A stretch of DNA of 64,000 bases from Bacteroidota bacterium (GTDB taxonomy: Bacteria > Bacteroidota > Bacteroidia > CAILMK01): assembly GCA_013288555.1 (NCBI GenBank), contig JABDBQ010000006.1, positions 20,628 to 84,627 on the forward strand, read 5' to 3'. The translations under genes were made by a program, and so were the position numbers. Of this stretch, positions 1 to 64,000 are shown piece after piece; the stretch's first letter is position 1; each line of letters opens with the position of its first letter. The notes beneath the pieces were generated by a model, which worked only from the letters and a program-made list of their open reading frames with translations, did not search any database and had not been told where the DNA came from.

Positions 1-9646: not shown

Positions 9647-9873
9647 AAATTATTTCGCGAAAATTTGGAAGTATCATAGAATGCGAGAGCGGGGGCTTCT
9701 ATTTGTTGTTGAATGGATTATGTTGATTATTGTAGAAGTGAAGCGGACGCTTCAGGAAGAAAAGTCACAAGCGGACGCTTGCGCCAGTTGGGGGACGCTT
9801 GCGCCAGTTGGGGGCATAGGCACATACAAACGCGCGCCAGCGGGGGGCAGGATTGCATATCCCGACCAAGGGG

Positions 9874-10557
9874 TTACCTCTTAAATTGGTTTTCAGCTTT
9901 AATCCTTTGCAAATTATAGGCAGGCAAATTAACTACGTCTATATCTGCCCCAACCTCAATTAAATTATCTTTAATTTCGCTGGATATTGCGAAGGGTCTG
10001 ATTGCTTTAATATTTATGCCCGCACGTAACAAAAATAAGGCTACGATTTCAACATTTTCTATCTTTACTTTTGGACCAAACCATATTGAATTGGTAGGTG
10101 TATGGGCCATATATTCTGTTGGGCTGAAAAGCACTAATTTAAATCCTATATCTTTCAAACTTAATAAGGCTCTATCCTGATCAGCCAATTTTGGATAATA
10201 GCGAATGGTTGTAGAGGTGTCTATTTTGCCTATTAATGACTTAATGTAATGATTAATTGAATCTGATTTACTGAAATCATAGCTACTGTAATTTTTTAGC
10301 TCATTCGGAGATATTCCACCATTTTCCAGTTCCGCAGCCTTTATAGCCATATGTAACGAATCTGCCATTTTTCGAAGAGATCTTGTAGAATCGTGTAGGA
10401 GCTTTAGAGTCGCAGTATTCTTTTCTATTTCTTTAATTTTAAAAAAATTAATGATAAAAAGCACAACAAAAGAAACCATAAGAACCACAAGGCCAAGTGC
10501 AGCGATCAACGATCCGATCCTTGATTGCCTGTTAAAGTTATTAAATTGGGATTCCAT
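9874..10557 (-). CDS. Hypothetical single-pass membrane protein
   Basis: N-terminal TM helix (IGSLIAALGLVVLMVSFVVLFII), then a coiled-coil-like segment and a globular C-terminal domain of unknown family. Confidence 0.45.
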   Translation of the reverse strand: MESQFNNFNRQSRIGSLIAALGLVVLMVSFVVLFIINFFKIKEIEKNTATLKLLHDSTRSLRKMADSLHMAIKAAELENGGISPNELKNYSSYDFSKSDSINHYIKSLIGKIDTSTTIRYYPKLADQDRALLSLKDIGFKLVLFSPTEYMAHTPTNSIWFGPKVKIENVEIVALFLLRAGINIKAIRPFAISSEIKDNLIEVGADIDVVNLPAYNLQRIKAENQFKR

Positions 10558-10559
10558 TA

Positions 10560-10844
10560 TTAATTTCCATCTTCATTTTTAACGGACGGAGCAAGTAATT
10601 TCATAGAATCACCCCACATTTTTAATAACCTTCCGCAGGTAAAAGCTATCCCTCCTGATGAGCCAAACATTGCAACAACTACAGGCATTTTACTACCTTG
10701 AAATACCATAATTACGCTGCATGTCAAAAGGGCTAAAAAGGATAGAAGAGTAACAATAATATACATGATACGTTCGAACCTAAACATAGATAGCATACTA
10801 CGAATTGCTTCTATCTTGGTGTTCAAATCGGTATTATCAGACAT
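10560..10844 (-). CDS. Hypothetical small two-TM membrane protein
   Basis: 94 aa with two hydrophobic helices. It ends 2 nt before the start of 9874..10557, so the two are probably co-transcribed. Confidence 0.4.
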   Translation of the reverse strand: MSDNTDLNTKIEAIRSMLSMFRFERIMYIIVTLLSFLALLTCSVIMVFQGSKMPVVVAMFGSSGGIAFTCGRLLKMWGDSMKLLAPSVKNEDGN

Positions 10845-10991
10845 ATTGAATCAAGAATATTCGTTTTCTAATCGAATTCCAGGCTACAGATTTTTCGAAA
10901 TTAATGGATTTTAATCAAACGCACAATTTTCCAATATTTTTTTGTTCCGTTTCATCGGAATTTGTCCCCCTGCTCGCGAATGTTAGCGAAG

Positions 10992-11114
10992 CCCCTCGCT
11001 GTCGCTCGCCTCTGGCGAGTGTCAGTTACTGCGGCCTCTGGCCGATAGTTTAATACATAAAGCGGCGGGACGCCTCAGTAACCCACACTCGCGAGACGCG
11101 AGCGAGAGCGGGGG
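10992..11114. repeat. Family B long-hairpin repeat, intact copy
   Basis: cccctcgctgtcgctcgcctctggcgagtgtcagttactg...cagtaacccacactcgcgagacgcgagcgagagcggggg. The arms are imperfectly complementary. Confidence 0.85.
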
Positions 11115-11135
11115 CATATCCCGACCAGCGGGGGA

Positions 11136-11543
11136 TCAATTTATTTTATCTTTAATAATGGCAACTCGCAAACTAAATATTGTAAGAATAAGCGTTACTG
11201 GTGCAAACACTATTTTTTCGAATTGATTGTCCGAAAGGAGATTCCCTAATGTATTGAAAACAAAAAACGCAAACATTATCCATAAGATAACCCGAATCAC
11301 CACAGGGTTGATACCTGTTTTTAAATAACCGGCTTTTATTACGGCAGCAGCAAGCATAAGGATATTTATAATGATTGATACGGTTTCCAGGGTCAGCATT
11401 TGCGACCTGACTTTCATCGTCCCGCCCCAAACCACCCCAAACGGGATTACGTTAAGCATCACCGACAAATGAAACAGAATAAAGAGAGATAAGATTGCTA
11501 TTAAACCGTTTAAAGCAAATCGCTCAGCAATAAATTTCTTCAT
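11136..11543 (-). CDS. Hypothetical polytopic membrane protein
   Basis: 135 aa with about four hydrophobic helices. Confidence 0.5.
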   Translation of the reverse strand: MKKFIAERFALNGLIAILSLFILFHLSVMLNVIPFGVVWGGTMKVRSQMLTLETVSIIINILMLAAAVIKAGYLKTGINPVVIRVILWIMFAFFVFNTLGNLLSDNQFEKIVFAPVTLILTIFSLRVAIIKDKIN

Positions 11544-11590
11544 TATTGTGTTTTGTTAATTAAGCAACCAAGTCACAGGCAACTTGCCCA

Positions 11591-12367
11591 TTAATTAAAA
11601 AGTTCGTGTGTACCATTTTCAATCAGTTCTTTCAAACAATTTAAAAATCTTCCACCATAAGCTCCATCTATCGGGCGGTGATCAAAAACTAATGTAACAG
11701 GTAAAATATTGTTAATAGCCAGATTATCGGAAGTCTTTTGAATAGCGCCTAAACACATTATCCCAATCATTGGCGATGAAATTATTGGGATGCCATTCTT
11801 TATTCCGAAACTCCCGAAATTTGTAATCGGGAAATTGCCATAGTTTTTATAAGCTGACCATCTGCGAATGGAAGGAATGCTTGTTACAATTGATCTGACA
11901 AATGCCGGTAACATAAAAAGGCTTTTTAGACTCAAATAAAAAGTCCCTTTGCCGTTACTAATATTTTCGACTTCCAGTTTAACTTCTTCCGAAATTTCTT
12001 TTAAGGATTTTGTGTCCGGGTTCTCAATGACCACATATTCCACATGGTTGCCTTCGGCAACGGGCAAATTGATTTTAATAGTATCAAATGAAACAATGCT
12101 TCTTCCGTCAAAATATCCAAACAGGTCCGGAAACTGTCTTAATGCTATCGATATGGCTTTTATCAATGCATGTGTCAACGTTATTTTATCTTCCTTATTT
12201 ATTGAATTGTTGTATTTTAAACGCTCTTCTAACAATTTATTTACGCTAATATCCAAAGTCACAGAAACGCATGGAACAGAGGAGCTTCGCTTAAATTTTT
12301 CAATTTGAAACTTTCTGAAAAGCTTTTCTCTTTCGATAAAGCTTTTATTTGCGATTATGGGTTTCAT
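11591..12367 (-). CDS. 2-oxoacid dehydrogenase acyltransferase catalytic-domain protein (no lipoyl domain)
   Basis: The C-terminal 'VFDHRPIDGAYGGRFLNCLKELIE' carries the DHRxxDG catalytic motif of E2 acyltransferases. Confidence 0.7.
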   Translation of the reverse strand: MKPIIANKSFIEREKLFRKFQIEKFKRSSSVPCVSVTLDISVNKLLEERLKYNNSINKEDKITLTHALIKAISIALRQFPDLFGYFDGRSIVSFDTIKINLPVAEGNHVEYVVIENPDTKSLKEISEEVKLEVENISNGKGTFYLSLKSLFMLPAFVRSIVTSIPSIRRWSAYKNYGNFPITNFGSFGIKNGIPIISSPMIGIMCLGAIQKTSDNLAINNILPVTLVFDHRPIDGAYGGRFLNCLKELIENGTHELFN

Positions 12368-12705
12368 TCAATTCTCTTTTGGGTGTAAATCGTGCACAAG
12401 ATCCTGAACCTGCAGGCAGCATTGCTTGCCTGCTAATACGTATGTAAAGGTACAGGAAAGAAAATCGGTATATGGAATTGTTTCAAATCTGGTTAGTACA
12501 CTTGCTGGTGTTGGTATCATTCGGGCGTTGCGAACACGAAACCAGTCCGCACGCGTTCGGAAACGCGCGCGAGCAAAGACAGACGCGCGTGAGCCGAGGC
12601 AAAGACAAACGCGCGCCAGCTGGGGATGGCAAAAAATAGTATTCTCCTTTTTTTGTTTTTCTCAAAAATCCCTTTAATTTTACTTGCGTATATTGAAAAG
12701 AGAAC

Positions 12706-12823
12706 CCCCTCGCTGTCGCTCGCCTCTGGCGAGTGTCAGTTACTGCGGCCTCTGGCCTATAGTTTAATACATAAAGCGGCGGGACGCCTCAGTAACCCAC
12801 ACTCGCGAGACGCGAGCGAGAGC
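12706..12823. repeat. Family B long-hairpin repeat, intact copy
   Basis: Near-identical to 10992..11114 and directly followed by a family A copy. Confidence 0.85.
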
Positions 12824-12827
12824 TTGG

Positions 12828-12904
12828 GTGGAAAAGGAATGCCATTTTTCGGATCACAGATCCTGATACTCAAAGATCGGGATGGCATATCCCGACCAGC
12901 GAGG
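12828..12904. repeat. Hairpin-array intergenic repeat, family A
   Basis: Near-identical to 7584..7661. Confidence 0.85.
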
Positions 12905-13015
12905 TCTTATTAATACCAATCATAAAAAAACAATTAGCGGTAGTTTTACTGTTTTTTATTAATATTTCTCTTTGTGTCTTTGATGGTGTTGTCATATTCA
13001 TATACTATCATCCCT

Positions 13016-13543
13016 CTAAAACGCATACCCTATTGCAATTCTTGGAAGTAAAACCCCACCGGGCCCAAGAAAATACCACCCAGCGTTCCCAAACCAGTCA
13101 GTCTGGTAATATATCGGGAGGAATTGCAAACCTATGGAAACATCAACTGTAAAATGGCTTTTTGGAAAAACCTTTCGCATACCCCAGGAAAATGAAGCCC
13201 CTCCTGTTCCTCCAATTTTGTTATTATCTTCCAGGCTTCCATAAGCAGATAACATGGGTTGTATGTAAAAAAAAGGAGCGTAATAATACCTGAAAAAAAT
13301 ATCTGTTTTATATCCGGGAACTTGTAATGACCCATAATAATAGTAATGTGCGCCAATGCCAAGGCTATATTTATTGTTCAACAGATGTTCGTAAGAAATA
13401 TGAACTTTCAAAACAAGGTCTATTGGTTCCAACGTAATAACATTCCTTGGGGAATCATTTTGGATAGTTTCTGCGGAGGCGTTTAAAACAGAAGAAAACA
13501 AAAACAAGAAACCCAATAACCATTTTACCTTGCTTATGCTCAT
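13016..13543 (-). CDS. Putative small outer-membrane beta-barrel protein
   Basis: Signal peptide (LLGFLFLFSSVLNASA), Tyr/Gly-rich alternating segments, and a C-terminal '...IAIGYAF' ending in Phe. Confidence 0.45.
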   Translation of the reverse strand: MSISKVKWLLGFLFLFSSVLNASAETIQNDSPRNVITLEPIDLVLKVHISYEHLLNNKYSLGIGAHYYYYGSLQVPGYKTDIFFRYYYAPFFYIQPMLSAYGSLEDNNKIGGTGGASFSWGMRKVFPKSHFTVDVSIGLQFLPIYYQTDWFGNAGWYFLGPGGVLLPRIAIGYAF

Positions 13544-13928
13544 ATTTATGCAGTTAAGGCCTTATTTGTGGTTCGTTAAGTTTATATGCAATATAACTGT
13601 TCTTACCGGTTTGACAACCGACGTGTAAATATATGGTAAAATTATACTTCCTTTTGCTCGCGCGTTTCCGAACGCGTGCGAGCCGGGGCACTCGGGACGA
13701 CACACGCACGCACTGAAAATTATTTTGCGTCACCTTTTTGTCACAGATTTTCAGGTTTTTACGATGTTTTTTGGATTGAATCGCCATTTTTAACCAATCA
13801 GGGAATGCAGGGCCAAAATACGACCTCAATATCGCCGGTACAAATTCCGTTTTTCGCCTTGGAAAAGGGTTTAAAGACGTGGTAATTTTGGGACAAGAGC
13901 AGTTTACACACCACTAAAAAAAACAATT

Positions 13929-14165
13929 ATGGGATTTGAAAAAGATGTTGATATTATTGAGCGGATCGACAAAAAGATCTGCATGAGGAACACTGGCAGG
14001 CCTGATGAACTTGCTGACCAATTGGGGATAAGTCCCAGTTGGTTATACGAAATATTGAACGTGATGAAGACAATGGGAGCTGATATTGTTTACGACAATA
14101 TCGCTAAAACTTATTATTATGCACAAGAGGGCTGCTTTAACTTCCGTTTCGTGGAAAAGAAATAA
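13929..14165 (+). CDS. Small HTH-domain protein
   Basis: 'RPDELADQLGISPSWLYEILNVMKTMG' resembles a winged-helix/HTH_11 motif. Confidence 0.4.
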   Translation: MGFEKDVDIIERIDKKICMRNTGRPDELADQLGISPSWLYEILNVMKTMGADIVYDNIAKTYYYAQEGCFNFRFVEKK

Positions 14166-14254
14166 ATATTTTCTTCACTCCGGTACGTGTGGAGTGCTAG
14201 CGATGATCTTTGGCTTGTAAAAATCATAAAGTACCAAACTAAAATACATCAATT

Positions 14255-16018
14255 ATGAGCGATTCTAACAGAAGAGATTTTGTAAAAATAACTGGACTTG
14301 TGTTTATTGGCACCGCCGTGTTGCCCCGCATACCTTTATTAGGATCGCAAATTAAAAAATTGCCAAGCTATGACGGTTACATACCCCCAATAAGGGATGT
14401 TTCAGCTCCAGATGTGTTTGGAGTGATAGATATGCATGCACATCCATCACAAAAACTGTATTTATTGGATAACCTTTTTTGGAGGAGATTCCATTTCCCG
14501 AGAAAACGTGGAGACAATTTTCTACATGAACAAATTGATGAGTATCAATTGCAAAAAAACGAAGTTGTAACCTCAGGGGGAAAAACGAAGCGGCGGGTAA
14601 TGGGTATGATTACTGCTCATTACTTGCCAGAAATGACCACTGTTAAAGATAAAAACCTATTACACTTATTATATTCTGTATTGAATTGGATCCCTTGGTC
14701 ATCACTGGCACAAAAAATGGAAAACGAGGATATGACCAATTATGTCCAACTTAATTTAATGATGGATCAATTAGAGATACAAGTAAATAAAACAAACCGG
14801 AAACTGGGATTTGAGTTAATTAGAATAGTTAAAAGTTATAAAGAATTTGATGATGCCAAAAAAGCAGGAATTATTCCGTTTGCCCATTCCGTTGAAGGCT
14901 CTCATTCATTAGGCAGAATAAAAGCCAACGGACCTCACAGGCGTGCAGCCTACATAGCACAACTGGGTGAGAAAAATTATTTAAACAATCCCAGTATTGC
15001 TAGTGATTTAACTCAAGCTAAAGAGCAAGCATACGCAAATTCATTAGCAAATTCATTAGGACATTCGGTCACTGTAAAACCTGGTGAGGTAGATGAACAA
15101 ATACAAAAGTGGGGTCCAATTACAACGGACGGTCCAATTACATTTGAAGATGATGGACTTATCAAACTCTTAGGTCGGCTAGATGAGTTAAAAGAAAGAG
15201 GAGTTTGTTTAATTACGCTCGCGCATTTCTTTTCAAATGATATTATAAGAACTCCCGTAATTGGTATTTCGGCAGATTCTGCGGGTTCCATGAATATAGA
15301 TCTACCTTACAGTTCTTCTGATGAAAATCAACTTGAGCATGAATTGTCAATTTCTGGCGCCGTAATTGTGCGCAAAATGCTTGAAATTGGTATTATTGTT
15401 GATCTTACACATACTAATCCGTGTGCAAGAGAGCAAATCTTTAATATTAATGATGAACGTGGAAGTAAGAAAAGACCAATAGTTTTTTCGCATAGTGGAG
15501 TTAGGAAGATATTTGATAAATATTGTCCGGATAAATATTCAGTTTATCACAATCGCCCGGCTGCTGATTTTGGAGATTATAATGCGACAGATGAAGAAAT
15601 TTGTCGGATAAACGATTGCCAAGGTGTAATTGCGATTATACCTGAAGTTTTTTGGCTGACAGGATGCGACATCCACTGGTGCATGGATATTAAGCATTCT
15701 AGAAAACATAGAGGCTTGGGTCCTCTCAATTTCCATAATGGCATCAGATTTATGTTGGAATCAATTGAACATATTTTTTCCTTAACTGGCACGTTTGATA
15801 ATGTTGCAATTGGATCTGACTTTGATGGCTTAGCAGATGCATCAAGAAATTTGGCGCTGCCTTCTCAATTTGGAAATTTTACAGTGGCATTGGAGAAGGA
15901 ATTGATACTACTTAAAGTAAAATATGGGAATGCATTCCCTTCAAAACCTATTAATGATATAATTACGGATATTACTTCTGGAAATGCCCTTCGTGTATTG
16001 CAGCTTGGCTGGGTTTGA
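14255..16018 (+). CDS. Membrane dipeptidase (peptidase M19)-like metallohydrolase with a Tat signal
   Basis: The N-terminus 'SNRRDFVKITGLVFIGTAV' is a twin-arginine signal. M19-like strand motifs are IDMHAHP, HSVEGSHSLG, ITLAHFFSND, VDLTHTN, FSHSGV and IGSDFDG. The protein has large insertions relative to ~350-aa M19 enzymes. Confidence 0.6.
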   Translation: MSDSNRRDFVKITGLVFIGTAVLPRIPLLGSQIKKLPSYDGYIPPIRDVSAPDVFGVIDMHAHPSQKLYLLDNLFWRRFHFPRKRGDNFLHEQIDEYQLQKNEVVTSGGKTKRRVMGMITAHYLPEMTTVKDKNLLHLLYSVLNWIPWSSLAQKMENEDMTNYVQLNLMMDQLEIQVNKTNRKLGFELIRIVKSYKEFDDAKKAGIIPFAHSVEGSHSLGRIKANGPHRRAAYIAQLGEKNYLNNPSIASDLTQAKEQAYANSLANSLGHSVTVKPGEVDEQIQKWGPITTDGPITFEDDGLIKLLGRLDELKERGVCLITLAHFFSNDIIRTPVIGISADSAGSMNIDLPYSSSDENQLEHELSISGAVIVRKMLEIGIIVDLTHTNPCAREQIFNINDERGSKKRPIVFSHSGVRKIFDKYCPDKYSVYHNRPAADFGDYNATDEEICRINDCQGVIAIIPEVFWLTGCDIHWCMDIKHSRKHRGLGPLNFHNGIRFMLESIEHIFSLTGTFDNVAIGSDFDGLADASRNLALPSQFGNFTVALEKELILLKVKYGNAFPSKPINDIITDITSGNALRVLQLGWV

Positions 16019-16248
16019 GTAAATGAAGCTATTTCCTAGTACGCAAAGGGTGGGATGGCTATCCAGATCTGCTGGGGTCAAGAATCTTCCTTCGGTAAGA
16101 TTCGCGAAGGAGAGGGTTTAAACTTCAACAGTTGTCAGAAAGGGAATCCAGGCCCCCTCAATGAAAGAGAGAAAATAAATTTGGTAGTAAATATCAACCA
16201 GTCAAACCTTATCCAGGCGAACCAATACTTCTGAAGAAACAACAAAAC

Positions 16249-17424
16249 ATGCACAATAAACTAAAACTAAATACTTCAAACCCCTTTTGGGGATCTTTCT
16301 TCTTTTTTTTGTTAATGGCTACAAATCTATCTTATTCGCAAGATTTAATTGAACATGAAATGCACTTAAAAAAGATACACGATTCAAATCCATACGTAAT
16401 AGCTGCAACCCAAAAACTAAAATATGCGATAGCAACAAGGGAATATGCAAACGAGAAACTAAATGACGTAACGAAGGCGATTAGAGATGTAACAATAAAA
16501 AGGATGGATATTCCCGATACCATTTCTGTAAAATCGGCTATGGTTGAAGAAGATAGAGCAAATATGGCCTACCGAAAAGCAGATGCAATTGCAATTGCGG
16601 CCGAAAGTTCCGCAACACTGGCTAATAGAGACCTTGCTGACAACCCAAATACTAATGTTTCTTCTACATCCAAAATAGATGCCAATCCAAGTTTTGCCTT
16701 GCCAGTTGGGGCAAATTTAATACCAATTCCAACCTTTAATCTTTTGGGTTACTTGACTATAGGAGCAGGAGATCCAGCTCCAGATTCAATAAATATTAAA
16801 AAATTCTGCGGCTTCACTTTTGATATTTCATTATATGGGGGTGGTAAAATAGCAGACAAAAGCCCTTTGAATAACTCTTTATTGTTTCTTGTGCCAGATG
16901 CTTCTATATTTGGTGTAAACTTTTGTGAAATCCTCTCACTTTATAATACTTATTCATCAAATGAAACACATGCCATTAATATTGGACTAGTTTGTAATGA
17001 ATACTATAATAGTCGCCAAATAACTGCTAAGGGAAATAAAGCTGGCGATACTACTACGTATAATTTTAATCCAGATAACTTGATGGTAAAGGCAGGAATA
17101 GAAGTTGCGCTAAAGGGCTCTTTTAGCCTTTTTTGTGATTATAATATAATTTGGGAAAATGGGCCTTTCACACAAATTGCAAATTTCTATAATACTAGTC
17201 TAAAGAGATTCGAATATACAGACTATGGCTTTCGAGGCAAATTCAATATACCATCAACATCTGGTGCAAAAGACCTACAAACACCAAGCAATACCACTCC
17301 AGATATTGTAAAAATTGAAGTTGGTTTTCTTGCAAATAATGGTAATATTATATCTTTATTAGGTAAAGATAAAAATTTCTATACGTGGGTAAAGATAGGT
17401 TATGTGCATTCTCTTATTAATTAA
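16249..17424 (+). CDS. Hypothetical secreted/outer-membrane protein
   Basis: Signal-like N-terminus and a beta-rich C-terminal half. No family was recognised. Confidence 0.4.
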   Translation: MHNKLKLNTSNPFWGSFFFFLLMATNLSYSQDLIEHEMHLKKIHDSNPYVIAATQKLKYAIATREYANEKLNDVTKAIRDVTIKRMDIPDTISVKSAMVEEDRANMAYRKADAIAIAAESSATLANRDLADNPNTNVSSTSKIDANPSFALPVGANLIPIPTFNLLGYLTIGAGDPAPDSINIKKFCGFTFDISLYGGGKIADKSPLNNSLLFLVPDASIFGVNFCEILSLYNTYSSNETHAINIGLVCNEYYNSRQITAKGNKAGDTTTYNFNPDNLMVKAGIEVALKGSFSLFCDYNIIWENGPFTQIANFYNTSLKRFEYTDYGFRGKFNIPSTSGAKDLQTPSNTTPDIVKIEVGFLANNGNIISLLGKDKNFYTWVKIGYVHSLIN

Positions 17425-17952
17425 AGCACAGCTTGTAAATATTTTTTATTTTCTCATGATAAAAGAATCTCGCTGGCGAGAATGTTAGCGGTACGTCATT
17501 TGTGTTTCAATATCTATCCCGACTTATTCGGGAACGAAAGCCGAGTCACGAATCTCCTTTCAGTAAGATTCGCACCAGCAAGGGCGGCAAATAAAATCAG
17601 TTATCTGGGGTAATCGTCATCTACTTCTTGTGCCCTTGTTGGCGTTGTTACCAACAAGTTCCCGCAAACTGACGAGAGTTAAGATTTTCTAAACGTAGTT
17701 AGGGAGTATTTTTTGATATTGAGAGCTTGCTAATGAATAGACTTGTTGGTGACAACACCAACAAGGGCGGGAAAAAACAGAAACAAAACGATCACATCGC
17801 TTGCAAATCTCCTATCAAATGTTATTGAAACAGAAAAAACACATATTGAAACAGAAAAACAATCCTATTTCAACCTACTTGATGCGATGCATCGGGATAT
17901 GAATAAACCCGAAAGTAACCCCATTAGATAATTAATTACAATAGAAAGGTTT

Positions 17953-18011
17953 ATTTCGGATCACAGATGCTGATACTCAAAGGTCAGGATGGTATATCCT
18001 GACCAGCGGGG
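17953..18011. repeat. Hairpin-array intergenic repeat, family A (diverged)
   Basis: tttcGGATCacaGATgC-tgatactcaaaggt-CAGGAtggtataTCCTG-accagcgggg. Confidence 0.8.
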
Positions 18012-18020
18012 CAACGAATG

Positions 18021-18872
18021 CTAAACTGGTATCATGATTTCGTGATATAGCTTTCTAATAACTTCATCAGCACCTAACTTTTCCCAATTTAATCCCACCC
18101 GATCTGGCAAAGATGTGCTATACTTGAATATGTCATTTTTAGAGACTTTATACCATACAGGTAAAATTAATTTTCTTTCTTCAAGAAGCTCTCTGGTAAA
18201 AAATGAGTCGAATTCAACTTTTGTCCAACCAGCATTTTCAAGAAAACTAGGGCTAAGTATTAAAATACATTTTTTGCATTCTCTTATGCCTTTTTCAATA
18301 CTTTCTCTTAACCCATTACCAACTTTTAGTGAATATTCATCAAACCATACTGGACAAATCATTTTTGAAAGTCCTATTGCGATAGGTCTTGCAACATCTT
18401 CTTTATCTCTGCTATCATGAGATATAAAAGCGAGAGGTTTTATATCTTCTGATTTTACTGCGGCGTAAGGTTGAGATCGAAAAATTATATGAAGACCATT
18501 TACTTTGGCTTCATCTTGAAGCTTTTCAATATTCAAATCTTCAATATCAACTTCGCTATAAAAAAAGACCCTCCCTGAAAATTGTAAATCTTTATCTGCC
18601 ATGGGTTTTTCTCCTTTATGGCCCGATTTTATTTCCACCGCTTTGCTAATTTCCAATATAATATTCAAATTCTGTAAGACTGCCACACACATTGCAATAG
18701 GATTTTTCATCACAGGTATATAACAAGATATAAACTTAGAATTTGAATCAAAATCTAAGTGAACACCGGCGATAATATCTATATTCCCATCAGGTGTTGA
18801 AAAAGTCAAGGGTCTCAACAAACCTAGAACCCTTTGAAAATCTGTATCGAAATATTCTTTTAAAGTTGCCAT
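18021..18872 (-). CDS. TIR-domain protein with an uncharacterised ~140-aa N-terminal domain
   Basis: The C-terminal half reads 'AFISHDSRDKEDVA...VWFDEYSLKVG...ILILSPSFLENAGWTKVEFDS...LPVWY'. This is TIR_2-like and includes the S-x-W-x-x-E catalytic-Glu context. Confidence 0.8.
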   Translation of the reverse strand: MATLKEYFDTDFQRVLGLLRPLTFSTPDGNIDIIAGVHLDFDSNSKFISCYIPVMKNPIAMCVAVLQNLNIILEISKAVEIKSGHKGEKPMADKDLQFSGRVFFYSEVDIEDLNIEKLQDEAKVNGLHIIFRSQPYAAVKSEDIKPLAFISHDSRDKEDVARPIAIGLSKMICPVWFDEYSLKVGNGLRESIEKGIRECKKCILILSPSFLENAGWTKVEFDSFFTRELLEERKLILPVWYKVSKNDIFKYSTSLPDRVGLNWEKLGADEVIRKLYHEIMIPV

Positions 18873-19017
18873 TTTTTAACTATTACAAATATAACTATCC
18901 TTCTGGTTCTTATCGCCAAGAAAAAAGGCAGCCCAAAATCTAGTCTGAACTGCCTTTATTATTTCGGTACCTAATCGTGATTCAATTCAACCACCCAGGA
19001 AGAAAAATTGATTTCTT

Positions 19018-19091
19018 CTTCCCGGGTGGGAATCGAACCCACAACCACCCCTTTATGAGAGAGGCGTTCTATCCGATTGAACTACCAGGAT
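19018..19091 (-). tRNA. tRNA-Met (anticodon CAT; could also be Ile2/lysidine)
   Basis: Hand-folded cloverleaf. D arm GTTC/GAAC, anticodon arm CCTCT-CTCATAA-AGGGG, T arm GTGGG-TTCGATT-CCCAC. The acceptor stem has an A1:A72 mismatch and no CCA is encoded. Confidence 0.6.
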
Positions 19092-19099
19092 TTCTTAAA

Positions 19100-19384
19100 T
19101 TACTTATTATCTACTTCTTCATAATCAATATCTGTTGTGTCTTCAGGGTTAGTTTCATGTTCTTGTGCGCCAATAGGATTAACAATCTTTAATGCTTCAT
19201 TTATACCATTATTCAATCCTTCCAAACCCATGGATATAACCTTGTTATCTATTGCTTTTTGCCAAGCAGTTTCCGATCCGCCCATTGCAATTGCATTTAA
19301 CGTTATTTCTTTTAGGATTCCCTTCTTATACGGATCGTCATTATTTTTTAATGTTTCAAGCCACTCTTTTGATTCTGCTCTCAT
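19100..19384 (-). CDS. Small acidic protein homologous to the DnaK C-terminal lid and tail
   Basis: Its last 22 aa, 'QEHETNPEDTTDIDYEEVDNK', compare with the DnaK end '[20 protein letters not shown]'. An AWQ-A motif is shared upstream. Confidence 0.5.
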   Translation of the reverse strand: MRAESKEWLETLKNNDDPYKKGILKEITLNAIAMGGSETAWQKAIDNKVISMGLEGLNNGINEALKIVNPIGAQEHETNPEDTTDIDYEEVDNK

Positions 19385-19676
19385 ATTTTTATTTTTTTGA
19401 TTAACTCATGTAAAGTATCATCCATCCATTTTTAAAAGGCAGCCTAAAATTTCTTCTAAGCTGCCTTTGTCATTTATAATCAATCCGTGGAGTGGGAGGG
19501 TAGTTAGGTGCTTTATCCACCGAATCCCCTCCCGAATAAGTCGGGACAGGCTCCCCTTTTTAAAGGGGGAATCCCTTCTATCAAGTTCGTGCGTCAGCCA
19601 CCTTCTCTTTTGGAGAGGGCCGGGGTGAGGCTATTCGTGCGTCAGCCACTAACTCCTAACTCCTGATTCCTGACGC

Positions 19677-21593
19677 CTATTTACCCACTTCTTCGTACTC
19701 AACATCCGTAGCACCTTCGGTGCCGGTGTCGTGGCCTTGTGGATTGCCTTGGGCATTTCCGTCAGCGGCGCCATCCGCTCCTCCTGCCGGATTCTGTGCG
19801 GCATACATCTCACCACTCGCTGCCTGCCATGCGGCATTCAGGTCTGTGGTGGCTGCTTCTATCGCTGTCAGATCAGCTGCCTTGTGTGCCTCTTTCAGGC
19901 GGGCCAGGGCGCTCTCAATCGCTGCTTTTTTATCTTCAGGGATCTTATCACCATATTCGGTCATTTGCTTTTCTGTAGAGAAGATCAGCTGGTCGGCATG
20001 ATTGATCTTTTCAATGGTTTCCTTTGCCTTTTTGTCGGCATCGGCATTTACTTCGGCATCGCGGCGCATCTTTTCTATTTCTTCCTGGCTCAGTCCGCTG
20101 CTGGCTTCTATACGTATCTTTTGTTCCTTGCCTGTGGCTTTGTCTTTGGCGCCCACATTCAGGATACCATTGGCATCAATGTCAAAGGTTACTTCCACTT
20201 GCGGTACACCTCTTGGGGCCGGTGGTATGCCGTCCAGTACAAAGCGTCCAATGGTCTTGTTGTCTTTCGCCATACTGCGCTCGCCCTGCAAAACATGTAT
20301 CTCCACAGAAGGCTGGTTGTCAGCCGCGGTAGAAAAGGTTTCGCTCTTCTTGGTTGGTATGGTTGTGTTGCTGGTAATAAGCACCGTGCTCACACCGCCA
20401 AAGGTTTCAATACCTAATGACAGCGGCGTTACATCCAAAAGAAGAACGTCTTTTACTTCACCGGTCAGTACACCTCCCTGGATGGCAGCGCCAATGGCAA
20501 CTACTTCATCAGGGTTCACACCTTTATGTGGCTCTTTGCCAAAAAAATCTTTTACTTTTTCCTGTACTTTAGGGATACGGGTAGAACCTCCAACCAGAAT
20601 AACTTCATCAATATCAGCTATCGTATATCCTGCATCTTTCAGGGCCTGTTTGCAAGGCTCCATGCTGCGTTGTACCAGGCTGTCGGTCAACTGCTCAAAT
20701 TTGGCCCGGGTTATTTTCTTTACAAGGTGTCTCGGGATATTGTCTACTGCCATAATATAAGGCAGGTTTATTTCTGTTTCCATCGAGCTTGAAAGTTCGA
20801 TCTTGGCTTTTTCAGCAGCTTCTTTCAGTCGTTGCAAAGCCATAGGGTCTTTGCGCAGGTCTACGTTTTCTTCTTTCTTAAATTCTTCAGCCAGCCAGTC
20901 AATCACCATCTGGTCGAAATCATCACCACCCAGGTGGGTATCGCCATTGGTAGATTTCACTTCAAATACACCATCACCCAGGTCGAGGATCGAAATATCG
21001 AATGTTCCGCCACCAAGGTCATATACGGCTATCTTTTGTTCTTTGCCTTTTTTGTCAAGTCCATAAGCCAAAGCAGCTGCCGTAGGCTCATTGATGATCC
21101 GTTTTACTTTAAGGCCTGCAATTTCACCGGCTTCTTTGGTTGCCTGGCGTTGTGCGTCGTTAAAATAAGCCGGAACCGTAATAACAGCTTCGGTAGGTTC
21201 GGTACCCAGGTAATCCTTAGCGGTTTGTTTCATCTTTTGCAGAATCATCGCTGAGAGTTCCTGAGGTGTGTATACTTTGTCGCGTATTTTTACACGAGCG
21301 GTATCATTAGCGCCGCGTACCACATCATAAGAAACGAATCTTTTTTCCGCATCCACTTCGTCGAACTTACGTCCCATGAAGCGTTTGATGGATGCAATGG
21401 TGTTTTGCGGGTTGATTACCGCTTGCCTTTTGGCAGGGTCGCCCACTTTTATTTCACCATTTTCGAGAAATGCGATAACGGAAGGCGTTGTACGTTTTCC
21501 TTCGCTGTTAGCGATCACCACAGGCTGGTTGCCTTCCATCACTGCAACACAGGAGTTGGTGGTTCCTAGGTCTATTCCAATAATTTTTGCCAT
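19677..21593 (-). CDS. dnaK: Molecular chaperone DnaK (Hsp70)
   Basis: Full-length match to Hsp70 signatures: [29 protein letters not shown] and an EEV-type tail. Confidence 0.98.
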
Positions 21594-21930
21594 AATATCT
21601 TTATCCTTTTAGTGTTTGATTTAGCCTCATCCTTTGTCCTTCTCCCAAAAGAGAAGGATGGCGGAATCTTCTTTTTGTTTTTTGTTTGCAGAGGGATTAA
21701 CAATGAAAATGCCAAAATGGATTTTCTGCCAAAATGGGAGGGAGGCAGGTTTATTATGCCACTAAGACGCAAAGACGCTAAGTTATTATTTAGGGCAAGC
21801 TTGATAGCTAATAAGTCGCAAAGGCACTAAGTTTTTTATTGTGACCAGTTTATTATGTCACTAAGACACAAAGACGCTAAGTTTTTCTTTGCGACTTTGT
21901 GACTTCGTGGCAAGTCTGCCAAAAAGACAG

Positions 21931-22959
21931 TTACGGCACGAAATTGAGGCCCTGGGTATAGGTTGATGTATTCAGTTCAGAATAGGATGCACCTGTGAGT
22001 GGTGCTTTGACATGTGTGATGAGACGCGATGAAAAGATGCCTACGCCATTGCTGATGTTGGTATAGGTAGGTTGTTTTTGTACAACTCCTTGTGATGGGG
22101 TATTTACCTGTATATAATTTGCGAAATCAGTCGCGGCGCCGGTTATTACAAAATCGAGGCTGTCCATTTTACGGTATATGGTAGGATCTACTTTAAGGCT
22201 TCCACCTACAAAGGCGTAAAAATCATTATTTCTAAAATCCTGCACGATCGCTGAGGCTCCTGCCACCGGGTAAGCTGATAATATATTGTAAACCAGGGTA
22301 TCAATCTTAGAGAGGCTAGAATCTTTCTTATGATATTCCTTCACATAGATGTAGATATTTACATCATAAGTTGTTGCATTGTTGCCCACCCCGAAGCTTA
22401 CAGAGTACAGGCCGGTAAGGTTGGAAACACTTACCTGCGAACCTTTATAGGGACGGGAAGGAATGATATCATTTACAACAACCGTACTTGCCTGTGACAG
22501 CACTTTGGTTTTTGTGTCTAATATAGAAAGCTGGTAATTGCCGGAAGGATTTAATACAAAACCGGCAGGCGTTCCATAGAGATACTGACCGGGAGATGCA
22601 AAATATCCTGCATTTTTCTGGGTATTGTAAAATTTATGCAAAACGGTTTGGGTCTGGGTATTTACATCGGTAAGGGTTACATAGAGGCTGTCGGATTGGT
22701 AAAGGCTATCCATTTGTTTGGCGGCCTGGCTGGCACTTACGCCATTGCCATTCTGAAATACTTTCCCTATTTTTATAACCTGCTGGTTGTCATGTAGCTC
22801 AAGCAGTCCGTAAACGGCGTTTTCTTCTTTATAAGGCGCATTCACCTGGAAATCTGTAGAGCAGGAAACCAGGAAAGCAACGGAAACAACAAAAAATGCG
22901 AAAACAAATCGATTGCTTTCAATTGTTTTTCTGTAAAATTTGCGACGAAATATTTGCAT
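21931..22959 (-). CDS. Hypothetical lipoprotein (possibly DUF4249-like)
   Basis: Signal peptide plus 'LVSCSTD' lipobox. The pattern 'AVYGLL...QVIKIG' and 'GNYQLSI' is reminiscent of DUF4249, but this is uncertain. Confidence 0.45.
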   Translation of the reverse strand: MQIFRRKFYRKTIESNRFVFAFFVVSVAFLVSCSTDFQVNAPYKEENAVYGLLELHDNQQVIKIGKVFQNGNGVSASQAAKQMDSLYQSDSLYVTLTDVNTQTQTVLHKFYNTQKNAGYFASPGQYLYGTPAGFVLNPSGNYQLSILDTKTKVLSQASTVVVNDIIPSRPYKGSQVSVSNLTGLYSVSFGVGNNATTYDVNIYIYVKEYHKKDSSLSKIDTLVYNILSAYPVAGASAIVQDFRNNDFYAFVGGSLKVDPTIYRKMDSLDFVITGAATDFANYIQVNTPSQGVVQKQPTYTNISNGVGIFSSRLITHVKAPLTGASYSELNTSTYTQGLNFVP

Positions 22960-23150
22960 GTATTGTTTCAGTTATAACTAAGCTAAAGGCAATGAATAAA
23001 ACCATGGTGTACTGCTATGCTCCCGACCTTAGGGTTTCAAATTTAAGTGCAAGCTTTGATACTTCTGTCATGAGGCATGGAAGTTTTTTCACGATCCATC
23101 GGCTGAAACAATAGAGAAATAGATATTAAGACATTATAAAAGAATATATT

Positions 23151-23960
23151 ATGGAAAAAGCCTATCGTAAAATAACCACCCGAGTCCTTCAGGAAATGAA
23201 GGAGAAGGGAGAAAAGATTGCCATGCTTACTGCCTATGATTTCACCCTGGGCAAGATCATTGACGGAGCAGGGATCGATGTGATACTTGTAGGCGATTCC
23301 GCTTCCAATGTGATGGCCGGCCACGAAACCACCCTGCCCATTACCCTCGACCAGATGATATACCATGCCTCTTCTGTGATCAGGGGCGTTGAGCATGCGC
23401 TTGTGATTGTAGATCTGCCTTTCGGGTCGTACCAGGGTAACTCTAAAGTAGCTTTAGAATCCACCATCCGTATTATGAAAGAATCGGGCGCACATGGGGT
23501 AAAACTGGAAGGCGGTGCGGAGATCACCAAATCCATAGAACGCATTATATCAGCCGGTGTACCGGTCATGGGTCACCTGGGCTTGACACCACAGTCGATT
23601 TATAAATTCGGGACTTATAATGTTCGTGCCAAGGAAGAAGCTGAAGCCGACAAGCTTTGCGAGGATGCTTTGTTGCTTCAGGAGTTGGGTTGCTTCGCCC
23701 TTGTTCTTGAAAAGATACCGGCACAACTTGCTGAGAAAGTGACGGCCTCCCTGAGCATACCCACTATCGGTATCGGTGCCGGTCCAAAGGTTGACGGGCA
23801 GGTACTGGTGCTGCATGATATGCTGGGATTAAATAATGAATTTCATCCCCGGTTTTTGCGTCGTTATGCAAGCCTTTTTGATACCATTACGGATTCTGTA
23901 AAGAACTATATTACGGATATCAAAAGCCTCGATTTCCCGAACGAGAAAGAACAGTATTGA
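23151..23960 (+). CDS. panB: 3-methyl-2-oxobutanoate hydroxymethyltransferase
   Basis: 'MLTAYDF', '[28 protein letters not shown]', 'DLPFGSYQ' and 'VKLEGG'. Confidence 0.95.
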
Positions 23961-24385
23961 CAAGAAAAGGCGTCAGGCGTAAGGGATAAGGTGTAAGTAA
24001 AAACAAATACGGTTAGGTATCCCCATCCGAATGTAGTACGCACAGGAATGATCAATAGATTGTGAATAAACCTTTTGAAGATTGTCAAATCTCTCAAAAT
24101 CAACCTCCCAAAATTCCAAAAATCAAGTGATTTCAACTTTTGATGGCCAAAAACGAAGGTTTGTCAAAAACTGAAAAGTTAAGGTTTATGACTGTGATTA
24201 TGCCCGGAATCTATTAAAAATGCGTATTTTATGAAAAGGGCAATTATCTGCTTTAAGGTTGGTCATTGAATAAGTGATGTTGGTCATTTTTCTTGGAGGG
24301 TTGGTCATAATAAAAATTCTACTCACTCATTGCACTTTAGTTTTGTATTGAATTTATAACATTAAGTTTTGAATTCAGAGATACA

Positions 24386-24805
24386 TTGAAAGGCTTTACC
24401 AGACGGTTTACGATTCTTTTATTTGTTTCAGCATTGACTGTCAGTTCTGTCGTATTTCAATCCTGTTCTCCAAATAATGATGTGGCTCCTGTAATGGTAC
24501 AAAATAATGTCATTACCGTTAAGGTGAAAGATTTAAGTGATGGATCGATAACCCGGCATCTTCATATAACCACTTCTAATGACACAAATGTCGTTCAAAA
24601 AGCCATATTGGATACCAATATCACTGGCAGTTTCAATTATAGTTTTAACTGCAGCAAGCCACAACTCAACATCACTGCTACCGTAACTGCTACCGCCCCG
24701 TTTAATAACGATCTCGAAATAGATGTTAATGGTCAGTTGAATGCCTATCATGGTGGTAGTTGCCCCGGAACATCTTATAGTATAACCGATTATATCGGTT
24801 TTTAG
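24386..24805 (+). CDS. Hypothetical lipoprotein
   Basis: Signal peptide with 'FQSCS' lipobox. Non-ATG start in the track. Confidence 0.4.
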   Translation: MKGFTRRFTILLFVSALTVSSVVFQSCSPNNDVAPVMVQNNVITVKVKDLSDGSITRHLHITTSNDTNVVQKAILDTNITGSFNYSFNCSKPQLNITATVTATAPFNNDLEIDVNGQLNAYHGGSCPGTSYSITDYIGF

Positions 24806-24942
24806 ACCTCAGATCTCATTGAGGAGAAACAATACCTATTTACAAGCAGATCAGTCAAAAAATACAGAAAGGATATTTCTTCTTTTTAGAGGTTTTATCA
24901 TTTGCTGAGATTTTTATTTAAGGTCAGGAGTTAGCTACGACC

Positions 24943-25056
24943 ATGAAAAAGTGTGGAGAATGTAAACAAAAGTCAAAGATCAATGGTTGTTTAGCGGACA
25001 TCGTGAAAGCCACCATTGAAAGCATTAATCAACCATGCGTAATAAAAAAGCCATAA
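24943..25056 (+). CDS. Possible 37-aa Cys-rich micro-ORF
   Basis: MKKCGECKQKSKINGCLADIVKATIESINQPCVIKKP (CxxC...C...C). It ends 1 nt before the ATG of ORF 25058..25258. Confidence 0.2.
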   Translation: MKKCGECKQKSKINGCLADIVKATIESINQPCVIKKP

Positions 25057-25445
25057 AATGTTAACAGAGGAACATTTAGGAAATCTCCAGGCAGGAGACA
25101 CATTAAACAGCCCGGAGGGCTTTTCTTATGAGATAGTTCAGGTATTACATGAGGCTTTTCAGGTAAAATTTATTAATCCAATTCAACCCCAGCAAAACAA
25201 TATGCAATTATTGAGTTGGGCAACAATTAAACAGGCTGAATGGTCTATTTCTCAATAGGATTATGTTATGTGTAAATGGGTATAATTGCCCTTCAGGGAG
25301 ACTTATTAATTGAGTGATTTTAATCTTTTGAACAAGTAACTCGGAATAACAATAACCTGATAGTTTCCTTTGCTCATCCGCTAAAGCTTTGGCGGCACGC
25401 GGAAGGGTCAGGTCAAATGCCTAACTTTGCACCAAATTACCTCCC

Positions 25446-26135
25446 ATGCTTACTTCTGCTGATATCATATTTGAAGACAACCACATCATTATTGTGCAGA
25501 AACCTGCGGGCATGCCAACCCAGGGCGATGAAAGCGGCGATACATCCTTGTTTGAACTGGTGCAGCAATACATCAAAAAAAAATACAACAAACCGGGCGA
25601 TGTGTACCTGGGGCTCGTTCATAGGGTTGACCGGCCTGTAAGCGGACTGGTAATGTTTGCGCGTACAAGCAAAGCGGCATCAAGGCTCAGTGAGATGTTC
25701 AGGGAACGAACCATTGAAAAGACCTATCTCGCCATTGTTGACACACAGCCATTAATACTGGAAGATACCATCACCAACTATATCTGGAAAGACAAAGAGG
25801 CTAACAAAGCCTATTGTTATAACAAAGAAAAAAACGGCAGCAAAAAAGCAGTTCTTGACTACAAACAGGTTCAGGCTGTAGGCGGCAATTTTCTACTTGA
25901 AGTTAAACCACATACCGGCCGTTCGCATCAGATACGGGCACAACTGGCCAGCATCGGTTGCCCGATAGTAGGAGATAACAAATACGGATCATCCATAACG
26001 CTCGAAGATCGCTCTGTTAGTCTCCTTGCCAGACGACTGAAATTTATTCATCCTGTAAAAAAGACCCTATTAGAGGTGGTAAGCAAAACACCCACCGGCA
26101 GGTTCTGGCAGAAATTTACCTATCAGGGTTTTTAA
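25446..26135 (+). CDS. RluA-family RNA pseudouridine synthase
   Basis: 'LVHRVDRPVSGLVMFARTSKAASRL' contains the catalytic Asp motif. 'HQIRAQLASIGCPIVGDNKYG' is also present. Confidence 0.85.
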   Translation: MLTSADIIFEDNHIIIVQKPAGMPTQGDESGDTSLFELVQQYIKKKYNKPGDVYLGLVHRVDRPVSGLVMFARTSKAASRLSEMFRERTIEKTYLAIVDTQPLILEDTITNYIWKDKEANKAYCYNKEKNGSKKAVLDYKQVQAVGGNFLLEVKPHTGRSHQIRAQLASIGCPIVGDNKYGSSITLEDRSVSLLARRLKFIHPVKKTLLEVVSKTPTGRFWQKFTYQGF

Positions 26136-26178
26136 AATATTCCCGATTTTTTATATTTGTAACCTAAACCCCTCAAAT

Positions 26179-29022
26179 ATGAAAAAATTTCCCTTCTTTT
26201 TCATTTCCTTCCTATGCCTTTTTTTGTCCTTCAATAATAACCTGAAGGCACAGGTAAACCTAAACAAAGGACTCATGTTTTTTTGGCCATTCAATGGCAA
26301 TGCCAACGATGCCAGCGGCAATGGCTACAATGGATCAGTGAATAGCGGTAGCCTGACTACAGACCGCTTTGGCGTTCCAAATGCCGCGTATAGCTTTGAT
26401 GCTTCAGGTTCAGGCCAGGGGATTGGTATTTCATCCATCTCAAATAGTGGCTATAAAGGAGCTACCATATCTTTCTGGATGAAGACTTCTGCTACTGTCA
26501 ACGAAATTAAGTTATACGATGGACCTCCTGGTGTTGTTTATCTTAACATGTATTCCACGGGTCATGTTATCGGCTCTTTTGACGGCACAGGTAATGGTAA
26601 GTCGACTTCCGATGAGAACACGTCCCAGGTTAATAATAACAAGTGGAACAATATTACATGCAAGAGCGATGGAAGCACAACATATATCTACTTTAACGGT
26701 AAACTTGAAACATCATATTCGTCCACTCAAGGTAACTTTACCGGCGCAGTATGGGTGCCAAATTACAGTCCTCCCTATACTAATATATACGTAGGCCTTT
26801 TAGATGATGTAAGAGCCTATCATCGAACTCTTTCCGATTCTGAAGTGATGGCTATATATGAAATGCCTCATTCGGCATTCGTAACTAAAAATCATTGTTT
26901 TGGAGATTCCATACGTTTTACGGATTCGAGCATTACAACTTCAGGTTCAAGCTATTTGTGGAGATTCGGGGACAATTCCACTTCTTCAAAACAAAACCCG
27001 GGACATCTGTACGCAAAACCTGGCAATTATAATGTTACACTGGTAGTTACCAGCCCTTATAAATCTGTTGATTCAGTTACTAAATCTATTACTGTTAATC
27101 CTCTTCCTTCTGCACACTTTGCGGAAACAATTAATAATTATAAAAACCAGGTCAGTTTTACGCCTTATGATACTACTAATTCGTTGTATTCCTGGGATTT
27201 TGGCGACAGTAATTCGTCCAATCAAAAAAAACCGGTACACACATACAAATATTTCGGCATTCATACAATTACACTAAATGTTACAAATTCTAATGGGTGT
27301 GACTCTACTTATCATACTACGCTTGTGATTTATCAACCGCCTATAGCTGCGATGGGTATAAAAAACACCTGTGAATTTAGCAATACACAATTTACAGATT
27401 CCAGTTTTGAGCCTGACCCATCGACCTATTCATGGAATTTTGGAGACAATACGGGTTCCAGCCAGAAAAGCCCGGTTCATATATATTCTGATTCAGGGAC
27501 TTATAAGATAAATTTTAAAGTTACAACTTCTCATGGCCTTAGTGATTCTGTGTCAAAAACGATTACAATTCATGAACTGCCAAGGGCTTCTTATACCTAC
27601 AAAATATCAAAAAACACGGTAACTTTTTCTCCTGCAATTAATACCCTGACTTCTTATTCATGGGATTTTGGAGATTCCACCAAAAGCCAGGCGAAAGATC
27701 CGGAACATGCATACTTTAGTGCCGGGACATATACGGTTTCTCTCACCACTCAAAACACAAATGGTTGCGATTCAACTTTATATAAAACGGTAGTAATTGA
27801 ACAAAATCCGCAGGTGTCTTTCAAGGAATCAAATTTATGTTTTGGAGATACGATGCATTTTTTATTTACAGGAGCAGCTCCGGCAGGGTCAGTATATTCA
27901 TGGAATTTTGGTGACAGCGGTACCTCAGCTTTGCAAAACCCCGGTCATACATATAAAAACCCCGGAAGTTATGTTGTTAGTCTTATGGTTACGAATCAAC
28001 AGGGTAGTTCCAATACGGTGATTGCTTATGTAGATGTCCTGCCTCTTCCGGTATCTACTTTTACCTATAAGATAAATGCTACTACTTATACTTTCAACCC
28101 CACAGATAGTCTGGCCTCAACCTATAACTGGGATTTTGGAGACCAGAATAGCAGCAACGCTAAAATTCCGGTTCATACGTTTGCCGGGTCCGGGAATTTC
28201 CAGGTTAGCCTTATGGTGAGCCAGAATGGATGCAGTTCCACGACCAAAAAGTTAATTAATGTAAATGATGTACCTGTTGCTTCCTTTAAAGCGGCCAATT
28301 CCTGTGAAGGAGATACAGTTGTATTTTCAAATACAAGTACTGCACCACCATCTTCAGTCTATTTGTGGAATTTCGGAGACGGGTCAAATTCAGGGTTTAT
28401 AAATCCGACGCATATATTTTCGGGAACCGGCAAATTTAAAATCAGCCTTAAAGTGACTAATCCTGATGGCAAAAGTGACACGGTTTCTATGTTTATAACC
28501 ATCTACGTGACACCTTCGGCAAGATTCAGGGCACATATCAATAAATACAAGGTAAGTTTTATTGCATCTGATAGCACCCTTTCAGCCTATTCCTGGGGTT
28601 TTGGTGATTCCAGCTTTGGTTCTTCAAAAAAACCTGTGCATACTTATAACAACCCAGGAATGTACATCGTCACTTTAAAAACAAGCAATTCAAATGGATG
28701 TGATTCAACTTTTGTTTTGCCTATAACGATAGATGGAACTACAGGGATATCAGAAAATTCAGATGCTGAAAATTCAATTTTAACAATTTATCCTAACCCT
28801 GTCGAAAATGGAATCTTGCATATCAGGTATAATATTTCTGAATCTGACTGCCGGTTGCAGATTGTTGATGTAAATGGGAAGATTTTATTATCAGAACAAC
28901 TGAAGGACAATAATATTATATCAACAAAGGATATTGATGTCAGTACATATCCTCCGGGAATTTATTGCATCAGGCTATCAGGTCAAATGGCTGCAATAAC
29001 CAAAAAAATAGTTATCCGTTAG
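26179..29022 (+). CDS. Secreted LamG/ConA-like lectin + 8 PKD domains + T9SS C-terminal sorting domain protein
   Basis: Signal peptide and an N-terminal LamG-like region ('LDDVRAYHRTLS'). Eight repeats fit 'Y-W-FGD...S....P.H.Y...G'. The C-terminal 'LTIYPNPVENGILHIRY...GIYCIRL' is a T9SS CTD. Confidence 0.85.
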   Translation: MKKFPFFFISFLCLFLSFNNNLKAQVNLNKGLMFFWPFNGNANDASGNGYNGSVNSGSLTTDRFGVPNAAYSFDASGSGQGIGISSISNSGYKGATISFWMKTSATVNEIKLYDGPPGVVYLNMYSTGHVIGSFDGTGNGKSTSDENTSQVNNNKWNNITCKSDGSTTYIYFNGKLETSYSSTQGNFTGAVWVPNYSPPYTNIYVGLLDDVRAYHRTLSDSEVMAIYEMPHSAFVTKNHCFGDSIRFTDSSITTSGSSYLWRFGDNSTSSKQNPGHLYAKPGNYNVTLVVTSPYKSVDSVTKSITVNPLPSAHFAETINNYKNQVSFTPYDTTNSLYSWDFGDSNSSNQKKPVHTYKYFGIHTITLNVTNSNGCDSTYHTTLVIYQPPIAAMGIKNTCEFSNTQFTDSSFEPDPSTYSWNFGDNTGSSQKSPVHIYSDSGTYKINFKVTTSHGLSDSVSKTITIHELPRASYTYKISKNTVTFSPAINTLTSYSWDFGDSTKSQAKDPEHAYFSAGTYTVSLTTQNTNGCDSTLYKTVVIEQNPQVSFKESNLCFGDTMHFLFTGAAPAGSVYSWNFGDSGTSALQNPGHTYKNPGSYVVSLMVTNQQGSSNTVIAYVDVLPLPVSTFTYKINATTYTFNPTDSLASTYNWDFGDQNSSNAKIPVHTFAGSGNFQVSLMVSQNGCSSTTKKLINVNDVPVASFKAANSCEGDTVVFSNTSTAPPSSVYLWNFGDGSNSGFINPTHIFSGTGKFKISLKVTNPDGKSDTVSMFITIYVTPSARFRAHINKYKVSFIASDSTLSAYSWGFGDSSFGSSKKPVHTYNNPGMYIVTLKTSNSNGCDSTFVLPITIDGTTGISENSDAENSILTIYPNPVENGILHIRYNISESDCRLQIVDVNGKILLSEQLKDNNIISTKDIDVSTYPPGIYCIRLSGQMAAITKKIVIR

Positions 29023-29051
29023 ATTCTTTTTTTAGTATTTCAGAAGATTTT

Positions 29052-29360
29052 TTAGAACAAATCAAAACTGGAAGCCACCATGGTCATATGATCCGTTTTC
29101 GGAGGCATCTCAGGTCCGCTCGCTTTCAGTTCTTCCTGGAATTTTTTGAATACCGGAAGATTAATTAAAACCTGTTCAGCCTCGTCATTTTCAAACTGTG
29201 CAAAGTGCATGAATGTCTTTTCGTCCGGTGATAAGTACGTTCCGTATTTGATACCGGGGTTATTGATTTCCCTTAAGTTTTCCATTACCCTGGAAATATT
29301 TTCTTTGTTCTTTGCAACAAATTCTGGTTTAGCGGTGTATTGAACGCGTACGATTTTCAT
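29052..29360 (-). CDS. Small alpha+beta protein (ABM/dimeric ferredoxin-like?)
   Basis: 102 aa. The size and the pattern 'VRVQYTAKPEF...HFAQFENDEA' suggest an ABM-like fold. Weak call. Confidence 0.35.
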   Translation of the reverse strand: MKIVRVQYTAKPEFVAKNKENISRVMENLREINNPGIKYGTYLSPDEKTFMHFAQFENDEAEQVLINLPVFKKFQEELKASGPEMPPKTDHMTMVASSFDLF

Positions 29361-29565
29361 TTTTTTTAATTTAAGGCATTAACAAATAAGATAATAGCAG
29401 TTTTCTGTTACAAATATAACAAGATCACTTTCAAAATGCAAGTTTAAATCGTTTTTGTTTATGACAATGTTAAATTTTGGTATGATATTGATTGGATACG
29501 CAGGTTTTCATCCAAATAGTCCCGTACTTTTTTAAATTTCCTTATCTTTGCCCTCCAATTTACAT

Positions 29566-29640
29566 GGTGGATGTAGCTCAGTCGGTTAGAGCACTAGATT
29601 GTGGTTCTAGGGGTCGTGGGTTCGAACCCCATCTTCCACC
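29566..29640 (+). tRNA. tRNA-His (GTG) with genomically encoded G-1
   Basis: Fold: G-1, acceptor GTGGATG, D arm GCTC/GAGC, anticodon arm CTAGA-TTGTGGT-TCTAG, T arm GTGGG-TTCGAAC-CCCAT, discriminator C73. Confidence 0.9.
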
Positions 29641-29651
29641 CATCATTTTTT

Positions 29652-29687
29652 AAGGCCAATCCTGATTTCAGGATTGGCCTTTTTTTA
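29652..29687 (+). terminator. Rho-independent terminator after tRNA-His
   Basis: 14-bp stem aaggccaatcctga / tcaggattggcctt followed by a T7 run. Confidence 0.75.
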
Positions 29688-30167
29688 TTGTATTTGGTTT
29701 TCTTTCACAACCCTGAAAGGGTTGAACAATAATAACCCCGGGTGCAGCCCGGGGATGAAATGGTATCGAACATACCAACCCAGAAGCGCAATGTCATTAA
29801 GTTAAGCCATAACATATTGGTATTTAGTGTTATGGTTACAGTCCCATAGGGACGATATTTTGGTAGAAACTTGGTCCATTCAGTTTTTGAGTGCCATAGG
29901 TACGATATTTTTCTTAGCGGAAAAGAGAAAAATGTCATCCCTATGGGATTCTAAAGAGCTAACGTATTTGATTTCTACTCCCGAACGCTCGGAACCATCC
30001 CTACGGTATTGAAAAACAAGGTATTAGATCCTTAACTTAAAGACATTGCCAGAATGGGTTGAACATCACAGTCAATATCTCTCATCATGCCCAATTCCAT
30101 GTTCTATGAGCAACTCATTCTATTCTGTTTATAGGTACTCATAGATATTACAATAATAAATCCGACA

Positions 30168-30260
30168 GTTCAACCCACTTCGGGGTTGTAAGACAATATT
30201 GCGTTTGAATTCACGGGTTGCACCCGCGGTTATTGAAGTTCAACCCCTTCGGGGTTATAA
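30168..30260. repeat. Family E repeat (caaccc-N4-gggttg hairpins)
   Basis: ~95 bp, similar to 41924..42020. A partial inverted copy lies at 29706..29754. Confidence 0.8.
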
Positions 30261-30282
30261 GTCAGTTAGTAAGTTGATTGAA

Positions 30283-30672
30283 TTATACCCCTTCGAGGAG
30301 TTCCTTTACCTTTCTCCCTATCAGATCCCTTACTTCTGCAAATTCTTTTGAATGCATTTCCCTTGGGTCAGGGATATTCCAGTCGATCCTGTTTTTTGTA
30401 CGCACATAAGGGCAAGCATCGCCGCAGCCCATGGTCACAACATAATCATATTCAATATCTGGTATATCATCCAGGCTTTTGGAATCATGCGTATTAAGAT
30501 CATATCCCAGTTCTTTCATAGAATCAATCGCTTTCGGATTGATGATTCCTGAAGGTTTAGATCCGGCACTATATGCTTCGATTTTATCGTCACCGTACAT
30601 CCTTGCAAAAGCCTGCGCCATCTGGCTTCTGTTTGCATTTTCAATGCATACAAACAGGATATTTTTTTTCAT
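30283..30672 (-). CDS. arsC: Arsenate reductase, LMW-PTP family
   Basis: The internal Met gives 'MKKNILFVCIENANRSQMA' (CX5R P-loop). 'MGCGDACPYV' is also present. A 4-nt ATGA overlap joins it to the upstream aquaporin gene. Confidence 0.8.
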   Translation of the reverse strand: MKKNILFVCIENANRSQMAQAFARMYGDDKIEAYSAGSKPSGIINPKAIDSMKELGYDLNTHDSKSLDDIPDIEYDYVVTMGCGDACPYVRTKNRIDWNIPDPREMHSKEFAEVRDLIGRKVKELLEGV

Positions 30673-31322
30673 TGATTTATTTTTTCTGATGCTAAAAGCT
30701 TGTGGGTTAAAACTGCCAGTATTGATCCGATACATGGTGCTGTGAGATAAATCCAGATGCTTGTTAAATGCCCCGATATAACCGCGGGGGCAAGACTCCT
30801 GAAAGGGTTCATAGACGCACCGCAGATGGGGCCTGCAAAAGCCGCTTCGAGTGCAATGATACTGCCTATGGCGATGCCAGCCATCATCCCTGTTTCTTTG
30901 GAACCATGGGATACCCTGATGATCACCAGCATGAGGAAATAAGTGAGGATTATTTCAAGCCAGAAGGATTGCATATCAGGCCCGGAAGGTATTGTGACAC
31001 CAAGGTTTATACTTGTTGGGAATAGATATTTTAATATAACGCTTGCCGCAAAAGCTCCTATAGCCTGACTCATAAAATAGGGAAGAATTTCTTTTAACGG
31101 GAATTTTCCTGCTAAAGTAAAGCCAAGTGTAACAGCAGGATTGAAATGCGCACCGGAAATATCACCCAACGCATAGATCATCCCCATCACAATCATTCCG
31201 AATGTTAAAGCAATGCCAAGATGTGTTACGGAGCCACCGGTCACTTCGTTGATGGTCATAGCTCCCGTACCACAAAAAACGAGGGCGAAAGTTCCGATGG
31301 TTTCAGCGAGATATTTTTTCAT
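30669..31322 (-). CDS. MIP/aquaporin-family channel (AqpS-like, probable arsenite channel)
   Basis: Two NPA-type boxes ('HFNPAVTLG', 'SMNPFRSLA') and six hydrophobic helices. It is embedded in the ars operon. Confidence 0.85.
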   Translation of the reverse strand: MKKYLAETIGTFALVFCGTGAMTINEVTGGSVTHLGIALTFGMIVMGMIYALGDISGAHFNPAVTLGFTLAGKFPLKEILPYFMSQAIGAFAASVILKYLFPTSINLGVTIPSGPDMQSFWLEIILTYFLMLVIIRVSHGSKETGMMAGIAIGSIIALEAAFAGPICGASMNPFRSLAPAVISGHLTSIWIYLTAPCIGSILAVLTHKLLASEKINQ

Positions 31323-31743
31323 GATAATTCTTTACGAATTCTTCGATTTTTGATTTGATTTTATCTCTTAATAACCTTGCTTTTTCAAGCTTTTCATCCC
31401 GTGTTCCCGAGAACTTTGACGGGTCTTCAAATGACCAGTGAAGCCGTTTTACATTTCCGGGAAAAATCGGACAACCTTCTGCTTCAGATTCATGGCAAAC
31501 CGTAATGACATAAGCATAGAAACGATTTTGTTTGAAATACGCGAAGACACTATTGCTGGTTTTATTTGAAATGTCAATCCCGTTTTCTTTCAGGACCTCA
31601 ATAGCCAGCGGATTGATTGGGGAAGGTTCGAAACCTGCACTTTCGGCTTCAAATTCCTCCCCATAATAATGATTTAATATCGCCTCAGAGATCTGGCTTC
31701 TCCCGGCGTTATGATTGCAGATAAAAAGGACCCTGACTTTCAT
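31303..31743 (-). CDS. arsC: Arsenate reductase, thioredoxin-coupled LMW-PTP type
   Basis: 'VLFICNHNAGRSQ' and 'VITVCHESEAEGCPIFPGNVKRLHWSFEDPS' match the B. subtilis / pI258 ArsC Cys triad layout. Confidence 0.85.
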   Translation of the reverse strand: MKVRVLFICNHNAGRSQISEAILNHYYGEEFEAESAGFEPSPINPLAIEVLKENGIDISNKTSNSVFAYFKQNRFYAYVITVCHESEAEGCPIFPGNVKRLHWSFEDPSKFSGTRDEKLEKARLLRDKIKSKIEEFVKNYHEKISR

Positions 31744-31777
31744 AAATCAATTTTTTAATTTTTTATTCATTCAATTA

Positions 31778-32620
31778 TCATTTACAACAATCTGGTCCAC
31801 AGCAGTCTTCAGGCTTATCACCATAAACTGTAATGCTGAAAATTCCTGCCTGGCTGTCACGGTATTCATTGATCTGATCTTTATTGATATAATTTGAAAG
31901 AATATCATCAGGCAGCTCGATCTGTTTTTCTTTTTGGATGGTGATATTTACAAAACCTGAGGTCTTAATGATCTCCAGGTAATCATCTTTTTGTACTGCG
32001 CCTGAAACACATCCTGCATACATTTCTGCTGCTTTCTGAATATTGGCGGGCAGGCCTCCGGTGAGTACAACATCAGAAATACTGAAATGTCCTCCGGGTT
32101 TCAGGATACGATATATTTCACTGAAAGCCTTTTGTTTATCCGGTACTAAATTCAATACACAGTTGCTGATCACCACATCTGCCTTATTTGCTGTCATCGG
32201 GATTTTTTCAATATCCCCCTGCCTGAATTCAACATTATTCAGTCCAAGTTTTTCGGCATTTTCCCTGGCTTTTTCAATCATTACATCCGTAAAATCAATA
32301 CCAATCACTTTTCCAGACACTCCTGTTATAGCACGTGCCACAAAGCAATCATTTCCGGCTCCAGAGCCGAGGTCCACTACAGTATCACCTGATTTAATTT
32401 GTGCAAATTCAGTCGGCAGTCCACAACCAAGTCCCAGGTCGGCATCAGCATGGTAGCCTTCTTTGCCTGCATAGTTTTCACTGAAAATGGTATAATCAAC
32501 TGTGGCACATCCTCCTATTCCGCAGCAGGAACTTTCATTCTGCACTTTGGATTGAAGCGCTATTTCACTGTATTTTTCTTTTACTAAGTTTTTGAGATTT
32601 TCTGATGTTTCCATAATCAT
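31778..32620 (-). CDS. arsM: Arsenite S-adenosylmethionine methyltransferase
   Basis: SAM motif 'VVDLGSGAGNDCF', conserved Cys pairs ('SSCCG', 'AGCVSGA') and a Cys-rich tail 'CCGPDCCK'. Confidence 0.85.
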   Translation of the reverse strand: MIMETSENLKNLVKEKYSEIALQSKVQNESSCCGIGGCATVDYTIFSENYAGKEGYHADADLGLGCGLPTEFAQIKSGDTVVDLGSGAGNDCFVARAITGVSGKVIGIDFTDVMIEKARENAEKLGLNNVEFRQGDIEKIPMTANKADVVISNCVLNLVPDKQKAFSEIYRILKPGGHFSISDVVLTGGLPANIQKAAEMYAGCVSGAVQKDDYLEIIKTSGFVNITIQKEKQIELPDDILSNYINKDQINEYRDSQAGIFSITVYGDKPEDCCGPDCCK

Positions 32621-32660
32621 ATTTTTATCGGTTTATTACGATGAATTCGAACAAATTTTT

Positions 32661-32990
32661 TTAGCAGCAATTCTTTGGTGAAGGGAATGAAGTAAACAGT
32701 GAACCAAACACTGCATTCACTTCTTCCCATACGACTTCGTTAATGCAATAACAGGTTTTTGCCCCGCTGATTTCTCCTTTAATGATCCCGGCATCTTTCA
32801 GTTCTTTCAGGTGCTGGGACACCGTTGCCTGCGCAAGCGGAAGTTCATCCACAATATCGCCACAAACGCAGCTGTTGCAGCTTATCAGGTACTGCAATAT
32901 GGCTATTCGCGCAGGGTGTCCGATAGCCTTAGCGAGTTGCGCAATTCGAACCTGGCTTGCCGTGAAATTTTCTGTTTTTGTGATACCCAT
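32661..32990 (-). CDS. arsR: ArsR/SmtB family metalloregulator
   Basis: 'HPARIAILQYL...CVCGDIVDELPLAQATVSQHLKELKDAGII'. Confidence 0.9.
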   Translation of the reverse strand: MGITKTENFTASQVRIAQLAKAIGHPARIAILQYLISCNSCVCGDIVDELPLAQATVSQHLKELKDAGIIKGEISGAKTCYCINEVVWEEVNAVFGSLFTSFPSPKNCC

Positions 32991-33231
32991 AGTAATTCAA
33001 TCGCAATATTACGATGAATATTTGAAACGAGCAAGAATTTTTATAAAGAAAATAAATGGTCATAAATATTGCATTTATAAATCATTGCAATCTGATGGTT
33101 AAGATACGTACTAACAGGTGGCTGACGGCTTTTACTTTTAATTGAAATCAAGACTTCAAAACCGTGAGATCCGGATTGTTTAAACAATATGCCCGTGGTT
33201 CTGTTAGTGCTGGTATTAAATAAATAAAATA

Positions 33232-33549
33232 ATGAAATACATCTTCTTACTATTCTGTGTCGTATTATGTTCTTGCGCAAAAGGACCTTATGCTGTAAAA
33301 TATACGGCTACAGGCAATTCGGGGACCTTATATGTTTCCTATATTGATGAAAACGGAAATACGCAAAACTATACAGGTACGAGCCCATGGTCATACAGTA
33401 TGTCTGTAAAAAGTGGTGCCTCTCTGCAGGTTAGCGCGCATTGTGACGTATCTGGTACATCTGAAGTGCACGTATTTATCAATAATGTTGATAAAGTGAG
33501 TGATACTGAAACCGGTGTCAATGCTACAGCTTCCACCAAGGCGCAATAG
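33232..33549 (+). CDS. Small lipoprotein, tandem paralogue 1
   Basis: Lipobox 'LCSCA'. About 70% identical to 33690..34019. The pattern 'KYTATGNSGTLYVSYIDENGN...SPW' is reminiscent of MmpS-like beta-sandwiches (speculative). Confidence 0.6.
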   Translation: MKYIFLLFCVVLCSCAKGPYAVKYTATGNSGTLYVSYIDENGNTQNYTGTSPWSYSMSVKSGASLQVSAHCDVSGTSEVHVFINNVDKVSDTETGVNATASTKAQ

Positions 33550-33689
33550 ACAGTTTCAGAATATATTTAAGTATGCCTGCTAAAAGGAAATATATGATTT
33601 GATTATCAATATATTACGGTTTTAATGATTGATTCTTTGAACAATATGTTTCATGTGATGGTCTACATTAAAATCAAAAGAATAAAACA

Positions 33690-34019
33690 ATGAAACATCT
33701 CTTCATTTCCCTGTTATTGGTTTTTACCATAGTTTTAAGTTCATGCACACAAGGACCCTATGCCGTAAAATATACAGCAAGCGGAAACTCAGGCACATTG
33801 TATGTTACCTATATTGATGAAAATGGAATTACCGAGAATTATACGGGTCCCAGTCCCTGGCATTACAGTTTTACCACAAGGTACGGCGCCTCATTAAAAG
33901 TAAGTGCAAACTGTGATGTAACAGGTACAACCGAAGTGCATATATTTATTAATGGAGTAGACAAAGTGAGTGACACCGAAACAGGCTTCAATGCTACGGC
34001 TTCTACTAAGGCGGAGTAG
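33690..34019 (+). CDS. Small lipoprotein, tandem paralogue 2
   Basis: Lipobox 'LSSCT'. Paralogue of 33232..33549. Confidence 0.6.
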   Translation: MKHLFISLLLVFTIVLSSCTQGPYAVKYTASGNSGTLYVTYIDENGITENYTGPSPWHYSFTTRYGASLKVSANCDVTGTTEVHIFINGVDKVSDTETGFNATASTKAE

Positions 34020-34093
34020 GCAGATTCAGAATGATCTGTTAGCGAAATAATTTGAGTCAATCTATTGCCAATCGTAGACGCGATTTCGTTACC

Positions 34094-35328
34094 TCAGTTA
34101 CCAAAAATATCGGGTATTTTTATATGTTCCTGCCGAATACCCAGCCCAAACCAGCGGGCGGTAAGGAAATGCATAAAGGGAAATATCCCGAACAGTCTGA
34201 ATAAAAAGGGGATTTTGTGGTTTGCTTTTTCTTTGCTTATAATATTCTTGAGGATATTATCCTGCATAAATCTTTGCAGCCTTTGCGTTACGGCCGTAGG
34301 GAATTCCCTCCTTTTTTGGACAGCTTTTAATGGTTCAGTGCTTGTTAAATTATGCTTGTCAAGGTATGGATATAAAATATTTGCAGCTGCCACAGCATCC
34401 TGTATCGCCAGGTTAATCCCGACGCCTCCTACCGGAGACATGGCATGAGCTGCATCGCCAATGCAAAGCAACCCGGGCTTGTACCATTTGCGGAGCCGAT
34501 CAATTTTTACTGTCAGTAATTTAATATCATCCCAGCTTTTTAATTCATCCATCCTGCCTGATATCCAGGGTACTACATTGGTAATATTTTCTTTAAATGC
34601 CGGCAAGCCTTTACTTTTTAACTTTGCCGCGCCATTTTTTGGGATCACATAGCCGCATTGAAAATATTTATCTCGACTGAACAGTACCAGTATCCGCCCA
34701 TTATGCACCTGGAAAAAAGGTATTGTTGCTTCATCTGCGTTTCTGGACAACCGGAACCATAAAACATCAACCGCAGAATGAAAATCCCGTACTTGTAACC
34801 TTGCTTCTTCCCGCATAACAGAACTTCTGCCATCGGCACCAATAACAAGTTCTGCATCTATTTCAAGCGCACCATCTTTGCTCTGCACTTTTACTCCTTT
34901 CACAATTCCCTTTTGATGAATCAGACCTTTTGCTTCCGCTTCCATGATGAGTTTAAATCCAGGGTAGGCTTTGGCTTGTTTCTCCAGGAAATTAAGGAAA
35001 TCCCATTGGGGCATCATACCCAGACAAGGGTGGGCAGTTTTCAAATGCCTGAAATCAGCAATCTTTACTTTGGATTGTTCTACAGATACACTCATTTCCT
35101 AAACTCCTCGTGTGGTACTTTTAGAAACTCTTTTAATAGTCCTAATTCACTCATCAGGTTAAAGGTAGAAGGGTGAATGGTATCTCCCCTGAAATCCCTG
35201 AAGAAATCTTTATGCTTTTCAAGAACAATTACTTCAATTCCAGCGCGTGCCAACAGAAACCCAAGCATCATTCCAGCGGGTCCGCCACCGGCTATGCAAC
35301 AGGTAGTCTGAAGTTTTTTGACAGGCAT
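34094..35328 (-). pseudogene. FAD-dependent monooxygenase split by a -1 frameshift (78 aa + 333 aa)
   Basis: The N-terminal ORF has 'CCIAGGGPAGMMLGFLLARAG...RGDTIHPST' (FAD fold). The C-terminal ORF has 'CIGDAAHAMSPVGGVGINLAIQDA'. The junction reads AGG AAA TGA GT at 35092..35100, an A-run. Confidence 0.65.
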
Positions 35329-35503
35329 AGATTTTTTAGATATAAAGGTTTAGGATAGGGTAATTGTTCTGGGATAGGGATATAATAACATTGCGGAACA
35401 CCCTGCTTGTTGCAGACGGTGATTTACAGATTGGCGGATAAAACAGGATTTTTTAAATCATGTCAATCACAAAAATCATATAAATCTTAGTTCGGACAAT
35501 TTC

Positions 35504-36802
35504 TCACCTCTCAAAAAATCCCTTCAGCTTCTCGACCATATAGTCGAAATGCGTGGCATCCAACCCGGGCCAGATACCGAGCCAGAAAGAGCGGTTCATT
35601 ACGATATCTGTATTGGTGAGGTCTTCTACCACACGGTGTTTGATATGCTGGTATGCCGGCTGTTTAATGAGGTTTCCGGCGAAGAGCAGACGGGTGCCTA
35701 CTTTCTCTGCTTCAAGATATTGGGTAAGCTCGGTACGATCAATACTTTCATTGCGCAAAGTCAATAAAAACCCGAACCAGCTTGGGTCTGAGTTTGGCGT
35801 AGCTTCAGGAAGGATCAGGTGTTCTTCCAAAGGTTTCAGCCTGTCATAGAGCAGCTTGTGGTTTTCGCGTCTTTTTTGTACGAAATAATCAGCTTTTTCA
35901 AGCTGGCCCAACCCAATAGCTGCCTGGGTATCTGTTACCTTCAGGTTATATCCTATATGAGAATAAGTGTATTTATGATCATATCCAAAAGGCAGGTCGC
36001 CCAGTTGCCATTCGAAACGTTTGTTGCAGGTATTTTCTTTGCCCGGATCGCAATAGCAGTCCCGTCCCCAATCGCGGAAACTTTCTGCCAGCAGTTTCAG
36101 TTTCATATCGTTGATCAAAACCGCACCGCCTTCACCCATGGTAATGTGATGGGCCGGATAGAATGAAACCGTAGCCAGACTGCCAAAAGAACCTGTTTTT
36201 TTGCCGTTATAAGTCGCGCCCAGGGCATCGCAATTGTCTTCAATTACAAATAAATCATGCTTTTGAGCTACTTCCATCACAGCTTCCAGGTTGAATGGAT
36301 TGCCAAGGGTATGGGCCATCATAATGGCTTTAGTCTTCGGGCTTATCGCAGCTTCCAGCTGATGCACTTTGAAATCATACGTAGGAATATCAATATCCAT
36401 GAAAACAGGTACACAGCCGAACTGGATCATCGGGTTTACCGTTGTTGGGAAGCCAGCAGCAACCGTTATCACTTCGTCCCCCGGTTTCAGGGCTTTGTCG
36501 CCAAGCTTGGACGATGTAAGCGCATTAAATGCCACCAGGTTTGCGGAAGAACCGGAATTGACCAGTAATGATATCTTGGAGCCAAAATACTTGGCAAACT
36601 TGCGTTCGAATTCTTTGGCATAACGTCCTGTGGTGAGCCATCCATCCAGCACAGCATCTACGCCGAGGAGGATATCATGGGCATCAATGACCTTGCCTGT
36701 CGGTGGAATATAGTCCACACCGGGGGTGATAGGTTTAAATACGGCCTTTCCTGCCTGTTCCTGCAGAAGATCGAGTAAAGGGCCTTCTATATTTTTGTAC
36801 AT
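35504..36802 (-). CDS. rfbH: CDP-6-deoxy-L-threo-D-glycero-4-hexulose-3-dehydrase (RfbH/DdhC, E1)
   Basis: Extensive identity by eye to Salmonella RfbH: [71 protein letters not shown] and [10 protein letters not shown]. Confidence 0.9.
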
Positions 36803-36892
36803 GAGGCGAAATTAAGTGAACTATTCGAGAATTTGAAAATTTGAGGATTTGAGAATGGTATTAAAAAGTATAAACCTGAATTGTTAACAGGT

Positions 36893-38506
36893 TCAGATTT
36901 GGGCTGTTTTTCGATATAACCAGGCTTTATTATGGATCGATTTCTTTTCTAACATATAATGTTTTGAAAGCTCAAAAAGCAGGCTTTTTCTTTTATTGAT
37001 GCCTCTGCTTTCATCCCAGATCAAAATATAATCAGGCCAGTTTCCAACCTTATTGGAATATTTCAGAACAGCTGAATCTGAAATCATTTCCCCATTTTCC
37101 TGGAAATATCCTGACGGACTTTTTTCAGCTTTCCATTTTATCGGGAAATAGCTTTGCTCGGCTTCATAATTTGCAAGACATATCAGTTTTTTTTCCAGGC
37201 TGATATAATTGGCAGCATGCTGAAATATATTGATATCAATATCTCTTGTGGTATCAACCGGCGAACCGTCCGGGTTCGATTTTTGAATGATAAATGGCAA
37301 CAGGGTTTTACCTTTAGGAATATTGTTTTCAAGACTCATAAATTCATGGAATTCAGACTGTTCATCAAGAAAATGATAAGACCTGAAACCGAGCCAGAAT
37401 ATCGCAAATGCAAAAAAGAGATACGCTGAATATTTTTTGAGATTTTCAGGATAGGAATACGCGGAAATACATATGATTGCGATGATATTGCTGTATAAGA
37501 TCAGCCTGATGAGGATAACACTTCCACCGGCAATTTCTTCCGGAGAAAAAAAGGTGAGTATGGAGAAAAGGGCAAAAAAAAGATAAAGGATATCCAGTCT
37601 GTAAAAGCGCTTGTTTTTAATTCTGATCGCAAGGTTATATATAAAAAAGAAAACCAGGATGGCTGCAAACACGGTACAAATCCTAAGGTCAGTTTTGCCC
37701 ATGAAATATAATCCATAATTCTGTAACTGGTCTATGATATATACTTTTACATATCTCCGGGTAAATACAGTTTCAGTTCCGCTTCCCCTGAAAAACATAA
37801 CAAAAAAGATAATGGAAGGCAGCAGGCTCAATATAAAAATTGATATTCTCTGTGAAACGAATAACGATGCATTATTCCTGATCCTGATATCATGGACCCA
37901 TTCCGACACAATAAATACCCCGATCATCATGCATAAAATGACAAAAGAAACCGGGTGACTGAAATAGGTTAGGGTAACCAGGAATAAAAAAACAAAAAAT
38001 CTTTTTATGCTGATAAGTCCCTGGTATTTAAGCCAATAGCCTGTCGCATAAAAAAATAAAATAATGCTGAAACAGAAGTTAAAAAAGCCGAGATATAAAG
38101 TGATATTATAGATCAGCGGAAAAATGAGCAGTGCAATAAAGCTGCTGTTCGGATTGATCTGCCGGATGAGAAAACGGAATGAAAGAGGAAGAAACAGAAC
38201 ATATATAACCAGGAATATTTTTTCGGCTACAAATGCCGGAAAAACCATCATAAATAAAGAATAAAAAACAGTCACAAGCCAGTTAGGGTTGGGTACTTTA
38301 TTGATTTCAAAATAATTAGCAAAAACTGAATGGGGATGGCAAATCAAATCCTTAAAAACAAAGGCATTATACAAATGCGAAGGCCCATCCTGGGTAAGGA
38401 AATATTTTCCAAAAAAGAGAGGGATAAGGTGAAGGAAAAGGAGGGAATAAAATAATCTGTTTACAACCTTCTGATTGGATAAACCGAAATGCCCAGACTT
38501 GAGCAT
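36893..38506 (-). CDS. Polytopic membrane protein (12+ TM) in the sugar cluster, possibly a GT-C-like glycosyltransferase or polymerase
   Basis: ~537 aa and highly hydrophobic, with a soluble C-terminal ~150 aa. No family was recognised. Confidence 0.5.
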   Translation of the reverse strand: MLKSGHFGLSNQKVVNRLFYSLLFLHLIPLFFGKYFLTQDGPSHLYNAFVFKDLICHPHSVFANYFEINKVPNPNWLVTVFYSLFMMVFPAFVAEKIFLVIYVLFLPLSFRFLIRQINPNSSFIALLIFPLIYNITLYLGFFNFCFSIILFFYATGYWLKYQGLISIKRFFVFLFLVTLTYFSHPVSFVILCMMIGVFIVSEWVHDIRIRNNASLFVSQRISIFILSLLPSIIFFVMFFRGSGTETVFTRRYVKVYIIDQLQNYGLYFMGKTDLRICTVFAAILVFFFIYNLAIRIKNKRFYRLDILYLFFALFSILTFFSPEEIAGGSVILIRLILYSNIIAIICISAYSYPENLKKYSAYLFFAFAIFWLGFRSYHFLDEQSEFHEFMSLENNIPKGKTLLPFIIQKSNPDGSPVDTTRDIDINIFQHAANYISLEKKLICLANYEAEQSYFPIKWKAEKSPSGYFQENGEMISDSAVLKYSNKVGNWPDYILIWDESRGINKRKSLLFELSKHYMLEKKSIHNKAWLYRKTAQI

Positions 38507-38507
38507 A

Positions 38508-39044
38508 TCAGAATTTTGACTCAAAATCATCCAATTTTATAAAACCCAAATCTCTGTCAGACACTATCGGGTGGGCTACCGGCCAGTGATAACCAAAAGA
38601 ATCATAACGAATACCGCTATCATGCTCTTTATTGTAGACACTGGTTGTCATATAATTCAATATTGCCTTGTCTGAAAGCGCACAAAAGCCATGTGCCAGT
38701 CCGCGAGGCAGATAGAGCATAGCTTTCTGAACATCATCCAGCTGATAGGTGCGGAACTGCTTGTATGTCGGTGATTTTTTTCTAAGGTCAAGAATAACAT
38801 CAAGTACTGAACCCTGGATCACAAAAACAAGCTTTGCGTGATCGTGTGGCGGCAACTGGAAATGCATACCGCGGACGGCTCCCTTGACAGATTCTGAATA
38901 ATAGCTTTCTTTAAAATCTGTTTCAAGTTTATGACGTGCAAAATCGCCGGCATGGAATGTTTTCACAAAACTTCCTCGGCTGTCTTCAGCAATAATCGGC
39001 TTGATGAGGTACAGGCCGTGAATATGTTGTTTTATGAATTCCAT
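38508..39044 (-). CDS. dTDP-4-dehydrorhamnose 3,5-epimerase-like (RmlC cupin) sugar epimerase
   Basis: 'DSRGSF', 'RGMHFQLPPHDHAKLV' and 'LYLPRGLAHGF' are RmlC motifs. Confidence 0.8.
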   Translation of the reverse strand: MEFIKQHIHGLYLIKPIIAEDSRGSFVKTFHAGDFARHKLETDFKESYYSESVKGAVRGMHFQLPPHDHAKLVFVIQGSVLDVILDLRKKSPTYKQFRTYQLDDVQKAMLYLPRGLAHGFCALSDKAILNYMTTSVYNKEHDSGIRYDSFGYHWPVAHPIVSDRDLGFIKLDDFESKF

Positions 39045-39215
39045 AAAAAAAGAATCTCAGGCAAAGAACGTAAATATCCGACAAATAAAATTAACCGCAA
39101 AGAACGCAATGGTATCGCAGAGTGACAAAAGAAAAATTATGAGTATCAGACTTTATTCTCTTTTAACTTCTTAGCGCTCTTTGCGCAACCTTAGCGTTCT
39201 TTGCGGTTAACCCCC

Positions 39216-40298
39216 TTACCCCAAATATTCCCCTATCTGGTTTTCAGTTATTATCAATGGATCTGCTTTATAGTTTTTATACCAGTTGAGTGTCATTTCA
39301 AGCGCTTTTTCTGAATTCCAGCGCGGTTTCCATCCCAACTCTTTCATGGCTTTGCCAATATCCAGTCGCAATAACCCTGCTTCATGAGGTGCATTCTTGT
39401 CAACCAGCTCTTTATAAGAACCGCTGACCCATATTTTCAGGCTTTTTTCCACGAGTTCTTTCACGCGGAGATTGTCTGCTTCCATAGGTCCGAAATTAAA
39501 TGCCGTTGCAAATTTTTCCGGTGATTGATGCATCATTGCTCCCAACAATAAATATCCGCAAACAGGCTCCAGCACATGCTGCCATGGACGAACAGATTCG
39601 GGGTTGCGAACGATCAGGGTTTCATCATTTGAAAATGCACGTACAAGATCAGGGATGATGCGATCTATGGCCCAATCTCCCCCGCCGATCACATTACCTG
39701 CACGGGCTGAAGCTATTGCCTTTTTATGTGTGGCGTAATGATCCGGCTTAAAAAATGATTTCCTGTATGATGCCGTAACTATTTCTGCTGCGGCTTTGCT
39801 TGAAGAATAGGGATCAAATCCGCCCAGGGGCTCATCTTCTTTATAAGCATCCCAGGTTTCCCGGTTTTCATATACTTTGTCCGTCGTAACCACTACCACA
39901 CTGCATTGCTTATTGAGTTTTCGAACGGCTTCAAGGAGATAAGTGGTTCCTAACACATTGGTTTCAAAAGTTTCAACCGGTTTGTCGTAAGAGACCCTGA
40001 CCAGAGATTGGGCAGCCATGTGAAAAATGAAATCAGGCTGAAAATGATGGATTTCTTCTTCAAGTTTTTCCTTGTGCCTGATGTCTGCCAGAATTGATGC
40101 ACAAAGCTTATCGCCATCAATTAATTCATATAGATTCGGACTGCCTTCCGGTGCCAGGGCATAGCCTTTTACTTCAGCGCCAAGGGTTTTAAGGACTGCC
40201 AGCATCCATGATCCTTTGAAACCCGTATGCCCGGTTACAAATACTTTTTTGCCTTTATAATTATCTAAAAGCCTTTGCTTTATTTCCATAATTTCCAT
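39216..40298 (-). CDS. rfbG: CDP-glucose 4,6-dehydratase
   Basis: 'KKVFVTGHTGFKGSW', 'YSSSKAAAE' (SYK) and 'ARAGNVIGGGDW'. The start could be 40289 or 40298. Confidence 0.88.
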   Translation of the reverse strand: MEIMEIKQRLLDNYKGKKVFVTGHTGFKGSWMLAVLKTLGAEVKGYALAPEGSPNLYELIDGDKLCASILADIRHKEKLEEEIHHFQPDFIFHMAAQSLVRVSYDKPVETFETNVLGTTYLLEAVRKLNKQCSVVVVTTDKVYENRETWDAYKEDEPLGGFDPYSSSKAAAEIVTASYRKSFFKPDHYATHKKAIASARAGNVIGGGDWAIDRIIPDLVRAFSNDETLIVRNPESVRPWQHVLEPVCGYLLLGAMMHQSPEKFATAFNFGPMEADNLRVKELVEKSLKIWVSGSYKELVDKNAPHEAGLLRLDIGKAMKELGWKPRWNSEKALEMTLNWYKNYKADPLIITENQIGEYLG

Positions 40299-41056
40299 TC
40301 GGGGTTTTGGTCCCACATCGTGTTCAGGTCAATGCTGTCACGAAGTGTATCCATGCATTTCCAGAATCCGGTATGCCTGTATGCTGTAAGTTGAGCGTCT
40401 TTGGCCAGATCGTCAAGCGGTTGGCGTTCCCACATGATATCATCCGCATCGTCTTTCAGGTATTTGAAAACTTCCGGTTTTAGTACAAAAAATCCACCAT
40501 TGATCCAGGCGCCGTCATCCGAAGGTTTTTCTTTGAATGCCGTAACGTCGTCATTGGCATCCAGTTCCATGATACCAAACCTGCTGCCGGGTTGGATGGC
40601 CGTCATGGTGGCTATTTTATTTTTTTGCTTGTGATATTCCACAAGTTTATTGATATCAATACTGGCAACACCATCACCATAGGTGAGCATGAAGTCTTCC
40701 TGGTCAACATACTGTTGTACCCGTTTCAACCTACCGGCAGTCATGGTTTCCAGTCCGGTTTCTACAAGCGTTACTTTGAAATTTTCGGATTTGGTATCAT
40801 GAACAGTTACCTTATTGTCATGCAGGTCAATACTGAGATCCGAATTGTGAAGGAAATAATTCATAAAATATTCCTTGATCACATAGCCTTTATAGCCCAG
40901 GCATATGATAAATTCATTATGCCCGAAAGCAGAATATATCTTCATGATATGCCAGAGAATAGGCTTTCCGCCAATCTCGACCATAGGTTTGGGTTTCAGA
41001 TGCGATTCTTCGGAAATACGGGTTCCTTTACCCCCGGCAAATATTACGACTTTCAT
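40280..41056 (-). CDS. rfbF: Glucose-1-phosphate cytidylyltransferase
   Basis: 'MKVVIFAGGKGTRISEES', 'KPMVEIGGKPILWHIM', 'INGGFFVL' and 'FWKCMDTLRD'. Confidence 0.92.
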   Translation of the reverse strand: MKVVIFAGGKGTRISEESHLKPKPMVEIGGKPILWHIMKIYSAFGHNEFIICLGYKGYVIKEYFMNYFLHNSDLSIDLHDNKVTVHDTKSENFKVTLVETGLETMTAGRLKRVQQYVDQEDFMLTYGDGVASIDINKLVEYHKQKNKIATMTAIQPGSRFGIMELDANDDVTAFKEKPSDDGAWINGGFFVLKPEVFKYLKDDADDIMWERQPLDDLAKDAQLTAYRHTGFWKCMDTLRDSIDLNTMWDQNPEWKLWK

Positions 41057-41287
41057 GGCTGCAAGTTAGGAAAATTGGTGAGAAGTGAGAAGACAATTTG
41101 GGAATGAGACAATTTGGGAATTTGATGATTTGAAAATGGACAGAAAATATTGAAATACGGGAATCCCCCTTGTAAGGGGGCAGGGGGATTTGGTCGCAAT
41201 CAAATATCATTTCTTGCTTATAAACATAATGGTAAGCGTTGGTTCATTGGAATTCAGATTTGACAACTTTCCAAAAGTTGTCAAATC

Positions 41288-41875
41288 TCAAAAGATTGGA
41301 AAAACGTTTTTTAATTCCACCCATTCTTCATTGAGAATACTATAAAACACCGTATTTCTTCTATATCCATCACTCATAAGGGTATGGCTCCGTAAAATTC
41401 CTTCAAATTTTGCGCCTATGCCTTCAATAGCTTTCCTTGATGCAGTATTTCTTTCATCGGTTTTGAATTCGACGCGCATAACTCCAAGTTCTTCAAAGCA
41501 ATAACTAAGTAGCAGGAATTTACAATTACGGTTGAGGCCGGTTTTCTGAAATTCTTTACCAATCCAGGTGGATCCGATCTCGAGCCGACTGTCGGTTTCC
41601 GATATGTTTAAAAAACTGGTACTGCCTGTCCATTTGTTTTGAATCTTATCGAAAATGATAAATGGGTATCGGGTTCTGGACTTTTTTTCAGCCAGCATGA
41701 TTTCAATATTTTCCTTTAGTAATACTTTTGTATATATCTGCCTGGGAGAATATTGGAGCAGGGTTTTGTCATCTGTAGCAATGGGCAAAAGGTAGTCTGC
41801 ATCATCCAGCGTCAATGGCCTTAGTAGTACTTTTTCGTTTTCGAGGATGATTTCCTGTTCGAAAGGGAATTTCAT
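41288..41875 (-). CDS. GNAT family N-acetyltransferase (RimJ/RimL-like)
   Basis: 'LLRPLTLDDADYL' and 'RVEFKTDERNTASRKAIEGIGAKFEGILRSH'. Confidence 0.75.
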   Translation of the reverse strand: MKFPFEQEIILENEKVLLRPLTLDDADYLLPIATDDKTLLQYSPRQIYTKVLLKENIEIMLAEKKSRTRYPFIIFDKIQNKWTGSTSFLNISETDSRLEIGSTWIGKEFQKTGLNRNCKFLLLSYCFEELGVMRVEFKTDERNTASRKAIEGIGAKFEGILRSHTLMSDGYRRNTVFYSILNEEWVELKNVFPIF

Positions 41876-41923
41876 GGAAGGCAATTTTTTGGCAAAAATA
41901 GGGAGATTCATAAACTATTGATC

Positions 41924-42020
41924 GTTCAACCCTTTCAGGGTTGCAATCAAAACAAGGTATCATATCTCCATGGGTTGCACCCGTGGTTATTATTGTTCAA
42001 CCCCTTCTGGGTTGTGAGGG
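41924..42020. repeat. Family E repeat
   Basis: gttcaaccctttcagggttg...gggttgcacccgtggttattattgttcaaccccttctgggttgtg. Matches 30168..30260. Confidence 0.8.
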
Positions 42021-42086
42021 CGAAATTGAGTAGTAGCTGAAAATAACCCGACTTACAACTCCTAACCCCTGTTTCCTGACTCCTGA

Positions 42087-43319
42087 TTAAAAGACTTCCC
42101 CTAAATTCAGATAAAAGGCTCTCGTTCCATTAAGACCGATACCGTAGTCAATACAGGCATTGGTGTTGGAGAATTTATTGACTTTGAAACGCAAACCGGC
42201 TCCAAAGCCTGGATATACGGCATCAAAAGTATTGCCAGGGTAGTTGGACACACTCTGGGCATTTGCAAATACAACGCCACCCATGAATCCATTATTTGTG
42301 ATTTGAAAACGGTATTCGCTTTCTAAATACAGCATGGATGGGCCTTTGAACCGGTCCTGAACATAACCCCTTGCACTGTTGGCATAGGTTTCCCAGGCTG
42401 TAGCAGGCAGGTCTAAATATGGGGCATGCCCAAAAGTAAACCAGTTGAAGTTCCACAAAGCCAGGACATTATGTGAGTTTCCGGGGAGTTTTATGTATTT
42501 TCTGAATTCAAGGTATGCCGATTGCCAGTTTGCATCGCTTCCCAGGTATGTTAGATTCGGCCTGAGGCTCAAATACCCATACCAGCCACCCTGGGGGTTA
42601 TTGCTGTTTCTTCGGGTGTCATATAGTACATTAAATGATACTCCGGACGACACGGAGGTAGTGGTAAGCCCGTATTTTTCGAAATCGGTTATTTCTCCCT
42701 GCTTGACACTCGTTTCTTTGATATCATAATGGTAATCAAGATTGTAGCCAAGGCCTATTAAGAGGTCAGGATAAATTTCTTTGGCTACTTCCTGGTAAAA
42801 GCGGATATATTTATAGTCAATCGGGTCAGCATCTGCCAGGGTGGTATGGCCTCCAAGTCCGTAAGTAACAGAAGGATAAACATAATACCTGTAATCGCCC
42901 AGGAAATCAAATTCGTTGCTTTTCGACCATATATTTGTAATGACGGGGATAACAATCTGGTGCAGGAGCGAAAAATTGGTACTCGCATATATGGTGGATA
43001 TATTTGAATTGTTCTTGTCGTCAAGATAAAAGGACAGGTTTGCTGTTGCTACTGCAGTAAAAGAGGTTTGCACCGTATATCCAATGGCAGGAATAAATGA
43101 AATATATACCTTGTCTTTTTTGATTTTGCTGCTGTCGAAAGTAGACTTAGAAGGTTTCCCTGCAATTTGTCTGTATAAATCAGTTACATCATATTGAGAA
43201 ACAATTTTCGACATAGAATCCAGGCTATTCCCTTTTCTTACGGGGGGATAGTGCTGCGCAAATAATTTAACTGTAGTTAATAGAAATAATAACGCAATCC
43301 AGAAGATTCCTGCTTTCAT
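42087..43319 (-). CDS. Omp85/BamA-family outer-membrane beta-barrel protein (no POTRA recognised)
   Basis: Signal peptide from the internal ATG. C-terminal 'GFGAGLRF...DYGIGLNG...YLNLGEVF' is typical of the bacterial surface antigen barrel. Confidence 0.6.
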   Translation of the reverse strand: MKAGIFWIALLFLLTTVKLFAQHYPPVRKGNSLDSMSKIVSQYDVTDLYRQIAGKPSKSTFDSSKIKKDKVYISFIPAIGYTVQTSFTAVATANLSFYLDDKNNSNISTIYASTNFSLLHQIVIPVITNIWSKSNEFDFLGDYRYYVYPSVTYGLGGHTTLADADPIDYKYIRFYQEVAKEIYPDLLIGLGYNLDYHYDIKETSVKQGEITDFEKYGLTTTSVSSGVSFNVLYDTRRNSNNPQGGWYGYLSLRPNLTYLGSDANWQSAYLEFRKYIKLPGNSHNVLALWNFNWFTFGHAPYLDLPATAWETYANSARGYVQDRFKGPSMLYLESEYRFQITNNGFMGGVVFANAQSVSNYPGNTFDAVYPGFGAGLRFKVNKFSNTNACIDYGIGLNGTRAFYLNLGEVF

Positions 43320-43576
43320 CACAACTCTATGCGTCAACTTGTATGCCAATTGAATAAAGGGTTAGCGAGTAAATGAAAAAAGAAGGCATAATGTTCAGGC
43401 TTTTCTGATTTCTCAATTTTTCTTGAATTGGTATTTGATGTTTGAGGATCGTAAAAACAGCTGCCGGATATCAATTGGCAACTGTTTATTGGACAAAAAA
43501 ATGGGATAAAAGTTTAAACATTAAAAAGTTAATGTTTCGTTAATGTTTTCTGAATACAGATATTGAATGCCAATGA

Positions 43577-44566
43577 TTAGTGACGGACCCGGGCAGGCTT
43601 CAGAATTTCCGGATTTGTGACATAAATGACGCAGTATGGTTTTGTTTTGTCAGTTTCCCTGATGGTGTAAAACACATTGCCGCTCATAATATAGTTATTG
43701 GCGGTATTGAAAGACTCGTTAACTTCCAGTGGGCCACCCGTTTTCGGCGGACTGATTTTAAGCTTTATGCGCTCTTCCACCAGATTATAGTTATCAAGAA
43801 CAGTATTAAAATAATCTTTTTCTTTATTGAAATCTTTCACAATGTTAAAATCAATTTCAGGCACCAATACGCTCTCGTCTTTGCTTAGCAGGTATTTGTT
43901 TTCCCGGTTTTCTGTGAATTCTTTTGCTTTAGTCGATGCCTCAGCCCAGATGTGGCACAAGGGATTGTAATACATCAAAACCTCATCTTTGCCATCATTT
44001 ATTTTTACTTTCAACGCATATTCCTGGCTTTTTTCGTTTTTATAAAAAGTTACCTTGCCGGTATCTGAAGCCGTATGCGGGTGATATTGCAATGCCCTGA
44101 TTTTTTTGCCTTTAAAATCAATGGATTTTTCAGAAACCCTGAATCCGTCGGGTAGGCGCACATTTTCAAAGAAATATGATAAAAGCAACTTATCATTGTC
44201 TTTCAGATTTTTAAAATCAATAGGAGGGTGGTTGATAAATTTTGTAACGAGGCCTTCGTAAAATTTTTCAATATGTGCTTTGGAATAGGTTCCGTTAAAA
44301 GAGACAAAATCAGTATCCGGCACATCTGAAAGATAAGTAGCACTGTCTTTTATGGCTGTAGGTATTACCTGTGAGATACCTTCTGAATAAACCATGTTTT
44401 TGTCAGCGTCTTTTAAAGGGGCTATTCCTATTATAGTATTTGGCAGATCTTTGGCTTCGGCAACCACACTTTCGTCAAGTTTGCTTGAAACCTTGTAATA
44501 ATAAACGGAATAGATGGTCATAAAAGAGACCCAGAACGCCGCAAAAAAGATGAACATTTTTCTCAT
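43577..44566 (-). CDS. Hypothetical membrane-anchored protein
   Basis: One N-terminal TM helix. A 4-nt overlap with the upstream gldE-like gene suggests co-transcription. Confidence 0.5.
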   Translation of the reverse strand: MRKMFIFFAAFWVSFMTIYSVYYYKVSSKLDESVVAEAKDLPNTIIGIAPLKDADKNMVYSEGISQVIPTAIKDSATYLSDVPDTDFVSFNGTYSKAHIEKFYEGLVTKFINHPPIDFKNLKDNDKLLLSYFFENVRLPDGFRVSEKSIDFKGKKIRALQYHPHTASDTGKVTFYKNEKSQEYALKVKINDGKDEVLMYYNPLCHIWAEASTKAKEFTENRENKYLLSKDESVLVPEIDFNIVKDFNKEKDYFNTVLDNYNLVEERIKLKISPPKTGGPLEVNESFNTANNYIMSGNVFYTIRETDKTKPYCVIYVTNPEILKPARVRH

Positions 44567-45891
44567 TCCTGTGGCTTTTTAGTCACTTTCACTCTTCTTA
44601 CACGTCTACGGTCAGATAATTCAACCGTGAATATAAAGTCTTCGAATTCAATTTTTTCCTTCGGTCGCGGTATGCGCCCTGAAAGTTCTACCACAAGTCC
44701 GCCAATGCTTTCTGCTTCACCTCTTATGGCTTCAAAACTTTCATCGCCTATATCCATAACTCTTACAACATCAGTGAGAGCCGTTTTTCCGTCAAAAATA
44801 TAGTTGTCGTCGTCAATTTTGCTGTAAAAAACTTCGTCTTCATCAAATTCATCATTGATATCCCCTACAATTTCTTCCAGGATATCTTCCATGGTTACAA
44901 TACCGGCTGTTCCGCCATATTCATCTACCACAATAGCCATGTGCACTTTTTTCTGCTTGAATTCCTGCAGAAGCAGGTCGATTTTTTTCATTTCAGGCAC
45001 AAAATAAGGCTCCTTTATGAGTGGTTTCCAGTCGAAACCAGTACCTTCATTCAGATGGGCCAGCAGATCTTTAATATATAATATCCCTTCAATCCGGTCG
45101 AAACTTCCATTATAAACCGGTACCCGCGAATATTGATTGCGGTTGATAAAGTTAATCAACTGGTCAAAAGGTGTATTGATATCATGCGCCTTGACATCCA
45201 TCCGGGAAGTCATGATCTGTTTCACGTAGGTGTTGCCAAAAGAAATGATTCCTTTGAGGATTTTCTTTTCTTCCTGGGAAGTTTCCTCCTCTGATGTCAT
45301 TTCGATGGCACTTTTCAAATCACTGATCGATACATTATGAACTTTCTGTATGTTTCTTTCAAACAGGTTGGTTGTCCGCGCCAATACAATGGAAAATGGA
45401 TATAAAATTCTTGAAAGAATTAATAATGGATAAGCCATAAAATTGGCGAAGGCAATATTATTATGTGCCGCATAAACTTTTGGGACTACTTCGCCGATCA
45501 AAACGATAATGAAAGTGAGGAGAATGACGTTGATAAAAAGTTCAAGCAATGCATTGCCGGCAAAATTTATATTTGACAATAGGGTAGCTCCGATAACGGC
45601 AAAGAGAATGTTAAATACCGTATTCGCTATCAGAATGGTTGCAAGAAGCAATTTTGGCCTTTGGTAGAGATATAGAACCGGTGAGCTTGAAGTTTTATGT
45701 TTTTCAGTTATTTCTTTTATGTCTGAAATTTTCAATGAAAAAAACGCCGATTCGGATCCTGAAAGCATGGCCGAAAAAACCACAAGCAATAAGCAAAAGC
45801 CTATTTCAAGGCCATGAAAAACCGTGAAACTATTAAGATAAATAAGAAAATTTGATGATATACTTATCGAATCACCACTTATGATATCCAA
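44563..45891 (-). CDS. gldE: DUF21-CBS-CorC_HlyC (CNNM/hemolysin-type) membrane protein, GldE-like
   Basis: Four N-terminal TM helices, a CBS pair and a CorC C-terminal domain. It sits downstream of mutY-ssb, as gldE does in flavobacteria. Confidence 0.65.
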   Translation of the reverse strand: MDIISGDSISISSNFLIYLNSFTVFHGLEIGFCLLLVVFSAMLSGSESAFFSLKISDIKEITEKHKTSSSPVLYLYQRPKLLLATILIANTVFNILFAVIGATLLSNINFAGNALLELFINVILLTFIIVLIGEVVPKVYAAHNNIAFANFMAYPLLILSRILYPFSIVLARTTNLFERNIQKVHNVSISDLKSAIEMTSEEETSQEEKKILKGIISFGNTYVKQIMTSRMDVKAHDINTPFDQLINFINRNQYSRVPVYNGSFDRIEGILYIKDLLAHLNEGTGFDWKPLIKEPYFVPEMKKIDLLLQEFKQKKVHMAIVVDEYGGTAGIVTMEDILEEIVGDINDEFDEDEVFYSKIDDDNYIFDGKTALTDVVRVMDIGDESFEAIRGEAESIGGLVVELSGRIPRPKEKIEFEDFIFTVELSDRRRVRRVKVTKKPQE

Positions 45892-45921
45892 AATATAAAT
45901 TATTGGTTAAAAAAATCAGCC

Positions 45922-46374
45922 TTAAAACGGTAGGTCATCATCAATAGGTATTTGATCGGGTGTCGGAGCCTGTTCTGTAGCTTCAACAGCCTGGTGGTGT
46001 TCTGTATTTCTGGAATTGTTTCCATCGGGTCCGGTATCGCCTTCTTTTTTACCAAGAAGAATAAAATTATCAGCAATAACTTCCGTTGTATATCTCTTGT
46101 TGCCGTCTTTATCATCCCAGTTGCGGGTTCTTATTTTACCTTCTATATATACCTGTTTTCCTTTTTTAAGGTATTTTTCGGCCAGCTCAGCCAGGTTTCT
46201 CCAGGCAACAATGTTATGCCATTCGGTAATTTCCTGCCTGTTACCGTTTTTATCTTTGTAATATTCTGTGGTTGCCAGGGAAAAACTGGCCACAGGCACA
46301 CTTCCATTTGTATATCTAATTTCAGGGTCTTTGCCCAAATTGCCTACCAGTATGACTTTGTTTACGCTTGCCAT
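45922..46374 (-). CDS. ssb: Single-stranded DNA-binding protein
   Basis: 'MASVNKVILVGNLGKDPE...TEWHNIVAW' OB fold and the acidic tail 'DDDLPF'. Confidence 0.95.
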   Translation of the reverse strand: MASVNKVILVGNLGKDPEIRYTNGSVPVASFSLATTEYYKDKNGNRQEITEWHNIVAWRNLAELAEKYLKKGKQVYIEGKIRTRNWDDKDGNKRYTTEVIADNFILLGKKEGDTGPDGNNSRNTEHHQAVEATEQAPTPDQIPIDDDLPF

Positions 46375-46393
46375 AGTTGTTTTTTTTAATTAG

Positions 46394-47458
46394 TTAAGAA
46401 ATTGAATCAGGTTTGCAAAGATAATCGTTTAAAAACAATTCCAAAGGTCTGGGCAATGGATATTGTTTCAGCCCTTTATTATCGGTTAAGATTTGCCCGT
46501 TATCCCGAATCGGGGTAGCCATATCTGCCTCATAGAAAACGATTTCGAGGTGCTGATGGGTAAGTTTGTGCATTGTTTTTTGTATCGGTTTCAGGAACGT
46601 TATTTTTGTATCAAGAATCTCATTAATCTGATTAATTGTGAGAAAATCGACTTCATTTGTTTCTATAAGAGGTAATTCAAACAATCCCTGCCAGATATCA
46701 CCGGCCAGTCTTTGCCGAATATAAAATTTGCCAGATTTTTTAATCATCAGGTAATGAAAGTACCGGGTTTTCACGGACCTCGAAGCCAGTTTACGAGGCA
46801 AAATATTTTGGGATCCGCTCTTATATGCCTTGCAATAAGATAATACCGGACAATTCGGGCAATCCGGGTTTTTGGGAAGGCAAACGGTGGCCCCGAGTTC
46901 CATCATGGCTTCATTGAATACGCCGGGATTCTTTTTGTCCAGCAATGCGTCCGCCTGTTTTTGAAACACGAGCCTTGCCTGAGGGGCATTGATAGGAATT
47001 TCTATTGCATAAAGCCTGGCGAGAACACGATATACATTACCATCCAGCACTGCATGCGGTTTGTTGTACGCAATGGAAACAATGGCGGCAGCTGTATAAG
47101 GCCCTATTCCTTTTAGTTTAATGACTTCATTATACTCACAAGGGAAAACACCTTTGTATTCAAAAACAATTTGTTGAGCAGCTTTGAGCAGGTTACGGCC
47201 CCGTGAATAATAACCCAACCCTTGCCAGAGTTTCAATACTTCCTGCTCATCGGCACTGGCAAGATCGGTCACCAAAGGGTATTTTTCAACAAATTTCAGG
47301 TAGTATGGCGTCCCCTGTGCTACCCTTGTTTGTTGCATTATGATCTCAGAAAGCCATATCTTATATGGGTCCTTACTGCCACGCCAGGGCAGAACTCGTT
47401 GATTTTCTTGATACCAGCGAAACAATTTCGCTTTTATTCCGTTATTATCCTGAGACAC
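46394..47458 (-). CDS. mutY: A/G-specific adenine DNA glycosylase
   Basis: 'LPWR...PYKIWLSEIMQQT', HhH 'LKGIGPYTAAAI', the 4Fe-4S Cys cluster 'C-x6-C-x2-C-x5-C' and a NUDIX-like C-terminal domain. Confidence 0.93.
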   Translation of the reverse strand: MSQDNNGIKAKLFRWYQENQRVLPWRGSKDPYKIWLSEIIMQQTRVAQGTPYYLKFVEKYPLVTDLASADEQEVLKLWQGLGYYSRGRNLLKAAQQIVFEYKGVFPCEYNEVIKLKGIGPYTAAAIVSIAYNKPHAVLDGNVYRVLARLYAIEIPINAPQARLVFQKQADALLDKKNPGVFNEAMMELGATVCLPKNPDCPNCPVLSYCKAYKSGSQNILPRKLASRSVKTRYFHYLMIKKSGKFYIRQRLAGDIWQGLFELPLIETNEVDFLTINQINEILDTKITFLKPIQKTMHKLTHQHLEIVFYEADMATPIRDNGQILTDNKGLKQYPLPRPLELFLNDYLCKPDSIS

Positions 47459-47574
47459 AATTTTTTTTTATTTAAAAATGCAGAGGCTCTTTGAATTATA
47501 AATTTTTTATACCTTTGCGCACTGATTTTTCAGTTTGACAACAAATTTTTTTAACCAAATAAATACCAAAGATA

Positions 47575-47892
47575 GTGACAAAAGCAGACGTCGTATCAGA
47601 AATTGCAGGTAAGACCGGTATTGAAAAGGTCGCTGTATCAGAAGTGGTAGAGAGTTTCTTTACCGTACTTAAAGACAATATGTCTAAAGGTAACAACGTG
47701 TATTTCCGTGGTTTCGGGAGTTTTATCCTGAAAAACAGGGCACGTAAAGTAGCACGGAACATTGCAAAGAACACTTCAATTGTTATTGAACCTCATGCAG
47801 TTCCGGCATTCAAACCCGCTAAAACCTTCGTTGATGACGTGAAGAAGAAAGTGAAATCTTCCGGCAAAAAAGGCAAAGGGAAGAAAAAATAA
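47575..47892 (+). CDS. hup: HU-family DNA-binding protein with a Lys-rich tail
   Basis: GTG start. 'KADVVSEIA...GFGSF...RARKVARNI' and a C-terminal KKKVKSSGKKGKGKKK. Confidence 0.88.
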   Translation: MTKADVVSEIAGKTGIEKVAVSEVVESFFTVLKDNMSKGNNVYFRGFGSFILKNRARKVARNIAKNTSIVIEPHAVPAFKPAKTFVDDVKKKVKSSGKKGKGKKK

Positions 47893-47919
47893 CCAACCAC
47901 AAGGTTAGTTAACTTTTCA

Positions 47920-48804
47920 ATGCAAATGCAATCCCGCCGCGCCATACAAGTCGGACTCGTCATTGTTATTGCTGGTGTGATTGCATTTGTTTTTATTATT
48001 GGCAAGAATAATTCTTCTGCCGTTTATGCACCTTCCTCGGCAAAACCGAAAGTTGCAACAGCGCCCGCGGGAGGATTTGATTTTGTGACGTACGAGAAAG
48101 ACGTTATTGCAAAATTGCCAAAGAAAGACCAGGACGAGTTAATGATCATGCTCGGGAGGCTCAAAGGGCGTGGCGCCATGAACGAAAACCTTTTGGTGAT
48201 CGCTCAGAAATATGAAAAAATGGGCCAGCCTGCACTTGCGGGTTATTATTATAACAAACTGGCAGGTTTGGAACCGGATAACGAAAATGTCTGGTTCGGG
48301 GCCGGGAAAAATTATTTTGACGCAGAGCAGAACGTGGACAATCAGGACAAATTAAATTATTTTGTCGATTTGTCTTACACCGCTCTTGCAAAGGTTATTG
48401 AAATGGATCCGAACAATAACCTGGAAGCCATGACAGACCAGGGCGTCAACATACTTGAAAAAAGTATGAACCATACCCTGGATGGTCCGCCGATGCAGGG
48501 CATCGGATTGTTGATGAAGGTGATGCAGAAAGATTCAAACAACCGCAAGGCGCTCAACTATCTTGGCCTGTTCTCTATGCAGAGCGGCCAGTTTGATAAA
48601 GCGATTATGCGGTTTAAGCATCTTACGGAAATGGGTCCCGACCATGACCCCAACTACCCGTACTATTACAGGTACCTGGCTCAGGCCTACCTGGAAACCG
48701 GGAAAAAGCAAGAAGCAGTAGCTTCTCTTGAAAAATATAAAGGCCTTGTAAAAGAACAAAGCCTGAAGATGGAAGCAGATTCCATTATTCATTCGGTACA
48801 GTAA
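47920..48804 (+). CDS. Membrane-anchored TPR-repeat protein
   Basis: N-terminal TM helix followed by TPR-like 34-aa repeats ('ALAGYYYNKLAGLEPDN', 'ALNYLGLFSMQSGQFDKA'). Confidence 0.65.
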   Translation: MQMQSRRAIQVGLVIVIAGVIAFVFIIGKNNSSAVYAPSSAKPKVATAPAGGFDFVTYEKDVIAKLPKKDQDELMIMLGRLKGRGAMNENLLVIAQKYEKMGQPALAGYYYNKLAGLEPDNENVWFGAGKNYFDAEQNVDNQDKLNYFVDLSYTALAKVIEMDPNNNLEAMTDQGVNILEKSMNHTLDGPPMQGIGLLMKVMQKDSNNRKALNYLGLFSMQSGQFDKAIMRFKHLTEMGPDHDPNYPYYYRYLAQAYLETGKKQEAVASLEKYKGLVKEQSLKMEADSIIHSVQ

Positions 48805-48835
48805 ATTATTCACTTAAATATAAAAGGTTAAATAT

Positions 48836-48925
48836 ATGCCTTGCGGTAAAAAAAGAAAACGACACAAGATAGCTACTCACAAGAGAAAGAAAAGACTGAG
48901 GAAGAACAGGCACAAGAAGAAGTAA
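48836..48925 (+). CDS. 29-aa highly basic micro-protein (bS22 / AURKAIP1-COX24-like)
   Basis: Not in the ORF track. ATG...TAA encodes MPCGKKRKRHKIATHKRKKRLRKNRHKKK, which resembles the tiny ribosomal protein bS22 family. Confidence 0.55.
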   Translation: MPCGKKRKRHKIATHKRKKRLRKNRHKKK

Positions 48926-49089
48926 TTCTTCGAAGGGACTGATAAAAACCTGCCACTTGCCCTTCTCCTTTAGGAGATGGATTAAGGATGAGGCGATTAA
49001 AGAAGTTTTTAAAAGTCCCTGTACTGCAATTGCGGTGAAATGAAGAACTCTGCCAGGAGCATATTTTTTTCACTTTTGATTATCTTTCC

Positions 49090-50604
49090 TTGAGTAAAGA
49101 ACTTGTAATAAAAACTTCGGCTGACGGTGCGGAAATAGCATTGCTTGATGACAGGCGGCTCATTGAACTGCACCACGATTCCATAGAAGAAAATTTTTTG
49201 GTCGGTGATATCTATCTCGGCCGGGTGAGAAAGGTCATTCCCAGCCTCAACGCTGCTTTTGTGGACATAGGCCATGAAAAAGACGCTTTTCTTCATTATC
49301 TCGACCTCGGCCCTGAAATCAGATCCTTCAATCGCTTTATTGATCTCGTCAAAAAAGGCAAGTTCACAGAGGCTGATCTTTCCAACTTCAGGTTTGAGCC
49401 TCAGATCCTGAAAACCGGGAAAATTGATGAGGTATTTGCGGCCAACCAGAATGTGGTGGTGCAGATCGTAAAAGAACCTATTTCCACCAAGGGCCCGCGG
49501 CTCAGTTCGCAAATCAGCCTTTCCGGGCGCTTTATCATCCTCATTCCATTCAACGACGGGGTTTCGCTATCGAAAAAAATACGGCTCAAAACGGAGCGCG
49601 ACCGGCTGAAAAACATCATGACCGCCCTGAAACCCAAAGGGTTCGGGATTATATTGCGTACCAATGCCGAAGGTGCTACAGAACAGGAACTGGAACAGGA
49701 CCTTTCCAAACTCAAAACGGACTGGGAAGGCATTGTAAAAGAACTGATAGCCGGCAATGTAAAACTATACAGTGAGGTAGACCGAACGGCAACGCTCTTG
49801 CGCGACCTTGTAAATGAAAGCTTTACGAAGATATTTGTGGATGACCCAAAGGTTGTGAAACAGATAAAGGGATACATGAACTCCATATCAGGGAATGATG
49901 ATATCGTAAAACTCTACAAGGGTGATAAACCGATATTTGAACAGTTTGACGTAGACCGGCAGATCAAATCGCTCTTTAACAAGATCGTGAACCTCGGTGC
50001 AGGTGCCTACCTGGTGATTGAACACACAGAGGCCATGCACGTAATAGACGTGAACAGTGGCAGCAAACGCAGCAAGGACGACGACCAGGAAGAGAATGCC
50101 ATGCGCACCAACCTTGAAGCTGCTGCAGAAATAGCACGCCAGCTGCGACTGCGCGATATGGGAGGCATCATTATTATCGACTTTATAGACATGCGAAAGG
50201 CCGCCAACAAAAAGATGATCTATGACCGCATGAAGGATACTATGAAGGACGACCGGGCCAAAAACACTGTCCTTCCGCTCACCAAGTTCGGGCTCATGCA
50301 GATCACCCGTCAGCGGGTACGGCCTGAAATTGTGATGGATAACCTGGAACCCTGCCCCGTATGCAACGGCACCGGCCAGATCAATAAAGGCGTACTCATT
50401 ACGCACGATATCATCCATGCCATCGAAAGCTCATTGGTAGATAACACACGCACCAATATACACATCAAAGTGCATCCCTATGTAGAAGCCTATCTTACCA
50501 AAGGCTTTATCTCAGAAAGAACCCGCTGGATGTTCCGCTTCAGGAAGTTCGTACACATCGAATCCGACGAAAACTTCGCGTTGAATAAATACGAGGTTTC
50601 TTAG
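49090..50604 (+). CDS. rng: Ribonuclease E/G family (Rng)
   Basis: TTG start. S1 domain 'VGDIYLGRVRKVIPSLNAAFVDIG', 'HVIDVNSG' and 'LRDMGGIIIIDFIDM'. Confidence 0.92.
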   Translation: MSKELVIKTSADGAEIALLDDRRLIELHHDSIEENFLVGDIYLGRVRKVIPSLNAAFVDIGHEKDAFLHYLDLGPEIRSFNRFIDLVKKGKFTEADLSNFRFEPQILKTGKIDEVFAANQNVVVQIVKEPISTKGPRLSSQISLSGRFIILIPFNDGVSLSKKIRLKTERDRLKNIMTALKPKGFGIILRTNAEGATEQELEQDLSKLKTDWEGIVKELIAGNVKLYSEVDRTATLLRDLVNESFTKIFVDDPKVVKQIKGYMNSISGNDDIVKLYKGDKPIFEQFDVDRQIKSLFNKIVNLGAGAYLVIEHTEAMHVIDVNSGSKRSKDDDQEENAMRTNLEAAAEIARQLRLRDMGGIIIIDFIDMRKAANKKMIYDRMKDTMKDDRAKNTVLPLTKFGLMQITRQRVRPEIVMDNLEPCPVCNGTGQINKGVLITHDIIHAIESSLVDNTRTNIHIKVHPYVEAYLTKGFISERTRWMFRFRKFVHIESDENFALNKYEVS

Positions 50605-50607
50605 TCC

Positions 50608-50757
50608 CCATGCTCTTCAGGATTTGCAATCCTGAAGTATAGCGTATGAGGATTTGTAATCCTTTTTTGAATCGATATAGCAATATGTATCTGTTATTTT
50701 ACGGACTGCAAGTCCTGATACTCAAAGGTCGAGACTGCAAATCACGACCAGAGGGGG
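50608..50757 (+). repeat. ~150-bp composite hairpin repeat (family C, ends in a family-A-like module), copy 1
   Basis: ccatgctcttcAGGATTtgcAATCCTgaagtat...AGGATTtgtAATCC...GGACTgcaAGTCCtgatactcaaaggtcgag...gaccagaggggg. A direct repeat of 51851..51997. Confidence 0.85.
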
Positions 50758-50759
50758 TA

Positions 50760-51074
50760 CTATTTTTTGATGTCAATGGGGTTTCTGCTTGTGTGGAAAA
50801 TATCAATGATAACTATCTTATTATCAAGAATTTCATAAATTATTTTATAATCCCATGCCAATACATATCTAAATTCTATTGACAAATCTTCAAGAAGCAG
50901 TTCTTTGGGATGTTTAAGCGGCATAGGCTGTATTTTTTCCGCCAGAGTAATAATGCGGTTACGAACCTTATCCGCCTGGGCTTTTGAACTTCAGTTTTTG
51001 ATATATAAATATACAGCCTTGAGAGATTGTATTGCTTTTTTGTCCCAGACAATCGGCAAATTTTTCTCTACCAT
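50760..51074 (-). pseudogene. RelE/ParE-family toxin with an in-frame TGA at codon 28
   Basis: Hand translation gives MVEKNLPIVWDKKAIQSLKAVYLYIKN*SSKAQADKVRNRI...YKIIYEILDNKIVIIDIFHTSRNP. The ATG overlaps the antitoxin stop (ATGGTAG). The TGA lies at 50991..50993. Confidence 0.7.
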
Positions 51075-51322
51075 GCATTCATATCTTTCTTCAAATCCTC
51101 GTGGGTTACAAATTCTCCATTTACCACAGCTTCATGAGCTTTCATAGCTCTTTCTTTTAGCTCTTTTATGGTCATGGGCTTTCCGGCAAGTAGGTCATTG
51201 CCAGATTTCCCTTCGGCTTCGTCTTTCACATTTTCAAGCTTTTTCAATAGATTTTGGTCATGAAGACCCTCAATCCAGGTTAACAGGTTCCGTTTTCGTG
51301 TTAAAATGCTATAGCTTGCCAT
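51068..51322 (-). CDS. Putative antitoxin of the ParE-like module
   Basis: Its position and overlap with the toxin start. Small, helical, charged protein. The family itself was not recognised. Confidence 0.5.
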   Translation of the reverse strand: MASYSILTRKRNLLTWIEGLHDQNLLKKLENVKDEAEGKSGNDLLAGKPMTIKELKERAMKAHEAVVNGEFVTHEDLKKDMNAW

Positions 51323-51850
51323 ATTTAGTAAGGATATATACACGAAGTTAACATCTATTCTTTTTAACAAGTTCAATTTGTTAAAAAACGCCTAAACTCT
51401 TCGGATTATTCCGGTTTATGAGGAGGGTGGTTCGGTCGATTAACACGAATCCAGGGATAACTTTCCAAATGGCAGGGTAGTCGGGACAAGTTGTGCTAAT
51501 GAGGGCAGGGGAATCAATGTGCGAATATGCAAATGTGCGAATATGCAAATTGATGAAAAATGATATCTCGTGATTTACCACCAAAGCCGTAAGTAGGGAT
51601 TCCCCCTTCCAAAGGGGGCAGGGGGATTTTACGCTCGCGTCAGCAAATTCCCCTCCTTTAGCAAGGAGGGGTGGCCTTTAGGCCGGGGTGGTTCGGTCGA
51701 TTAACACCAATCTTTATATGATTCTCCAAATGGCAGGGGTGTGTTCTACTACTCTCGCGCCAGCCTCCCTCTTTGAAGAGGGCAGGGAGATGAATACTCC
51801 CGCGACAGCAAACTCGCTCTCCGCACTCCCGCTCTCCGCACTCACTCCGC

Positions 51851-51997
51851 CCATGCTCTTCAAAATTTGCAATCCTGAAGTATGGCATATGAGGATTTGT
51901 AATCCGGTTTTGAATCGATATAGCAATAAGTAATGTTATTTACGGACTGCAAGTCCTGATACTCAAAGGTCGAGATTGCAAATCCCGACCAGGGGGG
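51851..51997 (+). repeat. Family C composite repeat, copy 2
   Basis: A direct repeat of 50608..50757. It truncates the hsdM stub at 51997. Confidence 0.85.
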
Positions 51998-52095
51998 AGC
52001 TGCTCCAGGTAATCTCCATACCCGACCCCATCATCCCTGAGGGTATTGCAGAAACTCCATACTTTAGATACGATCGCGGAATTGTTGTTTGACAT
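51997..52095 (-). pseudogene. hsdM: hsdM 5' stub (type I R-M methylase, codons 1-33 only)
   Basis: MSNNNSAIVSKVWSFCNTLRDDGVGYGDYLEQL compares with the EcoKI HsdM N-terminus MNNNDLVAKLWKLCDNLRDGGVSYQNYVNEL. The frame then runs into repeat C2. Confidence 0.7.
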
Positions 52096-52096
52096 T

Positions 52097-53602
52097 TTAT
52101 TTTTTAATCTTTTCCATTGCTTTGCTCGTTAAATAGTATCCCCCAGTATTTGCGGACGTGCCTCTAAATTCTATTAGATCAACGCTTCGTAGTTTCTTTA
52201 GGTACCTTTCTAAACTGCCATATGAATAGCTGGTTTCATCCTGATATTCAGGAATTCTAAGACCTTCATTTAGTGCAATTACAAATAAAACATGTACAAG
52301 TTTTTCTTTTACTCCTTTAGTTGCTCCTTCAATTGCTCCTTCAATTACTCCTTCAACAATTCTCCATTTTTCATTAGCATATACACCATCAGTTACTCCT
52401 TCACTTACACCATCACTTGCACCATCAGGTTCCAATTTTAAAGGAATAGTTGTTCTGAACGTGTCTTCATCAATAAATGAGGGGATAGTTCCTGGGCTGT
52501 AAATCGTTAAATATTTGGTAATGTTTCGAATACCGGAGCCTAATTCTTCAACCCGGCCCAACTGGGCGAAAAACCTCGCAATTGTAGGATTTTTAGGGAA
52601 TGGCGAAAATTTTTGAGGATTAATGGGGCCATGCCTGATTGGTTTATTTGCATTGTCTGTTTCGACACCGTCTTTGTAAATAATAAACTGGGCAGGGCTT
52701 GCATTGGTATATTCTCTATGGACAATAAGATTAGCTACTACTTCTCTAAAAATCCAGTCCCTCACATTAGTGCGCTGATCCCCCGAAATATAGAAACGAT
52801 CTGGAAGATGTTTGCCAACAAAGCCCATTAACAGGTCATAGGCTTCCAGAAGGTTTGTGCGGATATCCAGCCTGTCATCATATCTGTCCGTATTTTCTTT
52901 CCTTAATAGGGCGTCCGTTCTATAATGCGGCAATACAGAATGGATAACTTCGTCCCGGCCCAGTAATAAAACCGCTGCGAGCGTATATCCGTCATTCCCG
53001 GTTTTATAATCTAGTTGCCAAAGCCCTGCGCTTGCGAGAAATTGATCGTCAGGTAAAGCAAGCCAGGGATGGTCCGGCGTGTTGCTTCTGATAAGCTGCC
53101 GGGCCTTATCAAGCAGGCCTGGTTTAAAATCGCTAATCTTAATATATGGGAATATCTGATTTTCTGTGTAATAAGCAGATTTACGTGTATATATTCTGCT
53201 TATATCAACATCTGATTTTACCTTTATATCGGCATCTGCAACACGGTCATATACTATTCCATCGCAACGATGCACCTGTGAACTTTGTGGTACGTAAGTA
53301 TAAAGGATAGTGTCATTTCCAATTGTAGCCTCGAATAAATCAAGTAGATACGGTGGGTTCAATTTGCTGGGATTATTGCTGATCGTTGCAAAATCTGCTT
53401 TGATCTTTGAAACATTTGCCCGATCAACACCTATAATAGTTCCATTGTCTTTTACACCAAGCAAAATATAACCACCTTGTCTGTTGAGGAAAGCACAAAC
53501 GGATTCGAATACAGTGTTTGGTAAAGCCCAGCCAGATTCCTTAAATTCTACAGCGTTTCCTTCACCGTGATCAATAATGTGCCTAATTTGTTCCTCCGTC
53601 AT
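52097..53602 (-). CDS. AlbA_2 (Schlafen-like) DNA-binding domain + HATPase_c_4-type ATP-binding protein
   Basis: 'HGEGNAVEFKES...GGYILLGV' is AlbA_2. 'ANLIVHREY' is the ATPase-like core. There is an (E/D)GV-rich repeat 'DGASDGVSEGVTDGV...EGVIEGAIEGA' and a C-terminal wHTH-like region. Confidence 0.65.
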   Translation of the reverse strand: MTEEQIRHIIDHGEGNAVEFKESGWALPNTVFESVCAFLNRQGGYILLGVKDNGTIIGVDRANVSKIKADFATISNNPSKLNPPYLLDLFEATIGNDTILYTYVPQSSQVHRCDGIVYDRVADADIKVKSDVDISRIYTRKSAYYTENQIFPYIKISDFKPGLLDKARQLIRSNTPDHPWLALPDDQFLASAGLWQLDYKTGNDGYTLAAVLLLGRDEVIHSVLPHYRTDALLRKENTDRYDDRLDIRTNLLEAYDLLMGFVGKHLPDRFYISGDQRTNVRDWIFREVVANLIVHREYTNASPAQFIIYKDGVETDNANKPIRHGPINPQKFSPFPKNPTIARFFAQLGRVEELGSGIRNITKYLTIYSPGTIPSFIDEDTFRTTIPLKLEPDGASDGVSEGVTDGVYANEKWRIVEGVIEGAIEGATKGVKEKLVHVLFVIALNEGLRIPEYQDETSYSYGSLERYLKKLRSVDLIEFRGTSANTGGYYLTSKAMEKIKK

Positions 53603-53637
53603 CCGACAAAAATAAGAAATATGCAAGGAAGTGAGTG

Positions 53638-53712
53638 GCCGACCCCATCATCCCTGAGGGTATTGCAGAAACTCCATACTTTGGAGACGATCGCGGAATT
53701 GTTGTTGCTCAT
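53638..53712 (-). pseudogene. hsdM: Second hsdM 5' stub (codons 1-25)
   Basis: MSNNNSAIVSKVWSFCNTLRDDGVG, then unrelated sequence. It differs from the other stub only at synonymous positions. Confidence 0.7.
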
Positions 53713-53765
53713 ATTATCTAAATTTCAGATAGACAATTACTTCTTTTTTAAAATTTACGATGCTT

Positions 53766-54689
53766 TTAATCAAGCTTTTCTAAATCCTTGTCTGTGTTTA
53801 TTATTATAATAGCTTGTGGCTTATAGGACCTGTCAGTATTGCGCTCGTTTCGGACTAAAAAATCCTGAATTAATTGTTCTTTGCTTGATTTTATTATGGG
53901 TATAAGTCCTCCATTTTCAGGAAATAACTCAAGCAAGTAATCTGCAAAAAAGAAAAAGAAAAATTTTGCGCTTTTAAATTTGTTTTGCGCTTTCTTTTTC
54001 TTGTTATATTCTTCAGCCATTTCAATTGTAAAATATGCAAGATCATGAAATGGAATAGCTGCTTGAACATTTATAAGATGTTTCTCTATCTCCCCCGGAT
54101 TATATTTAAAATAGGGATGTCGAAAAACAGGAAACATTCCTGATTTATGTAATTCAGAAAAGGATATTTGGTTATTTATCGCAGATTTCATTTTAGATGT
54201 AGTCGTTATTGTTATTCCCATCGACTCTTTATCAAAGTCAGTAAAAGAATTATAATATTGTTCTAGATCTAAATCATTAATATCTAAATATTTATAAAGC
54301 GCAAATAGGGGAATCCCCTCTTTATTAACTTCTTTTGAATAACTCTCCATGTCGTTAATCTGATCTATTGAAATACCCTTATAAGTTCCATTCACAGAAT
54401 AGTCATAAATTTGACTTTTGGCTTGTATGTAATATCGTACGAATTTATTCTTAGAAACACTTCCAAGACATAATTCAAAATCATACCCCTCTTTAGCTTC
54501 CCGAATAGGACCTATCATTTTAATCGTATCAATATCTTTACAATTACTATTGGCCAAAACTTTTAAGGCCATAGATGTTAAGCCTTCTTCGCGAACTTGA
54601 AATATATTATACTTTTTGTCAGATAGAGGAGGGGTCATTTCTTCCCAAATCTTATAAGAGGCTTGTTTTAGTGCTTTTTCTAAATTCAT
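53766..54689 (-). CDS. Hypothetical protein with a PD-(D/E)xK-nuclease-like N-terminal core
   Basis: E64...D70-F-E72...Y-I-Q89-A-K91 with predicted beta-strand spacing. The C-terminal half is unrecognised and contains a KKKK/FFFFFF low-complexity tract. Confidence 0.45.
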   Translation of the reverse strand: MNLEKALKQASYKIWEEMTPPLSDKKYNIFQVREEGLTSMALKVLANSNCKDIDTIKMIGPIREAKEGYDFELCLGSVSKNKFVRYYIQAKSQIYDYSVNGTYKGISIDQINDMESYSKEVNKEGIPLFALYKYLDINDLDLEQYYNSFTDFDKESMGITITTTSKMKSAINNQISFSELHKSGMFPVFRHPYFKYNPGEIEKHLINVQAAIPFHDLAYFTIEMAEEYNKKKKAQNKFKSAKFFFFFFADYLLELFPENGGLIPIIKSSKEQLIQDFLVRNERNTDRSYKPQAIIIINTDKDLEKLD

Positions 54690-54700
54690 AACATAATTTT

Positions 54701-54793
54701 TTACACCAATTTCCCTTCAAATGCCTTTTTCAATATACTTTGCCGGAGGGTTTCGGCTTGTTGGAGGCTGTTGTTTATGGTTTCTTCTACTTT
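54701..54793 (-). pseudogene. hsdS: hsdS 3' stub (type I R-M specificity subunit C-terminal helix)
   Basis: Hand translation gives KVEETINNSLQQAETLRQSILKKAFEGKLV*, which carries the conserved HsdS C-terminus '...LRQSILKKAFxGxLV'. Confidence 0.65.
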
Positions 54794-54841
54794 ATTGTAA
54801 TATTTTATCAAAGTAATATTTACATTTAGACATTTATTATC

Positions 54842-57034
54842 TTATAATACGCATTCAAAAATACCTCTAACTTCTAAAGCATATAGTTCATCCCCTTGAA
54901 GTTCTAAATTTTTATAGTCATCATTATTACTTAATGGTTTGAGTGTTATTGACTCGTGTTGCCATTGATTATTTTCAACGATTTTCTTACTGTGATATTC
55001 TTTAACAGTATATGCAGATCCCGAATCAGGATCCTGTCGGCCACTAAGTTCTACTAAAACAATTTTTCCATTTCTTGATCCGCCTGTATATTTTCTAAAC
55101 AAGCAAATGGATCCATTTGGAATTATCTTATTCATGGATTCACCTTCAATCCTGCAAGCAAATAAATCTTTAGACGCTTTGTATCTGGATGGTATTTTAA
55201 CCCATTCATAATCTTCAGTATTGACAATCTGTGTTTCTGAAAAATTTCCGGCCGCAGCCCTTAAATTATAGAGAGGAACGCTGTTTTCATACGGATTAAC
55301 TTCCTCAATAGGAATAATCGGAGTGGGTTGTTCTACTTTATAATTTGCAATATGTTTTGAAAAATAGTCCCTGAGATTTTCATCACAAACATAGATATAT
55401 GTGCCTTTAATGCCTCTGAGCATAATAGTTTTATAAATGTTTATGATAAACTGTTTTAATGCTTCAGGATCGGATATCCCTTGGTAACCGTTTCTGTCAA
55501 AATAATTCTCCGACTTTATAATGATTTCATCATTGACTTTATCATAGCTGATTTCATTACCAAAAATGATTCCCCCGTAGTTTAAATCATATCCCTGAGT
55601 GGTGTGAATACATCCAACTTCGTTGATTGAATTCTCAGAATTCACCCAATCGATATTGCCACTATTCCATTTCAATTCCAGGTTGTCTATTTTAATATCG
55701 TACAGGTTTGGATCTTTCTGTGATACCCATTTCCAGGAGTATCCGGCGACCAATCTTGCTAAGCCATTTTCAGTATTTCTCAGCCTGATCTGCCTCTGCA
55801 TATCCTCCAGAGAATCGAACATGAGAAACTCATAATCGGGAGAATCAAATACTTTTTTTGTTGGTTCAAGTTTGCAATTCAGAAGGTCATCTATATATTT
55901 AACATAGTCATTTCCACCCCTAACCCTGAATTGAGATTTTAGATATTCTATTTTAGTAAGCCTATTGAGTTTTAACTTGTCGAAATCTTCTTTTTTGGCA
56001 TCGGATGGCTTTATTGATTGATTTTCATCATAAAACAAGATTGCCTTTGAAGATTGTTTTAGAATCCAGTCCAATTCGCTGCAAGTGTTTTTATCCAACT
56101 GCAGTTTACTGCAGACCTGATCGAATACGCCAAAATAAGTCCCTAAATTCACTCGTCGCCTCAATCGATGTGACTCATCAACAATAAGAATATCAAACTT
56201 AGTATCAGCAACCTCAGAAGGCCCGATAGCCATGCTCGCCTTTAGGCCTTTGACATTTGCAAAAACTTTTTTTAGCGTTTTCCGAAATGAAGACATTGGC
56301 ACAACCAATGCCATTTTGGGATCAGGATACTTAATCTTTAGCTCGAATATTAATTCTTTAAATTCAAGTTCATCATATTCAAACTCGTTGAAATTGAAGT
56401 CTTCGATATTTGTATTAAGCAACTTGAAAAGAAAAGTTGCTAAAATAGTTTTTCCTGTTCCTGCGCCGCCTTCAATGACAATATTTTTGAAGTTGTCGTT
56501 AAGCAAACACTTAATAATCACCAGTAAACCGCGTCGCTGTTCTGTACTTAGACTTTTATAGGGCGAGTATTTAAACAAATCAGAATTGTCGATATATTCA
56601 ATAGAATGTTTTGATATACCTTCGGTTCTTAATTTGTCCCAGATTGATTTGAAAATGTCCAAGTATACTTCCTTTTTTTGGTAGTAATTATGATTTGCTA
56701 ATCCTGCGTTTCCATTTTGTAATTTGTATTGCCCGTCACCTGAAATATATTTTATCAGGTTAGATTCAATATCTAAAGTGGCTGATTTATTAAACTTACC
56801 GCTCGTAATTAGGTGAACTGCGGTTAGTTTACTTTTTGATTTGCTTTTTAGATGCGTGGTTATCCTGGCGTAGGTATCAGTTGTCTCACCTACATATGCT
56901 TCTTTGATATTACCATCGCTTAAAATATAGACTATCGGCCATAAGTCCTTCGCGTAGTGGAGATTTTGAAATTTATCAATGACCCCGGGATTGAATTCAA
57001 ACTTATTTATGATGAAGTCATTATGCAGGTTCAT
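54842..57034 (-). CDS. GIY-YIG nuclease / DUF2075 (Schlafen-type) P-loop NTPase / S24 LexA-like peptidase fusion protein
   Basis: GIY-YIG: 'IVYIL-x9-YVGET', R, 'DIESNLI', 'LQNGN'. Walker A is 'GGAGTGKT' and Walker B is 'ILIVDESHRL'. S24: 'VPLYNLRAAAGNF' (Ala595-Gly596), 'GESM' (Ser633), 'YTVKEY' (Lys678). Confidence 0.8.
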   Translation of the reverse strand: MNLHNDFIINKFEFNPGVIDKFQNLHYAKDLWPIVYILSDGNIKEAYVGETTDTYARITTHLKSKSKSKLTAVHLITSGKFNKSATLDIESNLIKYISGDGQYKLQNGNAGLANHNYYQKKEVYLDIFKSIWDKLRTEGISKHSIEYIDNSDLFKYSPYKSLSTEQRRGLLVIIKCLLNDNFKNIVIEGGAGTGKTILATFLFKLLNTNIEDFNFNEFEYDELEFKELIFELKIKYPDPKMALVVPMSSFRKTLKKVFANVKGLKASMAIGPSEVADTKFDILIVDESHRLRRRVNLGTYFGVFDQVCSKLQLDKNTCSELDWILKQSSKAILFYDENQSIKPSDAKKEDFDKLKLNRLTKIEYLKSQFRVRGGNDYVKYIDDLLNCKLEPTKKVFDSPDYEFLMFDSLEDMQRQIRLRNTENGLARLVAGYSWKWVSQKDPNLYDIKIDNLELKWNSGNIDWVNSENSINEVGCIHTTQGYDLNYGGIIFGNEISYDKVNDEIIIKSENYFDRNGYQGISDPEALKQFIINIYKTIMLRGIKGTYIYVCDENLRDYFSKHIANYKVEQPTPIIPIEEVNPYENSVPLYNLRAAAGNFSETQIVNTEDYEWVKIPSRYKASKDLFACRIEGESMNKIIPNGSICLFRKYTGGSRNGKIVLVELSGRQDPDSGSAYTVKEYHSKKIVENNQWQHESITLKPLSNNDDYKNLELQGDELYALEVRGIFECVL

Positions 57035-57375
57035 AACTCATCATATTTTTTTGCGGTTCCCCTGGCTTTATCTACCGGATATTTTACAGAATTTATTTTG
57101 ATCTTTTCACGAATAATGTCATTTACATCGAAACCATATTTTTCAGCAATCAGGAAAGCATATGTGAATATATCAGCTAATTCTTCTTTTACTTTTTCTT
57201 TGTTTGCTGATTCAGCATCTTTCCACAAAAAGAGTTCTAACAATTCGCTAGTTTCAATATTCAATGCGATCGCCAGATCCTTCGGATTATGGAATTGTTT
57301 CCAATCCCTTTCATCGCGGAATTTTATTATCTCAGCGATTATTTCATCAAAATCATTCATTGGATTATCTGGCAT
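57031..57375 (-). CDS. MazG-like nucleotide pyrophosphohydrolase (single-domain)
   Basis: 'RDERDWKQFHNPKDLAIALNIETSELLELFLWK' and 'VKEELADIFTYAFLIA' are EExxE / EExxD metal-binding helices. A 4-nt overlap joins it to the 730-aa gene. Confidence 0.75.
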   Translation of the reverse strand: MPDNPMNDFDEIIAEIIKFRDERDWKQFHNPKDLAIALNIETSELLELFLWKDAESANKEKVKEELADIFTYAFLIAEKYGFDVNDIIREKIKINSVKYPVDKARGTAKKYDEL

Positions 57376-57877
57376 TTCTTAATTGCATGCAATTGAGAGG
57401 CAAGTTAGGTAAAAAACAATATGGCATACAAATCGGGAATTACGTTTTGCAAATAGGTTGATGCATCTAAGTCAGCTCAGTTCGTAAATGAAGGGATTGC
57501 GGGTCAGGCTGAGGCAAGCTCAAGCCGCCTGCAATGACGACTTCTACAAGGATTTTTTAGTAAAAGTTAAAACATTTTCAAAAATATTTTCGCTTGTAAT
57601 CCCCCTGTCGTTTCGAATCTTAACTAAGAGAGATTCGTGACTTTGTCACCTGCCCCTGAAGCAGTCCCCGTAGAGATGGGAGGCTCAGCCCTTCGACCGC
57701 TTCGACCCCTTCGACTGCTTCGACAAGCTCGGGAAACAGAGAGCGAGAGAGCGGAGAGCAGGGGCAAACTCAGGGAGCGGGTTTTTCAATTGCCAACATA
57801 TTACTAACAAACACTAACACTATTATTGTTGGTAGTTGGCAGATTCAATCAGGAATGATGAGGGCGGCACATAGTAA

Positions 57878-58726
57878 TTATGAATTGCTGTCATCCTTTT
57901 CTTTTGTTTTCGCCGGCAAGGTTTTTTTGGCGTTTAACGCAGAGACTACTTTTTTGCCCGTCCTTGCTTCCAGCTCCTTTCTTGCTACTTTTGCCACGTT
58001 TCCACCTTGCCTCGCCACTTTTTTGCTTTCTTCGAAACTGGCGGGATTTACGGCTTGAGAAATATCTTTTGTTGAGGCTTCTGCAAGCATATTCAGGATC
58101 AACTCCGTATTGGTCATGTTATCCTTCAGATTTTCCTTTTTCAAGCCTTTAAAGGTTTTGTATTCTTTTGTAGTTTTATCAGCCCAGACCTTAGTAATGA
58201 TATCAGTAAGCGTTGCGAATTGAGTACCGGCCTTGAGCCCGCGCTTTTTCCATTCATCGGTAAGTTCTTTTCGGATTTCAATACTTTTCAGGCGTTGGTT
58301 TATCCAGTTTTCAGAGTATCCCATTTGCAGGTACTGTTCCAAAGCCCTGTCAATGCTGAGTTCAGGGTCCTGCATTTCATCAAGCCTTTCGGAAGCCACT
58401 TTTGCCAACCAGAGTTTAAAAGGTTCGGCTTTGGGTGAAGGAATAGACTGTATAAGCCTGAAAAGTTGTTCAGTATCAGCCACATCAGTCATTCGCATTT
58501 TCCCGTCAGGTGCAAGCAATTTCAAACCGTTACAATTTGTAACGGTTTCGTTTCCCTCGTCTTTTAGCCTTTTCTTCATGACACGCCAGTATACCTGTGG
58601 ATTGGGGCTTTCTGTTAAGGCAGCAATTATATCAACAATGGCAAATAGCCACTTCTCCTCAGTTCCGTCCCAAACAGTCCTGACTTTTTTATCTTCAAAT
58701 ATTTTAACAGTGTCCTTTTTATTCAT
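57878..58726 (-). CDS. BRO-N domain protein (phage antirepressor-like)
   Basis: 'KIFEDKKVRTVWDGTEEKWLFAIVDIIAALTES...' is Bro-N-like, followed by a helical C-terminal region. Confidence 0.6.
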   Translation of the reverse strand: MNKKDTVKIFEDKKVRTVWDGTEEKWLFAIVDIIAALTESPNPQVYWRVMKKRLKDEGNETVTNCNGLKLLAPDGKMRMTDVADTEQLFRLIQSIPSPKAEPFKLWLAKVASERLDEMQDPELSIDRALEQYLQMGYSENWINQRLKSIEIRKELTDEWKKRGLKAGTQFATLTDIITKVWADKTTKEYKTFKGLKKENLKDNMTNTELILNMLAEASTKDISQAVNPASFEESKKVARQGGNVAKVARKELEARTGKKVVSALNAKKTLPAKTKEKDDSNS

Positions 58727-58819
58727 AATAATGCTGCTTTGTACAAAGATCGGATAAGCAATGCAAGTTAAACAAAAATAAAAAAGTAAAACATTTTCAA
58801 AAATATTTTCGCTTGTAAT

Positions 58820-59047
58820 GTGTTGAAATTATTTAAGTTAAAAAATATTTTGGAAACAATATACAACACTGAACAAGAAAAAGGAGAATTAAGCGAAACT
58901 GAAAAACAGGCTGCTAAAATTTTACTTAAATATCTTTCAACAGAACAAATAGAAGCCTTGGCAAAATACGGGGATAAGCCTAAAAAATCAGGCGCAGAAT
59001 GTTTTGAAGTTCATATAGAACTTATTCCTGGGATAATGACTTATTAA
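58820..59047 (+). CDS. Hypothetical small protein
   Basis: 75-aa ORF only. Non-ATG start. Confidence 0.3.
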   Translation: MLKLFKLKNILETIYNTEQEKGELSETEKQAAKILLKYLSTEQIEALAKYGDKPKKSGAECFEVHIELIPGIMTY

Positions 59048-59498
59048 GAGCATTCTTGCTCCTGCGGGAATTTAGCGCATATAATATTTGCGAACTCATT
59101 ACAGCAAGCTATCACCGAAAAGCACCATTGGTTAGTTTTATTATTGTAATAAAAACTAAGCCTTGATTCTTTTTGCGGGTGATTTTCGCATTCTAAATCT
59201 TTTGTAATCTCCGTTATCTGAGTTAATTTCCCTTCCAGTATTTCTCTATGCTCTTTTGTAAATTCAGAATGTACCGCAGGAGGGGGCGGGTCAAACCCGC
59301 AAAAAATTCGTATTGGTCTCATAAGAACAAAGATAATGACTTTTTGTAACTTTGATAAAATATTAAGCCATGAACAAGGACAAGAAAGAACCTGTAAAGC
59401 GTGAACCAAAATTTAAGACTGACAAGAGTTTTAAGGATTTGCTGTTCGCTGTTACCACTACCAAAGTAAAAGAGCCAAAGAAAAAGAAATAGGTTTGT

Positions 59499-60002
59499 AT
59501 GTATAAATCCTATGCAAATGCCTTAGATGAACTTTTACATCTTTTTGTAAACGAATCCGAAGGGTTTGTCACGCAAAAATTACCTTTAGATAGTCGTAAA
59601 CAGGAAGAGCGCGTAATGGCTCTATTACAACAAATTCGGGATAAATATAAGTTTTCGTATGCTGAATCTTTAAGTATTTTCAATCAATTATCTGATGACA
59701 AATTCACTGAAAATATTCCAAGCACCTCTATTGTCAGAATTACATTTAAAGGTCGTGATTTTATTAAACAAGGGGGTTATACTAAAGAGTTGAAAGACAA
59801 GAATAAAAACACATTCATTAATTCCGCTACTTCATATTTTCTGATAGCAGGTGCAGTTGCAACCATCGTAATAGCTTACATAGAAGCTTACCGATTTGTT
59901 GAAAAAACCACGCAATTTGATAAAAAGGGAACATCTCTAAATCAGCAAATATTAAGAAATAGTGATACGTTATCCCAATCAAAAACGCTCCTAAAAAAGT
60001 AA
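59499..60002 (+). CDS. Hypothetical protein with a C-terminal TM helix
   Basis: 167-aa ORF. A possible 40-aa ORF (59370..59492) lies immediately upstream. Confidence 0.4.
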   Translation: MYKSYANALDELLHLFVNESEGFVTQKLPLDSRKQEERVMALLQQIRDKYKFSYAESLSIFNQLSDDKFTENIPSTSIVRITFKGRDFIKQGGYTKELKDKNKNTFINSATSYFLIAGAVATIVIAYIEAYRFVEKTTQFDKKGTSLNQQILRNSDTLSQSKTLLKK

Positions 60003-61034
60003 ACAAAATAGCTGCTATTTTATGTCCTATATCCATATCATTCAGCAATTAAATCTTTATACCTTAGAACCTTATTTGACTGTAAAATAGCAGTATGGAA
60101 GCGTTCGCCCTCTGACATTTTGCGTGTGTTGTACCGGAATGCAAACTCATCGCAATAGCGGTGTAAATGCTTAGGACTGGCGGAATGATAAACGCCATAA
60201 ATACCACGTTTCAAACCGCCCCAAAAACCTTCTATTGCATTTGTATTATATCCTTCCCTTGCATATTCTCTGAATTTATGGTTTACCGCTTCATGTTGAA
60301 ATCCTAAAGCGGTTGGAATAGTGCGGTAAAGGTGAAAGTTATCTGTTACTATTGTAGAGCCTTTAGAGACGTTCTCACGTATCAAAGGAAAGATATGAGC
60401 CTTTGTAACCATTGGCACAACCTGAACAACCACAGAACCCTTAGTTTCGCTCAATCCAATAACAACGGTTTTGTCATTTGATCTTCCGGCTAAACTCTTT
60501 TTACCTTTCCTGATCCTTAAATTCTTTTCTGCCTTACCTGAATAGCTTTGATGCTTGTTAGATTCTTTTCCGCCAAAATATGCTTCATCTACTTGCACGT
60601 TTCCCGATAACAGACCGCTTTCAGATTTTAACATCAATCTAATCCGTGAAAGCATAAACCAAGCGGTTTTTTGTGTTACCTCAATATCTTTTGCCAACTG
60701 ATGCGAACTGATTCCTTTTTTATGTGATGAAGCTATATAAATGGCCGCAAACCACTTTGTTAAAGGAATTTTAGAACCGTCCAAAATAGTCCCAACGGTT
60801 ACAGTGAACTTTTTATAGCATTGGTTATTGCTACATTTATACGTTTTGCCATCATTCAAAACATAAGCGTTTCCACGGTTGCAACGTGGGCAAATGGGAT
60901 TCCCTTTCCAACGTGCAAACTCTATGTATTTTCTGCAAGCCTGTTCAGTTGAAAAGTATCGCTGAACCGCAAGTAAAGAGTTTAATTTGCTGAAATTAAA
61001 TTGATTTTCTGTTCGCATAAGTAACTATATTTGT
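60003..61034 (-). mobile_element. IS1595-family insertion sequence (ends tentative)
   Basis: A transposase gene plus weak imperfect terminal inverted repeats (60003..60020 versus the reverse complement of 61017..61034, ~12/18). No clear target duplication was seen. Confidence 0.45.
60038..61018 (-). CDS. IS1595 family transposase
   Basis: N-terminal zinc ribbon 'CPRCNRGNAY...YKCSNNQCYKKFTV', 'ISSHQLAKDIEVTQKTAWFMLSRIR', and an ISXO2-like DDE domain 'VQVDEAYFGG'. Confidence 0.88.
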   Translation of the reverse strand: MRTENQFNFSKLNSLLAVQRYFSTEQACRKYIEFARWKGNPICPRCNRGNAYVLNDGKTYKCSNNQCYKKFTVTVGTILDGSKIPLTKWFAAIYIASSHKKGISSHQLAKDIEVTQKTAWFMLSRIRLMLKSESGLLSGNVQVDEAYFGGKESNKHQSYSGKAEKNLRIRKGKKSLAGRSNDKTVVIGLSETKGSVVVQVVPMVTKAHIFPLIRENVSKGSTIVTDNFHLYRTIPTALGFQHEAVNHKFREYAREGYNTNAIEGFWGGLKRGIYGVYHSASPKHLHRYCDEFAFRYNTRKMSEGERFHTAILQSNKVLRYKDLIAE

Positions 61035-61173
61035 GTTATGGAAGATTTAAAACAGTATATTGGAAAGAAGTTTAAAGACAAGGATGGGAGTATTTTGATT
61101 GTTACAAACATTCAAAATGGAATTGTGCATACTGCATTGATGGATGGGAAGTATATTCATACTGAAATATCGT

Positions 61174-61530
61174 TTAATATGACTTTGCAAGTTTTCTTAA
61201 CTGATATAGTGCAGCGCGATCGTCTATTACCTCGATAGGTATTTGAATTGTAGGTGAAACCTTCTCAAATTCGGCACTTTCACCCAGTTCGGACGATTCT
61301 TTTTGAATAGTCCAATTAATAGTAATTTGGCCTTTAAACTTTTCTAACTTTTTTTTCGCAGAAGTGCTGAAATCAGCAAACTCTTTATTGATTTCGTCAA
61401 TAGATTGACTAACCTCACTTGCGCTAAATTGATGCACTTTTTCGCTTAACTCACTAACATTCAGGGAACTGTTCCCCTCTTGTCCTTTCTCGTATATTGT
61501 TTCCAATATTTTTTCAAAGTACCCAGCCAA
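61174..61530 (-). CDS. Hypothetical acidic protein
   Basis: 118-aa ORF only. Confidence 0.35.
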   Translation of the reverse strand: MAGYFEKILETIYEKGQEGNSSLNVSELSEKVHQFSASEVSQSIDEINKEFADFSTSAKKKLEKFKGQITINWTIQKESSELGESAEFEKVSPTIQIPIEVIDDRAALYQLRKLAKSY

Positions 61531-62286
61531 AAGGGGAGTTCGCTATATATGTAAGTAAAACTAAGGCGTAAGGGATAAGGCGTAAGGCGTAAGGCGTAAG
61601 TCAATTTGGAAATTTGAGTCCCGTGCATTCGGGATGGGAATGCCTTGCCAGCGGACAATGGGCGAGAGAATCATGCTTATCATTTAATCATGTGAATCAT
61701 GGTTCAGACAATTACTCGCGAGAGGATTAATGAATTATATCTGCGGGAATCAGATTTAGCTCCGCTGAGCCCTTCGGGGTTCTCCTTGGGGTCGAGATGA
61801 CAAATGCATTGTATACTAAAGACTTACGAGAGTAGTCATGCGTCAGCCACTTACGCCTTACGCCTTATGCCTTATGCCTGAAACAGTTATATAAATGAAA
61901 GTTAAAATGTATAAGCCAAACCGTAAAAATGTACACCCAAACGTGACACTTAACCCGCTCATTTCAAGCAGATAAAGCCAAAATGTTAAAGAAAAAATCA
62001 AAAATGTACGCTATAGTGAACAGCAAGGAATCAGGGAATGAATGGGTTGGGCCCTTTGGGAAGTTCAGGAACGGTAGGGTTTGTTGTACAAAGTGTGATG
62101 GTAATCGACGGAACCACCCTCCCGAAGAAGTCGGGACAGGCGCCCTCTGGGCACCCCTCCTTAAAGGGAAGGAGGGGAATGGTGCTACTTCCACCATTGG
62201 TGGTATATCAGCAGAAGTGAATTTTCAGTTCAATTTTCAAATTGTCTTATTGCCTCATTTTCAAATTGTCTAATTGTCTCATTGCC

Positions 62287-63825
62287 TCATTGCCCAATAA
62301 GAACGGTTCCATCCATTTCAGCGGGAGCGGGGATGCCCATCAGGCTGAGGATGGTTGGGGCAATGTCGGCCAGTCGTCCGGGATGGATCTGGGCAGGGCT
62401 GTTGGACTGGCTCACGTAGATCATCGGTACAGGGTTGGTGGTATGGGCGGTATTCGGCGAACCATCAGGGTTTACCATAAATTCACTGTTGCCGTGGTCA
62501 GATATGATGATGGCATCGTAGCCGTTCTCCAGGCAGGAGCCGATGAGCCTTGTGGCGCAGGCGTCAATGGTTTCAAGTGCTTCTACCACGGCCGGGAACA
62601 CGCCACTGTGGCCCACCATATCGGGGTTGGCGTAGTTGAGGACAATAAGGTCGGGTTTGGCGGTCTCCATCTCATGTATGGCCGCATCGGTTACCCCAGC
62701 GGCACTCATAGAAGGCTGCTGGTCATAGGTAGCCACTTTCGGCGAAGGCACCATGATCCTGTTCTCGCCCGCAAAGGGGGTTTCGCGCCCACCAGAGAAG
62801 AAGAAGGTCACGTGCGGGTACTTCTCCGTCTCAGCAATGCGTAGCTGCGTCTTACCCGCCTTCTCGATCACCTCACCCAGGGTCATCTTCAGGTCCTGCT
62901 CTGGGAAGAGGATCTTTACATTCTTGTAGGTATGGTCATAGGGCGTCATGGTGATGTAGTACAGGTCCAGCGGACTCATCCCATAATCCGGGAACGACTG
63001 CTGGCTCAGTGCGAGGGTCAGTTCACGGCCCCTGTCGGTCCTATAGTTGAAGAAGAGCACTACATCGCCGGGCTCTATGGTCGCGAGGGGTTTGGCATCC
63101 GCTCCTGTTATATAACTTGGTTTGATAAACTCATCCGTGATGCCGTTCTGATAGTTGGCTTCTATCGCATCATGAGCAGAAGCAAAGCCCTCGCCCTCTC
63201 CATCTACAAGCAGGTCATAGGCCTGTTGCACGCGCTCCCAGCGTTTGTCGCGGTCCATGGCATAGTACCTGCCAATGAGGGAGGCTATTTTGCCGGTGGT
63301 CTTTGCCAGGTGGGCTTCCAGGTCTTTGATATAGCCTGCGCCACCATGCGGGTCGGTATCCCTTCCATCCATAAAAGCATGTATAAACACATTGTCGACC
63401 TGGTTTTCGGCGGCAATGGTGCAGAGGCCCTTTAAATGTTCGAGGCTGGCATGTACGCATCCGTCAGACACGAGGCCCAGCAGGTGGACTTTCTTGTTAT
63501 GTTCTTTGGCATATTTAAAGGCATCGAGCAGTACCTGGTTATGGTCGATCGATTTGTTCTCAAAAGCTTTGTTGATGGCCACCAGCATCTGGTACACCAC
63601 CCGTCCTGCACCAAGGTTCATGTGACCTACTTCGGAGTTGCCCATCTGTCCGTCAGGCAGGCCCACATTTTCTCCGGATGTTAACAAATAGCTGTTGGGA
63701 TACTGGTTGAACAGCCCCTTGATGAAGGGCATATTGGCAGCTTCTACGGCATTAATTTTAGGATCTTTCACACCGATTCCCCATCCATCGATAATAAGGA
63801 GCGCAACTTTTTGACTTTGATTCAT
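62287..63825 (-). CDS. gpmI: 2,3-bisphosphoglycerate-independent phosphoglycerate mutase
   Basis: 'LLIIDGWG', 'GQMGNSEVGHMNLGAGR', 'DGRDT' and 'SDHGN'. Confidence 0.96.
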   Translation of the reverse strand: MNQSQKVALLIIDGWGIGVKDPKINAVEAANMPFIKGLFNQYPNSYLLTSGENVGLPDGQMGNSEVGHMNLGAGRVVYQMLVAINKAFENKSIDHNQVLLDAFKYAKEHNKKVHLLGLVSDGCVHASLEHLKGLCTIAAENQVDNVFIHAFMDGRDTDPHGGAGYIKDLEAHLAKTTGKIASLIGRYYAMDRDKRWERVQQAYDLLVDGEGEGFASAHDAIEANYQNGITDEFIKPSYITGADAKPLATIEPGDVVLFFNYRTDRGRELTLALSQQSFPDYGMSPLDLYYITMTPYDHTYKNVKILFPEQDLKMTLGEVIEKAGKTQLRIAETEKYPHVTFFFSGGRETPFAGENRIMVPSPKVATYDQQPSMSAAGVTDAAIHEMETAKPDLIVLNYANPDMVGHSGVFPAVVEALETIDACATRLIGSCLENGYDAIIISDHGNSEFMVNPDGSPNTAHTTNPVPMIYVSQSNSPAQIHPGRLADIAPTILSLMGIPAPAEMDGTVLIGQ

Positions 63826-63948
63826 AAAGCAAAGTTAAATGAATGGATGCAAAAGCCTCCACATCAAAATAATATTAAATAGATTTGTTTGTTGGATTTC
63901 GGCCAAATGGCATAGTTTTGGCTGTTATTGGGGTAATGAAAACGAGGA

Positions 63949-64000
63949 ATGAAGCGCATCGGTAGAAAATTAACAATAGTTGCAGTACTGCTACTGATGG
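63949..64000 (+). CDS. Start of a secreted protein (truncated by the window end)
   Basis: ATG followed by MKRIGRKLTIVAVLLLM..., a signal-peptide-like N-terminus. Confidence 0.3.
   Translation, partial: MKRIGRKLTIVAVLLLM

Follow-up and report, generated by a model that had tools for sequence, protein, structure and literature searches.

The MazG-like gene and the adjoining gene for a nuclease–helicase fusion form a two-gene system, where a preliminary description of the locus had proposed three genes. Both lie in a 64,000-nt stretch of DNA from a Bacteroidota bacterium (GCA_013288555.1 JABDBQ010000006.1:20628-84627), hereafter the window, whose whole-length coordinates are used throughout. 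Judged by sequence comparison, the pair is tightly conserved, mobile and spread across bacterial phyla. It is, as far as PADLOC and the literature searched indicate, undescribed and unnamed, a credible two-gene conflict cassette that is probably anti-phage.

Results

Three intact, co-directional open reading frames occupy the minus strand, as the preliminary description had stated: 57375->57031 (114 aa), 57034->54842 (730 aa) and 54689->53766 (307 aa). The MazG-like and 730-aa frames are joined by a 4-nt ATGA overlap that can be read directly from the sequence. The landmarks named for the surroundings, rng (PF10150), gpmI (iPGM_N), a ParE fragment, AlbA_2, BRO-N and IS1595, were all found. The added claim that everything around the three genes is decayed holds for the ParE fragment and the hsdS and hsdM remnants, but not for AlbA_2, BRO-N or the IS1595 transposase, all of them intact. 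The pair sits inside this R-M/TA/IS island, and GC content across it dips to 0.30–0.36 against ~0.40 for the window. Pfam placed all four proposed domains, MazG-like, SLFN-g3/DUF2075, Peptidase_S24 and GIY-YIG, above threshold, the last of them barely.

In a survey of homologues, the MazG-like gene emerged as the obligatory partner of the fusion that had been suspected. It adjoins the fusion gene in 80 of 80 related genomic loci, far beyond chance, whereas the adjacency proposed for the 307-aa gene was seen in none. Stop and start codons of the two genes overlap in 75 of these loci, by 4 nt in 58 and by 1 nt in 17. The MazG-like gene also adjoins in 70 of 76 diverse metagenomic relatives with enough flank, 52 of these being S24-less, and next to an S24-less GIY-YIG/DUF2075 gene on annotated Bacillus megaplasmids. 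Relative to those Bacillus copies, the MazG-like protein is 51% identical and the effector 33%. Across 150 pairs the two proteins co-diverge (mirror-tree r=0.72, Mantel p~0.001). Of the 56 S24-less loci whose flanks are long enough, 10 have the two genes in the opposite order, and a few loci (L095, L097) carry the fusion without MazG.

The 307-aa gene (53766..54689, minus strand) encodes a probable DUF6615-family protein and is not part of the pair. It had been described as a third component behind a 152-nt gap, but that gap is not empty. By tblastn and direct reading, the minus strand from 54796 to 54704 (54704..54796) encodes the last 31 codons of hsdS, ending in ...LRQSILKKAFEGKLV*, 93.5% identical to residues 470–500 of the L082 HsdS; this remnant stops 14 nt before the start codon of the 307-aa gene. 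Two 5' stubs of hsdM on the same strand, also outside the pair, are the copies of a direct repeat, D2. The upstream copy (53635..53712) comprises 26 codons, and the downstream one (51997..52095, 33 codons) is 100% identical to residues 1–33 of the L081 HsdM. The 307-aa family has only four homologues, DUF6615 proteins whose genes sit within type I R-M operons, flanked by hsdS and GmrSD/hsdM. In this context, the 307-aa gene is a passenger of a broken type I R-M operon next to the pair.

The 307-aa protein gave no significant Pfam match of its own, scoring 14.7 bits against DUF6615 (PF20320; cutoff 23.8), while homologues at 34–49% identity score 23.5–40.6 bits. The motif layout noted earlier, E64/D70-x-E72/Q89-x-K91, is present; D70, E72 and Q89-x-K91 are invariant in the alignment, with Q standing for D/E. 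The predicted secondary structure fits an alpha-beta-beta-beta-alpha-beta core (model pLDDT 45). Motif and predicted secondary structure make it a candidate PD-(D/E)xK-like protein.

The 730-aa fusion (54842..57034, minus strand) is the putative effector of the pair. Pfam, homologues and motifs resolve it into a GIY-YIG nuclease, an SLFN-g3/DUF2075 SF1-type helicase and a LexA/UmuD-type S24 domain, and more than 120 full-length homologues share 67–84% identity with it. The nuclease core spans residues ~30–120 (56675..56947, minus strand), with VYIL...AYVGE, R57 and E90. Its match to PF01541 is marginal (23.2 bits, cutoff 22.6); in precomputed Pfam assignments about half of the homologues pass this threshold, and relatives reach 36 bits. 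Residues Y36, Y47, G49, E50, R57, H61, E90 and N107 are invariant in two alignments (A1, A4), and their equivalents are kept in an S24-less alignment (A6). A low-confidence model predicts a beta-beta-alpha-beta-alpha topology that fits the GIY-YIG fold; a sequence search of this region against the PDB returned no match.

The helicase domain covers residues 184–551 (55382..56485, minus strand) and matches PF09848 at 208.9 bits (cutoff 24, E=1.7e-61). Both of its reported motifs are present, Walker A GGAGTGKT at 56447-56470 and Walker B ILIVDESHRL at 56162-56191 on the minus strand, and GGAGTGKT and VDESHRL are invariant. Foldseek, run on a low-confidence model, retrieved generic SF1/SF2 helicases only (Upf1, Dna2, nsp13, RecD2), at low TM-score. 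Structure models (pLDDT 62) are too poor to judge how the domains are arranged.

At the C-terminus, residues 587–730 (54845..55276, minus strand) form an S24 domain, recognized by Peptidase_S24 (PF00717) over residues 587–714 (36 bits against a cutoff of 23.3, E=6e-9). Searched against structures, the S24 profile matched LexA only. On the same strand, a cleavage-site-like motif, AAG594-596 (55247-55255), aligns with LexA A84-G85; Ser633 in GESM (55136-55138) aligns with the LexA Ser119 motif and forms the Ser/Lys dyad with Lys678 in TVKEY (55001-55003). The dyad is invariant and is kept in all divergent S24-bearing representatives, 13 of 15 of which carry an AA[A/C]G motif.

Because the S24 domain is 45% identical (E=6e-46) to the S24 tail of a PLD-SNF2-DUF3427 type IV restriction enzyme, it is a portable module. 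It is absent from most family members. The S24 fusion is an add-on confined to the Bacteroidota clade; the combination of the MazG-like gene with GIY-YIG/DUF2075 is older and far more widespread. Domains of the S24/UmuD type function in the SOS response. The Bacteroidota LexA-box motifs CTAA-N5-TTAG and GGA-N5-TCC (PMC8565304) are not enriched upstream of the operon, each occurring in 1 of 63 upstream regions against backgrounds of 0.4% and 3.6%, respectively, per 200-nt window.

The partner gene (57031..57375, minus strand) encodes a predicted MazG-like, all-alpha (d)NTP pyrophosphohydrolase of the DCTPP1/RS21-C6 type. Its product matches PF12643 in Pfam (71.7 bits against a cutoff of 27, E=6e-20) and the DCTPP1 structures 6sqw/2a3q in the PDB (E=1.3e-15). 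Among 63 orthologues, E41, E44, E47, E65 and D68 are invariant, as are W25, F28, H29, W51 and Y99. Translation more probably begins at the ATG at 57360, giving 109 aa in place of 114 aa; most orthologues and an independent gene call have this start. Since the acidic residues and a DCTPP1-like pocket are invariant in MazG, as are the Y/Y/R/E residues of GIY-YIG, the two Walker motifs and the S24 dyad, both enzymes of the pair look active. Pocket-motif similarity suggests, by homology, that the MazG-like enzyme may prefer dCTP or 5-modified dCTP.

Nucleotide similarity between the window and other loci is limited to 57370->54829, ending at the two frames. The flanks vary, no flanking family occurring in more than 7 of 80 loci. 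The proteins of the pair are 60–73% identical across Bacteroidota classes, Balneolaceae and one Lentisphaeria MAG, and the pair is carried by at least 172 of 185,579 species, a very patchy, HGT-like distribution in which the sites of insertion vary. Identity of ~70% across classes is unusually high for a defence gene and counts against a defence reading. A search of viral contigs found no relatives of the pair. Neighbours at other loci include type IV DUF3427 REases, C5 MTases, dCTP deaminase, HNH, NUDIX, zeta toxin and an AAA_15 pair, and the Bacillus megaplasmid copies adjoin HNH, zeta-toxin and SocA genes. The genes directly beside the pair are of mixed kinds, a good number of them with housekeeping roles (MnmG, TonB receptors, TPR proteins, MFS transporters).

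No named system matches the pair, in keeping with what had been suspected: PADLOC gave weak, partial Nhi, AbiO and PDC-S14 matches only. With PADLOC v2.0.0, the window fusion matched Nhi (PDLC02372) at 2.8e-9 and AbiO at 6.7e-7, relatives reached down to 1e-13, and the MazG-like protein had no match. The PDLC02372 match spans only model positions 261–371 of 470, relatives behave alike, and neither the fusion nor its relatives cover anything close to the whole Nhi model. Weak and partial matches of this kind mean only remote homology to proteins with a proven role in defence. A search of the available literature found no paper that links DUF2075 with MazG.

Discussion

The pair is a self-contained, horizontally mobile cassette, and we lean towards reading it as an Nhi-like conflict module that targets nucleic acids of phages or other MGEs. 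From its domains we infer a defence role, substrates, a trigger and a direction of S24 control as follows. The helicase would translocate along DNA that is foreign or replicates aberrantly, which the GIY-YIG domain would cut. The co-translated MazG-like enzyme would act on the nucleotide pool, with dCTP or 5-modified dCTP as its candidate substrates. It may thereby starve phages that use these nucleotides, or it may protect self from the nuclease by keeping modified nucleotides, once released, from entering host DNA. Where present, S24 would serve as a regulatory module that licenses or tunes the effector, through self-cleavage at AAG, possibly stimulated by a RecA-ssDNA filament, and/or through dimerisation. 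Gating by RecA* or DNA damage and hydrolysis of the nucleotide pool, both raised in the preliminary description, would find their place here.

Joint action of MazG, the fusion and the 307-aa protein is very improbable, and the comparative data largely refute it. In its favour, all three genes point the same way, a mere 152 nt lie between the fusion and the 307-aa gene, the minus strand has no terminator-like site between genes, and a second contig, probably from the same organism, has the same arrangement with identical proteins. Against this, the 307-aa gene accompanies the pair at none of the 80 loci, its homologues belong to type I R-M operons, an hsdS tail parts it from the fusion and an hsdM stub follows it, and other loci cease to resemble the cassette at 54829. 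An accessory DNA-repair or damage-tolerance module, serving genome maintenance and not immunity, deserves more weight but is still unlikely. The UmuD-like S24 domain would direct the nuclease–helicase to RecA-coated or stalled forks, and the DCTPP1-like enzyme would sanitise non-canonical dNTPs. DCTPP1 homologues are house-cleaning enzymes, and the SOS role of S24/UmuD domains, the many housekeeping flanking genes and the high conservation of the pair point the same way, as does the reported response of eukaryotic SLFN helicases to replication stress. What speaks against repair is that neither SOS box is enriched, that the distribution is very patchy and suggestive of HGT, insertion sites being variable, that megaplasmids carry the pair next to HNH, zeta-toxin and SocA genes, that type IV restriction enzymes have the S24 module too, and that most family members lack it.

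A toxin–antidote or abortive-infection device, to which we give a little less credence than to repair, would have the nuclease–helicase as a toxin restrained by the MazG-like protein, through direct binding or through hydrolysis of an activating nucleotide signal. A phage that interfered with MazG or with the pool would thereby set the nuclease free. E. coli MazG modulates a TA system via nucleotide hydrolysis and so offers a precedent; a small upstream gene translationally coupled to a large effector, the tight co-divergence of the pair and the stronger conservation of MazG than of the effector relative to the Bacillus copies would suit such a device too. The reversed gene order in some S24-less loci does not, and the fusion without MazG in L095 and L097 argues against lethal toxicity. 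The invariant catalytic residues of MazG indicate that its activity matters, but they point to no signal.

The MazG-like partner aligns with DCTPP1/RS21-C6 (PDB 6sqw, 2a3q, 2oie) across nearly its full length; both have the ERDW.QFH and F.WK pocket motifs and the acidic residues that bind metal. Unlike DCTPP1, it is bacterial and 109–114 aa long, and its gene shares a mobile operon with that of a nuclease–helicase and is not a stand-alone house-cleaning gene. With LexA, UmuD and lambda CI the fusion shares the Pfam S24 domain, the Ser-Lys dyad and an Ala-Gly (or Cys-Gly) site aligned with LexA A84-G85 and Ser119. Its S24, however, has no HTH, sits at the C-terminus of an enzyme and forms a distinct subfamily, far nearer the PLD-SNF2-DUF3427 tail (45%) than LexA (profile E 0.05–0.4). 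The Pfam SLFN-g3_helicase domain is common to the fusion and to eukaryotic Schlafen group 3 proteins (SLFN5/11/13), which are described as coupling nuclease with helicase in antiviral and replication-stress responses. At the N-terminus, the Schlafen proteins have the SLFN core tRNase and the fusion a GIY-YIG nuclease; the sequence relationship is remote and the likeness is one of domains.

DUF2075 genes, some of them GIY-YIG-fused, adjoin DUF3427 enzymes in defence islands (McaZI group), according to PMC6765204, which mentions no MazG-like partner and no S24 with them. DUF3427 type IV enzymes lie near our pair in 6 of ~160 loci, an occasional and not an obligate adjacency. Also among the closest known systems are Nhi, S. 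epidermidis SERP2475 (Bari et al., bioRxiv 10.1101/776245), the Nhi-like systems (Millman et al., bioRxiv 10.1101/2022.05.11.491447) and lactococcal AbiO, which, like the fusion, combine an N-terminal nuclease and a DUF2075/SF1 helicase in a single polypeptide and resemble it weakly in the helicase core. HMM similarity to Nhi extends over only ~110 of 470 model positions, and the nuclease of Nhi is PD-(D/E)xK whereas that of the fusion is GIY-YIG. Nhi works as a single gene; the near-obligate MazG-like partner of the fusion family suggests that the fusion is not sufficient alone, and its Bacteroidota clade adds an S24 domain.

The conserved unit is a pair of genes

Three ORFs run in the same direction on the minus strand, as the preliminary description had reported. 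The first, MazG-like ORF (57375–57031, 114 aa; PF12643, 6e-20) overlaps by the sequence ATGA a 730-aa fusion ORF (57034–54842), and a 307-aa ORF follows at 54689–53766. Within the fusion, Pfam places a GIY-YIG domain at residues 34–71, an SLFN-g3_helicase/DUF2075 domain at residues 184–551 (1.7e-61) and Peptidase_S24 at residues 587–714 (6e-9). All four domains named from the sequence alone, MazG included, were matched in Pfam, GIY-YIG marginally so at 23.2 bits against a gathering score of 22.6; the 307-aa ORF has no significant match in Pfam or NCBIfam. The MazG-like protein probably starts at the second ATG, 57360 rather than 57375 (109 aa), a start shared by 33 of 63 orthologues and chosen independently in the gene call for a second contig (L167).

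The fusion is a common architecture, with more than 120 full-length homologues of 727–739 aa that share its domains at 67–84% identity. In a scan that took a single genome from each species, at least 172 relatives were found, and neighbourhoods were counted in the best 80 loci, which span many Bacteroidota classes, Balneolaceae/Gracilimonas and one Lentisphaeria MAG. A MazG-like gene adjoins the fusion in 80 of these 80 loci, always upstream, with a stop/start overlap of 4 nt in 58 and of 1 nt in 17. The 307-aa family, proposed earlier as a third component, lies near the fusion in 0 of 80, as do the AlbA_2 and BRO genes (each 0/80). A conserved third partner is missing from this set and from a set of 82 loci of the wider family alike, the largest other flanking family reaching 7/80 and 8/82 loci, respectively. 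Nucleotide similarity between the window and other loci is confined to 57370–54829, that is, to the two ORFs, and no conserved cassette ends or repeats surround them. The pair is co-translated and co-inherited.

Some individual loci stand out. In the Lentisphaeria MAG (L073, 6597–10758), the fusion lies between two MazG-like genes, the upstream one directly adjacent, and an HNH-HIT fusion protein is encoded between the nuclease-helicase fusion and the downstream MazG. Two metagenomic loci, L095 and L097, carry an S24-bearing fusion with no detectable MazG-like gene, the latter flanked by MFS transporters and an aldo-keto reductase. At another locus (L077) the fusion ORF is broken early and may be a pseudogene. 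In P0003, a 76%-identical relative, the pair is followed by genes for a 411-aa AAA_15/AAA_21 ATPase and an overlapping 203-aa product (L168:3670–5507 and L169:3482–5319), which look like another defence-type gene pair.

The 307-aa gene derives from a broken type I R-M operon

Among 5.8 billion proteins, the 307-aa protein has only four homologues (34–49% identity); three of the four pass the DUF6615 Pfam threshold, and the window copy falls below it. Gene order on the homologue contigs is hsdS, DUF6615, GmrSD, hsdM. By tblastn with the homologues' neighbours, the last 31 codons of hsdS were located at 54796–54704 on the minus strand, within the 152 nt previously read as a gap; 14 nt separate their end from the start codon of the 307-aa gene. 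Two 5′ stubs of hsdM were likewise found by tblastn on the same strand (53712–53635 and 52095–51997). An hsdS tail lies upstream, hsdM stubs are present and the homologues share this order, so the 307-aa gene is a passenger within a type I R-M operon that has decayed. Directly against this operon lies the MazG/fusion pair, which took the place of most of hsdS. Absence of the 307-aa family from all 80 loci, together with the type I R-M contexts of its own relatives, leads us to reject the three-gene system; one third of the original claim was wrong, adjacency within the island having misled the first reading. In the 307-aa protein, D70-x-E72 and Q89-x-K91 are invariant and the topology predicted by a poor AF2 model (pLDDT 45) is alpha-beta-beta-beta-alpha-beta, a motif and topology compatible with a PD-(D/E)xK nuclease.

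An AlbA_2/HATPase_c_4 gene (52097–53626, minus strand) sits between the two hsdM 5′ ends, which form a 79-nt direct repeat (52022–52100 and 53639–53717, 92% identical). It looks like a Campbell-type insertion into, or a cassette exchange at, the hsdM start. The hsdS tail (54704–54796) and hsdM head (51997–52095) share 93–100% protein identity with unrelated metagenomic contigs (L081–L083), whereas the DUF6615 gene between them is only 42–48% identical to its counterparts there. This difference suggests a conserved hsdS-hsdM 'slot' that swaps passenger genes, namely DUF6615, GmrSD and AlbA_2.

Genomic setting in the window

The gene for RNase G (49090–50604) and gpmI (62287–63825) flank an island of ~11.6 kb that contains a ParE fragment, the AlbA_2/HATPase_c_4 gene, a BRO-N gene and an IS1595 transposase. 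Both flanks and the ParE fragment had been read correctly; the AlbA_2, BRO-N and IS1595 genes, taken for decayed, are intact. GC content drops to 0.30–0.36 over the three-ORF region against ~0.40 in the window. An Rfam search of the island returned no match, and a scan for terminators and for sigma-70 promoters, a type inappropriate to Bacteroidota, was uninformative.

Upstream of the MazG-like gene lies a GC-rich intergenic segment (57620–57810) without an Rfam match. The intact BRO-N gene (57878–58726, minus strand) matches the PADLOC candidate single-gene system PDC-S13 over its full length (E = 2e-135); direct repeats of 39 nt (57562–57600 and 58781–58819, 95% identical) lie on either side, as if the gene had been inserted like a cassette. 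Direct repeats of ~150 nt (50607–50756 and 51850–51997, 92–95% identical) flank a block comprising the ParE fragment and small ORFs, and are rich in the short hairpins GGATTTGCAATCC and GGACTGCAAGTCC, again with no Rfam match. Between the IS1595 region and gpmI, GGCGTAAG-type repeats form inverted arrays (61564–61601 and 61849–61879) that are 93–94% complementary and ~250 nt apart.

Catalytic residues are conserved in all modules

The MazG-like protein is homologous to DCTPP1/RS21-C6 (PDB 6sqw and 2a3q, E = 1.3e-15). Across 63 orthologues, E41, E44, E47, E65 and D68 never vary, nor do the aromatic and His residues aligned with the DCTPP1 pocket motifs. The S24 clade shows no variation at GIY-YIG residues Y36, Y47, G49, R57, H61, E90 and N107, and their equivalents are likewise invariant in the S24-less alignment; the helicase Walker A and B motifs are also invariant. 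In the S24 domain, the Ser and Lys are kept in 15 of 15 divergent S24-bearing cluster representatives and AA[A/C]G in 13 of 15. Purifying selection acts on all four catalytic modules. PDB profile searches with the whole fusion and with its N-terminal domain found nothing, and Foldseek with the AF2 model of the fusion, too poor at pLDDT 62, returned generic helicases only.

The pair extends beyond the S24 fusion

Exhaustive searching of representatives of 50%-identity clusters (E ≤ 1e-3) placed the fusion in a family of 3,331 clusters, with thousands of members in Bacteroidota, Bacillota and other taxa. Most of the best cluster matches are 550–600 aa long and align to fusion residues ~5–565 only, so these matches are GIY-YIG + DUF2075 proteins without S24. 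The S24 domain occurs in a minority (705–820 aa), and other variants carry an extra N-terminal HSDR_N or C-terminal HTH_3. Scanning metagenomes with an S24-less query gave 80 loci at 34–49% identity; four with too short a flank were left out, and 70 of the other 76 have a MazG-like gene as a direct neighbour. The neighbour is present, upstream, at 18 of 20 S24-bearing loci, and at 52 of 56 S24-less loci, where it lies upstream in 42 and immediately downstream in 10. The pair predates and outreaches the S24 fusion.

On megaplasmids of Bacillus mycoides and B. thuringiensis, an annotated 'nucleotide pyrophosphohydrolase' gene stands directly upstream of one for a 'DUF2075 domain-containing protein'; relative to the window, the MazG copies are 51–52% identical and the helicases only ~33–35%. 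An HNH endonuclease gene precedes the pair on both Bacillus megaplasmids L164 and L165, and pBMB431 also has genes for a NUDIX hydrolase, a zeta toxin and SocA close by; NUDIX genes recur in 8/82 loci of the wider family. For 150 adjacent pairs, MazG and helicase distance matrices are correlated (r = 0.72, Mantel p ~ 0.001). The two genes travel together, in inheritance as in exchange.

S24 is a portable module

Profile searches with the S24 domain matched LexA structures only, and weakly. AAG594–596 falls on the Ala84-Gly85 cleavage site of LexA, and GESM lines up with its Ser119 motif. In some loci the pair has as a neighbour a PLD-SNF2-DUF3427 type IV restriction enzyme that likewise ends in S24, 45% identical to that of the window (E = 6e-46); these two S24 domains are far nearer each other than to LexA. 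With the shared S24 domain left out of the tblastn query, DUF3427 enzymes were found near the pair in 6 of ~160 loci. In these small numbers, the type IV enzyme carries the S24 tail at 2/2 loci where the fusion has one (L046:6379–9747 and L017, ~10998–13529) and at 0/4 S24-less loci, and this match may reflect S24-mediated pairing. S24 is an optional add-on common to the fusion and to restriction enzymes.

A candidate defence system

Setting and distribution speak for a conflict role of the pair. In the window it sits in an island of R-M, TA and IS elements; elsewhere its distribution is patchy and HGT-like, with varying insertion sites and carriage on megaplasmids. Its neighbours include type IV REases, C5 methyltransferases, a PADLOC-type dCTP deaminase, HNH and HNH-HIT genes, NUDIX hydrolases, zeta toxin, SocA and the AAA_15/AAA_21 pair, and DUF2075 genes, some fused to GIY-YIG, have been noted beside DUF3427 enzymes in defence islands (PMC6765204). 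Counting against a conflict role, or neutral to it, are the many housekeeping genes among its other neighbours (a PADLOC/Pfam bulk scan of the 129 nearest gave per-family counts only) and the two loci with a fusion and no MazG.

Were the operon part of the SOS regulon, LexA boxes would be expected upstream; each of the two Bacteroidota motifs (CTAA-N5-TTAG and GGA-N5-TCC; PMC8565304) occurs in 1 of 63 upstream regions, and this absence weakens that account, which we reject. Nor do we retain the reading as a phage-borne gene: 2.9 M IMG/VR contigs contain no relative, and GenBank phages give only 4 weak matches, the best to a faecal contig marked UNVERIFIED, on which the pair is present too. The pair is essentially absent from phages. 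A live alternative concerns the partner, MazG acting as an antidote or signal-clearing enzyme.

If the pair does serve defence, the helicase-nuclease would attack foreign or aberrant DNA in the manner of Nhi. The DCTPP1-like enzyme would hydrolyse dCTP or 5-modified dCTP, either depriving phages that build modified DNA of nucleotides or stopping modified nucleotides from salvage being built into host DNA; the latter agrees with the pair's being linked, occasionally, to modified-cytosine-dependent enzymes, dCMP/dCTP deaminases and NUDIX hydrolases. S24 might gate the effector by dimerising, by cutting itself at AAG with possible stimulation from RecA filaments, or by both. Its presence on both the fusion and type IV enzymes would then suggest a general proteolytic switch for restriction-type nucleases.

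A bolder combination, to which we give a low probability, makes S24 a portable autoproteolytic licence triggered by RecA filaments or ssDNA and joins it to DCTPP1-like 'immunity by sanitation'. ssDNA from phage replication or DNA damage would trigger the licence, which would turn on Schlafen-type nuclease-helicases here and type IV restriction enzymes elsewhere. The partner would destroy modified dCTP, which would starve cytosine-modifying phages and would also keep host DNA from being tagged for self-restriction by modified nucleotides from salvage. Such a licence would be a bacterial counterpart of damage-gated SLFN11, and the whole a new two-layer logic of nucleotide-pool and nucleic-acid immunity.

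Comparison with known systems

As the preliminary description had supposed, the pair matches no named defence system in PADLOC v2.0.0, where no model captures either protein. Literature searches found no article with both DUF2075 and MazG, nothing on S24-tailed defence nucleases, and nothing relevant on Schlafen with MazG or GIY-YIG or on DUF2075 with pyrophosphatase. Database names are generic, such as 'DUF2075 family protein/predicted GIY-YIG superfamily endonuclease/SOS-response transcriptional repressor'. With a defence function, the pair would be a widespread addition to the bacterial immune repertoire, unusual in its obligate nucleotide-pyrophosphatase partner related to human DCTPP1, in a Schlafen-family helicase that bears on the ancestry of SLFN antiviral and replication-stress proteins, and, in one clade, in a LexA-type self-cleaving domain found also on type IV restriction enzymes. 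Validated defence systems show only remote similarity to the pair. In favour of a conflict role, Nhi and Nhi-like proteins share the nuclease + DUF2075 architecture of the fusion, and Nhi, AbiO and PDC-S14 have weak HMM similarity to the fusion or its relatives. The pair is best described as a strong and well-delimited candidate, an Nhi-like nuclease-helicase whose obligate partner and regulatory domain are both new.

Follow-up and report, generated by a model that had tools for sequence, protein, structure and literature searches.

Can a self-cleaving domain of the LexA type be wired to an enzyme that acts on DNA? To our knowledge, every S24 autoprotease studied in depth is either a transcription repressor or UmuD, which regulates a polymerase. 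The question is raised by a 730-aa open reading frame in the window, by which we mean the whole 64,000-nucleotide stretch of a Bacteroidota bacterium (contig JABDBQ010000006.1) that was analysed. The gene occupies 54842..57034 on the (-) strand, stop codon included, and all features described below lie on the same strand. A sequence-only reading of this DNA had proposed that the C-terminus of its product keeps a complete self-cleavage apparatus, attached to a nuclease/NTPase rather than to a DNA-binding domain. If true, RecA* sensing could directly control a DNA-degrading enzyme via a LexA-type switch, which would suggest how one family of Nhi-like enzymes can tell 'trouble' from normal DNA metabolism, or how they spare a damaged chromosome. 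Our literature search found no paper on S24 fused to a nuclease or helicase, and none on DUF2075 combined with S24 in the relevant sense or with MazG/pyrophosphohydrolase.

A nuclease-helicase with a C-terminal S24 domain

The N-terminal part of the protein begins with a GIY-YIG nuclease core (56684..56935 (-), residues 34-117), in which all of 59 homologues keep Y36, Y47, G49, R57, H61, E90 and N92. The Pfam GIY-YIG match on residues 34-71 reaches 23.2 bits against a cut-off of 22.6, and PF01541 is already precomputed for many homologues of the protein. An SF1B helicase domain (DUF2075 / SLFN group-3 helicase; 55382..56485 (-), residues 184-551) follows, matching PF09848 with an E-value of 1.7e-61 and carrying an intact Walker A motif, GGAGTGKT, at residues 189-196 (nt 56447..56470) and an intact Walker B motif at D286-E287. 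The full-length structure model (pTM 0.51) resembles RecD2, Dna2, Upf1 and SLFN11 in Foldseek searches, with 7zep/7zel among the matches. Helicase and S24 domain are joined by a linker (55280..55381 (-), residues 552-585) that differs in length and sequence between orthologues in an alignment of divergent representatives. Among Pfam matches at E up to 0.1 there was no HTH family. As the N-terminal 585 residues consist of GIY-YIG and helicase domains without an HTH, the protein stands outside the LexA/CI repressor subfamily, and the sequence-only reading was right both on the missing HTH and on the attachment to a nuclease/NTPase.

The S24 domain, including its cleavage-site region, spans 54845..55279 (-), residues 586-730; position 55276, given earlier as the boundary at codon 586, is in fact the first base of codon 587. 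Pfam PF00717 (Peptidase_S24) matches residues 587-714 with an E-value of 6.3e-9 and 36.0 bits, and since the gathering score is 23.3, a chance motif match is excluded. An AF2 model of the C-terminus has a pLDDT of 90.3 and a pTM of 0.85, and its top 31 Foldseek matches in the PDB are all LexA, lambda CI or UmuD, at probability 1.0 and a best E-value of 9.5e-6. The best of these are 8trg_I, a LexA on a RecA filament, and 1jhe_A, a cleavable-form LexA mutant. Matches are exclusively to LexA, CI and UmuD down to E of about 0.05, with signal peptidases appearing as weak matches at E of 0.1 or higher. No S24 structure was returned when the PDB was searched with the single sequence of the protein or of its C-terminus; the family profile was needed, and it matches the LexA structure 3k2z. 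The S24 fold of the LexA/UmuD/CI type that had been predicted for this domain is therefore confirmed at the level of the structure model. Identity to LexA is about 20-24%, with two insertions, and the type found in the window has conserved features of its own family, namely GGSRNG and a W...H insertion.

When translation and numbering were checked, VPLYNLRAAAGNFSE was found to start at residue 586, with GESMNK beginning at 631 and YTVKEYH at 675. The predicted scissile bond Ala595-Gly596 (55247..55252 (-); A595 at 55250..55252, G596 at 55247..55249), the predicted nucleophile Ser633 of G-E-S-M (55136..55138 (-)) and the predicted general base Lys678 of T-V-K-E-Y (55001..55003 (-)) all fall at the codons first assigned to them. 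In profile-to-sequence alignments and in profile-profile alignments (hhalign to E. coli LexA), S633 aligns with LexA S119 and K678 with LexA K156, and A595-G596 aligns with LexA A84-G85 and UmuD C24-G25; the PDB-based profile and Foldseek results are independent of the LexA and UmuD sequences used in these residue-level comparisons. Two further details of the sequence-only reading needed correction. The cleavage context, described as P-L-x4-A-A-G, is instead P-L-x5-A-A-G (or P-L-x4-A-A-A-G) and exceeds that of LexA by one residue. Similarly, the Ser-Lys spacing of 45 lies just outside the quoted 37-43 rather than within it, reflecting an insertion of about 8 residues between two strands. The scissile pair lies on the canonical cleavage-site strand and precedes Ser633 by 37 residues; the corresponding distance is 34 in LexA, 37 in CI and 35 in UmuD.

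Across 251 distinct homologous S24 domains, Ser633 is kept in 250, Lys678 in 249, Gly596 in 247 and Ala595 in 243, with a further five carrying Cys as in UmuD. These are among the lowest-entropy positions of the alignment, and they persist in divergent orthologues with only 34-54% identity to the query in the nuclease-helicase part, so that the conservation check proposed with the sequence-only reading came out in its favour. In the same alignment, residues 593-595 of the window's S24 type read (A/V)-A-A. A degenerate member such as P0255, with P-I-G at the cleavage site and Lys replaced by Arg, also occurs. Selection for catalysis is the best explanation of the near-invariant Ser, Lys and Ala/Cys-Gly. 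Proteins of this family combine an Ala-Gly or Cys-Gly pair with a Ser-Lys dyad and undergo RecA-mediated self-cleavage (PMC8565304). The C-terminal 145 residues are, as predicted from sequence, apparently a working LexA-type S24 autoprotease.

A conserved two-gene module with an exchangeable tail

Immediately upstream lies a gene for a MazG-like / DCTPP1-like nucleotide pyrophosphatase (57031..57375 (-)); its stop codon and the start codon of the 730-aa gene overlap in ATGA, an arrangement for translational coupling. Its product has 114 aa counted from the first ATG, or 109 aa if started at Met6, as by a gene caller elsewhere. It matches Pfam MazG-like PF12643 (E 6.1e-20) and, over residues 16-114, dCTP pyrophosphatase 1 / RS21-C6 in the PDB (6sqw, 2a3q; E 1.3e-15). 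It has the acidic metal ligands E41, E44, E65 and D68, and its E-x-x-E and E-E-x-x-D motifs align with those of 6sqw/2a3q. The gene stands directly upstream of the nuclease-helicase homologue in all 80 genome loci and in 153 of the 160 loci overall. Clustering of flanking ORFs in the 160 loci revealed no third conserved gene, returning only the two genes of the operon. Judged by this gene order, the nuclease-helicase forms the large subunit of a conserved module of two genes, in which the DCTPP1-like pyrophosphatase is the putative small partner. The sequence-only reading mentioned neither this partner gene nor the optional, swappable nature of the S24 tail. The pairing defines an uncharacterised two-gene module that extends from Bacteroidota to Bacillus plasmids.

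The wider surroundings are less uniform. The neighbours in the window (a 307-aa ORF, a Schlafen AlbA_2 protein, a Bro-N protein and small ORFs) recur in none of the 80 genome loci. Toxin-antitoxin, mobile-element or defence genes occur in all wide neighbourhoods examined, those of three related loci and the window, and this context suggests a defence role of the module. A consistent defence-island neighbourhood was rejected, as the immediate neighbours at the 80 loci are heterogeneous and mostly unrelated housekeeping genes; C5 methylases make up 4 of 137 immediate neighbours, HTH_3, M78 or AbiEii-like genes are few, and the remainder is housekeeping. A phage or prophage origin was likewise rejected, on searches that found no relatives in IMG/VR and, in INPHARED, only distant S24-less helicases and one unrelated repressor S24. 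At 149 loci, the 250 nt preceding the MazG-like gene show no enrichment of LexA boxes known from Bacteroidota: CTAA-N5-TTAG, GGA-N5-TCC and TTAC-N5-GTAA were found at 2, 2 and 1 loci, compared to 1.4, 3.4 and 1.3 in shuffles. An SOS-regulated operon was rejected on this ground.

The pair of MazG-like protein and nuclease-helicase also occurs without S24, even on Bacillus plasmids, and the S24 tail is therefore an optional module. S24-less relatives of about 560 aa are 53-58% identical in the nuclease-helicase part and are interleaved with S24-bearing ones. Exchange of the tail is illustrated by the close orthologue L085, whose enzyme part is 66% identical to the window protein but which carries a different S24; this S24 is 80% identical to that of P0263, whereas their enzyme parts share only 46%. 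Domains of this second type share 50-55% identity with bona fide LexA repressors whose N-domains are LexA_DNA_bind or HTH_3, which marks them as genuine LexA C-domains captured at the same position. Their cleavage site reads ...PC|G, without the (A/V)AA tail. Going by these pairwise identities, the S24 tail is gained, lost and swapped, and the swap between two types offers a natural experiment in which it would act as a portable regulatory cassette. The fusion itself is widespread and unstudied. It had been called unusual, which holds for the literature, from which it is absent, but not for its occurrence, since S24 is present in all of the at least 120 listed matches of the full-length protein (67% identity or more). 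Some homologues are labelled 'DUF2075 / LexA / GIY-YIG' by annotation pipelines.

Self-cleavage as a proposed switch and its direction

Our best reading, to which we give a probability of about 0.35, is that RecA*-stimulated self-cleavage of the S24 domain serves as a post-translational switch on the Nhi-like nuclease-helicase, leaning towards a 'fuse'. RecA-ssDNA filaments, activated after DNA damage or in phage replication, would stabilise the cleavable S24 conformation, and Ser633/Lys678 would cut Ala595-Gly596 in cis, separating a nuclease-helicase of ~69 kDa (residues 1-595) from an S24 core of ~15 kDa. In LexA-family proteins, dimerisation and RecA docking both reside in this core. As the operon lacks an SOS box, the switch would act on the enzyme after translation and not via transcription. 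We infer cleavage itself, RecA* as the trigger, the consequence for activity and the role in defence; the sequence-only reading likewise suggested RecA*-stimulated or autocatalytic cleavage that would detach or unmask the effector.

On the direction of the switch we lean slightly, at about 55:45 over arming, towards a fuse that would disarm the enzyme. Following the logic of LexA and CI, cleavage would remove dimerisation, and the new C-terminus (A/V)-A-A would resemble the latent ClpX signal of cleaved LexA, which reportedly reads V-A-A. Disarming could shield the damaged chromosome, akin to type I restriction alleviation. Two observations argue against a fuse: the (A/V)AA is required for cleavage anyway and is missing from the second S24 type, and the predicted fragment 1-595 closely resembles the natural, S24-less enzymes. 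The latter, 543-580 aa long and presumably active, suggest the opposite logic, that of UmuD, in which the S24 dimer or tether would hold the enzyme inactive until RecA*-stimulated self-cleavage freed it to degrade phage or cellular DNA, leading to abortive infection or to the death of prophage-induced cells. S24 cleavage has a precedent as an activating step in UmuD (PMC8565304), and immune effectors are recurrently protease-activated according to one report (10.1101/2025.09.03.673762). However, two unrelated S24 types on enzymes that are 46-66% identical argue against a co-evolved inhibitory interface, and the cell would pay a high price if every SOS event armed the enzyme. We regard arming as less likely than a fuse.

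The trigger is a separate matter. The window's S24 is strongly diverged from LexA, and recognition by RecA* may therefore have been lost; its Pfam score of 36 bits, against 66-69 bits for the LexA-like type, and its family-specific features would fit self-cleavage with another co-protease, for example a phage protein, the DNA- or ATP-bound state of its own helicase, the MazG-like partner or a slow spontaneous timer. RecA-independent control is known from a LexA-like protein, IrvR, as described in PMC7101444. We nevertheless consider a different co-protease unlikely: the S24 that occupies this position in some orthologous enzymes is close enough to LexA to point to RecA* as the ancestral input of such fusions. 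It is more improbable still that the S24 does not cleave and acts as a dimerisation or RecA-filament docking module bringing the nuclease-helicase to RecA-coated ssDNA. The C-domains of the LexA family do mediate dimerisation, and a few members such as P0255 are degenerate, but dimerisation needs no near-invariant Ser, Lys and Ala/Cys-Gly. A protease acting in trans like a signal peptidase, on the MazG-like partner or a phage protein, has very little to recommend it: S24 peptidases have the same fold as those of family S26, and signal peptidases do appear among the weak structural matches, but all strong ones are self-cleaving, the domain has its own Ala-Gly in the canonical strand, and the sequence of the MazG-like partner contains no Ala-Gly.

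RecA*-stimulated cleavage as the preferred reading leads to a broader proposal, which we hold tentatively and at somewhat less than even odds: the LexA C-domain may have been captured repeatedly onto an immune-type nuclease-helicase with a dCTPase-like partner, with RecA filaments, by which cells universally register abnormal ssDNA, switching the effector directly through autoproteolysis. If true, a defence module would contain a post-translational branch of the SOS response, serving either to trigger it on infection or as a fuse against autoimmunity.

Comparison with known systems

The closest relatives of the C-terminal domain are LexA, lambda CI and UmuD (MEROPS S24), with which it shares the fold, the G-x-S-M and T-V-K dyad motifs, the scissile Ala-Gly (replaced in some orthologues by the Cys-Gly of UmuD) ~35 residues before Ser, and the order of functional N-part, linker, cleavage site and S24 core. 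It differs in the N-part, which is a 585-residue nuclease-helicase instead of an HTH (LexA, CI) or a 24-residue arm (UmuD), and in the two insertions, the longer Ser-Lys spacing and the low identity noted above; cleavage is predicted here.

The enzyme part is reminiscent of Nhi and Nhi-like proteins, single-protein anti-phage nuclease-helicases (Bari et al., bioRxiv 10.1101/776245; Millman et al., bioRxiv 10.1101/2022.05.11.491447) that likewise combine an N-terminal nuclease and a DUF2075 SF1B helicase in one polypeptide. The PADLOC model PDLC02372 Nhi (Nhi/AbiO) gives a weak, partial match limited to residues 277-417 (E 2.8e-9, 34.2 bits). The nuclease is of the GIY-YIG class here and of the PD-(D/E)XK class in S. 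epidermidis Nhi, and unlike Nhi the present system, known from sequence, has a MazG/DCTPP1-like gene as its obligatory partner and carries S24 at the C-terminus. The helicase domain is also homologous to that of human SLFN11-type Schlafen proteins (Pfam SLFN-g3_helicase). SLFN11 links ssDNA and replication stress to an effector nuclease, as set out in PMC13056530; its nuclease is of another kind and in another position than the GIY-YIG domain, and the damage input that would be served here by the S24/RecA* module is provided there by ssDNA binding of the helicase.

In type I restriction alleviation, ClpXP degrades HsdR upon DNA damage, a proteolytic shut-down described in PMC11109961. Its logic is like that of a fuse, without homology, and in the present case the enzyme would contain its own protease, which would answer RecA* directly. 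Finally, the small partner keeps the metal-binding motifs of DCTPP1 / RS21-C6, from which it is set apart as a bacterial protein of 109-114 aa that is coupled to a nuclease-helicase.

The S24 tail and the enzyme that carries it

A complete and conserved LexA-type self-cleavage apparatus forms the tail of a nuclease-helicase encoded in an autonomous two-gene module. Re-translation of the minus strand at 54842..57034 confirmed the 730-aa open reading frame of the sequence-only reading, with VPLYNLRAAAGNFSE at residue 586, G-E-S-M-N-K at 631 and Y-T-V-K-E-Y-H at 675, apart from a minor slip in which nucleotide 55276 had been given to codon 586 and belongs to codon 587. The predicted scissile pair Ala595-Gly596 lies at nt 55252..55247, the predicted nucleophile Ser633 at 55138..55136 and the predicted general base Lys678 at 55003..55001, all on the minus strand. 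The P-L...A-A-G context described for this site is present in the form P-L-x5-A-A-G, one residue longer than that of LexA. Similarly, the Ser-Lys spacing of 45 had been counted correctly and falls, because of an insertion, just beyond the range of 37-43 within which it had been placed.

Pfam Peptidase_S24 covers residues 587-714 at 36.0 bits (gathering score 23.3), and single-sequence PDB searches did not find an S24 structure. A profile of 50 family members retrieved Thermotoga LexA (3k2z), lining up both the Ala-Gly and the G-x-S-M segments, and an hhalign comparison of the family profile with E. coli LexA spanned 124 columns with AAG/AAG, GESM/GMSM and TVKEY/TVKRL paired. The structure check proposed beforehand also bore out the fold: an AlphaFold2 model of residues 568-730 (mean pLDDT 90.3) matched only LexA, lambda CI and UmuD in a Foldseek search of the PDB down to E ~0.05, with 8trg_I (LexA on the RecA filament) and 1jhe (a cleavable-form mutant) as best matches and signal peptidases appearing only at E values of at least 0.1. 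By alignment and predicted structure alike, the C-terminal domain of the 730-aa protein is an S24 domain.

The catalytic residues, whose conservation among orthologues had been set beforehand as a refutation test, are kept at three depths. A595, S633 and K678 are invariant among 59 full-length homologues (67-84% identity), and G596 is nearly so. A full S24 domain of this type occurs in 17 of the best 150 representatives of a 50%-clustered library, and those of them that were aligned (nuclease-helicase identity to the query 34-54% where determined) retain Ser, Lys and an Ala-Gly or Cys-Gly scissile pair with the sole exception of P0255. In a pooled set of 251 distinct S24 domains, drawn from both proteins and loci, 250 keep Ser, 249 Lys and 247 Gly596, while position 595 is Ala in 243 and Cys in 5 more. 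These columns are among the lowest in entropy within the domain. P0255, a 728-aa representative, has a decayed tail in which the scissile pair reads P-I-G, the catalytic Lys is Arg and the Ser is kept; its lineage may be a natural non-cleavable variant and a useful comparison. Many entries among homologous proteins P0121-P0240 are named 'S24 family peptidase' or 'LexA', are mostly ~190 aa long (e.g., P0148 from Flavobacterium humidisoli, 191 aa) and open with the last stretch of the helicase domain (MLRGIKGTY…), which marks them as pieces of the fusion protein, or as wrongly called internal starts in it, rather than stand-alone peptidases.

Ahead of the tail, a Pfam GIY-YIG match just over threshold lies at residues 34-71, and the motif residues Y36, Y47, G49, R57, H61, E90 and N92 do not vary among homologues. 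A DUF2075/Schlafen group-3 helicase (E 1.7e-61), whose Walker A and Walker B motifs are likewise invariant, spans residues 184-551, and the full-length AlphaFold model (pLDDT 78, pTM 0.51) matched the SF1B helicases RecD2, Dna2, Upf1 and SLFN11.

A two-gene module with an exchangeable tail

The upstream partner is a 114-aa MazG-like gene at 57031..57375 (minus strand), whose stop codon overlaps the start of the 730-aa gene (ATGA). Its product is homologous to dCTP pyrophosphatase 1/RS21-C6 (E 1.3e-15) and retains the metal-binding acidic motifs. In each of the 80 genome loci the two genes are paired, the end of the MazG-like gene falling at or beside the start of the large one, and 153 of 160 loci show the pairing when metagenome loci are included; in several of the unpaired loci the start lies too near the contig end for an upstream gene to fit. 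No conserved neighbour beyond the pair was found in the 80 genome loci or among the flanking ORFs of the 160. S24-less versions of the pair exist in metagenome loci L134, L136, L140 and L156-L158 and on Bacillus thuringiensis megaplasmids, where the two genes are annotated, in order, as 'nucleotide pyrophosphohydrolase' and 'DUF2075 domain-containing protein'; thus the core is a widespread two-gene module and S24 an add-on.

Gain and exchange of the tail were judged from pairwise identities. Most close representatives are ~560-590 aa long and end directly after the helicase, and the enzyme parts of three S24-less members (L136, P0245, P0250; 53-58% identical to the query) are nearer to it than those of several S24-bearing ones (P0243, 48%; P0286, 37%; P0346, 34%). 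The enzyme part of locus L085 is 66% identical to the query and bears a different, more canonical S24 (type 2, the window's being type 1; Pfam 69 bits vs 36 bits) with only ~29% identity to the query's. This domain and the S24 of P0263 share 80% identity, and the two enzyme parts only 46%, so lineages have exchanged the module. Type-2 domains likewise retain Cys/Ala-Gly, Ser and Lys and are 50-55% identical to bona fide LexA repressors with LexA_DNA_bind or HTH_3 N-domains; other family members carry a C-terminal HTH_3 in place of S24 (P0379) or an N-terminal HSDR_N (P0244). We read this as capture of a genuine LexA C-domain at the C-terminal position with its catalytic apparatus kept by selection, and as a sign that it cannot act through a contact surface that co-evolved intimately with the enzyme. 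Copies 58-68% identical to the Bacteroidota-type gene in MAGs labelled Bordetella parapertussis, Rhizobium or Rickettsiales (L059, L064, L065, L077) probably reflect faulty binning or labelling and not wide transfer.

Genomic surroundings

The operon is part of a ~11-kb island between RNase G and phosphoglycerate mutase. It sits in a low-GC stretch (0.327 at 54001-56000, over the nuclease-helicase gene, vs ~0.40 for the whole window and 0.51 at 62-64 kb), a drop consistent with horizontal acquisition. The island (genes given with coordinates in this paragraph are on the minus strand) also carries a 509-aa protein (52097..53626) that combines SLFN_AlbA_2 (E 6e-18) with HATPase_c_4 and is of the prokaryotic Schlafen-nuclease type recently shown to defend against phage (PMC13056530). 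This protein is not conserved beside the operon in the 80 genome loci. Directly upstream of the operon is a Bro-N gene (57878..58726) whose product matches the PADLOC candidate system PDC-S13 over nearly its full length (E 2.2e-135) and also matches phrog_15286 (E 4e-121), and an IS1595-family transposase (DDE_Tnp_IS1595, E 3.5e-39) lies at 60038..61018. A 307-aa ORF (53766..54689), 152 nt downstream of the S24 gene, has weak DUF6615 and PDC-S11 matches and no significant family match; an identical protein copy accompanies the operon on one other contig (L162), and none of the 80 related genome loci contains the ORF.

Direct repeats with 92-95% identity flank a 102-aa ORF (~150 nt; 50607-50756/51850-51997) and the Schlafen AlbA_2 gene (79 nt; 52022-52100/53639-53717), and a 39-nt pair has one copy upstream of the MazG operon and one upstream of the Bro-N gene (57562-57600/58781-58819). 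On the minus strand the 39-nt repeat contains a TATTTTTG motif, which agrees with TAnnTTTG, the -7 promoter box of Bacteroidota. The layout resembles an array of cassettes or promoter modules that have been reused. The 500-nt Bro-N/MazG-like spacer also contains a GC-rich imperfect tandem of GTCGAAG-like units (57690-57745, minus strand; …gtcgaagcagtcgaaggggtcgaagcggtcgaaggg…), and inverted GGCGTAA-type repeat blocks, a pair ~250 nt apart, lie near the transposase at 61564-61879.

Three related loci were viewed over 20 kb: one adjoins HigB/HTH-M78/PIN pairs, another MNT-HEPN-like and Gp49-HTH pairs, and another lies within a relaxase/TraG element followed by GmrSD and HNH genes. Direct neighbours are otherwise heterogeneous across the 80 loci. 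The module was not found in the phage collections searched, and known Bacteroidota SOS boxes were not enriched upstream.

Proposed cleavage, its possible direction and known systems

In the proposed mechanism, RecA-ssDNA filaments would stimulate self-cleavage, with Ser633 and Lys678 cutting Ala595-Gly596 in cis and separating the enzyme (1-595, ~69 kDa) from the S24 core (~15 kDa). The nuclease-helicase is apparently active, and the type-1 tail is probably catalytically competent (about 0.8). The activated filament is modestly favoured as the trigger: the LexA derivation of type-2 tails points to it, and against it stand RecA-independent LexA-like proteins such as IrvR (PMC7101444) and the fact that the type-1 tail of the window has diverged strongly.

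As to what the cut does, we lean slightly towards cleavage disarming the enzyme, on the analogy of LexA and CI, in which cleavage abolishes dimerisation; the tolerance of S24 swapping also suggests a generic mechanism. The new type-1 C-terminus would be (A/V)-A-A, which resembles the latent ClpX signal of cleaved LexA. Shut-off of this kind would be analogous to the alleviation of type I restriction (PMC11109961). Cleavage may instead switch the enzyme on, an outcome given a little under an even chance, since the N-fragment corresponds in essence to the enzyme as it occurs naturally without S24 and UmuD offers a precedent (PMC8565304).

By fold, dyad and scissile pair the 730-aa protein belongs to peptidase family S24. 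No HTH was detected in it by Pfam, in agreement with the sequence-only reading; it is therefore excluded from the LexA/CI repressors and, with its GIY-YIG and helicase domains, is not a repressor. Some family members are already labelled 'DUF2075 / LexA / GIY-YIG' by annotation pipelines, and no description of an S24 fusion to a nuclease-helicase or of a MazG-DUF2075 pair was found in full-text literature; the S24-tailed nuclease-helicase is common in Bacteroidota, unstudied and easily testable. On its domain matches the protein is an Nhi-like nuclease-helicase that ends in an S24 domain: the architecture is alike, but it differs in nuclease class, in its obligatory DCTPP1-like partner and in the S24 tail itself, and the PADLOC Nhi model matches it only partially.
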